A stretch of 64,000 nucleotides of DNA from the NCBI RefSeq assembly GCF_048593235.1, contig NC_133618.1, positions 611,400,889 through 611,464,888 on the forward strand, given 5' to 3'. The notes beneath the pieces were generated by a model. The model saw only the letters and a program-made list of their open reading frames with translations, made no database searches and was not told the DNA's origin. Position numbers and translations under genes: made by a program. Positions 1 through 64,000 of this stretch are shown in pieces. Source of the DNA: Sminthopsis crassicaudata. Its lineage: Eukaryota. How positions within the stretch are numbered: position 1 is the first letter of the stretch; every line of letters begins with the position of its first letter.

Positions 1-35
1 ACTTGGAAATGCTTTTAAAATTTAGTGGAAGTCTC

Positions 36-199
36 TTAGATAATTGGATTAGATTGGTTCATTTCCTCTAACATCCCAGTAACTATTTGGTCATTTGATA
101 AAGAGTGTATATCAAGAATACTGTGCATTAAATTAGTGTTTGTAGATATTTTAAGAATTCTGTGGTTCTTAGCAACTTCTGCCTCTCTTTCTGCCATTG
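36..199 (-). CDS. Putative terminal coding exon of an unidentified minus-strand gene (AMAEREAEVAKNHRILK...LEEMNQSNPII*)
   Basis: Acceptor ttttcaatcacag|ca atg, then 53 open codons to TAA at 36-38. Phase 1 start matches the candidate exon at 1817-1962. No homologue recognised. Confidence 0.35.
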
Positions 200-309
200 C
201 TGTGATTGAAAATGTCATATTTATTTCAAGGAATGGATAATAGTTTGGTTTAGATGGAATATTAAGCATATAAAGGGAGCATATAATATAAAATAAGACT
301 AGAAATGTA

Positions 310-624
310 GGGTTAATGGGAACAGAGTGTAGAACACAATATAACATTCTCTGTTGTTATTTGCTTACATTTTGTTTTCTTAGCTTTCTTTTTCTTCCTT
401 CTGGATCTGGTTTTTCTTGTGCAACAAGATAACTATATAAATATGGATACATATATTGGATCTAATATGTATTTAAACATATTTAACATGTATTAGACTA
501 CCTGCCAGCTGGGGGGGGGTGGGGAGGAGGAGGGGAAAAGTTGGAACAAAAGATTATTCAGGGGTCAATGTTGGAAAAATGTATATGCTTTGTAAATAAA
601 AAGCTTTACTTTAAAAAAAAAAAA
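310..624 (+). mobile_element. 5'-truncated L1 (3' UTR plus poly-A)
   Basis: Marsupial L1 3' UTR motifs (tttttcttgtgcaacaagataact, G-rich tract, aataaaaagct), A-tail, 9-bp TSD agaaatgta at 301-309 and 625-633. Confidence 0.85.
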
Positions 625-1816
625 AGAAATGTACTGTTAGAATTAAATACAATATGGGGTCCAATTGGCACAACCTCAAGTAAAACACTTTAGAGCCTAG
701 TCAGGTCCCAGTCCCAACCTGAGTCCTGGTTCTACAATCAATCCAGAAAAAGTTGAATATAACACCTTACAATGGCCACAGGAATGCTTCGTGCCCCAAA
801 GCTGCTGCTATTCATTTACAGAACATTGTAACCTCCACAACTGCTTGACATATAGATAGGAAAGTTATTGTGGTCATTATAGGGATTGGAAGAAACCAAG
901 TCAAATGTGAACAAGAGCCATGAGGCTTCCAGAACAGCATCACTACTGCTACCCTGGTGGCTGACACCTTGCCTTCTTACTCCTGCATCTTCTCCTGATG
1001 GAGAAGCTTGTCCAGCTGGCCAGCCAGATTTGTGACATGTGGGTTCTGAGGCTGTGCCAGAAATATCCAATAATGGCAGCTATCAAGAGAACGCAGATCA
1101 GAGAAATTCAGGGATGACTCTCTCGCACCACACTTCTGACGTGTTTGCTTCCAATTGACCAACCTTCTAGTGCTAGTACTCAGTCAAGCACACATAGAGT
1201 GGTCATTGGGCCCATACCTGAAGCCATTCTATCTTAGAAGGACCTTCTATATCTTGGACCCTAATAGCATAACCTTCAAGAACCCAGGGACATGTCCATG
1301 TCATAATTAAGCATTGGAGAAAGACCCTACAAGGAATATAGTTTGTTAAAAGAAAGAAAGAAAACAAGCCTTTAAGTACCCAACAGGTGCTAAGAATTTT
1401 TCAGTGATTTTCCTAAGGGACATGGCTAGTTAGAGGTGGACCTGGAACTAGAATCCTGATCACTCAGCTTTGTCAGTGCTTTGTAATGCACTATACCTAT
1501 ACATTATACTACACTGGCTCCCTCCCTTAGAGATGGGGTGAGAGATGATAACAATAAATATTCTCTAATTCTTTGAAAACCTTTAGTTCTGGGTTACAAA
1601 CAAGCTATCAGAGAAATTGGAACCAAAAAGTGGATCCCCCATCTCTTTCTAATTCTTAAAATTCTGGATAGTAGGCAGTTTGGCTCTGAAGAAAGCTTTC
1701 TAAGGAAACATCATCATTGCATTTCTTTCTTTGTAGCTAAAGAACAATAGAACTAGGTCTTAGAAAGACATAACTGTCAATGGGAAGAGGCAGTTTTAAA
1801 CAGTAAGTTAAATCAC

Positions 1817-1962
1817 CTTTTCTGTCTTTGTGACATCTGTGCCCAGGAATTGGAATACTCTCTACATTAAATTTTGGGGTTTTCCTTATTTGATCTTGAG
1901 GCAACTCACTATTTAACAAGTTTTTTCCTTCCCTATCCTCAGACTTCTTTATTGTTAACACA
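1817..1962 (-). CDS. Putative internal exon (VLTIKKSEDREGKNLL...HRCHKDRK)
   Basis: Acceptor tgtatcttcctag|t gtg, weak donor aaag|gtgatt, 48 open codons, phase 2 to 1. Confidence 0.25.
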
Positions 1963-4099
1963 CTAGGAAGATACAGATCATGTCATATGAGCTGCTGGAG
2001 TCAGAGGTATTGCTGGGTAAGCTGATGCTGGTCAGAAGGGAGGAAGGGAGGAAGTTGGGGAAGCTTAAGATTTTAAAAAATTGAGAAGCATGGAGGGATG
2101 TTGTTGATATTCATCATATGACAGTGTCAGAATTCTCCCCAGTGCATCACTTAGAGGGGTGTGGTACAAAGGCACCCACAACCTCATTTCTGTACTCCAT
2201 CTTTGGGGCTAGGCCTAGGATGCTTGTCTCCACTGTCACTCTGCTCATATCTCCCAGGGGCATTACTATGGTATTTGAAGAAAAAGGATTATATGATGAT
2301 GTTTCCTTAAAATTCTGGACAGCTTACAGGAAACAATGAGATGGAAAATCAGTAAAGGGAATAGAAAAGAGCAAAGAAGTTTGAAATTTTGATGAAGAGC
2401 AGCATATTAAATGATAAGCACTTTGGAAATAATAAGCATTTTGGAACCAGCAATGCAGATAACATTTAATGGGGTTAAGCTAGGGACACTCACTTCACTG
2501 GATGAACTGAACTTTTCAATGCATACTGAGCAGTTTCTACTTGTGGGAAAGGGCCTCCTATCGTGCCATATACTACTACAGAGATAATCTCAGAAATGGA
2601 AGGCAGAGATAATCTAATCCAACTAATTCACTTTATAGATGAAGAAACTGAAGTTCAGAAAAGTGAAATAATTTGCTCAATGTCACATGGTTACCTAGTG
2701 GCCAAGACAGGAGTAGAATCCAAGTCATAAATAATCACCTGAATGAAAGTGTGAATTTTTACTTGCTCAATTTAATCTTATGATTTTAGGGAAACATTTC
2801 TCAAATTTAAGAATAAGTTCTCAGGTCCTCTGCTAGATCAGAAATTGTCAGCTTCAGTCAATCTGTAATAAAGGGTAAGACAACTAAACATTTAAGTAAA
2901 TACAATTTATCAAAGATAGGCATTGGTCATTTCTCATATGAGAACATTATTTATTAATCTATTAAGAAAGAACTGGGTGAGTACGTGACCACCAAAGGAA
3001 CAAAGGGGGTGGAAAGTTAGGATTTGAATTCTATAAATGAGGAGAAAAGAAGTAGATAATTAGATTTAAAAAATAAAACCTTGATGCTAATTAGAATTCT
3101 ATTTAAAATCCTTTCTCAAAGAACAGCTAATGGGAGCTTCCATTTACATTAGATATTGGCAGAAATCTGCTAATTACCAATGGAGATCATCCGGACCAAG
3201 TATCCTCTCACAGATAAGGTAGGATGCTTTCTATGAATAAAGCATTTCCTAAGAGACCGAGTACTGAACCCCATTGCATTGTCGAAGTCTTATGAGTCGG
3301 TCACAAGATCTACCAAAAGGAGTGATGGGGGACTGAGTGTCTTACTTCCAGAAAATAGGAAGGACAAAGGAAATTTTTCAATGACCTAAAGAGAATCAGT
3401 AGGTTCTATTTTTTTTTCTGTCACTACCACATAGTACACATGTGACCAGATATTCCTCTATTCAATTATAAATTCCAGTGGCTATCTGTTATGTCTAGGA
3501 TCAAATGTAGATTTCTTTGGCATTTAAAACCCTTTACATATCTTTCTGATATTAAAATACATTCTTCCCTTTCTTGCACTCTACATTCCAACCTATTTGA
3601 TGTTCCTTCCACTCATATAAAACCCAACTCAAATATTAATAGACAATTAAGGTATTAACCATTTAAATAAGATATTCTCTATTAAGTCCACATAAAGGAA
3701 GAAGAATAGAATATTGTAGTTAGTCCCAGCAAGAAAATCCTGAAAAGTCAATATGCCTAGGACTTGAACCCAAGGAGCCTTTGAAATTGGAACTTGGTGG
3801 AATTGTTGTATTTAGGAACTGAACTAAGCTGTGAACCTAATCCCTTTTCTCTGACAAGAGAATGAAGTGATAAAGCAGGATTATGTCCCCTCAGCTGTTA
3901 TGGGCATGTTTGTATGTGTATTCTTTCTACATCTTTGCAGCACATATTCCTTTGTGAAAGCTAACCCAACTGTTGGGTGGATAAATGGAACAGGGATGCA
4001 AAGGGCCCCCTAAAATTTAGAGAACATCAATGGACATTGGAGCCAATGGAAGAGACACTCTCAAACACCAATAAGAATAATGGAGAACTTCGGTGGAAG

Positions 4100-5190
4100 A
4101 GAAAAATCTAACTTACCTGGCCTTTAGGTACAGTGGACTAGAAAAGTTAGTGTTACATGTGTAAAGGTATGAAGAATAGATAAAAAGGGAAATTTTACTT
4201 TGTAGGAAAAACTGAGACTTTGATAGATGGGACTCATAACTGGAATAAATATATGGAAAAATATGCTTTATTCAAAGGGAATAAAATAGATAAATGAAGT
4301 AGTAGAATAGTATTACATATTATGAAGATATACTTGTGTGAGGAAATTCAGGAACCCCAGGTAGAAAGCCTGGTTGTTAGCATTTTGTGAGGGTCAACTA
4401 CTGTAGAAATAGAAATGATATCTTAGTGGAAGTATACAATAGACCATCTTCATATAAGAAAGACATAACTGAAGGGATCAGGAAACCATTTACATGCCTG
4501 GATTATGGAAACATGATATAGTCGTGGAGAGGGATTTTAAATACCCAGGCAAGATGTTCTCTCTCTCTGACAAAAAATAAAACAGAGCAGGTAATAAATG
4601 GCAAATGAACTCTTCAAAACTGTGATGAAAATGAAGGGGTGAGCTATTATTATGGATCTGATTCTGACAAAGCAGAACATATTGCTGAAGTAGAGATGTT
4701 GGAAACTTGGTAAGAAATGAGTGTGCCATTTTAGAATTTAGATGGAGAAAAAGAAAGTCAGCAAAAGTCTAATGTGCATCTTAGATTTGAAAGCAACAAA
4801 TTGGAGTTTCAAGAAAGAATAGGCAGGAGCCAATGGTCTAAATTCTATAAAGAAAATTAGTTTAAAAGGCATAACAAGTTCACAAGAATGAAATCTTAAC
4901 AACTATAACATGCATATTTCCAAGAAAAAGTAAAGGGACAAGTCACTTGAAGAGAATTATGCAAATATACAGTGAATTTTATCAATTTAAAGGGAAAACA
5001 CATGTATAGAAGAGAGAAAAAAACTCAGGTAATGAAGGATGAATACAATGAAAATAACTCAGAAAAAACTGAGGCTTGTTATGAATTCTAAGGCCTCAAA
5101 AGGGCTTTCTGGGACAATGCTGTGGGCAAGATGGAGAAGTGAATATTTTCTCTGATCTTCATGACCTTTCAAGTCTCTTTGAAAATAGGA
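4100..5190 (+). mobile_element. L3/CR1 LINE fragment (endonuclease region, degraded)
   Basis: Degenerate translation resembles CR1 ORF2 motifs: gatgggactcataactggaat (WDGTHDWN-like), TLFKRNR-like and CEEIQE-like segments. Confidence 0.7.
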
Positions 5191-5229
5191 TCATGTGGTA
5201 GAGGTAAAGCAATCATTATTTCTCTCCTT

Positions 5230-6700
5230 GCTCTAGGATATCAAGAACCTAAAGAGCAGAGGAGGTTAATTCCCTAAACCTCCCACAAACTTAATACCCC
5301 CTCCTCCATCATCACCACAATCTGGGCAGCAGAGCCACACAAGTCAATCCACTTGGTTGCCACAGAACTCAGCTCTTTACCCCAAATCTCTTTCTTTCCC
5401 TCCAGTTCTGTAGAGAGCCAGAGGGTAGAGATTTGCTCAGGTTGTGATAGCAGCAAGGTATTGTAATGCTCTGTACTTCATCAGAGCTAGGCCTCAGAGT
5501 TTAAGAGAGAAAGGGTACTGAGGCAGGATATATATGTGGGGGACTATAGAGTACTTCACTCTTTCAGAGAAAGAACTCTGAATTCAGGTAGGGCTAGTTC
5601 TATCCCCTCAGGAAGCATCTGGGAAAGAGATGTAGGCTTGTGAATTGTGAATTGCCCAGCATGAGAGATTGAGATAGTTTTGAGATCAAGCCCCCAGGAA
5701 AGTTGACACTTGAAGGGGATAAAATCAGAAAGTGAGCAACAAAAGGAGAATTTTTTAAAAGACTGAAATTATCAAAGATCTCAGGAAGAAGAAAACTCAA
5801 AGTCCTTGAGCATAAACAGATAAACCAACAGGGAAGCTATCAAGAAAAGAAAGGAAAATAGCTTCCATATTAGGAAAAAAAAGTTCAGGAATCTATGAAT
5901 ACATATTTATAAGACAAAGGAAATTAATCAACATCTGATGAAGCATAGGATCCTGTGGATTCTTAAGAAAGCATGGGACCAAAGCAAGATTTTCCTGAAT
6001 GGAATAAAAGACAAGAATTATAAAAGCAGAATTCATGGCTTGCATAGCAGAAATAATTGAGAGTAGGAAAATTTCAGTCCATTGTTGTAAGTTTCAATAA
6101 AGATAGAAAAAAAGATAATGCATTGGGAGTGCAAATACATAGAAGTGAAGAACAATCTGGAAGGAAGAAAAGCAATAACACTGAAAGAAAGCATGATTTC
6201 CATATAAGCAAAATATATTGATCTTGAAGACAGAATTGCAAAGATAATTTAAGGCTTATGGGTCTCTAAAAATAAAAGGTGTCAAGTCAAAAAAACCTAG
6301 GCACCTTAATACAAGAAATAATATAATAGAATTTTGGAACACAGAAGACAAAGTGCCAGTTGAAAGAATCCATAGATCATTTTCAGAAAAACAAAACAAA
6401 GCCAAAAAACCTATGCTGCAAACTCTAAGACCCATATTGGTTAAATTGAACAATTCCACTGACAAATAACAAATTCTGCAAGCAACTAGGGAAAAGACCT
6501 TCAAACATAATGGAAAAGAAATTCAAATTAACACGCGACTTCCACACTCTCCCAAAACTGTTTGAGGGAATGGAATATGTTCTGAAGAATAAAGGCACTT
6601 GAGATGTAGCTTAAGGTAATGTAAACCCTGCAAATCTGAGCCTAAGCATAAATTTTTAAAAATGGATATTCAGTGAGGAGGTATTTAATTAAAACATTCC
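5230..6700 (+). mobile_element. Old L1/HAL1-type 5' region with degraded ORF1
   Basis: Frame-disrupted L1 ORF1 motifs: IDLEDRIAKDNLRLMGL, ERIHRS, RPILVKLNN, QILQATREKTFKHNGKEIQI, REWNMF, PANLS. No ORF2 seen downstream. Confidence 0.75.
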
Positions 6701-7449
6701 TAGAAAGAAAGCAGGGTATGAAAAAATTATTTGCTTCTCAACCCCCCTGAGCAAGACAAATACAATAAGGATAACAAAAACAGCAACTAAGTACAATAGC
6801 AACACTAGAATAACAACAGAAACTGTAAGAGATTCCTTCCCCTATGTACACAAAGTAACAAGAATGAAAGAAAGAAGTTAAGTGGAAGTGATGGTAGAGA
6901 AATAAGTCTGAAATATCATAGACTAACTCTACACAACACCCAATGACAGGTAAATCAATGTGTTTAGTTTGTTTGTTTTGTGGACTAAATTACAGAAAGG
7001 GAAGGCATATAAACCAAGGGAGTAAGGAAGAAGATAGGGAAGAATTTGTGATATATCCTAGTCAAAGCAAAGGCTAACAATGAAAGGAAAGTAACTCCTG
7101 TAGTCTCTCAGGAAGACGAGAAATTATAAGGAGAATAGGTGGAGTGGGATTGAAAAATGGGAAAGAAAGGAGAAACTTTGTTTCAGTGGTGAGAGATGCT
7201 AGCACTGATGAATGCTCCTATGGAAAAAGGAAGAGTATAAAAAAGAAGTGGGAAGGATTTGCTTTTTAGAAAGACAACTCATTCTAGGAACAGCTGATTT
7301 CAAGAAGAGTGGGAGAGTATGGATTCAGGAAAAAGACAATGAAGAAAATATAGCGAGGAGGAATGACCAAGGAGAGAGCAAAATTCAATAATTAATTGCA
7401 TAATCAGAGACATGTAAACTTCCATAGGGCAGGCAATTCCTCTCTGTTA

Positions 7450-7680
7450 CCTGCAGGAATTGGCATTTTTTAAAAGTATGCTTTAATATGTATCCAGACA
7501 CAATCAGTTCTTTCTCTGAGTATGGATAGCATTTTTCATCATGTCCTTCAGAGTAGTATTTTATCATTGTATTGCTGAGAATAGCATTCACTGCTGATCA
7601 CTGCATAACATTGCTATTACTTTGTACATAGTACATTTCACTTTTCATAAGCTCATGGAGAATGTTCCAGGTTTTTTTAA
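7450..7680 (-). mobile_element. Older L1-type 3' UTR fragment
   Basis: Reverse complement reads as marsupial L1 3' UTR (aaaagtgaaatgtactatgtacaaagtaatagcaatgtt...atccatactcagagaaagaactga). Confidence 0.6.
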
Positions 7681-7690
7681 ATCAAAGTTG

Positions 7691-8399
7691 TTTTTTGTTG
7701 TTTTTTTTTTAATTTTCAACATCCACCCTTGCAAAACCTTATGTTCCATTTTTTTCTCCCTCTCTTTCCCCCCACCCTTCCCCTAGATGTAATTCAATAT
7801 ATGTTAAACATGTGCAATTCTATACATTTCCACAATTATTGTGCTGCACAAGAAAAAATCAGATCAAAAAGGAAAAAAATTAGAAAGAAAACAAAATTGC
7901 AAGGAAACTACAATAAAAAGTGAAAATACTATGTTGTGATCCACACTCAGTCCCCACAGTCTTTCTCTGGGTGCAGATGACTCTCTCCATCACAAGACCA
8001 TAACAACTGGCCTGAATTACCTCGTTGAAAAGAGCCACCAGAATTGATCATCATGCAAACTTATTGTTGCTATGTACAATGTTTTATTGGTAATAATCAC
8101 TTCACTTAGCATCAGTTTATGTAAGCCTCTCCAGACCTCTCTGAAATCATTCTGCTGATCGTTTCTTATAGAACAATAATATTCCATTACCTTTATCTAC
8201 CATAACTTATTCAGCCATTCATTCCACTGATGGGCATCCACTCAGTTTCCAGTTTGTGGCCATTACAAAAAATGCTGCTACAAACATTTTTGCACATGTG
8301 GGTCCTTTCCCCTTTTTAATGATCTCTTTGGGACACAGACCTAGTAGAGACACAACTGGATCACAGAGTATATACAGTTTGATAGCCATTTGGACATAG
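7691..8399 (-). mobile_element. L1 3' end (ORF2 C-terminus plus 3' UTR)
   Basis: Poly-T at 7691, then antisense L1 3' UTR and ORF2 end (ggatgcccatcagtggaatgaatggctgaataagttatgg). Confidence 0.85.
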
Positions 8400-9459
8400 A
8401 GGAACTGATATTTTTAAGAGTGAGGCACAACAGTAAAAGGGAGTCATGGGCAAGTTGTACAAGTCAATAATAGAATTTCATTGGAAAAAATAATCCAAAA
8501 TAGGGCATCACAAAAAATTTAATCTCCCAAAGAACATAGAGAATAAAGAAGAACTAAAAGAGAAGAGCAGTGGATCAAAAGTCTAGAATAAATAGAAATG
8601 AAAGTTAAATAATAGAGAGAAAGAGAGAAGAAAAATCATTTTTAGAAAGAGGTACATAAAGAGGTAGTATACCAAAAAAGTTGAAGAGGAGAAGAAAAAA
8701 GGAGATTCTACTTAACTGATTACTTAACTGAGAAGAAAAAGAGAGGAGAAGACTTAAATAACTAGATAAAATCAAGAGAGTAAAAGGAACTAAACATAGG
8801 AAAAAATTTTCCAAGTGGGGAAAAAGGTAAAAAATGGGATAGGACTTGAGGGGAAGAGAATTAGTGGAAATTGCATTGCCTTAAAAACAGATTAAGCTAA
8901 ATACCTGAAGAGGTATAGTACTGAGTTTACTGAGGAAGGTATAAATCTTGACTTGAGGGGAAAGACCCCAATATTAAAGAAAAATATAAGCATAATTTTC
9001 AACTTTAAATATGAATGGAAGGGAACAAGGAAAGAGATGAGTGCTTACTGTGTGCCAGGCCCTGTGCTACTATTTTTTGTTGGGAAAAAAAGTTGAAATT
9101 CAAGTTAAGTAGGAATGTAAGCAGTATGAGAACTAAGTTTCCTCTAGTGAGTTAAGTTCACCAAGCTCAGAAGAAACATCCCAAAATACCAAAAGAACTG
9201 ATGTTTTTTGATTTACTATTACTGATAGAAAAGGCACATTGTAGTTTATCTAGTTTGAAAATAATTATCATAACAAAAATTTAAATTTTTTTTTTAAATC
9301 TTGAGTTACCATGAATTTGGTGAAATTTTGGAATCTCTCTTTTGTAATTTCTTTCAATAGATAGAGGTAATAAGTCTCATGGGAAAATTAGTCTCATAAA
9401 TTCTTATTTTTATCCAAAATAATATTATGCTGCTTGAGCATTCAACTTATTCAGAATAT

Positions 9460-9590
9460 TTAGTTCCAAACAAGTCTTTGCCAATTTCAGAATTCAATTC
9501 TATCCTCAAAGGCTGAAAGCAATCCCCAAAGAACAGTTTTTAAAAAAAGATAGGTTGAGTATCATGAATTGGTATATTATGGTCTTCCAT
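9460..9590 (+). mobile_element. Short internally deleted mariner-like fossil
   Basis: Translates to LVPNKSLPISEFNSILKG and LKAIPKEQF, resembling the mariner C-terminal LAPxDFWLFPKxKxxLKG and LKAIPKEEF motifs. Confidence 0.35.
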
Positions 9591-10249
9591 ACTAAAGGCT
9601 TTGGAAACTGCTATTTAACTTTGTATGTGATTTCTAATATATTTGTTTAAAAAATCCAGTTTCCATATTTAGCAATAAATAATGAAGTCTGGACATGAGA
9701 AAGTGACCCTTTAATCCCCATTATACAATAATATACCACCAAAGAGAGGAGCAACAAATCAAATTTAACAAGAGCAAAAATTCCAGATTTTGGGTGGTAC
9801 TTGGGGGATTACTTCTTGGTATGAGTTGGACTAGATGGCCACCAAAGCCCTTTCCAATTCTCAAATTCTGTGATTCTAAGAATTAAGCCACTAAACTTTG
9901 AGCTGTTTGAGTGTTTTGTTTTGTTTTGCCTTTCTTTGTATATCCAGTGTTTATCTCAGTGCCTGAGACATAGTAGGTGATTAATAAATGCTTTTTGACT
10001 TGAAACTTTCCATGAGGTTCAGCTGCCTCATCTGTAAAATGAAAGGGATACACTAGATGACCTCTAAGGTCCCTTTTAGCTCTAGCTTTAAATATGTTAT
10101 CTGCCAGTAGGCCCACTCAAGAGGCACCAGAAGGTCTGGCCTTGAGTTTGCCGGAATAATACTTAAGTATTTATTGCTCCACTGTCTAAGGATATAGAAA
10201 AAAAAAGTATCTTGAGCTATCGTTGTCCCATTGGGGAAAAGAATTCTCA

Positions 10250-10600
10250 CTAAGAGATTGGAACAATGAATACTTTGAAGAATGGTTTGGTCAGACTTAT
10301 ATGAACTGATGCCAAGTGAAGTGACAGAACTAGAAAATAACTCATATTAAACCTTCGGTATTAAAAAAAATTCTGAAAAATTCAACAAACCATGATTTTG
10401 GAGGAGTTATAAAGAAAATGCTATCTATTTCATAACAGACTGAAGACATAATATACAGAATAAGAAACACATTTTTGGATGTGATCAGCCTTGATGCAAG
10501 GACTCTTTATTTCTTTTTCTTTCCTTTTGGCTTTTATTCTTTTTATATGTCTCTTTTACTCTTTCTCTTTCTTTTATTCTTTCTGCCTGACTTCCTTTCT
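10250..10600 (+). mobile_element. L1-type 3' UTR fragment
   Basis: gacttatatgaactgatgccaagtgaagtgacagaac...atgctatctatttcataacag, running into a pyrimidine tail. Confidence 0.55.
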
Positions 10601-10605
10601 TTTGC

Positions 10606-10692
10606 TTTCCTTCCTTCCTTCCTTCCTTCCTTCCTTCCTTCCTTCCTTCCTTCCTTCCTTCCTTCCTTCCTTCCTTCCTTCCTTCCTTCCTC
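10606..10692. repeat. (CCTT)n microsatellite
   Basis: About 20 tandem CCTT units. Explains the three overlapping ORFs at 10475-10757. Confidence 0.97.
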
Positions 10693-11189
10693 TTCCTCAT
10701 TTTCCATTGAGAGGGAGAAAGAAGCAAATGCTTGATAATTGGGAAAAAAAAACTTAGGAAAAAATATAGCTGAACACAGTAAGGGTAATGTCTAAGGAAA
10801 TAGAGAAGTACAGAACTTCACATTGAAATTGGCAGCCTAGGTAGATGTAAATGGAGATTGCCTAGTAATTAAAAGGAATGACTGAAAATGATTAATACTA
10901 CTTCTCTGTATACTGTAAATTCATTCCTCCGTAGTATAGATTAAAGAATTGGTTCTGCCTCCAACCATGACTTTCAAAAAAGGAAATCATGAATGTAAAA
11001 TTGGGAGCATGACCAGTCATTCACCAGAAAGAGGAAAGAGCTCCACCTCGTGGATTTCTCGGATGGTGTTGATGGAGAATGGGACCCAGGCATCTGGGCA
11101 GCAGATCTGGGAGTATTCAGAAGTGAGTGAGAAGGTCCTAGGACGGCCACCATGTGGTATCCCTCTGACTTGCATAAGATGAATGCTCT

Positions 11190-11500
11190 GAGAGATTGTG
11201 ATTAAAGTTTATAAAATTTTGTAGGGTATAGATGGGGTGAACATTGATGTGTGTCAAGTCAAGGAATACTGGAATCAGGGATATTTCCTGACACTTCAAA
11301 GAGGTGGCTTTGAATCAAATGAAAGGGAATTCTACATTGCAGGGTATAAAATAACCTTACAGAAATCCTTATGCCACGAGAGGATATAGACTAAAAACTC
11401 AAATAAGTTCAAGAAGGCTTTAGATAAATTCATGCTTGTAGCTACACAGCAAGTTATTGTGGATGACAGGGATAGTTGGAGAATATTTGTAATCTTTCAA
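11190..11500 (+). mobile_element. CR1-family (L3b/CR1_Mam-like) 3' end
   Basis: aataagttcaagaaggctttagataaattcatg is a typical CR1 3' terminal motif. Confidence 0.55.
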
Positions 11501-12228
11501 GATTGACATCATGGAAGACAATCATGGTCAACCACAAACATCCCATATTGTCACTATTAGAGGCTTAATCCTGACCTAGATGAACCATTTGTCTTGATCC
11601 TCTGTAATATTTCCTCTGGTCTTATTTTATGCCATGCACCTTGACTCAGAAATGTCTTAGCAAACCTTTTAATGGATTCATACATATATAATGTAGGAGC
11701 AGTAGCTCAGACAACTGGCAACATTATTCAGTCTACAAAATTATAAATATTTGATTTTAAGGCAATATTATCATAAATGCTTGCTCTACTGAAAAGCTTC
11801 AAGTTCATAGTTTTAATTTACGTCTTTAAAAATCTTAATGAAATGTATTCCAGTTGTCACTCCATAGGGAGAGGATGTATTTCAGGGGCTTCAGATGAAT
11901 TCAGATGAAGGGATTATCTACTGTCTTGATTTTTCTCTCCTTATGAAGACAGTCTATTTATGGTGTATTATGTCCAAATACAGAAAGACTTGACATTGGT
12001 CACCAAATAATGGAGGGCTATAGACAGGTCCACTGCATGAGTCTCCTTTTAATTGAGCTGAGGGGAATGCAGAAGAACTAATTGTGCATATTTGAAAATA
12101 AGAGGGGCTATATAGGAATCCAGGGACTGTCTGCCAGGGCCTGAAAGGAAATGCTATCTGGTTTTGCCTTTGCAGGGAAGAATCTAAGGAGAAATCAATA
12201 AAAGGATTTAATTGCAGCTTTTTTTTAA

Positions 12229-12440
12229 CCACATTTGGCTCCAAATAACTTTTGGTTGATTCCCCCAAATCAAATGTACCTTCAAAGATGAAAGGGTCAC
12301 TACTTTTGGGGATAGTCAAAAAAGTGTGCAATAGGCTCTGAAGGCAATTCCCAAAGATGAAGTCCAAAAAAAATCTCTAGCAACATAATTAGAATAAGAG
12401 CATAAGCTCCCAAGGTGACTGCTTTTAAGGAAATAACACA
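12229..12440 (+). mobile_element. Tc1/mariner transposase C-terminal fossil
   Basis: With one frameshift reads PHLAPNNFWLIP / KIKCTFKDERVTTFGDSQKSVQ*ALKAIPKDEVQK, matching the mariner YSPDLAPxDFWLFPKxK...ALKAIPKEEFQKCF region. Confidence 0.7.
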
Positions 12441-12749
12441 TTTGGATGTGTGAGTTGATGTGCATATGTGAGAATCAATCTTGTTTCCTTATGGCCATAT
12501 CTCATACTACAGTTTTGTGCTCAATATAAAATTCCATTTTCCCCTTGATCGGTAAAGAGGACTTTTACCTAATAATCATGTAGGAATAATTAAAAGTTCT
12601 GACATAAGATGTCAGATCCATATGATTTTCTAAGGTTACAGAAATTTAAGACTTTTCCTAGTTTACCTGACCAAGAACAACAACTCCCACATCCACTTCT
12701 ACTTCTATAGATTTTTACTGAGTATCTGCATTTGTGCAAGCTGATGTTA

Positions 12750-13290
12750 TTGTTTGTCCTTTGTTCTTGAAGAAGTCCCAGGCATCAGGAAGGGGATACC
12801 ATGACTTGCAAATGAATTGGATTTAAGTGAGGGAGGGCTGTGCAAAAAGCCTCACTTTTCCTTCCAGAGACATCTGGGTCCAGAGGCCAGATAGAAAACA
12901 AGACAATGAGAGATGACCTTGGATGCAGGGGTAGATCTTGGCCTTTTTAAGCTAAGGTCTTTCCTAGGTCTCAGTTTGACTGAGGCAACAGATAAAAACT
13001 GAGGCTAAATGAGACAAAATTGGCCTCTTTTACCTAGTCAAAATAGTAATAATAATAATAAATCTGGGAGGGGAAAGACCCTCAGGATTTCTGGTCAAAA
13101 CAGAAACAATTGCTTTTAACACTCACTTTGAACCATGAAAACTTAAACAATAACCAAGTAAGACTTTGATTTGGACCCAATGTTGGCCAATCAGTGAGAG
13201 GAAGAGCAATTTGGGTTTAAAGTATGGTCATTAAGAAAAAAATGTATCCCTTAAACCCCAAGATATCTTGCAAGTTACTATGAATCAAAG
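12750..13290 (-). mobile_element. Marsupial RTE-related SINE/LINE remnant (WALLSI/Mar-type)
   Basis: ttgtttgtcctttgttcttgaagaag...atgacttgcaaatgaattggatttaagtgagggagggctgtgc, recalled as a common marsupial repeat end. Exact family not determined. Confidence 0.55.
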
Positions 13291-14084
13291 TTTACATTCC
13301 TTTAGGCAGAGCATTATTAGAGATACAAAGACCAAAGTTCTTCCTTCATGGAACTTACAATCTAAAAGCAGTGGGAAAGCACAAAGCACACACAAATAAG
13401 CAAATTCAGGATTATTAGTGGAAAGAGAGAACTTTTACAACTAGTAGGAGGTGGCATGTGAGCAGAATCTTGAAGAAAGTTAAGTATTCCAAGAGATAGG
13501 GCAAAAAAAGAATGTATTCTTGGAATTCAGGATAGTCTGCTCAAAGGCAAGGAGGTAGTAGATAAAACACCTAGTTTGGGGAGCAGCAAATAAGCCAGGT
13601 TGGCTTGGATGTAGATTGTGTGAAAGAAGTGATGTGAAAAAAGTCTAGAAAAATACATGGGAGCCAGAATATGGAAAGCTTTAAATGCCAAGCAGACAAG
13701 TTTGTATTTTATCCTACAGGCAAAAGGGATCCACTAAAGATTCTTGGCAGGAAATGACTTGTGTTTTAAGAATATTAATTTTGCAGTTATATGCAAGATG
13801 GATTGGAGAGGGGAAAGCCTGGAAGCAGGGAGACCAATTAGAAAGCTATAGCAATAGAACAGGCCAAAATGATAAAGACATGAAGTAGTGGCTATAGAAG
13901 TGGAGAGAACAGGATAGTCTATCAGTCAACTGGCATTTTTTAGATTAATGAGACACACAACAAGTTAACAATGAGACACAACAAATAATCTATAGACAAG
14001 ATAAAGTGGGGATGATTTCAAAGAGAAAGCACTAAGCATGAATAGGGCTGAGAAAGGCTTCTTGCATGAGGGGAGACTTAGCTG

Positions 14085-14370
14085 AGACTTCTTTTCCAGT
14101 GGTTGGTGAGGGAGATTGCTCAGGACTTCAAAATAGACTTGAGGTTCCAGAGTGCAGCTATTGGTGCCCTTCAGGAGGCTAGTGAAGCATGTTTGGTTGG
14201 TCTTTTTGAAGATACTAACTTGTGTGCCATCTATGCCAAGAGAGTTACTATCATGCCCTAAGACATCCAGTTGGCTCGCAGAATACAGGGAGAAAGAGTT
14301 TAAGTGAAGGCAGTTTTATGGTGTTTTGTAGTAAATTCTGTAAAATACTTTGGTTTTAATTTGTAAGAAA
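14085..14370 (+). pseudogene. H3F3B: Processed histone H3.3 pseudogene (H3F3B-derived), truncated at both ends
   Basis: 14085-14303 translates [71 protein letters not shown], including the H3.3-specific SAAIG motif. There is no intron and one premature TAA. The following sequence taagtgaaggcagttttatggtgttttgtagtaaattctgtaaaatactttgg matches the H3F3B 3' UTR as I recall it, not H3F3A. Confidence 0.95.
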
Positions 14371-16143
14371 GGAGGACTCAAGATTTAATTTGGGAGTAAA
14401 AGAGGAGGAATCTCTGAAGTTGTTTTGGGTAACTGGAAAGACTGTGGAGACTTCAAATAAAATAAGCAAATTTGAAGGGGGAATGAGTTTAGAAGATTTG
14501 GAATTCTTTTTTTTTTTTTTGGATACATTGAGTTTGAGATACTAATAGAACATTTAGGTAGAGATTTCTAGGAGGTCATTGTAGATATGGGCCTGGAATT
14601 TCTTTGATTGCTCTTAATACTGAAAATAAAAGTCAGAGTGCTGATTTTTCATTACACTAATATCATAGCTCTTGATTTATACAAAGTCATAGAATGAAAG
14701 CTGAAGTCCTGGTTCCAGGTAGATAGGTATAATATAACTTGTCAATGGATTTTACTACAGAAAAGAATAAAGATTAGGAAAGGAAGAATGAAAAAAGAGA
14801 GAAATCTTTTAACTTCTTTCTCATAGTTTAGCAACTTGTTAAAAAATATATATAGTAAAGTTAAATTGTAATGCTAGGTATTCTATGAGCTTTTTGTAGT
14901 AGTCTTCCACCCAAGTATAGGTGGAATAATAGGGGAAGGAAAACTTCCCCTATTATTTGTTGGCCCAAAACCCAAACATGAATGAGGTTTAGAATCTTAG
15001 CTTTAAAGTATATTTCAGGCAATACATGAAGCAATTATCTATGGCTATTTCAATGAAGGACAAAGTTGATGAAGGAAAGGCCCATGTAACATCTTAAGGA
15101 CCAAGATGATATCTTCATGACAAGCAATTTTTATTCACACCTCTGCTCAAAAATTTTTATTTAATGACATTCCTCACTACAATGATTGCCACTGATCTGC
15201 GTAGGATGAATAGTAAATTACAGATATGGCACTTCTAACAGGATGATCAAAGAAATGACTTGGTGGAAAATATTTTTACTAACTGAATTTCTCAAGTATC
15301 AAGTTTTTTTTTTTTTTGTTTGTTTTTGTTTTTGTTGTTGTTTTTAACATCCCTCCAGTAGAACAATGTCATGTGCAACTGGCACACATAGAGAATAATA
15401 AATCTGACATAGTAATAAAACTCAACATCTGAATCTCCACCTCAACCACTGTATTTAGGTTCCAAAACTCTACATTTCCTTTCAGTCATCTTGAATTCTT
15501 GTATAAATAGATTAGAGGAATAGCATGAATATACTAAATCCATAGATAATCTCCAAATCTTCTATACCTGGGATTAGGATCTTTACTCTATTTGCCCAAA
15601 ATAGTGTTCTTATCTGGAGTGTTCTTACAGAATATATGGAGATGGCAATCATTGGAGAATGGTGAAAAGAGAATAGAACCAGGAAGATAGGGAAGGAAGG
15701 TCTGGGAGGGGAGGGAAAAACTCATGAGGTTCTTCCTTCATCTTATACTAGGGGATGATGAGAAAACATTAAAAAAAATTTAGAGACTTGCCTGCACCTG
15801 ACCTTAAAAACTGGTGTGCCATGGAGCCATGAAGAATAGTAAAATAAATTATAAGCAGTGAGAGATTCCATTCTCCCTGCCCAGTTTACTCTAACCTCCT
15901 TTAAAATGGCAGAAAAAGCAGAAGTCGGGGATTAGGAATGAAGTAGAGAAGGGTTCTGTCTGAAGAATTTTCATACTTAGCACTCTAAGTAAATGGGGAT
16001 TTAAATACAACTCTGGCACTAAAAGTTGCCCATTTAATGATTTGTTTTCTTCCCTTCCTTTTAAATAACACTTTCTTTTGTAATAGTGTGAACTATATAC
16101 AGAAATGGAGAGCTGTTTTGTTTTATAATACAGAGGTGTGTTA

Positions 16144-16145
<2 letters not shown>

Positions 16146-16181
<36 letters not shown>
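16146..16181. repeat. (TG)n microsatellite
   Basis: About 17 perfect TG units. Confidence 0.97.
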
Positions 16182-16185
<4 letters not shown>

Positions 16186-16884
16186 TGTAGGAGTGGATTA
16201 CAGCATACTTTTTTTATATTTTTATGAATAGGGGTTATAAGCAAAAAGAAGTGAGAAAGTTTCTTAAAATGTACCTTCTGTCCTTTGGCTCCTAATAAAA
16301 TCTCCTATTCAAATATTATTCTTACTTTAGGCAACAGATTAAACTTTCTTCCCCCTTAAAAAGGAGGACAACAGGGAATAAAATTTACTGAATTGAAATC
16401 CAGACCAAGAGTCTGGTTTTACATGGCAGACTTTTATATAAGTTAGTTGCAGGTCTGATAACAAGTTAAATTCAGGGATGTCTCCAGTTAATTGTGTTCT
16501 TTAAGCTCCAGGTCTTTTCTGAATGTTGCTTCCCTCTATGTGTCAACTTTCCTTCCAGTCTCTCCTTATAAAAGGTGTTGATGAATCATGTAATGACTAA
16601 ACATCAGAATGAAATTATATCATTATTCGTATATTCATATATCATCTATTCATTATAAAGAATGAAATACAAGCAAAAAGTGAGATCATCCCAAAATGAC
16701 AATTATCCACTGAAAAAAATGAGGATTTTGATCTATCAAGATTTTTTACAGAGTAAGGCTATTTGCAGAAAACTTTCCCTTATTTTTGGAGCTGGAAATA
16801 AGACTAAATTTATATGTAGGAAAGGGCTGAAAAACTGCTTAGTTCTCTTCTAAAGAAAAGGAAAGAATGAAAAGCATAAGTGCA

Positions 16885-16975
16885 GGTGTGTGTGTGTGTG
16901 TAGACAGAAAAACAGAAACAGAGAGACAGAGAAACAGAGAAAGACAAAGAGAGACAGAGAAACAGAGAGAGACTG
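16885..16975. repeat. (GT)n plus degenerate GAGACAGAGAAACA-type simple repeat
   Basis: Visible directly in the sequence. Confidence 0.85.
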
Positions 16976-17549
16976 GTCTGTGCCAGCAGTAGGTTGGCGA
17001 CAAGGGATCACTAGTAATGTTTCCCTGAACTGGGAATAGAAATATTTAACGCCAGACATGTGAGTGATCTATGCTGTTGACTCTAAATGGCTACTGTACA
17101 GGCCAGTGCACCATGATCTAGTTTCATAAGGTAGTTGTATAATATAGCAGATGACTGTACACAATCAGTAATGCTCTCTGGAACCTTTGGAGACCACTTC
17201 AAAATCTCCCTGCAAATTTGGGTTAAGACTAGGGTTGGCCTAGAAGGTTTTGTTCTGGACTCTGATTCCTGATTCCTGAATTGAGGGACTGCAGAAAAAT
17301 AAAGGGGAATTCCACAGGTTCCAAATCCTTTTAGGAAAAATACACATAAGCTGGAATCTAAAGTCTCCCCTAGTTCTTGAATCTCTAAAAAAGCATCATC
17401 CAGAAGCTACTGAATCATTCATCTAGTAGTCTGAACAGGAAGTTGACCAGAGCTTGTCACTTCTAGACTTTTCTTCTCCCCAGACTTTAGATTTTTTGGG
17501 ATTGGTTTAGCCATGATTTGGAGTTCTATGTGGTCTCAACAAACTACAG

Positions 17550-17732
17550 ACGGGAGTTCTAAATGCTTTTTGTGTCATGAATCCCTTGGCAATCAGGAAA
17601 AGTTTATAGCATGCTTTTCACAATGTTTTAAAACAAATACAATAAGATTATAAAGGAAAAAATTACATTAAAATATAATTATGAAAATATTTTGAAAAAT
17701 AAGTTCATGGCAATCAGATTTAGAAGACCCTG
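17550..17732 (+). mobile_element. hAT (Charlie-like) MITE, degraded
   Basis: gttctaaatgctttttgtgtcatgaatccc...tttagaagaccctg. Same family as the copy at 32481-32694. Confidence 0.55.
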
Positions 17733-17830
17733 CTTTAGGAGTTTAGGGCATGGAAAAGAGAGAAAAATGCATTTTTTAAAAGAGCATAGAGAAGCTCTAC
17801 TTCTAAAAATAAAAAAAAAAAGTCTCTTAC

Positions 17831-17926
17831 AATTGGTTGACTTGGGATCAATATCGTGGGAGGAAGTACTCCCAGCAATAAGAACACAAATCCAAGTGGG
17901 GCTTCCATACTCGCCTTTTCACCCAT
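17831..17926 (-). CDS. Candidate first coding exon with signal-peptide-like product MGEKASMEAPLGFVFLLLGVLPPTILIPSQPI
   Basis: Two in-frame ATGs in strong Kozak context (A at -3, G at +4), hydrophobic core, phase-0 donor att|gtaaga, local CpG retention. Not recognised. Confidence 0.3.
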
Positions 17927-20769
17927 CTTTGATCATAGCAGAACCCACGAACCCATCATTTGGAGCTGCTGAGTTTGATGATTTAAACTGCCCAATGGTG
18001 CTTTATCTTTTTTTGCTTTGCTCCCAGATTTTTGTAAATGTTAAGATTTAGGAGCTAAGAAGGCTGAACTATAATGTTTCCCTGATCTGCTTATGGCTTC
18101 CTGTCCTGTTCTGCAACAATCTTGCTAGCCCTGGCACATTCCAAATAGCTCTTAAGAGGCTCCTCAGTCTATCAAAGCAACTTCATTCTCCAATTCTGTC
18201 TTAGTCTATTTGGTAGTTATGTCATCTCACTGGCTCAGCTAAAATGCTGATGTGGCTGTAATGCAAAGAGTTTCAATTGTCCAGGGCTCTGGCAGCATCC
18301 TTGGGACATCTGGAATTGAAAAATACACAGAAACATTCAGAAAATATCTGTCCACTACCACCCTCCCCATCAGCGCAGGAAGGACAAAGGCTTTGAGTAA
18401 CCCCCAGGAATCAGCAACATGATACAGCCTACTTTTGCACTGCAGGCAATAACCTCATTTCCTCCAACTACACTCCCCTTCCACATTTCTGGGCACGCTA
18501 CCACTGATTTTATTGCTTTATGCACACCACTTTGGCTCTGTCACTCACAGCCCTTTACTGCTTCCCCACTGCCCTCTAGATAAATGTGTACCAACTTCCA
18601 ACAGCTGCCTTTCAAGTGCCCTATCAATAATCCTCATCAATTCTGTTTGCCCTCATGTTTCCTCCAATATATGAGACCTCTATCTAATGCTCTGTTCAAA
18701 GGAGCTTCTGCCTATTACTTCCCAAGTAAATTAAATCCACTCTTTTATATAAAACTCCTTTCTCCCCTTTAGGAAACACTGTGATTAGCTCTGTTCTTCC
18801 CAATGCCATTATAATTGCCTAAGCAGCCCAGATACAAAGCACTGATGTGATCATGATAGCTAAGGTCTTTTCTCATGCCATTACCTAGAATACCCTTTCC
18901 TTCCCTCTCACCTTCCTAATCTCCAGCTTTTACAAGGCCCAGGTAAGTTACCACCTTCTCCAGAAAATCTCCCTAGAACACTAGTTCCACCCTCATTCCA
19001 GCAGGAAATAATCCCTTTTTTGGTGAGCTTACACATTTCATTTTGCTTCATAATTACTGACTAGTCACTTTTACACTTTCCTTCATGTAACCTGTGATTT
19101 AGAGACACTGGCCTCTGCTGTTCTTTGTACACAGCAACCTCACACATTTTTACTAGCAATTCCACCGTACCTGAAATTTTCTCCAATCTGACTTTTTCAG
19201 AGCTTCCAGCTAAAATCTCACCCTCTACAAAAAGTTTTTCCTGATCCCCTTCAATGCTAGTGCCTTTCCTCTAAAATTATCTTCAGTTTATTATTCCATT
19301 CATGTCGTTTGCACATAGTTGTTTGAATGTTGTCACTCCATTAGACTGTAAGCTCCTTGAAAGGTGTGTGCATGTTTTACTGCTTAGCATATACATATGT
19401 ATATGTATATACATTTACATGCAGATGTGTGTATATATGTGTGTATGTATATATCTATATCCATCTCCAAACCCCTGACTATTCTGTAATCTCCATGATG
19501 ACAAGGTTCTCTTACTTATCTTGTATACCCTTCACTGCCTTGCACATAGAATGCTGAACGAGTGGTATGCAGTTTGTGCTGATTCTGTTTGGCTATATTA
19601 TCATTTCATTAGACTATTAACTCTTTAAAGATGTGTCATATTTAATGAATTCCATATACCTTTAGCACCTGGTATAATGTAGGCACATCTGTGCTTGTTA
19701 AATGCTTGTTGAGATAAACAACAGCTTAACCTGGAAGAATCAGGGAGAAAACTCTCACTGTGCAGTCCTGCCAGTATTTCTATGGGTGTGAAATTCTTCT
19801 GAATCTTTAACAGTGGATTAAGGTTTTTTCCCTTTGGGTAACTGCTATTCTTCAGTGTTATTCACTACATAATTAGTGTGCACCTACTACATTCAAAGAT
19901 TGATGGAGGCTTAGAAAGATATCAAGATAAATAGAATTTAAGGAACTTACACAGACTTACTATAGACTATGATAGATTTGAAGGAGGTATGGTCATATGC
20001 AAGCAGAAGACTGGGCAAAGTAGTTGATAACTATTCACTTGATAGTAAAAGAAAAAAATTCTCTTGATGCTAGGGGAATTATAAGGGGGTGACAGTGCCA
20101 GATCCAGACACTAGGGGTTGTAGGAAAAAGCTCAAGTGTGCATTGTGGCTCCCAGGATGAACCTTGATTTGGAGAAGCACAGAGTGTGGGACATAGGTGG
20201 AAGCCAGTGTATTCTCCTGGCATTTTTGAGTAAAAAGACTTGGCTCTGGATGCCTCCCATGCAGCAACATTAACATTTGGGGAGCATTAATAAGAGAAGC
20301 CTAACAAATTTGAATGGCACAGTTCTAAGCCCCTACTTGTCCATGCAGAAGAAATGAGAATGTCTAATGGAAAAGCACTAGCTTGAAGAGTGATTGCAGT
20401 CATTGTGAGGTGATTGGATCATATCAATAGCTAAGGACAGCTACCAAAAAAAAAATTCCTCGATCCATGATTGGAAGCAAACACATGGATTTATATCAGA
20501 AAGACCAGGAAAACAAACTCCAATCAACAAAGTCTTTAATTTGCTGAAACTGCTTAGAATTCCTCTTTTTAAAAAGTCTTTAAAAATGTTTCCCCCCTTG
20601 GTGCTATTAGAGAACAACTCTTCTTGACAGAATTTGAATCAGTAAAAGGTATTTATTGTCAGTATTGCATTTTCCTCCACAGGAATCCCTAGGGAGGAGT
20701 CTGCTCAGTTGGAGAGAACACTGCTGAACATATAGTTGCTACTCTGAGCTGTACCACTAGCTTGGGTTC

Positions 20770-20899
20770 TCAGACAAGTAACTTTTTTTTCTGCAAAGTA
20801 TATTCAAAATGACTATTAACATCAGCCAGCTTCTTCCTTTTCTCAGGAATGTGGAAGCAGGCGCTACATGTGGTCCCCACTTTTTGCTTCAATGCTTTC
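20770..20899 (-). CDS. Candidate terminal exon (RKALKQKVGTTCSACFHIPEKRKKL...LLV*)
   Basis: Strong acceptor gttttgctttttgatgtgatttccag|g. Only the phase-2 frame stays open beyond 11 codons, which fits the phase-2 end of exon 28377-28461. Confidence 0.25.
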
Positions 20900-21537
20900 C
20901 TGGAAATCACATCAAAAAGCAAAACAGTGACAGATGGTTTATTTTTTATCTCTACTGCAGAGCTTCTGCATAGCCTGAAAGCAATCTCTTTCACCACTAG
21001 ATGGCACTCCCATATTGGTTCCAGGAGATGCTCTCAACATTTTTGGGTGTGGATGAGAAATACTGTTCTATAAATCACCAGCTGGAAAGGGACAGATGGG
21101 GAAGTGAAGGCAGGGAAAACTTAAATATGGGTGATTTGGGATCACCAGGGTATAAGTAGCTGGATTAGTGAAGTCCCAGGCTGCCAAAAGCAAGGAGACA
21201 TTTATATATTGACATTGAGGTACATGAATAATATGGTATATGTGATATATTAAACTTGAATATGTGAAGGTAAAATTTCATTATAACTAAAATACTTTCT
21301 AGCTATTTTCTAAGCATGGTCTTTCCCTATCTATATCCTCACCAGAAACTTGAACTCTATCTTTGAGTCTTCTATTTCCAATAGATGGAATTTTGACCTT
21401 ACCTTTCTGGTCCTAAGTCTCCAATACTCTTCACACCCCAAATTCTGGCCTCCTTGTTTATAAAATACTCCTCTGGGAAATGCAGATTGAGCTTTCCCAT
21501 CAATAGGAATGTACCCAGAACCCATCAGGAGAAGTAA

Positions 21538-21655
21538 TTTAAATAAACCCACTACAAATGCCATTTTGAAAAAAAATGCTAGGTTTCGTATTATTTTAAA
21601 TAAACCCACTACAAATGCCATTTTGAAAAAAAATGCTAGGTTTCGTATTATTTTA
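21538..21655. repeat. Perfect 57-bp tandem duplication
   Basis: tttaaataaacccactacaaatgccattttgaaaaaaaatgctaggtttcgtattat occurs twice with no mismatch. Confidence 0.97.
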
Positions 21656-22179
21656 CATAGCAGTAAGTGTACAGACTTCTTCAACAAATGTCTCAACGTT
21701 CCCAAGAATCCAGCTATCCAGGACTTTGGCCAAGGAAAGCCAACTGGCTCCACTAACAGAATATTTCTAAAGTTCTTCGAAAGCCATATAGGCTTCTTCC
21801 TTCCTTCCATATTTGCCACAGACCACTAATCCTTAGTAAGCCCCTCTTACGGCTGCTCTGCTAATGAAAACATTATTTTGTTTCTTATCTGTGGGCTTGG
21901 AGTTTTTCTAGGGGCAGATTGGGGGAAGAAACAAAAGATATTGAAATCACAACTCTGCACATTTCTTTTTTGTTTTGTTTTGTTTTTGTTTTAATTTTTT
22001 AAAACTGCACATTTTAATGAAGAAGGAAACTAATGTGCAGGAGAATCACAAATCCTTCCTTAACACTTATCATTCAAAAAAATGGTGTAATATACAACTA
22101 GAAAATCTAAAACAAGTACTATCTAGGGTCTGAATTAACAGAACCAATGAATCCACACTGAAGGATCAAAGTATCAAAA

Positions 22180-23730
22180 TATGAAATCCCTCAGTGAGTC
22201 AGCATTTATTGTAAGACACTATGTGCCAGTCAGTTTGCTGAGTACTGTGTATCCCTCTCCCCAAAAAAGCAAAAAAATTACTCCTGCTTTTAAGGGATAT
22301 ATGTTCAGATGGAAAAATATGTAAAAAAACCAAACCAACCAACCTACGTATATGCAAAGTACAGATGAAAATAATCTGAAAAAAAGACAGCATTAGCAGC
22401 TGGGAGACAAAGCCAGACTTCCTGCAGAAAGTGGAATTTTGAGTTGTCTTGAATGAAACCAGGGAAATTAAGGGAGGAGGTAGCACAGCAGAGCATTTCA
22501 GATTGGAGAGCCAGCCAATGCAAAGTCACAGACAGAAGATGGAGGGTCCTGCGCTTCAAAGAACTGCAGGGCAACTGGATTGTAGAGTTCAAGGAGGGGA
22601 GCAAGGATAGAAAAGGACTGGAAAGGGCCACATTTTGATAAGATTGAAATGACAAAAAGAGAACTTCATATTTATCTTTGATATGACAGGGATCCCCTAT
22701 AATTCCTGGGGGAGGGCAGAAAGGGGTGATACTGAGATGGTCACTTACTGTTTAGAAAAATCATCCAGGCAACTGAGTGAAAGAAGAATTGGACTGTGAG
22801 GAGGTCCTTGAAGCAGGGAGACAAATCATGATTTTGCAATAGTTCAGGCAAGAGGAGATGAGGGTCTGAACTAGGGTTGTGGACTTACAAATATAGAGAA
22901 GGGACATTGTGCAGGCAGAAACAAGAAATTTCTGCATATAAGTGAGAGTAGTCAGCATTGGGTGATTGAGAGGGTACTCCTTCTCTCAGTGGAAATAGGG
23001 GATATTTAAGAAGTAATACATAGGAAAGGAGGATTAAGTCCAGAAGCAGAGAGATTGGGGGCAGGGGGAGACAAGTTATGTTTTGGGTCTATTAAATCTA
23101 AGATGCCTTTGAGACATGCAGTATGAAATACCTTATTTATTGGTCTAGTCAATTAGGAATTAGTGACTTGCTTGGGGCGGGGGGAATCATACAGCTTATA
23201 ATAAATATTATGTTAAGTAATAAATATCTGAGGTCAAATTTGAACTCAGGTCCTCCTGATTTTAGGGCCAATGCTTTATCCACTGCATAATCAAGTTGCT
23301 CCCCAGTACAACAAATCTTAGAGGTCACTGGAAATGCACAAAAAGCTTAGTAAAGAGACTAGAGTTGGATATACAGATCTGGGTATCTTTGGTACAAAGA
23401 TGGATCATTGGGACCGTAGTGAGGTAGTATAGAGAAGAAAGAGAAGGGGGCCCAGGACAGAGTCTTGGGGTAGAGGACTTGACATGGAAGAAGGATCAGC
23501 AAATGGAAATGAGAATGGATAGACTTAGGAGGAGAACAAGGAGAGAACAGTGTCAGGAAAAACCTAGAGAAGAAAGAATATTCAGAAAGAGGTGATTAAC
23601 AGAATCCAGTAAGAGGGATTAAAAAGGAGCAAGACTGAAAAAAAGGCCATTAGATTTATCAATTAAAAATAAATTGTTAACTCTGAAAAAAGAAATTTCA
23701 GTTCAATGAGGAGGATGAAAGTCAGACTGA
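22180..23730 (-). mobile_element. L2 LINE remnants (GA-rich on + strand) with interspersed MIR-type SINE
   Basis: Typical antisense-L2 text (cagcatttattgtaagacactatgtgccag; gaagcagggagacaaatc; ggaggagaacaaggagagaacagtgtca). Resumes at 24281 after the L1 insertion. Confidence 0.6.
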
Positions 23731-23739
23731 AGAGGGTTT

Positions 23740-24271
23740 CTTTATTTTTTTATTTTTCAACATTTACTTTTATAAGATTTTGATTTTCATTTTTTTCATC
23801 CCTGTCTTTCTCTTTCCCTCTCTCCCCAAGACAGCATGCATTCTGAAATAGGTTATACGTGTACAATCATATGTCATGAAAAAAATCTGAAGAAAAGAGT
23901 AAAACCACAAGAAAGGAAAAAAAAACAAAAAGTAAAGATAGCAAATATGCTTCAATTTGCATTCAGATTTCATAGTTCTTTCTCTGGATATTGATAGTAC
24001 TTCTATCATTAGTCTTTTGGAACTGTCTTAGATCATTCATTGTTTTGCTAAGAAGAACAAAGTTGATCATTAAAAAATGTTTCTTTGTGTACAATGTTCT
24101 TCTAATTTTGCTCACTTCATTCAGCATCAGTTCATTCAAGTCTTTTCAGGTTTTTCTCAAATCTGCTTGTAATTTCTTGTAAAACAATAGTTTTCCATTA
24201 CATTCATACATCACAGTTTGGTCATCCATTCACAATTGATGGCCCTCTCCTCAATTTTCAATTTTTTTTTC
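23740..24271 (-). mobile_element. L1 3' fragment inserted into L2
   Basis: Antisense L1 3' UTR with T-rich tail. 9-bp TSD agagggttt at 23731-23739 and 24272-24280. Confidence 0.8.
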
Positions 24272-26664
24272 AGAGGGTTTAGAAGTGAAGGCATTGATTG
24301 GTGATGATTTTTTTCAAGAGTGTAGCCACAAAGAGGAGGAAGTTAGTGGGATTCCAGAAGACCTGACATCACATCCTGCTGGAGAGATATCCTTCAAAGA
24401 CATCAGCTGAACCTGGTATCACAATAAGCAAGTCATTAAATTTCCCCGTGCCCCAGACAACTTTCTGTAAGTTTCAGAGAAGATACTGCTCTACAGAGCT
24501 ACTTACACGAGAGAAATCATAGGTCTGGTATAAAAAAAGGATCCAAAAGCTATTTGTCATGGATAAGGATTATTCACTAAATATGGAAGCATTTTCTCAG
24601 AACACATGATAGTTAACTGGATGCTTTTAGCTTTGGGTGTCTTGTGTAAATAATCTCCACTGAGACGTTCTATGGGCTCATTTAACACATCTACTTGGTA
24701 AATCAGTTTTTGCCTAGAGTTCTCTTTTCTACAATTCCCTAGTACCCTAACCTGAAAGAATTCCACTTTTTGGTCCAATTAACATTAATGTCTAAAATCT
24801 CTAGACTTCTAGACTCCAGCAGAGTGATACTCTTCAAAGGAGTAAAGCCTCCCTCCTTCTTGTAATGGGAAGAAAAAAAGTTTACAAAATGAAATTAGAA
24901 CCACTGTGAAAGGTTACTTCCATTGATGTTTATTTTAGTGGAAATAATAACGAACATTGTTCACCATCTAATACTTCACAAATGTCTTCACAATGATATA
25001 ACAAATTAGATAGTGCAAATATCTTTATTCACGTGTAAGGAAAGTCAAACTTAGAATGACTTGCCCACAAACAAGTTACTATCACACAGAAGGTCTGCCA
25101 GATTTGGAAACTATGTCTTCTGGTTCCAAGATCAATCAATGTTCTTTCCCCTATACTATGCAGCCTCTTACCTTTCCAGTCTGGAGATGAGGTTTGTCGT
25201 CCTCCATGCATTTTCAATTACTGTTACTCCACTTTCCATAATAGTAATAATAATAATACCTGACATTTATGTAGTATATATATACACCAAACTATCTGCT
25301 AAGTATTTTACAATAATTATTTCACTTGAACACCACAGCTATGGCAGGTAGGTGCTATTATTATCTCCATTTTACAGATGAGGAAACTGAAACAGGCATA
25401 GATTAAGACCAGGGTCACACAGCTAGGAAGTCTTCCTGACTTTCAGCCTGGCACTTTGTATACTGGCTACATTTTCCACATTTTTTCAGTCCCTGACATC
25501 TCACTTTAAAAGAGTCACTAAGCAACCAAAATATTGGGTGATCATAATGGTGTGGAATCTGGGAACCATGTTTATACAAAAAAGGTTGGAAAACACTTAC
25601 TTGGAGAAGATTAAGGGGAACTATTTTTTCTGCCTTCAGCTATCTAAAGGGCTATATGATGATGGGATTTTGACATACTGTCTTTTCACTAACTAGCTCA
25701 GGTCTTAGACTCATTAACAATTCCTTCAAGCTTCAAACATTAATTCTCCACAACCCCAGGTTCTCTATGAGGAGAAAATCAGTTTTCATTGCCTCACTCC
25801 TCTTGCTTTGTGATGATTGTATAATTAATTTCTGGGGTGTATAAAGAGACTTTTCAAATTAAGCATTACAGGGACCAGATAATGTTTGGGGGGGATGAAA
25901 AGGTTAATAATCATAGTTAGTAGAGGTTTTTAGTTTAACCATGGTACTTCATTAGTGCTCCCCTCACCACCCTTCTCCTGTTAAATCCTTCTTTGTTGAG
26001 ACTCTGGTTTTAGTTTAGTATTAGTCCCATGGCTATGGAAATGATGGCCTGGACTGCCCTTTGAAGTCTTATGAAATTTGCCTTTTCTGCCCTCAGGAGG
26101 GTAAACAGTTAGGTTGGGAGAGACTTCCTGTTTACTTTCCCTTAGTTTGGTCACCTTGGCTCACTTCATCTAAAATTTACTGGCCAAAGCTAGCCTCTAC
26201 TAAATGCTCCAACTGGAGGTGTGAAGGACTTACATTGCTGGTGGGCAGATATTAGCATGCTTGAACTGATACCATCTCCCACCTGAGGAGGCTAGAGAGC
26301 CTTCTTTCAGAAAATCACATTCACATGCAATGGAATGATGTACAAGAGACATAAACAGATACTCACTCTGTAGCTAGTTCTAGTGTGCTATGATGTGGCT
26401 ATGTAGGCATTAAAAAGGCCGTACTTGACCAAAGCCTTACCTTTCTCTTGGTCCTACTCATTCCTTTAAACAGAATTGTTTAATCAATCAAATGCATTTG
26501 TCAAGTGCTTCTTATGTGTCAGGCACTCTGCTAGGCAATGGAGAATCAAAGACAAAAGCAAAAATAGTCCCTGCGTTCAAGAGTTTTTAAGATAGCTGGA
26601 TGTGTAGAGGTACATGATTTTGAGAGGAAGACAGTAATGATATTATGATCTTTATTTTAAGAGA

Positions 26665-27055
26665 AGTTAGGTGGTGCAGTGGATAAAATAGCTTAGAGTG
26701 AGAAAGCTATTCTTTCTGAATTCAAATCCAGCCTCAGACACCTAGTAGCTGTGTGATTCTAGCAAATCACTTAACCTTGTCTGCCTCAGTTTCCTCATTT
26801 GTAAAATAAGCTGGAAAAGGAAAAGGCAAACCATTCCAGTATCTTTGCCAAGAAAACTCCAAATGTAACACTTCCTAGCTGAGTGACCCTGAGCAAGTCA
26901 CTTAACTCCAATTGCCTTGGCCAAAAAAAAAAAAAAAAAAAAAAAAAGAAAAGAAAAAGGAAAAAGAAAGAAAGAAAACTCCAAATGGGTCATGAAGAGT
27001 TGGATATCACTGAAAAAAATGACTGAATACCAACCACCTATGAGGCTGAGAGAGA
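26665..27055 (+). mobile_element. Mar1/MIR-type CORE-SINE (interrupted)
   Basis: ggtggtgcagtggata...gaattcaaatccagcctcagacac...cagtttcctcatttgtaaaat...ccagtatctttgccaagaaaactccaaatg...ggtcatgaagagttgga. Confidence 0.8.
26866..26971 (+). mobile_element. 5'-truncated WSINE1-like SINE with A-tail nested in the Mar1 SINE
   Basis: acacttcctagctgagtgaccctgagcaagtcacttaactccaattgccttggcc plus A-rich tail. 16-bp TSD aagaaaactccaaatg at 26850-26865 and 26972-26987. Confidence 0.8.
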
Positions 27056-28376
27056 TAAGGGAATTTACTTGTAGTCACACAGCTAGGATCAATGGCAAAA
27101 TCTGCACTCAAGCCTTCAGGGCTCTAACAATACTCCATCCATCATGTCAGGGATGATATGGTCCAATCTGCTTATTTAAGATTATTTTGGTAGCTGTGTG
27201 TAGACTAAGTTGAATAGATTGGCAAACAGAGAGACCAGTCGATAAGATATTTTATGGAAATGTGGGTGAGAGGACTTTGTGTATAGAAAAAAGAAAGAAA
27301 AAAGAAAGATTTTGTTGAGGTGGAATAAGCAAGGTTTAAGCACTGATTGGGTATAAAGATGAAGGAAAGGAGAAAAGTCAAGGATCACTTCAAAATTTGA
27401 GTCTGAAATAGAACAGCTGGAGTAAGGAGTTAGAAGGGAAGAATATGACTTTCATTTTGACCATGTTGACTTTGAGATGTTTAAGGAGCATTCAGGGAGG
27501 TTTCTAGCAGGAATCTGGAGAAACAGGAATTATGGAAAGATATTTAGGATGTATATATAGATTTAGTAGGCAAAGGCATAAGGATGAGATGGGAACCAAT
27601 GGGAAAAGATTAAGAACTCAAGCAAAAGAACATATAAGGAAGAGAGTCTAGAACTTTAAGGTGAAATGGGATTATAATGTAGGAAATTAGATTAGATGAT
27701 CTCTCAGCCAATTTCCAGCATAAAATCTTATGATTCTAAGAAAACCACCATTCAACTGGGGGCTGGAAAAAGACTGTTCTGCCTGCAGTTTTGCAAAGGC
27801 AGCTGTAAAAAAAAATCAGTGAAAAGCAATGGCTTTGGCCTTTCTTTTCCAGATTCCATGGTGACCATCTTCCTTCTTGTTCTTGTAATTGCATTGTTTT
27901 TTTCATACTATGATTGCCAAAATTACAGTTGACTTTCCATTAGTTATATTTAATTTGGTGATATTTGAAAAAGAGGGCTAACTTAATTTGCACTGTAACC
28001 CGTTTCATTTATCAAACATCTACTAAACACCTGCTATAAGGTAGCACTGTGATTAGTCCTGAAAATTGTACAAAATTTAGATAAGACATGATTCTTATTC
28101 TCAGAAAGGCATTATATCCTTGCATTTCAACAATTGGTCATACAGAGCAGCTGCTAAAAATGTCATTTAAAAATATATTTGTTTCTCTATCGATTTATAA
28201 ACATAATTTATAACCATAAACATAGTTATGTCTAATGAATATAATAAGTAGAAATATAATTAATTTATCCTAAAGAAGCAATAATCAACAGAATATTTAA
28301 TTACTTCTTTTTCTTTCAATTGTGGTTATCTTGTCATTCTTAACCAAAGGACTAAAATATCTATACAATTAATTAC

Positions 28377-28461
28377 CTAGAGTCTTTGGGATGAATTAAA
28401 AATTCACTAAAAATCTCAATGACTTGAAAGTCATTTCTCCATTTTACCAAGTTAATTCCTC
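28377..28461 (-). CDS. Putative internal exon (GINLVKWRNDFQVIEIFSEFLIHPKDS) of unidentified gene
   Basis: Acceptor gttttgttttgtcttattccaaaag|ga, donor ctag|gtaatt. Only one frame is open (phase 1 to 2), and it joins exon 29857-30016 in frame. Confidence 0.55.
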
Positions 28462-29856
28462 CTTTTGGAATAAGACAAAACAAAACCAAGAGGTATGCAG
28501 TATGCTATAAATCAGTTCTGGGTTTTTGGTGTCATTGCTAGAAGCCTCCTCTGCCAACTATCCTATCAGAACGACCTGCCACCGGTGGCTGAGACAGGTA
28601 CATTTAGACTGAGGTGTCAGTTTGTAGCAAATTCATGGCTAGCACACAATAAAGACTAGGACAGCAGCTTCCACATTCTTCCTGTACAAACAGTAGAGCA
28701 GAAAGGAGAGCAATCCAATTTACAAGGAGTCTAGCAGCCAGGCAAAAGGCAATAAACCAGAAAATCACTGAAGAAAATCAGTAGAGCATAAGCTAAATTA
28801 AATACAGGATTTGTGAACCAATTTACACACATCAAAGGAAGAGTATGCGAGACACACTTGGATGTGTGTAGACATAAGATAGAAAATCACAAACTTTTCA
28901 CTTTTAGGATGCTATGACCTGACTAAGGACAGTGGAAACAAAGAGCCATGGCTATCTGACAATGGAGCAGTGGGCCTTGAATAACATTACTGGGAAGATT
29001 TTTGTCCTGTTTTTTCTAGGCCACAGAAATATAAAAAGCAATGAAATTAGTCCATGGGGGTTGCAGACTCCAAATAAAGTACACCTCTGATACTTAAGGA
29101 TAAAGTTGGAAAGTATCACCTTCTGAAATAAAACCTTTTCTCTTAAGTCATTGTGTGTTTATTTTATTTATCTATTTATTCATTCAGTCTCTTAAATACC
29201 CAACCATCTGTACATACATTTATGTATTTATCTATCTTATCTATCATCATAAGTTTGTGAACATGTTGAATTCCCCCCCAACCTCCATAGAAAATTAGCT
29301 CCTTGAACACAAGGACTATTTGTGCCATTTTGCATTTATCTCCTTAGCACTCAGCACAGCATCTAGCATCCTGTGTGTGCCTAATAAATACTTTTTAATT
29401 TATTAAATGATCCAAAAAAGAATCTACATAAAATGATTGAGATTAGCTAGCTATAGAAATAATTCACCCTAAGATATGGTTTATAAAAATAATCCTAATA
29501 ATCCTGAATCTTATCAAGAGATTTTGAATACAAATAGGAGATTCTAACCTAGAGAAGTAATATAAGAGAAGCTATAATTTTGAAAACTATAACATGAATA
29601 ATAAAAGCAAACCAAAAAGTAGTAGTCTACATATAGTCTGAAAAAGGAAGGAATAAGAACCTGTCATTATTATTCCCTAGTACCTTTCTAGTTATCATTC
29701 TAAATCATTAGTTTCTAGTTATTCACAAGGAAATGTGAATAGAATAATTAGAATTCCCTAGAATGAAGAATAGAGCATTCTTTTTTTTTAAACAACTTCC
29801 TTTGCTCTAATTCTAGTCAACACATAACCTAATTTTGCAATCTTTTTTGGACTTAC

Positions 29857-30016
29857 CCACTGAGGCAATGACTTGTATAGACAAACCAACATGGGTCTTG
29901 AGCCTAGGTAAAGCTCCCATTCTGGTTTGTAAGTCTCTTACAAATTCATTTAGCCTAACGGGATTTCTTGGAGCCTGTTCACCACTGAGCAAACTAATAA
30001 ATATGAATTTCTGAAC
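29857..30016 (-). CDS. Putative internal exon (VQKFIFISLLSGEQAPRNPVRLNEFVRDLQTRMGALPRLKTHVGLSIQVIASV)
   Basis: Acceptor ctttatctttgcag|gtt, consensus donor gtgg|gtaagt. 160 nt with a single open frame (phase 0 to 1). Confidence 0.6.
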
Positions 30017-32480
30017 CTGCAAAGATAAAGACTCAGGGAGTGGCAATAGATGGGGCCCACAATTGTGAATGAATACTAGTACTAATGTTGATAATATGGC
30101 AACTACATTATTTGTTTATGATATAAATGAATAATTTTCATATTTTAGCACTAGACATCACTTCACTGCCAATTCTCCAAAACAGTACTAGTTTTCCCAG
30201 TATAGTGAAAAAAATTAGGGGGGGGTTGTCATTCAATAGCAATAGAAATAACTATCTTCATCTGACCTTTTCTTCTAATGGTCAATGAATGAGAAAAGTT
30301 TGAAAACTGCTCGTATGTACTAAAGAAGAGACGATCCTTTGCTCATTTGGGCCAATATTTGATCTGTGCTATCATCCCCATTTTTTTAGAAGCTAGATTC
30401 TCTTTGTCTTATTGCACAAAGTTCAGGATACATGGTTTAACTGTCTTGATGTTTTTGTTTTTCAGAAATATTTTTTCCTCTTTCTTTTCCTGGCTTAGAA
30501 AATAAAGAAAACTAAAAGAAGAACTGGTATTTTTTCTGCCTTTAAGCAGAGAAAAATGAAAAGAAAATAGATGGGCTTTCAGAAGAGTAAACTTGATACC
30601 AAAAAACTAAAGAAATCTCAAGGAATATACATATAAGACAAACACACTTGCTTTTTAAGTGCTCCTCTCTTCAGAGACAGGCTTATTCTGAGAAAAATAC
30701 AAGTCTTCTTTCCCAGGGCACTGTCTGTTTGGTGTTAGTGATGTCGATGACAATGATTCGCCTGTGTTTTCTTTGATTTCTTTCCTTCCATCACTTTTTA
30801 TGCCTAATACAAAGGGTCACCAATTCACAAAAGGTGTAGTGATATAGGATTAAAACAAATGACAGTTTCAGGTACATGCTCATTGTTCATGATCTTTCCT
30901 TTCCCTATATTTCTTTTGTTCTCTTCATTTCTGGAAACATACAAGCACAAAAGTCACAGTAGGCAAGACTTCATGAATAATTTTTAAATGAAAAAATTCA
31001 GCGACATAAGCAAGGACTAATTATTTTACCTTTTTGAATTTTGGAAGGCAATTTTGCTGTCAACTTTTTTATCTCAAAAAAAACTATGTTCTGCCAAATA
31101 TTATGTGATTAATATCTTAAAGCAATAAATAAAGGGCAATGAAAAAGTTATAATTCTTGCAGTCACAGTCACAAATCTTCAATCTAATTTTCTATGAAGA
31201 CTGATTAAAATCATGTATCTGAATATCCTCATTCAAAATAATCTTTGATGCTATGGGTCCATTTCAAGTGAATTAAAAGGCTTGAAACAGTCACACAAAT
31301 CTATCTAAAAACCAAGCAAGCAAACAAACAATCAAATAACATTTATTAAATGCTTAATGTATTCCAGGCACTGTGTAAAATGCTTAAGATACAAAGAAAA
31401 AGCTAAAAAAAAATTCCTGTCCGTCTCTGTCTTTAAGTAGCTGATATTCAAATAAAAGGGACATGGAAATAACTAGTGCAAATAATGAATTCACACTATT
31501 TGAAATTATAATTATGCAAAACATGGTTATTAGTTCCAGTCTACTGGAAATATGCCAGGTGAATTTGAATCATGTGACCACTTAACAGGATTCATCCTTT
31601 GCCTTAATCAGGAGGTATGTGTATGGCTGGGATGGTGAGAAGGGAGAGAATTCCAGCTACATGGGCCATCTAGTTAGTGTTAAAAACACTGAGACAGAAA
31701 ATATGAGGAATGACAAAAGGAAGGAAAGTTGGACCACCATGTGTGCACAGGAGTTAAATAAAAGAACAGAAAGATAAAAAGAGATCAAGTTATGAAGAAC
31801 ATTAAATGCTAAACTGAGGACTTAGTATTTCATCTTGGAGGCAACAGGAAGCCATTAGAGTTCACTAAATGGAGGAAGAAACAAGGTCAGACCTGTGCTT
31901 TAGGAAAACCTCTGAACCCTGAGTGGATGGATTATAGTGGGGAGGGGGAAATAAATGAGAAGGATAGGAAATATATGGTGATCAATTAGTGCTTGAAGAA
32001 GAGAGTTCACAGCATCTAGGAGATGATGTCCACAGGTTTCTGGATGGGGGTAACCAAGCAACAAAAATACATGCAAATCCCTTTCCTAATCTGGTTGTCT
32101 TTGGCTCTACAATAATAGAAAGAAGCGCACTTAGCATCAAACAGCATTGTAGAAGATTAGATGTGACTGTAAAGTAATGAAACTGATTTCCATTTATTAC
32201 ACCACAGAAATCAATCTCATTACTTAATAGTCAGACCTTAATATTATTCCATCTTAGCTTATAATAATAAAAGAACATAAATAAGCAATTAAATATTTGA
32301 TGTAAAAAAAGTATTTCAAAAAACTATTTTTAAGAAAAAAATTTTCATTATTTTTAGAATCGGAACCATTAATTACAATACTGAAAAGAATTTAACACTA
32401 AATACAGTGGGCTTTTGCATATACATAGTCGAACAAAAAAGGATTGCCCATGAAACTGCAGGTTAAAAGAATCTTTAAAA

Positions 32481-32694
32481 CAAGGGATTATTAACCTTGT
32501 GGGGACCCCTTCAGCAGTCTGATGAAGCCTGGGGGACTCTTCAAATATGTGTTGCCTACATTAATAATCAAAAGAAATGTTGAATTTCAGTTAGATGTTA
32601 ATAAAAATAAAGATGTCATTTGTTCCCATTCAAGTTCACAGACCCCCTTAAAAAGTCCTCACAGTGGTGGGTCCATCAATTTAACAATTCCTTG
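32481..32694 (+). mobile_element. hAT (Charlie-like) MITE
   Basis: Imperfect 14-bp terminal inverted repeats (caagggattattaa / ttaacaattccttg) and 8-bp TSD ctttaaaa / ctttagaa. Confidence 0.75.
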
Positions 32695-33419
32695 CTTTAG
32701 AATATAGATAGTATTATAATATACAAAAACTACCAGTGTTTGTGCATTTATTTCTTAAGGTTTTTTTTAATATGTATAAATAAAAATAAGTATCCACAGG
32801 TAATCTGCATCATTAAAATAAACAAAAGCATAGACATCTGAATATGTCTCCAATTCTGTATGGAGAACAATATTTCAGAGAGCATTTGAGTCAATGAAGA
32901 AAATGAGACACTAAAACTTACCTCAAAAACTATTTATACTTATTTAAAATTTCTCTATTTCACAATCTGCTATTTTCAGACTTTGGCACTGCCAAATTCA
33001 TAATGGTTTTTATATATACAGTTCCAAATGTTAAAAACAAGTTATAAAAAGTAAAGAACTCTGAAAATAGACTTAAAAAGAAAATTCACGCCCTACATAC
33101 AAATCTGCAAAAGCTGAAAAGGTGGTAGAACTGGTTATTTCCTCAAACATCCATTCACTTTAAATTTCATCTTTGGGTTGGAAAACAACAGTAAATATAC
33201 TTACTTTGAAGGATAACTTTCTAGAAAGTTCTAAAACTATGGCTTTAAATAGAAAAGTTCCAGACTTTGACTGTACTCTAAGTCAGTTCCTCCTAGGCTA
33301 CACAAGGACCATGTTTGGGTAGGGTGTAATGAGAAGGTTAAGATCTATTTTTAAAATTTCCAATTGAATGACTGTTGTCAGTGTTAAGGGGAATACCAAG
33401 TATATAGCACAGTCCATTG

Positions 33420-34790
33420 CACCCACTACTCCAGATTAAAAGATTGGAAGAGGGTAAATGTTGCTCAGATTTTTATGAAATGCAAGAGAACTGAGTCTTT
33501 AAGCCAGAGACCAGTGAAGTAGACTTTGATTCCCCCAAAAAATGTAGATTGAATCAATCATTAAAGAGATGGTGAATACCTAGAAAAGGAAGTAGCAACG
33601 ACAAATAGCCAGCATGACTTCATTGAGAATAGTCATGCCAGACAAACTTCCTTTTCGGATAAGATTACTGACCTAATTACTGAGAGAAATGCAATAGATA
33701 TATTTCACCTAGATTTTGTCAAAGCTTTTGCTAATTTTAGCTCATACTGTTCTTGTAAAGAAGATGGAAAGGTATGGATTAGCCAAAAGTATAGTCAAAT
33801 GGATTCAGAATTGGTTGGAAGGCTGGGATCAAAGAATGGTTGTTAATGGTTCCATGTCAATGTCAACATGGCAAGGGGTTTTTAATATATCTTAGAAATC
33901 CACATTTTCTTGATCCTGAATTATATTAATTTTTAAAAATTAAATAGGAATATAAAGGCATACATGGTAGGCTCTTCAGATTCACAGATGGCACAACACT
34001 GGGAGGGCTAAGTAACAGTGGATGACAGAGTCAGGATCCAAAAGAACCTTGATAGGACAGCACAATTAAATAAATCTAATAAAATAATATTCAGTAGATA
34101 TAAACAAATGGAACATCTTCCACTTGGAGGAAAAAAGTCTATTTGAGAAAGGATAAGGTAAGGAAGATATGGCTAGACAGTAGTTCTGAAAAACAATTTC
34201 AGGGTCTTAGGCAATTGCAATTTCAATATGTCAGGGAAGCCAAAAACACTAATGCAATCTTGAATTTCATTGAAATGGTCTTTGCTTCTTGAAAGAGGGA
34301 GGTGCCAGTCCTACTGAACTGTAATCTCTAGATTTCATCTATTGTACTGTGTTCAGTTCTGAGTGTCACAGTTCAAGAAGGCCATTTATAAGCTTAGAAA
34401 TATGCAGAAGATGACAACCAGGGCAGTAAAGGTTGCCTTGAGTTCAGGTCTTTTGAGGATCATCAATCGAAGGAATTGGACATGTTTAAATTAGAGAAGA
34501 ATGGACTTGTAAAAAGATGAAAACTTCAATAATTTGAAGGGCTTTCCCTATAGAGGAGAGCTTAGATTAGAAGGCAGAATAAAATAATTTTATCAATGGG
34601 TAAAAGTAGTAAGAGGCAAATTTAGGCTCAAATATTAGAGCTTTCCAAAAGTAGAATAGGCTGCCCTGAGAGGTAGTGTTTCCCCATCTGGGATGTCTTC
34701 CAGATGTTGGGTAGCTAAAATGAAGATTCCTTTTCATCTGTGTTAAACTTAATGCTTGATGAGGTCTTTTCTAACTCTCAAGTTCTGAGA
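33420..34790 (+). mobile_element. L3/CR1 LINE, RT region to 3' end
   Basis: SQHDFIEN, IFHLDFVKAF and WIQNWL-like RT motifs, ending in a CR1 3' terminus (gaggtcttttctaactctcaagttctg). Confidence 0.85.
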
Positions 34791-35979
34791 TAACATGACA
34801 GAACTACTGCATTTTGCTAAATTGTTAGGGTTTTACCCTGAAATATATTTTGATAAATCTTCAGAGTTTAAGTGGAATCATCATATTTTCATAAATTCTC
34901 GAACAACCGTTGGCTAGTTTGATGCTTAATTTCCTTGATTCTCCTCATTGTTATGACATTTCCTCCTATGTCACCCTTAAAGAGTCATTCTTTTCTTCTT
35001 ACTAACCCCTCAAATAACTCTACCTCTCAAAGATCTGATTTCAACCTCCTATTCTTCTTTGTACACTATCTTCCTTAGTAAACTTAAACTTTCCTGGTTT
35101 TAATTCTCAGTTTTGCATATAGGACATTCAGCTCTATATTTCCATATATCTCTCCTCCAATTCAATGAAATTTAATACATGTAAATATATCTATATTTCT
35201 GAGAGCTACTATGCTAGAATCTCAGGACATGAAAATAAAAAATTACATGCTCCTTGACCTTGAAGCGTTTATAAATTAATAAAATGCTTAGAAATTTGCA
35301 ATACAATGATAATTCAAGTTGGAATTTGAATAGAATACATAGTAGAGAGGTCTACTTTCTCTACAGAGAAAGATGAGAATATAGAGAGGAAAGGATAACC
35401 TGTTGCTGGAGTAGTCAAAGAAAATATCATGGAGAATATAGCACTCTAGTCATGTTTGGAAGGATGAGTATCCATTTTGGACATGAAGATGTGCCTACAA
35501 AAATATATGAAAATGAGAGAAAACAGGACAAGGTCTAAGAATGGCAGTCTTCCTGTAGTATTAATTAGGTCAAAACTAGTAATGTGAAGTACAGGGAAAT
35601 GAAATTACCAGATTTGTGCATTAGGAAGATAAATATAATTTTGGCAATTGTATGAATAGTATATTAGAAAGGATGGAAACTAGAAAGAGATGAGTTAAAA
35701 GGCCATTATAATAATATAGGCAAAAGGCAATGAAAACCTAAACAACAGTTGTTATAATGGAGCTAGAAACAAGGTGATGAATATGAGATCTCCTCCCTAT
35801 AAATGTTAAGAAAGATTCTGAGCAATACATTTTAGGAAATCATAAAATAATTTCCCATGTGTTATTAAAATCAAAGGACAGATAGACTGAAGATTAAATC
35901 TATGATATGCCAATAGAAATGAACCATAGGAGATGGAGATGAGAAATAGAGAATATTTTTATAGGCTTTATAGATGAAG

Positions 35980-36945
35980 AAGAAAGGAGGAGAGAAGGAA
36001 AAGAAGAATCAGATAAACACAGAATAACACTCCTATGGGCAAAGAAGAAAACTTTTTTAAACTTTAGTACTAATAGTAAATATAATACTGATAATACTTT
36101 AGTAAAAATAGTTTTTTTAAAAAATTATATTCTAAATGATGATATGGTTATATGTAAACAAAGAATAATATTAATTATGAAATTAAAGTTTTGAATAGAA
36201 TACTAAAAACTGAATTTGATAGACATATGGAGAGTACTAAATAAAAATATTAGGGAATTGATTTTTCATATCAATCACATGCTTCATTTATTAAAACTAA
36301 TCACCATATAAGATATAAAAAGATATACAGAAAGGCTAAAATTTTAAGAACTCTCATTGTGACTATAACATAATAAAATAAATAAATTAAATAAATAAAA
36401 ATAGTGAACAAGGAAAATTTGATCAAAAAGTGAAAATTTAAATTGAAACTAATTATTTTCTAAATAACGCTTGACTAAAAATCCAAATTACAGAAATAAT
36501 AATAAAGTATTTTAAATATGATGACAATAATAACAAAATATATCAAACTTTGTATGATACATCTTAAGTAATTCTCAGGGACAAATTTGTATAACTGAAC
36601 ATTTATATCAATAGAAACAAAATAAAATAAAATAAAAGAGTTCTCTTCTCTCCAAACGAAAATAATAACAAAACCAGAACCAGATATATTTGAAAGCAAA
36701 TTTAACCAAATATTTAAAGAATAAATAATCAGTTCTACAAAAACTATGTTCAGAAATAGACATCATTATACTGGATTCTTTCTGAAAGACAAATCTACAT
36801 CGATGCCCCAAACCAGAGAATAGAATAAATAAAAGGGAACAATATAATTAACAAATATTGACATATAATAAATAAAATATCTGCAAATAAAACATAATAA
36901 TATATAAAAATTACTCGTTGTGACCAAGTTAGATTAACATAGCTT
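35980..36945 (+). mobile_element. Old L1 ORF2 fragment
   Basis: Degenerate LIDIWRVLN, PEPDIFESKFNQIFKE and MPQTRE/NIDIxxxKILxN-like motifs of the L1 endonuclease-RT linker. Confidence 0.65.
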
Positions 36946-38909
36946 AGGAGATATATTTGATGGAGCACAAATCAGGAAGAATTTAAACTCTTGTCTTAAA
37001 TACCTACTATGTGACTCTAAGGAAGTCACATCAGTCTGTTTCCTTATCTTAAAATTTTGATAACAGTACCTATCTTACATGGTTATTTTATCAAATAAGA
37101 TAATGTGCTTTATAAATGCTATTAGAATAATAAAATAATAATAATAATGACATGATTATATCAATTAAATGTAGTTTTATAAATTCATCAAGTTCCTAGT
37201 ATAGGACACTGTTTACCAAATCAAGTTATCACCATGCTGATTTATTCTCTCTGTCAAAAGCTGATACTTTTTGACTTAAAGATCATTTTATCCTTCAAGA
37301 GGAAAAAACTTACATTCTATTCTGACTCACCAACAGAGAGAAACTGATTGTTAGAATGAAGATGATGAAAAACTTGGGAGGAAAAGAACATTCCTTTCTA
37401 GAATTTGTGATAGATGAAAGCCAAGCATAATCCTTCATGCATTTGGGTAGTGGGGATTTTAAAATGTTCAGTAGAAGAACAAGTAGGATACTACAGACTA
37501 AAATTCTTTAAGGGAAGCTGACTCAGGAGAGATAGGAAACATGAAAGAATGAAATTCAGAAGATACAAAAGGAAGCACTTTCAATGAGGAAGAAAAAAAG
37601 AACCTGTCATAGGAAACCAATGTGGATGCACAGAGAACTCAGCAACCAACTTAGATTTTTAAAATGATATGTACAGGAGCCACTAGGTGATAAAGAAGAT
37701 AGAACAATTGGCCCTGAATTCAAATCCTACCTCAAACAACTTACTAGCTGTGTCATATTGGGCAAGTCACTTAACCTTGATTGCCTTTTTAAAAATATGC
37801 ACAATAGACAGACCCAAGTGCAAGAAATATCCCATAAATTAGAAAGCTAAAGACAGAAAGAAAAATCTTTGGGGTTTTTAGAAGGAGGACTAAAGAACAG
37901 CACTGTTGTTTGGAGTGGGTGGGATGATGATAACAGATGATGGAGAGAAGAGATTATTACTCCATTTGCACTCTGCTCCTATCTTTTCCCACAAGAAGAC
38001 TAACATTTGCATGGAAAATGACAGAACAACATTATCTAACACAGCGTTGGTACCCCCAAAATAAAAGATTAGGAAAAAGTGTACCTGGATGCTCCTGGTT
38101 AATTCAAATTACTTGTCCCTATGAACTACATCCCTAGATACTCATAGTAGTTATGACTACTGAGCCACTATATGTGATATTAAAAGGATCATGGAAAACA
38201 GAAGAGAAACTACAGGACTGCTAAAAGGTAAATTCTGTCCAGATGTTCAAAAAAATGAAAAAGGGATGGAATTATCAAACTATCATCAGTGAATCTGAAT
38301 TTGATTCCTGGGAAAATTCTAGAATAGTTCATCATTAAAAATACTGTGTGAACATCTAGAAAAAGAAGTGGCAATTTCAAAGAACCAAAAATTTCATCAA
38401 AAATAATCTATGCATTACTAACTATTGTTTTTGGTTTTTTGCTTTATTACTAAATTGATAGGTCAGAAGCAGATAGGTAGCATGGTAGGATAGAGTTCTG
38501 GGCCTGAAATCAAAAAGTCTCATCTTTCTGAATTCAAATCTAAAATCAGACACTTTCAGAAATTAGGAGTTGATAGTTTCTTTATAGATTATGTTGGTCA
38601 GATATGCTCTAGAATATCATGTTCAGCTCTGTGAGTCACAGTTTATGAAGCATATTGATTAATTAGAGTATCCAAAAGAAAGCAACTAAAGTAGTGAAGG
38701 CCCATGAGTCCATTGTTCCAGAAGGCTCTGTTGTTTAGCCATAAGGATATGTTGGCTGGTTTCAAATATCTGAAGGACTGTCAAATGAAAGAAAGATTAG
38801 ATTTGTGTTTGGCCCAAGACAGAAACAAGGAATAAACAGTTGCAAAGTTTCAAAGAAGCAAAATTATGCTAGATGTCAAGACAAACTATTAACAAATTAA
38901 CTAAAAGGG

Positions 38910-39155
38910 AAAGGGCAGTTAGCACCAGAGTTCACAGAATGTGCAAGACTTGGAGTCAGGACTACTCATCTTCCTGAGTTTAACTTTGACCTCTGACACT
39001 TAATAGCTGTGTGACCCTGGGCAAGTCACTTAATCCTGTTTGCCTCTGTTTCCTCATCTGTAAAATGAGCTGGAGAAGAAATGTCAAGTCACTCCAAGAA
39101 AACCCCAAATAGGGTCACAAAGAGTAGGATAAAACAGAAATAAATGAACAACAAA
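38910..39155 (+). mobile_element. Mar1/MIR-type CORE-SINE
   Basis: ggagtcaggactactcatcttcctgag...gctgtgtgaccctgggcaagtcacttaatcc...tttcctcatctgtaaaatgagctgg. Confidence 0.8.
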
Positions 39156-39186
39156 GACAAATAGTAGAATAAATTGCTTTGTGAAA

Positions 39187-39494
39187 TGTAGAGGGCCACA
39201 GATAGTGGGGGAATTCTGGGTAAGGTATAAGACCTGTCAGCCCAGAGGGAACCTACTGACAATATCTGCTTTGGTTCCCCATTTCCATTTGATGCTCTTA
39301 ACCTTCCTGAGAAGTCAACTAGGGCATGACTACCTGTGTTCTACTTGAAGCAAGGATCTCCTTGACTTCTTAGAAAGGGTGAGAGCCCTTAGGCGAGATG
39401 AGGAGCTAAACCAGACACTGTCAGCAGATTCCTTCTGGGCCAAAGGGTCTTTATATCTTATCCAGAATTCCCCCCCTATCTGTGGCCCTCTACA
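39187..39494. mobile_element. 308-bp fold-back (palindromic) non-autonomous element with TG...CA ends and 6-bp TSD
   Basis: Arms about 39187-39318 and 39362-39494 are reverse complements (32 of the first 33 nt identical, similarity visible over about 130 nt). TSD gtgaaa at 39181-39186 and 39495-39500. The interrupted L3 resumes on both sides. Confidence 0.92.
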
Positions 39495-40531
39495 GTGAAA
39501 GGTCTTCAAGTAGAGGCTGAATAATCAACAAGTATTTTATAGTGGACATTCCTTTTCATAAATAGTTGAATAAGATGGATACTGAGGTCCTTTTTAACTC
39601 TAGTATCAGGTGATTTTTTGATTTATTGTTTTTCATTTTCATATTTTCTTTTGATCCTATTTATGTTGCAATAGTTTTATATTTTAAAATAATACTTAAA
39701 AATTTTTACACTAAAAAAGTTAGAATAAGGGGAGTAAAAGAACTTGAATTTTAACAAGAACAAATCCAACTAATACAACTGAATAAAAATAAGCAAATGC
39801 TGATATTTAATCCACAGAGAGGCAACTAACTGTCAAGGTATACCTAGAGATAACAAGGGCTAAGAATTTGAAATGAATAGGCAGTAATAAACTACTAATA
39901 TAATTTTAGTTATATCACTGAAAAGCTTCATATCACCAGGCAAGAAGATAAGACTCACATTCTACATAACTTGGAACAAATCAAAAACACTGAATTCAAC
40001 TAAGGGTACCTCCCTTGTAAAAAAGACTACATACATCTCAAAGCAAGGAAGAAAAAAACATTTATATTCTTTTCTTTTGTAGTTTATCTCTTTCCTAAGT
40101 TTGAACTGATCAAGTTTCTAATGACATTGTACTAAATACTTGCCTTGGTGGTATTCTTCATTCCACTATAACTGAAATTGAATCTAGCTTTGTTAGAAGC
40201 CAAATAAAGCCATTACAACTAATAGTATCAGAAGAAAGCTGGACAAGTGCTTCAAAGCATTAAACTAGGCAAATATCTGTAAAAGCATTTTTAAGTTGGA
40301 AAATAACCTAATGATATCTTGGATGTGATTGTGCTCATCATGCTCAGACATAAGCTGTGAACTAAGAGAGAAAGGATAAAACTGTTAATCACAAACATAA
40401 AATATTACTTATCACATTGGAAATTTATGTATCCTAAAGCAAAAACTCAAAGGATGGTCCTAAAATGTGCATCAAATTGCTGATTTTACTGACATAATAA
40501 TAATGATATTTTCTTTAAAAATATTTATCAA

Positions 40532-41636
40532 TTTCAGATGAAGAAATTGAAACTATTTCTAGTCATATGAGAAGGTGCTCCAAATCATTATTGATCAGAG
40601 AAATGAAAATTAAGACAACTCTGAGATACCACTACAAAGCTGTCAGTTTGGCTAAGATGACAGGAAAAAATAATGACCAATGTTGGAGGGGATGTGGGAA
40701 AATTGGGACACTGATACATTGTTGGTGGAATTGTGAATGAATCTAACCATTCTAGAGAGCAATTTGGAACTTGGATCAAAAAATTATCAAACTGTGCATA
40801 CCATTTGATCTAGCAGTGTTACTACTGGAATTATATCCTAAAGAGATCTTAAAGGGAGGGGATCCACATGTGCAAAAATGTTTGTAGCAGCCCTTTTTGT
40901 AGTGACTAGAAACTGGAACTAAATGGATGCCCATCAAATGGAGAATGGATGAATGAATTGTGGTATATGAATGTTATGGAATATTATTGTTCTGTAAGAA
41001 ATGACCAGATTTCAGAGAGGCTTGGAAAGATTTACGTGAATTGATGCTAAATGAAATAAGCAGAACCAAGAGATCATTATACATGGCAACAACAAAATTA
41101 TACAATGATCAACTTTGATGGATGTGGCTCTCTTCAACAATGAGATGATTCAAACCAGATGAAAAGAGCCATTTACACCCAGAGAGTGCTGTGGGAGCTG
41201 AGTGTGGACCACAACATAGCATTTTCATGCTTTCTGTTATTGTTTGCTTGCATTTTTTGTTTTTCTTCTCAGGCTTTTTTTCTTTCTTTCTAGATTTGAT
41301 TTTTCTTGTGCAACAAGATAACTGTATAAATATGTAAACATATATTGGATTTAACATATACTTGCATTTTTGTTTTCCTTCTCAGGTTTTTTTCTTTCTT
41401 TATAGATTTGATTTTTCTTGTGCAGCAAGATAACTGTATAAATATGTAAACATATATTGGGTTTAACATATACTTTAACATATTTAACATGTATTGGACT
41501 ACTTGCCATCTAGGGGAGGGGGTGGGGGGAAGAAGGGAACAAAAGGTTTTGCAATGGTCAATGTTGAAAAATTACCCATACATATGCTTTGTAAATAAAA
41601 AGCTAACATAATAATAAAGGAGAATAATAATTTGAA
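40532..41636 (+). mobile_element. 5'-truncated L1 (ORF2 C-terminus, 3' UTR, tail)
   Basis: ORF2 end (ISSHMRRCSKSLLIREMKIKTTLRYHY...CWRGCGKIGTLIHCWW). 15-bp TSD aaaaatatttatcaa at 40517-40531 and 41637-41651. Confidence 0.93.
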
Positions 41637-42023
41637 AAAAATATTTATCAAAACTTGAATAAAGAAGAATGAATTTCAGACCTGCTAATTTGATCCACTT
41701 ATTATATAAAAAATGTTCAAGAAACAAGTGGATGATTCTTTTAAGAATGTTACCTATAATTCTCTAAATAGATAAAAGATTCTTATCCTGCTGTGGTTTC
41801 CTCGAACATTCTCCAGGTGTCAAATGAAATAAAAGGCAAAAATCTTATAATTTGATGGCTTCTACAGGATTTGAATATAGTAGGTACAAAATAATTCTTG
41901 TTTTATTGTATTTTGAACCACCTATAATAGGTAAGAAATTCTTCTAAAGGGATGTTTAATAATGGTTATTATGAGCATGAATTTTCTTTTTCTTAAATCC
42001 TAGAATTATCATTTAATACTCAC

Positions 42024-42129
42024 AAACCTAAAATTCAAAGTATCATTTTTTTTGTATCCTGACAGCTGTTAAAAATGTCAACCTGTTTTCCACATTCTGG
42101 TCCATTATTTGGCAGCTCTGGGACAAACC
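42024..42129 (-). CDS. Putative internal exon with apparent 1-nt frameshift in an A8 run
   Basis: Acceptor gttttttcttcccag|gg, donor ttt|gtgagt. 106 nt with all three frames closed. A7 gives GLSQSCQIMDQNVENRLTFLTAVRIQKNDTLNFRF (phase 0 to 0). Confidence 0.4.
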
Positions 42130-43619
42130 CTGGGAAGAAAAAACTAATCATAAGCCAGGTAGCTATGAGGATATAGTGAGATATTTGCTATTATGTAAGT
42201 ATTGGAAATGCTTATTTGTCTCTGAATATTAGAAATATTAATAAAGGATAGAATTGTTTGATTCTTTCAGATGAGACTAGTACCTACCCAATGATGTCAG
42301 CTCGTATTGGCAGAGGCAAAGCACTCACAGTGGTATTTCTTTTTAAAAAACAGGTGAACTGATAATCTGATCATTTGGGATGATTAATAATCTTAGAGTC
42401 TATTAATGGTCTGGTTGCTAAAGGGAGTCTTCAGTGTGTGCATTCACAGTCTATTTGCTTTAATTCCTCTCCTATTTCCTATTAGATATAAATATATTTC
42501 CACTGTCTATACCTAGAAATCATGGCATTCAATCACTGATAAAGATGCCCCAATCGGTTGGCTCAAACATTTACTAAGATTGTTACCAGCTCAAACATTT
42601 TATGTATGATTCTGTGAATCAGTTTTTATGTTTTCATTGGAAACCTGAAAATCAGCTGAATTTCCCAAGATGGCATGAGTCATGATGGTTCTGGAAACAA
42701 CAATGACAAAAAACTCCAACAATACACATCACAAGTACAAAGAATTAAGAATGAGCAAAGGTTTGGTACTAAAAGGAGAAGAGCTAAAAGGAGCTGCTTT
42801 GAAAGAAAGGAAGGGAAGAGGAAAGAATAAAAGGACAATGAAACAATACAATGTAAGCGTTATACATTATGCTAAGCAATGAATAACATCTTGTGTTCTC
42901 TTTGCCCCTAGAAGCTAATTCAGTTGCAATTCTACCCTGGTGGTGTGGATTTCCAACACTGCATCTTAAAGAGTGTCCTCCAGACTAGTAGGCTTATCCC
43001 CTTAGGACAACGAGTCATTTTTAGATGCAGTTATTGTGTATGTCTTGTGGAACAAAAGTCACCCTGAAATACAAATAGATTATCCATGTTGTCAGGTGCT
43101 ATTCTTACTTGAGGATAAATGGATATATTAGTCTGATCAGGCATGTCCTTTATGAAGTCTACTTCATTTCCTACTCTCTTAGCTATTTGTAAATTGATTT
43201 TGTAATGTTTTTATTTTGATAGTCTCAAGGTCATCCCTTTTTCTTTTTTTCCATAGTCAGGAACCATATTATCCTCTTTTCAATTTGGAAACATTTCTCT
43301 AGTTCTGTAAAAAAAAAAGTTTTTAAAATGGTAGGAGGTGATCCTCAATGACTACAATCAGTTTCTTATACAAAGTCAATAATATCTGAAAAAAGCTAAT
43401 TTAATAATGCTAATGACTTACAAATGCCAAATTTAAAACTCAGGTCCTCCTGACTACAAGTCCAGAACTTTTTTTTCATTATATCACACTGTTTTTCCAA
43501 AGAACTTCTGTCCTCTCAATTGTACTGTAGTTTCTTTGTAGCAACATTCACTCTTTTGGCAAACATTGATGAACATATATTGAAAGCTTGTGTCTTTTTT
43601 GTTGTCATATATTATTACT

Positions 43620-43850
43620 AGTGAATAAAGTGTTGGACCTGAAGTCAGAAAAACTCATGTTATTGAATTCAAATTTCGTATCAGACACTTAATATCTGGT
43701 TTGACTCATTTTACCCTGTTTTCCTCAGTTTCCTCATCTGTAAAATGAGCTGGAAAAGGACATGGCCAACCATTCCAGTATCTTTGCCAAGATCGCCCCA
43801 AAATGGGATCACAGAGAATTGGGATATGACTAAACAATAATAATACAAAA
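43620..43850 (+). mobile_element. Mar1/MIR-type CORE-SINE
   Basis: ggacctgaagtcagaaaaactc...cagtttcctcatctgtaaaatgagctggaaaagg...ccagtatctttgccaag. Confidence 0.75.
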
Positions 43851-46800
43851 TTATTACTAGATTTTTATCACCAACCTGTTAGGGAGTCAAATTTGTCTTC
43901 CTTTCGACTCTAATTTGATAAATATTATTTCTCTGAATTTTTTTTTAAGATTTCTTCCAGATCTGTATATATTTCTTGCTAGTTTGGGTAATATTCTTTC
44001 TCACTGGCATTCTATGGTTTTTCCATTTGTTTTTCAGGTTAAGTTAAGGAAAATATTGATTAAAAAGAACTTCTAAAAATATTTTTTAAATAGAGCAGCA
44101 GAATATTGAAAGGGTTTATTGAGAGAATAAATGAATGGTACCATTTGGCCTCAAACTAGTTAAAAAAAAAAAAAACTGAAAGGAAACTTGAAAGGCAAAC
44201 AAGGCTCATTTTTCTATTTTGTATGATTTTCTTTCCTTGGTTGAGGGGACAGAAAAAAGAAAGCAAAGAAAAAGGAACAGAATCCATACTGAGGCAAAAC
44301 CAAATAAAGTTGAACAATGGAAAAGGTAGGGCACCAAGTGGAAAATCATTTTTTTAAGGATTAAAACGAAACACATTTTGTCATCTTATTCAGAAACAGA
44401 CTTCCCAAAGGTAATCTCACCAACCATTTAGAATGTCTTCATTACTGTTTTCTTTTCATAATTTTTAATGTTTTCTATGTAACCTACCCCCTGCTTCTGG
44501 CCTGCTGCAGCTGTGCACTATAATCCCCACCAGCATGATCTTCCTCACCATCACCCCAGGTCTTTTTCCTTCAAGGATTCATGGCCATGTAATGAGTATT
44601 CTGTTTGACTTCCCCAGATGTCTTTTCCTGTATTTCCTGACAATGGATAAAACTATGTGGATGTTTTTCCTGACCTTTCTAAGCTTCTGCCTATTCTCTT
44701 CACCCTTGCAATGCTCCCCCTGAAATGTACTATATGCTGATTAGGATTTAGGAATATGATAAAATTTCCAAATGACAAAAGGAACCTTATAAGTATACAA
44801 ATGCACTTTTGAAAGTGCCTATTTCTGGTTAAATTTGATTTTAACTTGGAAAACAGCTTTTAGAAAAAATTTAAATTTGAAATAGTGTCATATAATAGAA
44901 AAAGCTCTAGATGACAAATCAAAATATCTCTATCACTTAGTAATTATGAGATTTTGGATAAATGTAGTGAAAAGAGAGCAGGATTTACAATCAGAACACT
45001 TTTCTACCTCTGTGACCTTGGGCAAAGATTCTCTATGGCTCTATTTCACTTAATCCCAGGATCAAAGATGGAAAGCTAGAAGGGACTTCAGAAATCACCT
45101 GGTCCAACTCCCTCATTTGATTGATGAGGAAATCAAGGCTTAGGAAGATTAAATGACTTCCCCAGCATTACCCAGGTAGTTAAGTAGCAGAGCCAAGATT
45201 CAAACCCATATTCCCTGGCCCCAAGTTGGGGGTCCCTTCCTGCTCTAAATCCAATGATCCTAAATTATTTAATCTAATGAAGCTTCAGGTTCTCATATGT
45301 AAAGTGGGGATAATATTACCTGCCCCATCAATTTCACAGAGCAAGTTAAACAGATCAGCTATAATAAACTATACATAATAAACTATGCATAATTTGCTTA
45401 ACTTCAGTCTACCTTCCCAGGTTTATTACACGTGACTCTCTTTTACTAACTCAATTCTCTAGCCAAACTGAATTTTTGCAATTCTTCATTTAAGACACTG
45501 CCTACTTCCCTGCCTTTGCACAGGCTATGCTCCATGACTAAAATGCTCTTTCTTCTCATCTTCACCTCTTGGAAAACCTACTTCCCTTCATAGTTCAACA
45601 ACTCAAATGCTACTGCTTCAGCAGACCTTTTATGATTGATTCATAACTATGAATCTCCCTTTATGAATCTCCTTCATATCTCTGTATTTATTTTGTACAT
45701 TTCCTGGACTTACCTACTTATGAGGTATAGACTATCTTTGTGTTGTTATCTAAGGGAATTGTCAATTATGTATTTGAACTCACCCTACTATAAAAGAAGG
45801 TAAAAGTGCCTGTAAAGGTGTCCTAAACAGGATAGGAGAAATAAACCAGAAAAAGATATTAAGGGAACAGGAGGAAAAAGGGAGAAAGAAGGCAGTTTCA
45901 AGAAGAGGGGAGTAGAAGGCTATGACATAGGTGATGGAGGATGAGAAACTGCAACACAAACTATACAATACTTATAAACCTCTACCCACAAAGGGTAAAT
46001 CTAGATATTTTGAATATACTTGAACAAACCCTACATGAAGAATGAAAAGGATGATGCTCATATACTAGCAAATAGAGGAAATCTTATTATCATTCCCCAA
46101 CTTCTTTCAAGAGAAGGGAAGCACTGGGGTTGTTAGAGACATAAAACTGGGAGGATATATAAAAAGCCATATACAGATGTGCCATGACAAACTGGAAAAT
46201 ACAGGTTTTTACCAGAGCTCAACAAAGATGGCTAGGATGTGTAGACTAGACAGATGTGATGGGGAAACGTGGACAGAGAAAGTTCCAATAGGAAGTGCAA
46301 TAAGGCCTATTCTAACTCCCAGTTATTGTATTGCTTGGCTACTTCACTGATACAAAATAACCTCTATTCTAAACATAAAGTCCTGAATGAATATTAACTA
46401 GTTTAGCTATAATATACTTTATAAATCTGGAGACTGGCTAAAGAGAATTAAGTCAGATATTTAGGCTATAAAAACACTAGTATCTTTGGTTAATGTTCTG
46501 ACATAGTAAATGAATAGTTATATGGAGTCCCTGAGTTCAAGGAAATTTACAGATACTTTTCCTCCTATGTCCTTAAGAGGTGGTCCTTTTCTCTATCAGC
46601 AAAGTAAGCCACTGGGTGAACCAACCCTTCTCCCCTTTTCTTTTTTCCTTTTTTTACCCCTTCAACCAATTATAATGCTAAAAGATACCAAATTCTGCTT
46701 TCCCATTAATCACTAACTTAGTACCCCTAGCAAATAAGACAAACTGATGAAAAACCACACTGGCAATGGGTTATTTCCTGTATAAAAAAGGAAAGAAGCC

Positions 46801-46871
46801 ATGGTAGTAGGTAAGCCCCAACCTGTTCAGACATTGCTGGATGCCCTTTGGGATCACTAATAGATACCTAC

Positions 46872-47007
46872 CGTAAAAACTAGAATATTTGTGACATCCT
46901 CTGTCTCTAAAGGAGTATTCTTAAGGGACAGCTTGTTTTGATGTAGAAAATATCCCTTAATAAATCTCATTTGGATACATAAGTCCCATGTTATGAGTTC
47001 TCTCATC
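46872..47007 (-). CDS. Putative internal exon (MRELITWDLCIQMRFIKGYFLHQNKLSLKNTPLETEDVTNILVFT)
   Basis: Acceptor cttatgtatacttccaaaag|g, donor acg|gtaggt. 136 nt with a single open frame (phase 2 to 0). Confidence 0.5.
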
Positions 47008-48073
47008 CTTTTGGAAGTATACATAAGCAGCATAAAATTATTTATCTCTGAATGAGCTCGTGTTCTTATACAAAACTATTTTAAACTTCCTTTTGAATGA
47101 AATTTAGAACAAAATTTTGCACTTTTGGAAATACTTTTAAGACACACAGATACAAACACAGACACCCTATCACCCACCACCACTCCTGGTTAAAATTAGA
47201 ATAATATCAAGCTTCATAAAAATAATTAAGATACTTTTTTTACTTAATAACTGAATATCTAATTCATATACCATGGAAAAAATTTTAAAGTGCATTATTG
47301 TTTAAATTATTTTATCACAATGATACAAAATAGTAGTATAAATAGAATGAAAATCATCTTCAACATCCTGCTTTTGACTACACTGACAAACTTTTTTCTC
47401 ACACACTGAAAGCCTAATAAAATAATTGTTGTTTTGTAAATTCATTTTCTTATATATCAAAATCTTTGGAAAATTCATTGCTCTTAATATACACTGACAT
47501 TTATTTGAATCTTTCCCTATTAAAGTCAAGGGTTCATCTACTCAAAAAAAAAAAGCCACTAAGAATAACATTTTATGCTAAATATAAGAAAGAATATGGA
47601 TAAGAGAAATTGATAATCTAATCTAAAACACCATCAATTCAGAGATCCAAAAGTGGAAAACTGGGTTGAGTGCCATGATCTGTATGTATAGTCTGGAAGC
47701 AGGAAGCCAGCTATAATAACTAGGATTTGGAGCAGGATTTTAGCACCCAGGAGAATTGGGAGGAGCAAAGCAAAGTCCTGATCCTACATGTATTTCAGCA
47801 TCTTGTCTATAATTTATAGTCTTAGAGCAAAAGTTCTTAAAACTTTTTTTGTTATATATCCTTTTGTCAGGCAGAAATAGGACCAAATCTAAGTCCTTTT
47901 GTCTTCAAGGCTGGTATTCCTCTAGCCATGCTGATTCTCATTATTTAGTGTATAGATTTACCAATATCTGTGAATATTATGTATTGCAGTAAATATAAGC
48001 TTCTTGAGACAATTAGTATTCTCTTTTAATCTTTTTAGTCACAGTCCCTATTTCCCAAAAATAACCATAGTAC

Positions 48074-48193
48074 CTTATCCACTTTAATAAATTTATAATC
48101 AATCAAATTTATGTGGATCAACTTCTCCGATCTGTTCTGTTCCTCAAACTCCTTCTTTATTCTATGTGCTGCCTCTGTTTGCATCCTACCCTC
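48074..48193 (-). CDS. Putative internal exon (EGRMQTEAAHRIKKEFEEQNRSEK...)
   Basis: Acceptor tttctatacgtcttag|gag. Open for 40 codons to donor aag|gtacta. An alternative weak donor (exon ending at 48123, phase 2) would join 46872-47007. Confidence 0.4.
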
Positions 48194-49626
48194 CTAAGAC
48201 GTATAGAAATATTTCATGTGCAAAACTTTCAAATAAAAGTGGGACCAATGAGAACATAATTTACTTTTTGACACTTTAGCTAGGAAGGACTGTGAAAGAC
48301 ATCACACAAAAATTATAAAACACATGGTATATTCCCACTTTTCTTAACTTGTTAGATAGAGTCAGAAGAATTGGATAGAATTACATCTATTCATATTAAA
48401 ACAATACATTTGATAATCAATTTCAGATTAATTATGCTATAATATGGCACCTTATCACATCATGCAAAATTTTTTTTTAATAAAAGTAAGATACCTTATA
48501 TATACTAATCATTTACTATTAACTGAAGCATTCTATTTCAGAACATACACATCTGGACTTACAACTAAGACATAAAACGACAAATTTCTTTTTGGTGTTG
48601 AAATACAAGTCCCCTGGTACACAGCATGAAGAACTGACTCAGTCATTTCCCTGATTTCTGACTTTAAACAATCCCAAATTCTCTCAGAAAACAGAAGGGG
48701 AAACTTTTATATCTACAAACTGCTGCCAAGTGAGAATTAAGGCTCACAGAATCATGCTGAGAGTAACACTGAAATACACCACTGGCTGAATTAAGTTTTG
48801 ACCAGAGGGAAAAAGCTAAATGTGATTAATATATAACCATATAAAAAGAAGAAAGAATAGTGATAAAATAAAATTATAGAATGTTAAAACTGGAAGGAAC
48901 CTTAGAAATCATCCTAGTTCAAACCTCCCATTTTGCACATAAAAATACTAAAATATAAGGAGAGGTAAATTTCACAAAGTCAACTTACTAATGGACTAGA
49001 AAACCAAGAATACTGATTTCTTAAGCTAATTACTACAATCATATTACCTCAGTCCAAAAGTTATCAAATCAACTTAGCAAAGCCATGTCTCAATAAAATT
49101 AGAATTCTACTTATTAAGATACTTTGTTTTAACAAAAGCTCTTGGTCCTAAGTCAAAAGGCCAAGCTTGTCTGCTTGCTTTAGGAATCTTAAAACATAAT
49201 CTTTTTCAAATTTATTTTACCTTTTTCCCTACTAATAAAACGTGTTTACTTCATTCCTGGTCACCTTTCAATGGTTATTTCCTGCTTTAAAACTGTTTTC
49301 TTTCTCTAACATATGTTGATTTTTGCAATGCCAAAATAGGTAGTTCAGAATTCTCTTTTTGAATCTCTTTCATATGACAAACTAAATAATCATACCTGCC
49401 ATTTTTGAGTATTTTACAGTTTATAAAATGCTTTAATATCCAGGATTGCATATAATTCTTACAATAATCTGTGAGGCAGGTAGGGAAAATATTATCCCAA
49501 TTTTCCAGGTGAAGAAACAGACCCAAACAAACTAGGACATGCAACTCTTGAATGAGATTACTAAAATCAAACTATGATTTAAATATATTTTTTCCTTTAA
49601 ATTTGCCCTTTTTCCTCCTACTTCTG

Positions 49627-49935
49627 TGTAGAGGGCGGAACTTTGGAGTATACTTGAAATAAGGTGTTAACTCAGTGGAATTGATGAGATGACTGTTCTC
49701 TAGTTCACATATATACTTTGTACTTAGTATGGTGATGTAATGATTCTCTAAGTTCACACATAATCAGTATGCTGTAATGATGTAATTACAATAAAGTATA
49801 TAAGGGCTAAGAAGGACTGGAAGATAGACATTCTGTCTTTGACCATCCTTGTGGTGACTGTCCTGCCTCCTGAATTCCTGCACTAAGATCAAGGCTGATC
49901 CCGAGATCCTCCAGAAAGCTAGCCCAGACATTATA
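49627..49935 (+). mobile_element. Solo LTR, ERV2/betaretrovirus-like by TSD length
   Basis: Starts TGTAGAGGGC, contains aataaagtatataagggc (TATA-like), ends cagacattaTA (decayed CA). 6-bp TSD cttctg at 49621-49626 and 49936-49941. Confidence 0.85.
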
Positions 49936-51669
49936 CTTCTGAATTTTGATGTTGCTTTTATTCATTTCCTTTTGTGGATAATTATTATTATTCACTATTA
50001 ACCTTTCAAATATCAGACTAATGACCTCTGTTAATATCTTTTTTATTGTTACTTTCTCACATTCTTTTTTTTTAAGTTTGCATTTTTGTATACTTTATAA
50101 CAGTATTTTCCACCATTCCTGTCACACTGGGTCATAAAAAAGGGACAATAAACCAAACAAAATGCAAAAGCAGGATAGTAAGATAAGAGTGGCTTATATA
50201 GTAATTAGAAAATAAAGTTAATATTGCTATAAAACTATGACTCAATGATTAATATTATGTTGTCTGAGAGTAGGAAGTTGAATGCCTTTAAAAAAGCAAA
50301 CATAAAAAGAATAATCAGGAGAGAAAAAAAGTGTCTATGGAAAGTAACAACATAAAGACCGAAGTAGGGAGAAAAGAGAGAAAGTAGAAAAAAGGTTAGG
50401 ATTAGCAGTCCCACTAAGATTAGTGATGCTTTGCTGTTAGCCTTCTTTGACAGAACAACAGGATTTAGAAGCCAATAATAACAGTTCTCCAAAAGATCAT
50501 TGGACAGTGGTGACCAACAGAGAAGGATTAGGTCATCAATGATATTGGTCAGACAGAGTCCTAAGAAAAATATTATTTTCCAGGAGTCTAAATTTGAGAT
50601 TAAAGATTTGGGATTTGCACAACAGTGGATTTACACTGTCATAGAAAAAAAAAAATAAGTTGAAGGGTATTAAGGTAAAAGGAGATAAGGAAGAAGCACT
50701 TTTGAGGTTCTCCTCAATTATTTTATGGAAAGATAAAGAGCCAATCAAAGAAAGCTACATTCAAGAGATGAATACCTATGAAACCAGGCTTCTCCTTCCA
50801 ATATTTCCAAACCACAGAATTTTAAAAACTAAATGAAGAATATATCCCTGTAAAATGGTATTTGATTTTGATCTAATATTCTAAACTGACACTAGAATAT
50901 GTGAGTCTAATGAGGCTGAGCTGATATTAATCCTTATGTGAGCCAGATAGCTTCATACAAAGACAATATCCTAATCTCCAACCTGCCATAGCACATATAC
51001 ATGCCAGTTGGCAACAGAGTGGAACTCAAGACTGGCCCAGACCTGCTACTAGAAAAACAAGTGAAAGTACATTCCATAATCATGGTGGGTAAGGAAAATC
51101 ATTTCCCCACATGATGTGTATCACATTTCAAACTTAAAATATATGCCAATGGTAAAGAAATAAACAAATCCATTAAATATACATTTCAAGAAATCACCAG
51201 TATCTTAGATTTTAAATTTCAAAAATAAAGGGCAGAAGTAAGATTCTTGCATTACACCATCCCAAAAGCAGCAATGATTTAAACATCTGTCATTTGACAT
51301 TTAACAGCTACCTTCCTTTATTTTAATTTATCTTTTTATTTTGAAGGCCATCTATGGAAAAACAAAAGTGTCCCTCATTTTATTGGAAAAGTCTTCCTTT
51401 AAGAAGTTGCCTATAATATAAATATTTATAACCTATTATTAGTTTCTCAATAGCTTGAATTACAAGATTAAAGATATGTTTCTTTGTAAAAATATTCCAG
51501 TCACAAACCACAAAATCACATTTAGTAGAGCAAATATTCCTATTGCTTCCCCAGGCTGCAAGCTCTTAGCAACAGGGACTGTGTCTTTTTACCATTTTCT
51601 AACCCCAGAACCTAGCATACTGCATTACACCTAACAAATACTCAACAAAATAGTTACTTGATAGTGATT

Positions 51670-52530
51670 AAGAAATGACAGAACTCTGAAAAGAGACTAT
51701 AGAAATAGAGAATGTTAAAATAGGATGAGATATAGGAGATGATAGCAAGACAAATAATAAGGATAAAATCACCATTGCTTTTTTTCCTTGGATGTTTGCA
51801 GTTGCTAAGAAGAGTTAAAACTACAAAGAAAGAAATAATGGTCAAGACAGATACAGGGGGATATAAGAAATATAGTAACACAAGACTGAAGCAGTCCCTA
51901 CTGGAAAATACTGACAATGTGGAAGGAATAAAGGAAATGGCATATAAGTGATACTGAAAATAATAGTGAGTAATGAACAAGTGAAAAGAATCATATCTAA
52001 AGAGAATTAAGGATATGCAGGAAGAAAGGAATAGGGAGGAAGTAAATAGAGCATTACCTACACATACCCACTTCAACATGCCTGGAGACAGAAAGAGGAG
52101 AAGGCTATAAAGCTTTGAAGGACAAAAATGGGCAAGTCAAGACCAAATCATTAATGAGATAATGACAGATAAAAGAGCAATTTCCAGATCTGTCAAAGAA
52201 AATGGAAGTGTCTATAAGATAGAAAAGGCTCTTGGGGTCTTTCTTAAGATGCTGCTGACAGAAGGGGAAATTAAGGATTTAGAAGAAAAAAAAAACTGCC
52301 CAAAAGCAGAAGACATAATAAAGCTCTTGAATAAAAGTACTATCCTTGGCATTGATTGATTTAATCAAAGACTTCTTCCAGTGTAATATTTTATTGGATA
52401 ACAAGGAACAAGAAAAGAGGATAAGTATTATTCATGTATGTGCTAAAATTAAAGAGGAAAGCAACCTATCTGGAGAGTATCCACGCCCTCACCAATCCAT
52501 TCCTGGAGGTAGAATAAACGTTGTGTGATT
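51670..52530 (+). mobile_element. Highly degraded L1/HAL1 ORF1-like remnant
   Basis: IKEQFPDL, KIEKALGV and KDF segments occur in the order of L1 ORF1 motifs IxENFPxL, KIERAHRVP and ITQDFS. Confidence 0.4.
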
Positions 52531-53442
52531 TTCCCACTAATTCAAGCTCTTTCCAGGGTGGGTTGGCCATAGAGTTAAATTCAATTGAATCTGCAAGGTA
52601 AAATTTTAAAGGAATGGCTCCCTTCTCGAAGATGAAACAAGATCTTAATAAATTTAGGTTGGAATCAGGTTTTGGATAGCTTTAAAACTTAGGTTAATAT
52701 GTATAACAGGCATTAATAAGATCATTAAGACAATGTCTCCCCTCCAAAGAGCCTACCATAAATCTGTCCTTCCTTTAGATGAAAATTACTTCTTTCCTGA
52801 ATTTTTCATTACATTTTGTACATTGCATTTTTTTTTAACCTATCTCGTTCTCCCTTATATCATGCTTATGTACATATACTCTCTCCCAAAAGATTGTGAG
52901 GTCTTTGAGGACAAAATCCATGTAGTATTTATTTTTCTAAATTCCCAGTACAAGTGTCTTATACATGTTAAGTTCTTACTAAACTTTTTAAGATTAGGAT
53001 TGTTGAGTTAGCCTTCCCCCAAAATTATTCTATCTTTACTTAATATGTATGAATTTTCCAAATATTTATAAGAAGAAATATGTATACATAAGTATGCATT
53101 GATTTGGTAAGTACTTAAATACTTTAAAGTAAATATATCATTTTCTCTTCATTTCCCTAGCACCTAGTCCAGTATTTTGAACATAGTAGAGGCTTCATAG
53201 ATTATTTTTGAATCAAGGACCAGTGGAATAGCTATGTAGAAGGAGATTTCTACCAGTTTGAGGCACAAAACTCAATCTCGGGGAGAAAATAACTTGGATC
53301 TGTTATATACAAAAGTCATCTCCACAGAGATGATAACTGAAATCATATAAAAGGTTAATAATAGAGGGAGATAAAGAAAAAAATACAAGAATCAAGCCTT
53401 AGGAAAAGCCCACACAGAGAGGTCAGAATGAGCAAGAAGAAT

Positions 53443-53808
53443 TGTAGAGTGCCGGAACTCTGAAAAGGTATACTTGAATCAAGGACAGCATGGTGCTTAT
53501 GGTGATGTAATGGTTGCGCGTGCTCAATGTGCTGGAGTGATATAATCGTACTGAGGTATTTAAGGGAGTCTCAGACACAGAAGGCACTTTCAGCCACAGA
53601 CACAGAGAAAACTTCAGGCTCGAGACTCCAGATTCTGGACTCCATCTTTGACCAACCTCATGAGTCTTCTACCTTTATCACTCTTCCACCAAAATCAAGG
53701 ACTTGGGCTGGTCCCGAGGTCCTCCAGAGAGCTAATCTGGACAGTATGTTTTGTCACCCCAACTTGAGGCTTAGAAAGCACACTATATTTTGGCACCCAG
53801 TTGGGACA
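53443..53808 (+). mobile_element. ERV LTR related to 49627-49935, followed by a PBS-like site
   Basis: Starts TGTAGAGTGCCGGAAC and shares tatggtgatgtaatg and tcaagg...ggctg.tcccgag.tcctccaga.agcta with the other LTR. tggcacccagttgggac at 53791 resembles a tRNA-Lys PBS. Confidence 0.7.
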
Positions 53809-54049
53809 CTGAGATATCCCCTAGAGAGGTGAAATCTGTCCCTGTCCAGCCTATAGACCTTTGCCTTCAGGCACAGTAGGCTTGACCATTTCATCTCCTG
53901 AGAGTACTTCCAAAACAATGTCCATCCATATACTGATATGGGAAACTGGGGAATGTGTAGATAATATCCCAGTCACTAATAAAGAACTGACAAAAGAATT
54001 ACACATAAAATATTTCACAGATGGGGAAGAACCTTGGTGTTATCCAAAA

Positions 54050-55400
54050 CGAATCTAGTCTATCTCATCCAAAATAAATGCCCACAACATACTCATAAAA
54101 TGGTTATCCTGTCTTTGTTTGAAGACCTAAATGAGAAGGAATCCATTATTTCCTTAGGTAATCTATTTTATGCTTGAATAGCTCTATTTTTTTTCCCATA
54201 CAATAAATCTAAATTTGCTTCTTTGAAATTTCAGTCCATTTTCTCTCACTTTTACTCTTAGGGATCAAGCATAAAATGTCTAATCCTTTTGCCAAATGAC
54301 AACATGATAAATACAAGGAAGCTGTCATGTATCTTCTAATTTTTCTCTTCTTTAACCTAAAAATGCCAAATTCCAACAACTGGCACATAGTATCACCTTC
54401 AAGGTCCCTCAGCATTGTGGTTCTTTGGATTTTGCCAAGCTCATCAAAATCCTTCCTAAAATATGATTATCAGAACTAAACACGATATTCTAGGTGCGGT
54501 CTGGCCAAGAAAGAAAAAATGGAATTATCACCTGATTCCTGGAAGCTACTTCTCTTAATGCATTTCAACATCAAATTAGTTTTTGTGGCTGACATATCAC
54601 TATTGATTCATATTGAGCTTGTAGTCAAATAAAATCCCTAGACCTTTTTCAGACATACTACTGTTTAAAGTTGCCCATCCTCATCTGGTAAAGCTTATTT
54701 TTTTTTAACTCAAATGTAAGACTTTATATTTATACCTATTAAATTTCATTATTAAATTTGACTTAATATTCCAAAATGCAGAAATTTTAGTGGATCTTGA
54801 CTCCAACCAATGTATTAGCTATCTCTCCAAATTTTGTGAAACTTGTAAACCTGATAAGAATATCATAAAGGCTTTTATACAAGTTATTTAATACATGTTT
54901 TAAAACACAAGGCCTAGCACAGCATTATATATAAAACAGGCACTCAGTGTTTGCTGAATCAAACTGGAATGGGTCAAATAATAGTCCAATGTGTCAGGTA
55001 CTTTATTAGAAATCTTCTATCAAGCTGATGTGAAATTATTAGCAACTGTTCTGACTCCAGCTGTTCAATCAGTTCCAAATCCATTTAATTATACTAATAC
55101 CTAGCCCACATTTCTTCATCTTTTCTCATAAGAATAATATGTGATACTTTATAAAATACTTTTAAAAAAATTTTAGGTATATATGTCTACAAGTTTCCTT
55201 TAGTCTACTACTCTAAGTAGTTTCTAAGAAGACATCCAACTAAGATCCTCTCCTTGGAGGTCTTCATTCAGTCATCATGTAAACCACATGTTAGATGTGT
55301 TACAGAAGAAATTTCTTTGTGACTTAGTTCAAATAAACATTTTTGGAGGCCTCTCCATTTCTCAAATTGTGATTCTATGGAAAAAAGGAAACAAGATTAG
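54050..55400 (-). mobile_element. L3/CR1 LINE (antisense)
   Basis: Reverse complement gives KAFDKVSH/MERCGL-like RT motifs and the CR1 3' end. Confidence 0.75.
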
Positions 55401-57897
55401 GCTGGCATGACTTTTTTTTAATTAAATTTTATTAATGCCTTTTAATTTTTTACATTACAGTCATTTCTGAATGTATCCCTTTTCCTCCTGTCCTCCCATT
55501 CCTGTAAGCCTTACTTTTTAACAAGAAGAAAATAAATCCAATCAATACATCAGATATATTTTCTAACATATGCCATATTCCACCCCCATAGTGTCCCCAC
55601 ATGCAAATGAAATAAGTCTTTCTCTCCTGAGTCCAAGACTGGTCACTAAAATTAACAGTGTTAATTTTATTTTATAGCTCCTTTTCCTTTATATTGTTGT
55701 AGTTTGTGTGTACGATTTTCCTGATTTCTTTACTTCTCTCCTAATTAATTTAAACAAGCCTTCCCATTTTTCTCTGAAAGCCTTGCATTCATAATTTTTA
55801 CTACAGATTATTTATACTATTCATATACTATAAAAGGTCTAGATATTAACTCAAATTATGGGCATTTATTTTACTAATAGTTCTTTGCTATCACAAAAAT
55901 GTTTCTATAAATATTTTGGTATATATGGGAACTATTCTTTCCACTCACGTCTTTAACCATCTTGGTAGTAGCAGCTAGGTGGCTGGCACAGTGGAGAGGA
56001 AAATGGGAGTTGAAATCAGGAGGAAGATTAGAGTTTGAGGTCTGACTTAGGCACTAGGGACACTAGGCAAGTAATTTAACCTCTCAATATAAGTTTTTCT
56101 CTTTTATAAAATAGGGATAAAAATAATATCAACTCTTTGGAATTATTTGTCAGAATCAAAACAAATAATAAATTTAAAGAATTTTGCAAACCTTAAAGTA
56201 CTATATAAATGATAATTGTTATCAACAGAATCTCAGAATACTACTAACAGTGTATTAGTAGTATCTTTCCATAATCCCCTCTACATGACCTGTTTGTAAA
56301 ACCATGCTGGTTCTTAGTGATTATTGATTCCTTTTTGAGATTATAACTAATTATGTCTTACAGATAGATCAATGGTTCATTGCCTCAATAGAGGGATGAT
56401 AGATAGATAATGCTCTATCTATGTGGCAGGCATTTTACCAAGTGCTAGGGATAAAATCCAAGTAATCAAGAGAGTTCCACCCACTCTTAAGAAAAGTAAC
56501 TTTAATGGGGGAAAACAACACAAGCACAGCTCAAAAATGGAGCAGAGGCCTAGTCCCAGGCAAAATAAAACAAAAGATTATCTACTAATGCCTTAGGAGG
56601 TGGGATTGATAGACAAAAAGATCTGATAAGTTCTTGGGCTATTAGTCAGGAAATGAATTGGAAGCCTGATCCAGCCAAGAGAAAGCAAAAGCTCAGTTAT
56701 CAGAGCCTAAGCTGTTTCCAGGGGCAGAGTTCAAGTTCCTTTATGGGAGAGATAGTGATGGATCGTGGTTTAAAAGGAGGTAGCATGGTTGGAACAGTTG
56801 GCTATGTAGTTTTTCTAGGGAATGAAGGGCACACTCATTACCTTGAGGCTAGAAGATTCCCATTCTCTTTCATTTTTCAAAAATCTAGCTATCTGTCTTT
56901 CTGCAGGTATTGTAGAACCTGTCCTTATTTCCAAAATCTTTTGAACAGATAATAACTCAGCAGTTATATTCATCAGTCCTTTCAGTTATGAGAACATACT
57001 GAGCCAGATGACTTGAATTTAAGAATAAATAGCTTAAATATCTCTTTATTTATCACTGTTAATTGACTACTCGTTAGCCATTTTTATCTATTCTTTCCAG
57101 TCAAAGAATTATTGGCTGAGAAAACAGTAAATAAGAACTGAATCAATGTGCAATGGCAGATAGAACATAGGATTAAAATACAGGAAGTCCTAAATTCAAA
57201 ATCTGGGTGATAGTAAGCAAGTTACTTAACCTCCATGTGCCTCAGTTTACTCATCTGAAAAAGAAGATGTTAAACTCAAGGATTCTTCCAGCCTTCTCTC
57301 TGTTGTCAGTGTCCTCATCCCCTTATCTTGTATGAGATAATGAATGAAATGAAGTAGATGGAAATACAATAAAATCTTGGAGCAGGAAAAAACTGTGAAG
57401 GCTATCCAAATTAAGCCATACCTGCAGAAGAAGTATATCTCTACAATATACCTAACAAAGAATCACCTAGTTTTGTGGTATTCCAATTATAACATTCTCT
57501 TATATTCCACATTTTTAGGATTCCTTCTGACCTCAAGCCTATGCAACTAACTCTTGTAGCAGATAGTTCAGTTCAATTCAAATGAATTGAATTCTATTCA
57601 GACTATGACTACTAACTTCCTTGAGGCAGGGTGGGTAATGCTCAGTCCCTAAATCTCTATTATTTATTACCTTGTATTATGAATTTTACCTCATATTAAC
57701 TCGGCTTATGGATGAAAAAACAAATTGACTCATTAACTGTACTGTTGCTGTGATTAAAGTTCATCTATATTGTTTGCAAATATATTTTATATCAGAATGA
57801 TTCAATTCTATTAAATAAAACTTATAGAACTGATCTTAACATTTTGAGAAATATTTTTTACTTAACAAAAAGTTGTGCAAAACTCTGCACTGGGCAC

Positions 57898-58488
57898 TGT
57901 AACATGCCCTCCTGGCAGTAACAATTACTAGTCTGTCCTAGGCCCAACAGAGTACCTTTGACCACTGACCTTTGCAGTGTCAACTCTACCCGGCTCGCCT
58001 CCTCTGAGGCCTTCAAAGGTCTCTGGCCACGATCTCTTGAATCTATAGTTTAATAACCAGTAACGCGCTCAAGAACAGCCATGTGTAATCTTAAAAGCCT
58101 TTATTATACCTACTCACATAATGCTCTGACTTGATGTCCTGACTTGTTAGTTCCCTAATGAACACCTGGTCTGAACACCCATGTGTTCTCTATCAAACTC
58201 CTTACCTCTCTACTATCCATCAGTTTGGCTTGGCTTGGCTACCCCAGGCTAGGGAGCCAGGTTAAAGAGCGCCAGGTTAAAGAGAACGACTGCTGTCTGT
58301 AGTGGGCTTATAAAGGGCCTGTGAGATCACACGCACAGCCAACCAGCAAGAGAGCCATCACCCATTACGAAGCTATCTCAATATGGCCAGGATCCCACCC
58401 ACAGGGAAGTCCTGTATCCACAGAGAATACTTCTGGGACACTCAAATCTCCTATTGTGCTGTGCCTGCCCATTTAAAGGGCCCTTACA
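57898..58488 (-). mobile_element. ERV 3' LTR (antisense)
   Basis: On the minus strand: TGTAAGGG start, tttataag TATA-like motif, AATAAA, ...GTTACA end. Purine tract aaaacaagagaagggaat lies immediately upstream (58489-58506). Confidence 0.85.
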
Positions 58489-61400
58489 ATTCCCTTCTCT
58501 TGTTTTGTGAGGACCGCATCCTTACAGGGAACAGGACACATGTCAACTTAAAACTCAATCCCTTCTTTCACTGAGTTCCCAGTCTAGTAGGGGGATGTGC
58601 CATCCAACAAATAATTATAATACACAACACATTCATGAAAAAAGGCATATACAAGGTAAATGGTAGAATGACAAGCAGGAATAAAGGAATGAGGGTAAAC
58701 TATGAAACAGAACAAGTATTTTTAAATTAAAAATGCATTAGCCAAGAGTTTGTGAATCTGAATTGGCTAAACATAAAATTATATGTGATGATACTCCTTC
58801 ACCATCTGTAAGTTTGATTATAAACCAAAACAAGGTAAATCCCTCCCTATGTACTTTTGATTTCATCCTGCTTCTAGATATTTACTAGCTGTGCTATCCT
58901 AGGCAAGTCAATTAGCTCTTCTGGTCTTTCTTTTTCTTATCAGTAGAATGAATGGAGTAAACTCAATGGCCGGTAAAATTCCTTTAAGCCTTAGAGATAG
59001 GATCCAATGGACCTAATGTAATTCAAATTGGTGGCATCTGCTAAGTAGTATTTTGGGGCAGGAAGTTTCCTATGTTCTTTGCCTTCCCTAACCTTTATGT
59101 CTTTATTATTATATTTTCCCCTTTCTCATCTCTGCAAGCTGAGCCCCAGGACTCAATAAAAAAAAAGCTTATAATGGTAAAAAAAGAGCAACTAATTTGA
59201 ATAAATGGCATTCTATTAAGAAAAACTGATAGTCCCTTATAATATTATGACTGCCATAATCATGCTATTTTATATAAATTAAGAGTTCAATAAATGCTAT
59301 TGATTAAAATGACTGAAATCAACATTTTACTACCTTGCATTCTATCATTTGTTGTAGGCAAGGCAGATTGGTATAGTAAAAAGAATGCTGGCTTTGGAAT
59401 CAAAGGATCCAGTTACATTCAAGTTTTGATTCCAATTCTTATTGCTTATATGACATTAGTTAAGAAGTCACTTAACTTCCGTTGGGCTCAGTTTCCTCAT
59501 CTGCATCATGCTAAGGTTGGACTAGGTGTACCTTAAGGTTCCTTATAGCTCTAAATCTAAGATTCTTTGTTTACGACTGTTTACAAGAATGGTCAATTCT
59601 CTTCCAAATCTTGGACAAAATGAATTCCTCTTAGGTCTTAATTTTCTCATTTGTGAACTTGATTGATCTAGATACTTTTTAAGGTCCCATTTAATCCTAA
59701 ATACCTGAATGCTAGTACTGCTAAACATTATTTGTGGCTTTCTTTACTTGAAAATAAACTGTATTAAAAAGGGAAGGGCAAAGTTCTTCACATTTACAAA
59801 ACAGCACTTTTTAAAGACTGGCAGAAATCCCTATAAATAGAGTGGTTTGTTTCTGTGTCCTGGAAGAACCTAGGAGAATAGAGTGATTGTGAAGGGGCTA
59901 AATACAGAAAAGTAAATGAGGTACTTTTATGGATATGCTTATTTTTTCCTGTCTCCATGAAGACATTCTGTGACTAAATTAGATTTCCAGTGTCTTGCCC
60001 CTCCTCAGAAACAGATTCCCCAGGGATTAGGAGGAGAGGAAAATGACTATTAGCTTGTGTGGTTTTGTATATGTGTATGTTTTAAAGAAAAACACATAAC
60101 TTCTTATATAAGAAATAAACAAATAATGAACAAGTCCCAGTTTAGAAAACTTCAAAATTCAAATTAGGTACCAGAACACTATTTAGTTTAATACTTCAAA
60201 AGGTTCTGGCTCAATCACTGTGAATATTACCTCCATCAACACCTATCTCAACAATTCCAAGTTTATTAGAGAATATTTATGAATTGTCGTGGTCAAACAC
60301 TCCATCAATTGTTGGTTAACTTGTAAACTTCTCCAAATTTGTTAAGTAATTTAAAAAATATAGTTCTCAAATACACATAGTCCCTCACTGCACCTGTAGA
60401 GTCAAAGCCTTTCCAACTTAGTAAAATATACCAGAGTTTAAACCATAGTCTTTGGGTGACCCCACTATCCTGATGAGACAATGATTTGGAAATTTAGTAG
60501 AGGACCAGGACCTAAAGGTTTTTAAAAATCTTTATTTTTCTCTATTTTAAACCATAAGGAGCCTCCTCATTTCTAAGTCAAATTACAACTTCTGAAACAC
60601 TATGAAATCCATAGAAGAGGGATGGGAGAAAAGGATGTAAGTATATTTTACTTTACTAAATAGATACCTTCTTTAAGAAAGTGACTGTATTATATCCCAA
60701 ATGTCTTGGTGCAATTTTAAGTTTTAATATTTCAAAAGTATGAAAACTTATAAAAACTTGTAAATTAACAAAAAGCTTACAAAAATATCATAGATATTAT
60801 TTAAATTTATTTTACATTTAGTTTTGCAGATTCTAAATATCAAATTTTTCATTTTAACAAGATGGGACAACCTGCCTTGCATCAAACACTTTCTTAGACC
60901 ATCAGATCAGTAGAAGATACTCTTATTCAGACACCTCAGTCACTTGATCTATCAATCAGTTTGAATATTAGATTATTCTTTGTGGGCTCATGTCAAAACT
61001 TTCATACATGTATCAAATTCACATTCTTTGGATGTTCTTAAAGTTACAATTTTGAATGTAATTCTCTCAGTCAATGAGTAGCAGCTGATAGAAAATTTGA
61101 AAATCAATTTAAAAGATGTAAAGCAAAAGGCATTGGTTATATTGAATTTTAATATAAAATATTATTTCTAAATTTTAAATAACCTTTAAAATAATCTCAT
61201 ATATTTGTAGTATTTGATGAAAATATTAAAGTTTAAAACTGTATTAACAACAATTGTTTATATGTACATTGACAAATTGATAAATGGAAATATTCTTTTG
61301 AAAAATGTCTAGCTCCAATGGGGTAAACTCAATGGCCTATAAAATTCCTTTAAGTCTTAGAAATAGGATCCAATAGGACTGAGGAATAATATCACATCTA

Positions 61401-61984
61401 AATGTAAGTAAATCTCTTAGATGTATTTCTTCAATACTTTAAGAATCTGTGATTTCATCTATATAGGTACTTTCCCTCTACTAATACTAATCATACTCTT
61501 TCAAAATTTTATTTATTTATTCAAGAGCTATAGTAACTGAAGAATTTATCAACCTTATTATGGTAAGCCTGAAGATAAACTTATCCAAATATTAGCTTAG
61601 GTTTGCTTTTAGATTAAAAAAGCATATAATTCACCAATGATCCTTATTTGAAGTCTTTCTAGTTTGGAGCAGGACTTGCTAGAAGTTGTACTGCATTGAC
61701 ACAGCTTTTGGGAAGACAGGGTCACCCCTATGATATAAAGAGGCATTATATTAGGGCTGCAGTAAAGATTTAAATACATGTTCACATGAAAATGACATTT
61801 CAGATAAACATTAATAAAGTTCAGAATAAATCATAAAATATGGCAGAGAAATAACTAGGGTTGGGTCATTTTTGTCTTTGGGACAAGAAATTAAAAGGGT
61901 TAAGGTAAACTTAAAAACAGCCTAAAAACATCATCCTAACTGAATACAATTCATACAAGTGAAAAATTTTCAGTTCCTATACAT

Positions 61985-61989
61985 CTCCT

Positions 61990-62030
<41 letters not shown>

Positions 62031-62250
62031 GCTTTTTATTGGCAGAACATATGCATGGGTAATTTTTCAACATTGACCCTTGCAAACATTTCTGTTCCAC
62101 TTTTTCCCATCCTTCCCTTCACCCCCTCCCCTAAATGGCAGGCAGTCTTATACATGTTAAACATGTTACAATATATCTTAAATACAATATATGTGTATAT
62201 ATATTTATACAGTTCTCTTGTTGCACAAGAAAAATCTGATTTAGAAAGGT
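61985..62250 (-). mobile_element. 5'-truncated L1 3' UTR with (AAT)n tail
   Basis: (att)n run followed by antisense L1 3' UTR (agctttttattggcagaacatatgcatgggtaatttttcaacattgaccc). Confidence 0.85.
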
Positions 62251-63477
62251 AAAAATAACCTCCTCCCTAGTATTTTATAGTAGAATAGTATTCAACTAAT
62301 TCTGCTTGATAATTCAATGCTTCCAAATACTTTATTTGGACACTTCTGACTTTTAGAAATGCACAGGTTGATCTGGGTTGAAGGAAAGTGACCCAAAAAA
62401 TACACCAGAAAGCAGTGATTCAAAATAAACAGATAGAGAGTGTATTTACTGGAATATACAAAATGGTAAAGTTAACAAAGTAGTATCTATACTGACGTTA
62501 ATAGTAGAGGGAATTTGCCCTAATATGATATTAGAATGTAGTTAAAATAATCTTCATGTGATAATATATTCATACATAAAAACATTTCCCCTAATTTATA
62601 CATTTATATTCTATATATTGAGCTTCAATATTAATACTATTCTAAAAGTATGTATTTCTAAAGGATTGACAGCTTTAAGTATGTTAAAAGATATTTCTTG
62701 ATATAACAAGAATGAAGAAAGAAATTAAATGCAATAAAATACATGTTGAACACCTACTAGGTACCCATAACAGTGCAAGTCTCAATGGGGAATACAGAAG
62801 AGATATACACTTGTCTCCTTCTTTAAGGATTTTACCATTTTATTAAAGAAAAATACACCATGAAACAATTACAGAACAATATAGTAAAGATTCTGGACTA
62901 AAATTAAGTATAATGTAGTTCCACATTTAGGCTTCAATGTATCTCAACAGTATGGGTCCTCCTTCCATACTTTCTCATTCTACCTCTGAGGCTATTAATC
63001 ATCATGTCTTTCCACAACTCCTCCATGGAAAAGTCGCCTAATGGACTGGAAGCTTTCTTCTGTTTCTATTAAGTCTTCTGTCTATACCACAGCAAACCTC
63101 AACTTGTTTGTTTATCCATTACCCTTCACTCTCTCCCTATGATACTGTTTTATCTCCTCTTGTATTGTTATACAAAATAAGATCTATAAATGCTCTGCAA
63201 ACCTTAAAGTGATCTATCAATATTATTTATTGCTCTTTTATTTTTTCATAGCACTCCTCAAACATAAGTTTATCTACATCCATTGCCCTTAGGCTACCGA
63301 GTTCACAGACATACAGCATCCCTTGAAACATACTAGTACTTAAAAGATGAGCTTTTGTAGTACTGAACAACTTAGAATCATTAAATGTATTATGAAGTTT
63401 CCCTAATGCAATTCAGCCTGGCCTCTTCCTTCTTAATTGATGGTAAGACTATTTCAATGTCTTTATGTAGTTCATGA

Positions 63478-63725
63478 CATATGTGTATGTAAATAACTAT
63501 GACTAGACATATTTCACATCACACATACATACATCTACATTTTAAGTATAGGTTACTTGTGTGATATGACCCAGTATATATATTTATGTACACACACATA
63601 TATATACACATATGTTCATATACCTATGTTTATGTTTGTGTGTAAACACGGGTAAATTTGTATATATCCATATATGTATATATGCATCAATATATACACA
63701 CAACTATACACATACACATATATAG
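63478..63725. repeat. TA/CA-rich low-complexity tract
   Basis: Degenerate (TA)n/(CA)n/(TG)n mosaic. Confidence 0.8.
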
Positions 63726-64000
63726 AAATTCTATCTTCCTATTAAGATTGGACACCTTGGCACTCTAGTTTTCCAAGATAACAAAAGATTGCCTTATCTA
63801 GGATTAGTTATACAACTAATTAATGTCAGATTTGGAACATGAATACTGATTTTACTGACTTTTAGAGTTGGTTTTCTATCCACTAAGATTATACAGTTAA
63901 AATATGTCCAGCTCTTCTGTTATTAAAAGCCAAATGTCTATCCAAAATATCTCACCTCTCTAGACACAGAAATAGCTATTCATAGCTAAAGTGATAAAAT

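Follow-up and report, generated by a model that had tools for sequence, protein, structure and literature searches.

Within the 64,000-nucleotide stretch of DNA analysed here (hereafter, the window), a 308-bp fold-back element at positions 39187-39494 appears, as judged from its sequence, to consist of two diverged ERV-related pieces that are joined head-to-head and were inserted by a betaretrovirus-type integrase. The best reading, to which we assign a probability of roughly 0.4, is that a non-autonomous class II (betaretrovirus-like) ERV of an Australian marsupial, with an LTR that was itself folded back, left the element behind as a solo-LTR-like remnant. Like a class II ERV solo LTR, the element starts with TG, ends with CA and is flanked by a target-site duplication (TSD), GTGAAA, of exactly 6 bp with no further extension. 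Two random 6-mers of the window match by chance with a probability of 5e-4, and among the 25 TG...CA inverted pairs of 10 bp that lie 100-3000 bp apart in the 64-kb window, the 6-bp TSD is present only at the fold-back element. A second such 10-nt pair, at 25553-27858, has a 5-bp flank match without a longer repeat; it is probably due to chance and was set aside. MITEs of the hAT type carry an 8-bp TSD and Tc1/mariner elements duplicate TA, unlike the 6 bp seen here. A 6-bp TSD is given for the betaretrovirus MMTV (PMC3790719), and 4-nt TSDs for a class I LTR family of the devil (PMC4408412). A sequence-only reading of this DNA had already described a 308-bp inverted-repeat insertion with TG...CA termini and an exact 6-bp TSD, which we confirm with the qualification that the arms are imperfect, and its proposal of a retroviral-type integrase footprint is supported by the termini together with the betaretroviral TSD length. 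The features are collected in Table 1.

Table 1. Coordinates of the fold-back element, its host repeat, the two local LTRs and the blocks shared with the MEBrv3 record (window positions unless stated otherwise).
Feature	Position	Strand	Basis
Host old repeat, left part	38560..38918	+	alignment to two other window copies
Left TSD GTGAAA	39181..39186	+	sequence
Left U3-type end: attachment motif TGTAGAGGGC and LTR A/B 5'-end-related sequence with a 12-13 nt insertion	39187..39226	+	40-mer ranking
Left arm body, apparently homologous to the MEBrv3 pre-polypurine-tract region; TATA-like word at its start; stops where the ERV purine tract begins	39227..39343	+	by-eye comparison with supplement record
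Junction filler, 14 nt, two nested mini-hairpins (39344-39354, 39351-39364)	39344..39357	+	sequence
Right arm body: inverted, diverged (~71%) copy of the left arm's ERV-related region, ~20 nt shorter at the centre; TATAAA 39450-39455	39358..39454	-	alignment and by-eye blocks
Right U3-type end, >90% complementary to the left end	39455..39494	-	alignment
Right TSD GTGAAA	39495..39500	+	sequence
Host old repeat, right part, collinear with the left	39501..39615	+	alignment to two other window copies
Solo LTR A (comparison), 309 bp, 6-bp TSD CTTCTG, ends TA not CA	49627..49935	+	
LTR B (comparison), ~305 bp, related to LTR A (0/1000 shuffles), PBS-like sequence after it	53443..53747	+	
Element nt 41-60 in MEBrv3	MEBrv3 record 6526-6545		16/20 by eye
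Element nt 91-113 in MEBrv3	MEBrv3 record 6560-6582		20/23 by eye
Element nt 116-131 in MEBrv3	MEBrv3 record 6589-6604		15/16 by eye
Element nt 137-157 in MEBrv3	MEBrv3 record 6771-6791		17/21 by eye

The fold-back element did interrupt an older repeat, presumably L3/CR1-like, because its two flanks align to successive stretches of two further copies of that repeat in the window: none of 300 shuffles did as well against either copy for the left flank, and 0/300 and 1/300 did for the right flank. The interruption was previously regarded as clean; the two flanks do belong to one old repeat, but a SINE at 38936-39150 breaks the same repeat ~36 bp upstream of the element, and the stub between the two insertions is not alignable to it (171/300 and 157/300 shuffles as good). 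The window is AT-rich, and by-eye comparison of its SINE copies shows a likeness to dasyurid SINEs given in the PMC4408412 supplement, which makes an Australian marsupial, most likely a dasyurid, the probable host. A scan of 150 of the 478 stop-free frames (at least 45 aa) against Pfam revealed no host gene close to the element and thereby neither confirms nor refutes the candidate gene intron of the sequence-only reading; the only one of the 150 to pass the curated cut-off was a histone fragment at 14082-14258 (+ strand; PF00125, E 1.7e-19), probably a processed pseudogene. The window also holds two tandem 57-nt copies that are 98% identical, at 21535-21648 within a 112-aa stop-free frame, and a 58-nt direct repeat (58951-59008 and 61317-61374; 91% identical, 2366 bp apart). 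The possibility that the element is coding was rejected, as its 53-54 aa stop-free frames are shifted between the arms by a 1-nt indel and have no Pfam match.

The two arms of the element are unevenly preserved. The outer arms (39187-39230 and 39451-39494) are 93% complementary over 44 nt, and the inner arms (39229-39318 and 39362-39451) are 72% complementary over 90 nt, with 43 nt between them. The difference in identity, 44/48 columns in the outer part versus 60/85 in the inner part, gave a permutation p of 0.018 for a split point chosen as the best, and indicates that the arms already differed at insertion and have a history of several steps. TATA-like words lie ~40 nt inward from each end, and the well-kept outer 44-48 bp end at such a TATA-like box. 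Mismatches in 4 of 43 outer-arm columns (9%, 95% interval 3-22%) and a depletion of CpG (1 seen versus 18 expected) show that the copy is not very recent. The predicted RNA fold is highly stable (-184.4 kcal/mol, z -16.6; 0/100 shuffles equally stable), as is the DNA fold (-81, z -11.8), and the longest unbroken helix in the hairpin is 24 bp. G-U-compatible mismatches show no strand bias (11 on the plus and 9 on the minus strand, of 28) and so give no hint that the RNA structure has been under selection. The earlier suggestion of a long dsRNA, which presupposes transcription, stands as far as the predicted fold and its 24-bp helix are concerned.

This architecture would also be produced by a one-off aberrant cDNA, dead on arrival and single-copy, in which plus-strand DNA started at the U3 end of a short-LTR ERV changed template to a co-packaged relative, whose plus strand it copied backwards; the resulting linear DNA, with a U3 end on either side, was then inserted by integrase in the normal way. 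The interior of the arms is ~71% alike, as two subfamilies would be, and the element is present once in the 64-kb window in a DNA-level search. The nested mini-hairpins of the junction filler give this account modest support, given that 6-bp stems occur in the window at 0.003 per base. Inversions are found in 1.9% of sequenced HTLV-1c proviruses, although the HTLV-1c paper favours post-integration causes for them. This origin would, however, require a short-LTR family that resembles one arm, and none was seen; reports of U3-U3 integrants were not found in the literature searched, and a random window should rarely meet a unique event, being likelier to include a member of a high-copy family. 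On balance, we regard a single reverse-transcription accident as somewhat unlikely.

Retroviral LTRs are polar, with U3 and U5 ends that differ: priming at the PPT fixes the former, and the tRNA primer the latter. The fold-back element does not have this U3-R-U5 polarity with the distinct ends of a class II solo LTR. Its first 10 nt are identical to those of solo LTR A, and 10 of its first 11 nt match LTR B, much as had been noted from the sequence alone, and with a gap of 12-13 nt the likeness to both LTRs extends to about nt 33-40 of the element. When the left arm was compared with all 8218 TG-starting 40-mers, LTR B and LTR A were the top two non-self matches; for the right arm, LTR B ranked second and LTR A lower (rank 11 counting self-overlaps). 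The right end of the element has the look of a U3 start and differs from the U5 ends of LTRs A and B. Because the U5 ends of both LTRs diverge from the fold-back termini after the first few bases, both termini of the element are U3-type, in support of the two U3-type ends proposed earlier. LTR starts of the MEBrv3 type in the supplement records share 7/10 and 8/10 positions with the 10-nt start of the element, so that this motif is the mark of a clan of class II integrases and not of a single LTR. After LTR B, at 53748-53810, there are two PBS-like stretches ~40 nt apart, presumably of the lysine type, and no matching 3' LTR or clean TSD is found downstream in the window.

The likeness to the local LTRs comprises the U3 attachment end, the ~33-40 nt of related 5' sequence, a size near 308 bp and, for LTR A, the 6-bp TSD. 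Unlike the fold-back element, both LTRs have a distinct U5 end and lack a long inverted repeat, and their bodies do not align with the arms. We examined whether the arms are halves of LTR A or B and rejected this, since 70-421 of 1000 shuffles scored as well as the arm bodies. The tie to the local LTRs that had been drawn on the basis of the 10-nt start therefore holds for the outer 33-40 nt but not for the arm bodies, whose matches, counted by eye in the supplement records, lie instead in class II ERV sequence just ahead of the PPT (see below).

The two-sided U3 structure could alternatively have arisen after integration, from an ordinary solo LTR with a 6-bp TSD. In this account, gene conversion or template switching at replication would later have exchanged the right half of that LTR for the inverted sequence of a related one, and quasi-palindrome correction would have evened the outer arms. 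The mini-hairpins at the junction would fit such an event, and the few terminal bases that are all the U3 and U5 ends have in common offer a possible crossover point. The replacement must nonetheless have stopped exactly at the terminal CA and spared the TSD, and we consider this course of events highly improbable.

The arm bodies were compared by eye with the GenBank supplement records of Harding et al. (PMC11334065), on selected blocks and with the gaps between blocks uncounted. In the MEBrv3 record, four collinear blocks match the element at 68/80 nt by eye (Table 1). Position 6791 of this record is the last base ahead of the purine tract, and a 469-bp 3' LTR follows at 6812-7280; the left arm thereby halts at 39343, where the MEBrv3 polypurine tract begins. 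The MEBrv2 record contains an inverted copy of the MEBrv3 pre-PPT region, which matches the minus strand of the element in four ordered blocks (20/21, 16/16, 17/22 and 16/18; 69/77 by eye). Across all eight supplement records (72,319 bp), a 16/16 match is expected by chance 0.010 times and a 20/21 match 0.0006 times. The right arm matches the pre-PPT region of MEBrv3/MEBrv2 in by-eye blocks of 16/18 and 14/16. MEBrv3 carries ~4 tandem units in this region in its record, and each fold-back arm corresponds to one of them. From about position 9700, the MEBrv2 record holds the inverted MEBrv3-like 3' region with a PPT and an LTR start, which suggests that a second provirus is nested within this representative. 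A search of the same GenBank file for words of the element is affected by the splitting of its sequence every 10 nt, and misses there are no proof of absence.

MEBrv3 is described as the dominant dasyurid ERV, env-less and retrotransposing, and gag-pro-pol is still intact in copies from three species (Harding et al. 2024, PMC11334065). Because such intact copies exist in three dasyurid species, a helper existed. MEBrv3 resembles the fold-back element in the non-coding stretch upstream of the PPT (record ~6526-6791), which matches the arm bodies, and in its LTR start (7/10). It differs in its ~4 tandem units and in a 469-bp direct-repeat LTR of other sequence, whereas the fold-back element has one inverted unit per arm and is without LTR body, PBS, PPT or genes. 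In SERV-K/MER11, a captured foreign LTR just upstream of the PPT acts as an RNA export element (PMC11379458), and by its position the MEBrv3 pre-PPT region would be a candidate for the same role. SERV-K/MER11, as described there, is a precedent for exchange between LTR and pre-PPT sequence, but its captured LTR is direct and lies within the provirus, while the fold-back element is inverted and free-standing. Because of this precedent, the arms may derive either from the 3' region of an ERV or, together with the MEBrv3 region, from a short LTR family that was not seen.

The fold-back LTR is supported by the size of the element, 308 bp against 309 and ~305 bp for LTRs A and B, and by its TSD length, which is that of both MMTV (PMC3790719) and the local solo LTR A. 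The ERV-related arm bodies, the existence of a helper, the uneven divergence of the arms and the SERV-K/MER11 precedent also speak for it, as does the expectation that an insertion in a random window belongs to a high-copy family. Counting against it, the element occurs once, no longer parent with two direct 308-bp repeats is present in the 64-kb window, and AATAAA and ATTAAA are absent from both strands of the element; furthermore, the ERV match consists of blocks selected by eye from the supplement records. A palindromic LTR or a U3-U3 element is undescribed in the literature searched, a scope outside which subscription papers, Repbase Reports and bioRxiv supplements fall.

Integrase normally does not cut a provirus out of the genome. 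A free 308-bp copy without PBS, PPT or ORF cannot remake its ends by reverse transcription; hence, a multi-copy element must have had a longer parent. Because the ends are not remade via RNA and a provirus is not normally excised, the simplest route in the multi-copy case runs through a longer non-autonomous element that had the 308-bp unit as its LTR, the present copy being a solo remnant. In such a course, the two pieces would first have been fused head-to-head while being reverse transcribed, by template switching or by snap-back synthesis, and the 308-bp unit would have become the LTR of a longer element with its own PBS and PPT. This parent may have relied on an MEBrv3-like helper to supply Gag, RT and integrase in trans, the integrase would have taken a U3-type end at both termini and produced the 6-bp TSD, and recombination between the two LTRs could then have left a single inert 308-bp unit. 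More speculatively, with the well-kept outer stretch stopping at the TATA-like box, the 3' U3 might pair with the 5' U5 in the RNA and circularise the genome, which might explain the likeness of the outer arms; in Ty1, 5'-3' pairing reportedly aids strand transfer. If the element is multi-copy, the odds that a repeat library already lists it, as an LTR or as unknown, are, by our own estimate, a little short of even.

The near-perfect 44-bp terminal repeat with its decayed interior speaks against the fold-back LTR in one further respect, as it is also the classic pattern of a MITE, and the element is short and non-coding with TIRs and a TSD. TRIMs and other minimal non-autonomous LTR retroelements have two direct terminal repeats with a PBS and a PPT between them. 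The fold-back element differs in that its repeats are inverted, and neither a PBS nor a PPT was found inside or beside it (longest purine runs 8 and 10 nt). The MITE-like alternative is a family in which an ERV-derived palindrome was excised and reinserted as DNA by an ERV integrase or a Ginger-like transposase binding the outer 44 bp, where >90% is kept over 44-48 bp. Ginger1 and Ginger2/Tdd share with the element TGTNR termini, TIRs within 40-270 bp and integrase-type chemistry, and Bao et al. proposed that a pair of LTRs in opposite orientation could have given rise to the TIRs of Ginger1 (Bao et al. 2010, PMC2836005). These elements nevertheless have a TSD of 4 bp (5 bp in Tdd) instead of 6, CCGG/CCGT or RTATAY targets and a transposase ORF, whereas the fold-back element has the 6-bp TSD GTGAAA, no ORF and ERV-related arms. 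For mammals, the part of that paper used here mentions only domesticated Gin-1 genes, and it gives the excision mechanism of Ginger as unknown (PMC2836005). No transposase was found among the 150 of 478 frames scanned, and nothing demonstrates DNA cut-and-paste. The MITE-like mobilisation favoured by the sequence-only reading is thus unsupported so far, with one copy in the window, and we judge it decidedly unlikely.

Searches beyond the window were made with several kinds of query. In Rfam, the element had no match at the gathering score and only sub-threshold hairpin matches. Of two copy searches with a translated proxy, one gave no candidates and the other returned 12, none with E<=1, which says nothing on copy number, and the translated proxy had 2 weak matches among 1.84 billion representatives, both to unrelated tandem-repeat proteins and equally uninformative on copy number. 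A 17-nt end word gave 7 matches in bacterial and archaeal genomes, all of 17-21 nt only and attributable to chance. Words of the element are absent from ~4 million characters of the supplement of PMC13641905, and in four of the five supplement files of PMC4408412 they have only short unrelated matches; in the main texts of articles, they led to listings on unrelated topics only.

The weight of the finding depends on copy number. As a single-copy element it would be the molecular fossil of an error in reverse transcription, of little weight. A replicating element with a fold-back LTR or two U3 ends would show that a class II integrase accepts symmetric donors in a germ line, and would then be a natural test of how TIR elements can arise from LTR elements, a route proposed in PMC2836005. 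A stronger claim, that a multi-copy mammalian family has recast retroviral parts as a TIR element with two U3 ends that is moved as DNA by an ERV-type integrase, is in our estimation quite improbable; if true, it would supply an actual case of an LTR retroelement turning into a TIR transposon, a passage put forward without an example to account for how Ginger1 originated (PMC2836005). The arms themselves point to a conserved MEBrv3 pre-PPT unit, by position a candidate RNA export element. If transcribed, the fold-back element would form a long hairpin with a predicted unbroken helix of 24 bp, and if it belongs to a dispersed family, ready-made RNA hairpins of ~130 bp would have been seeded across dasyurid-like genomes.
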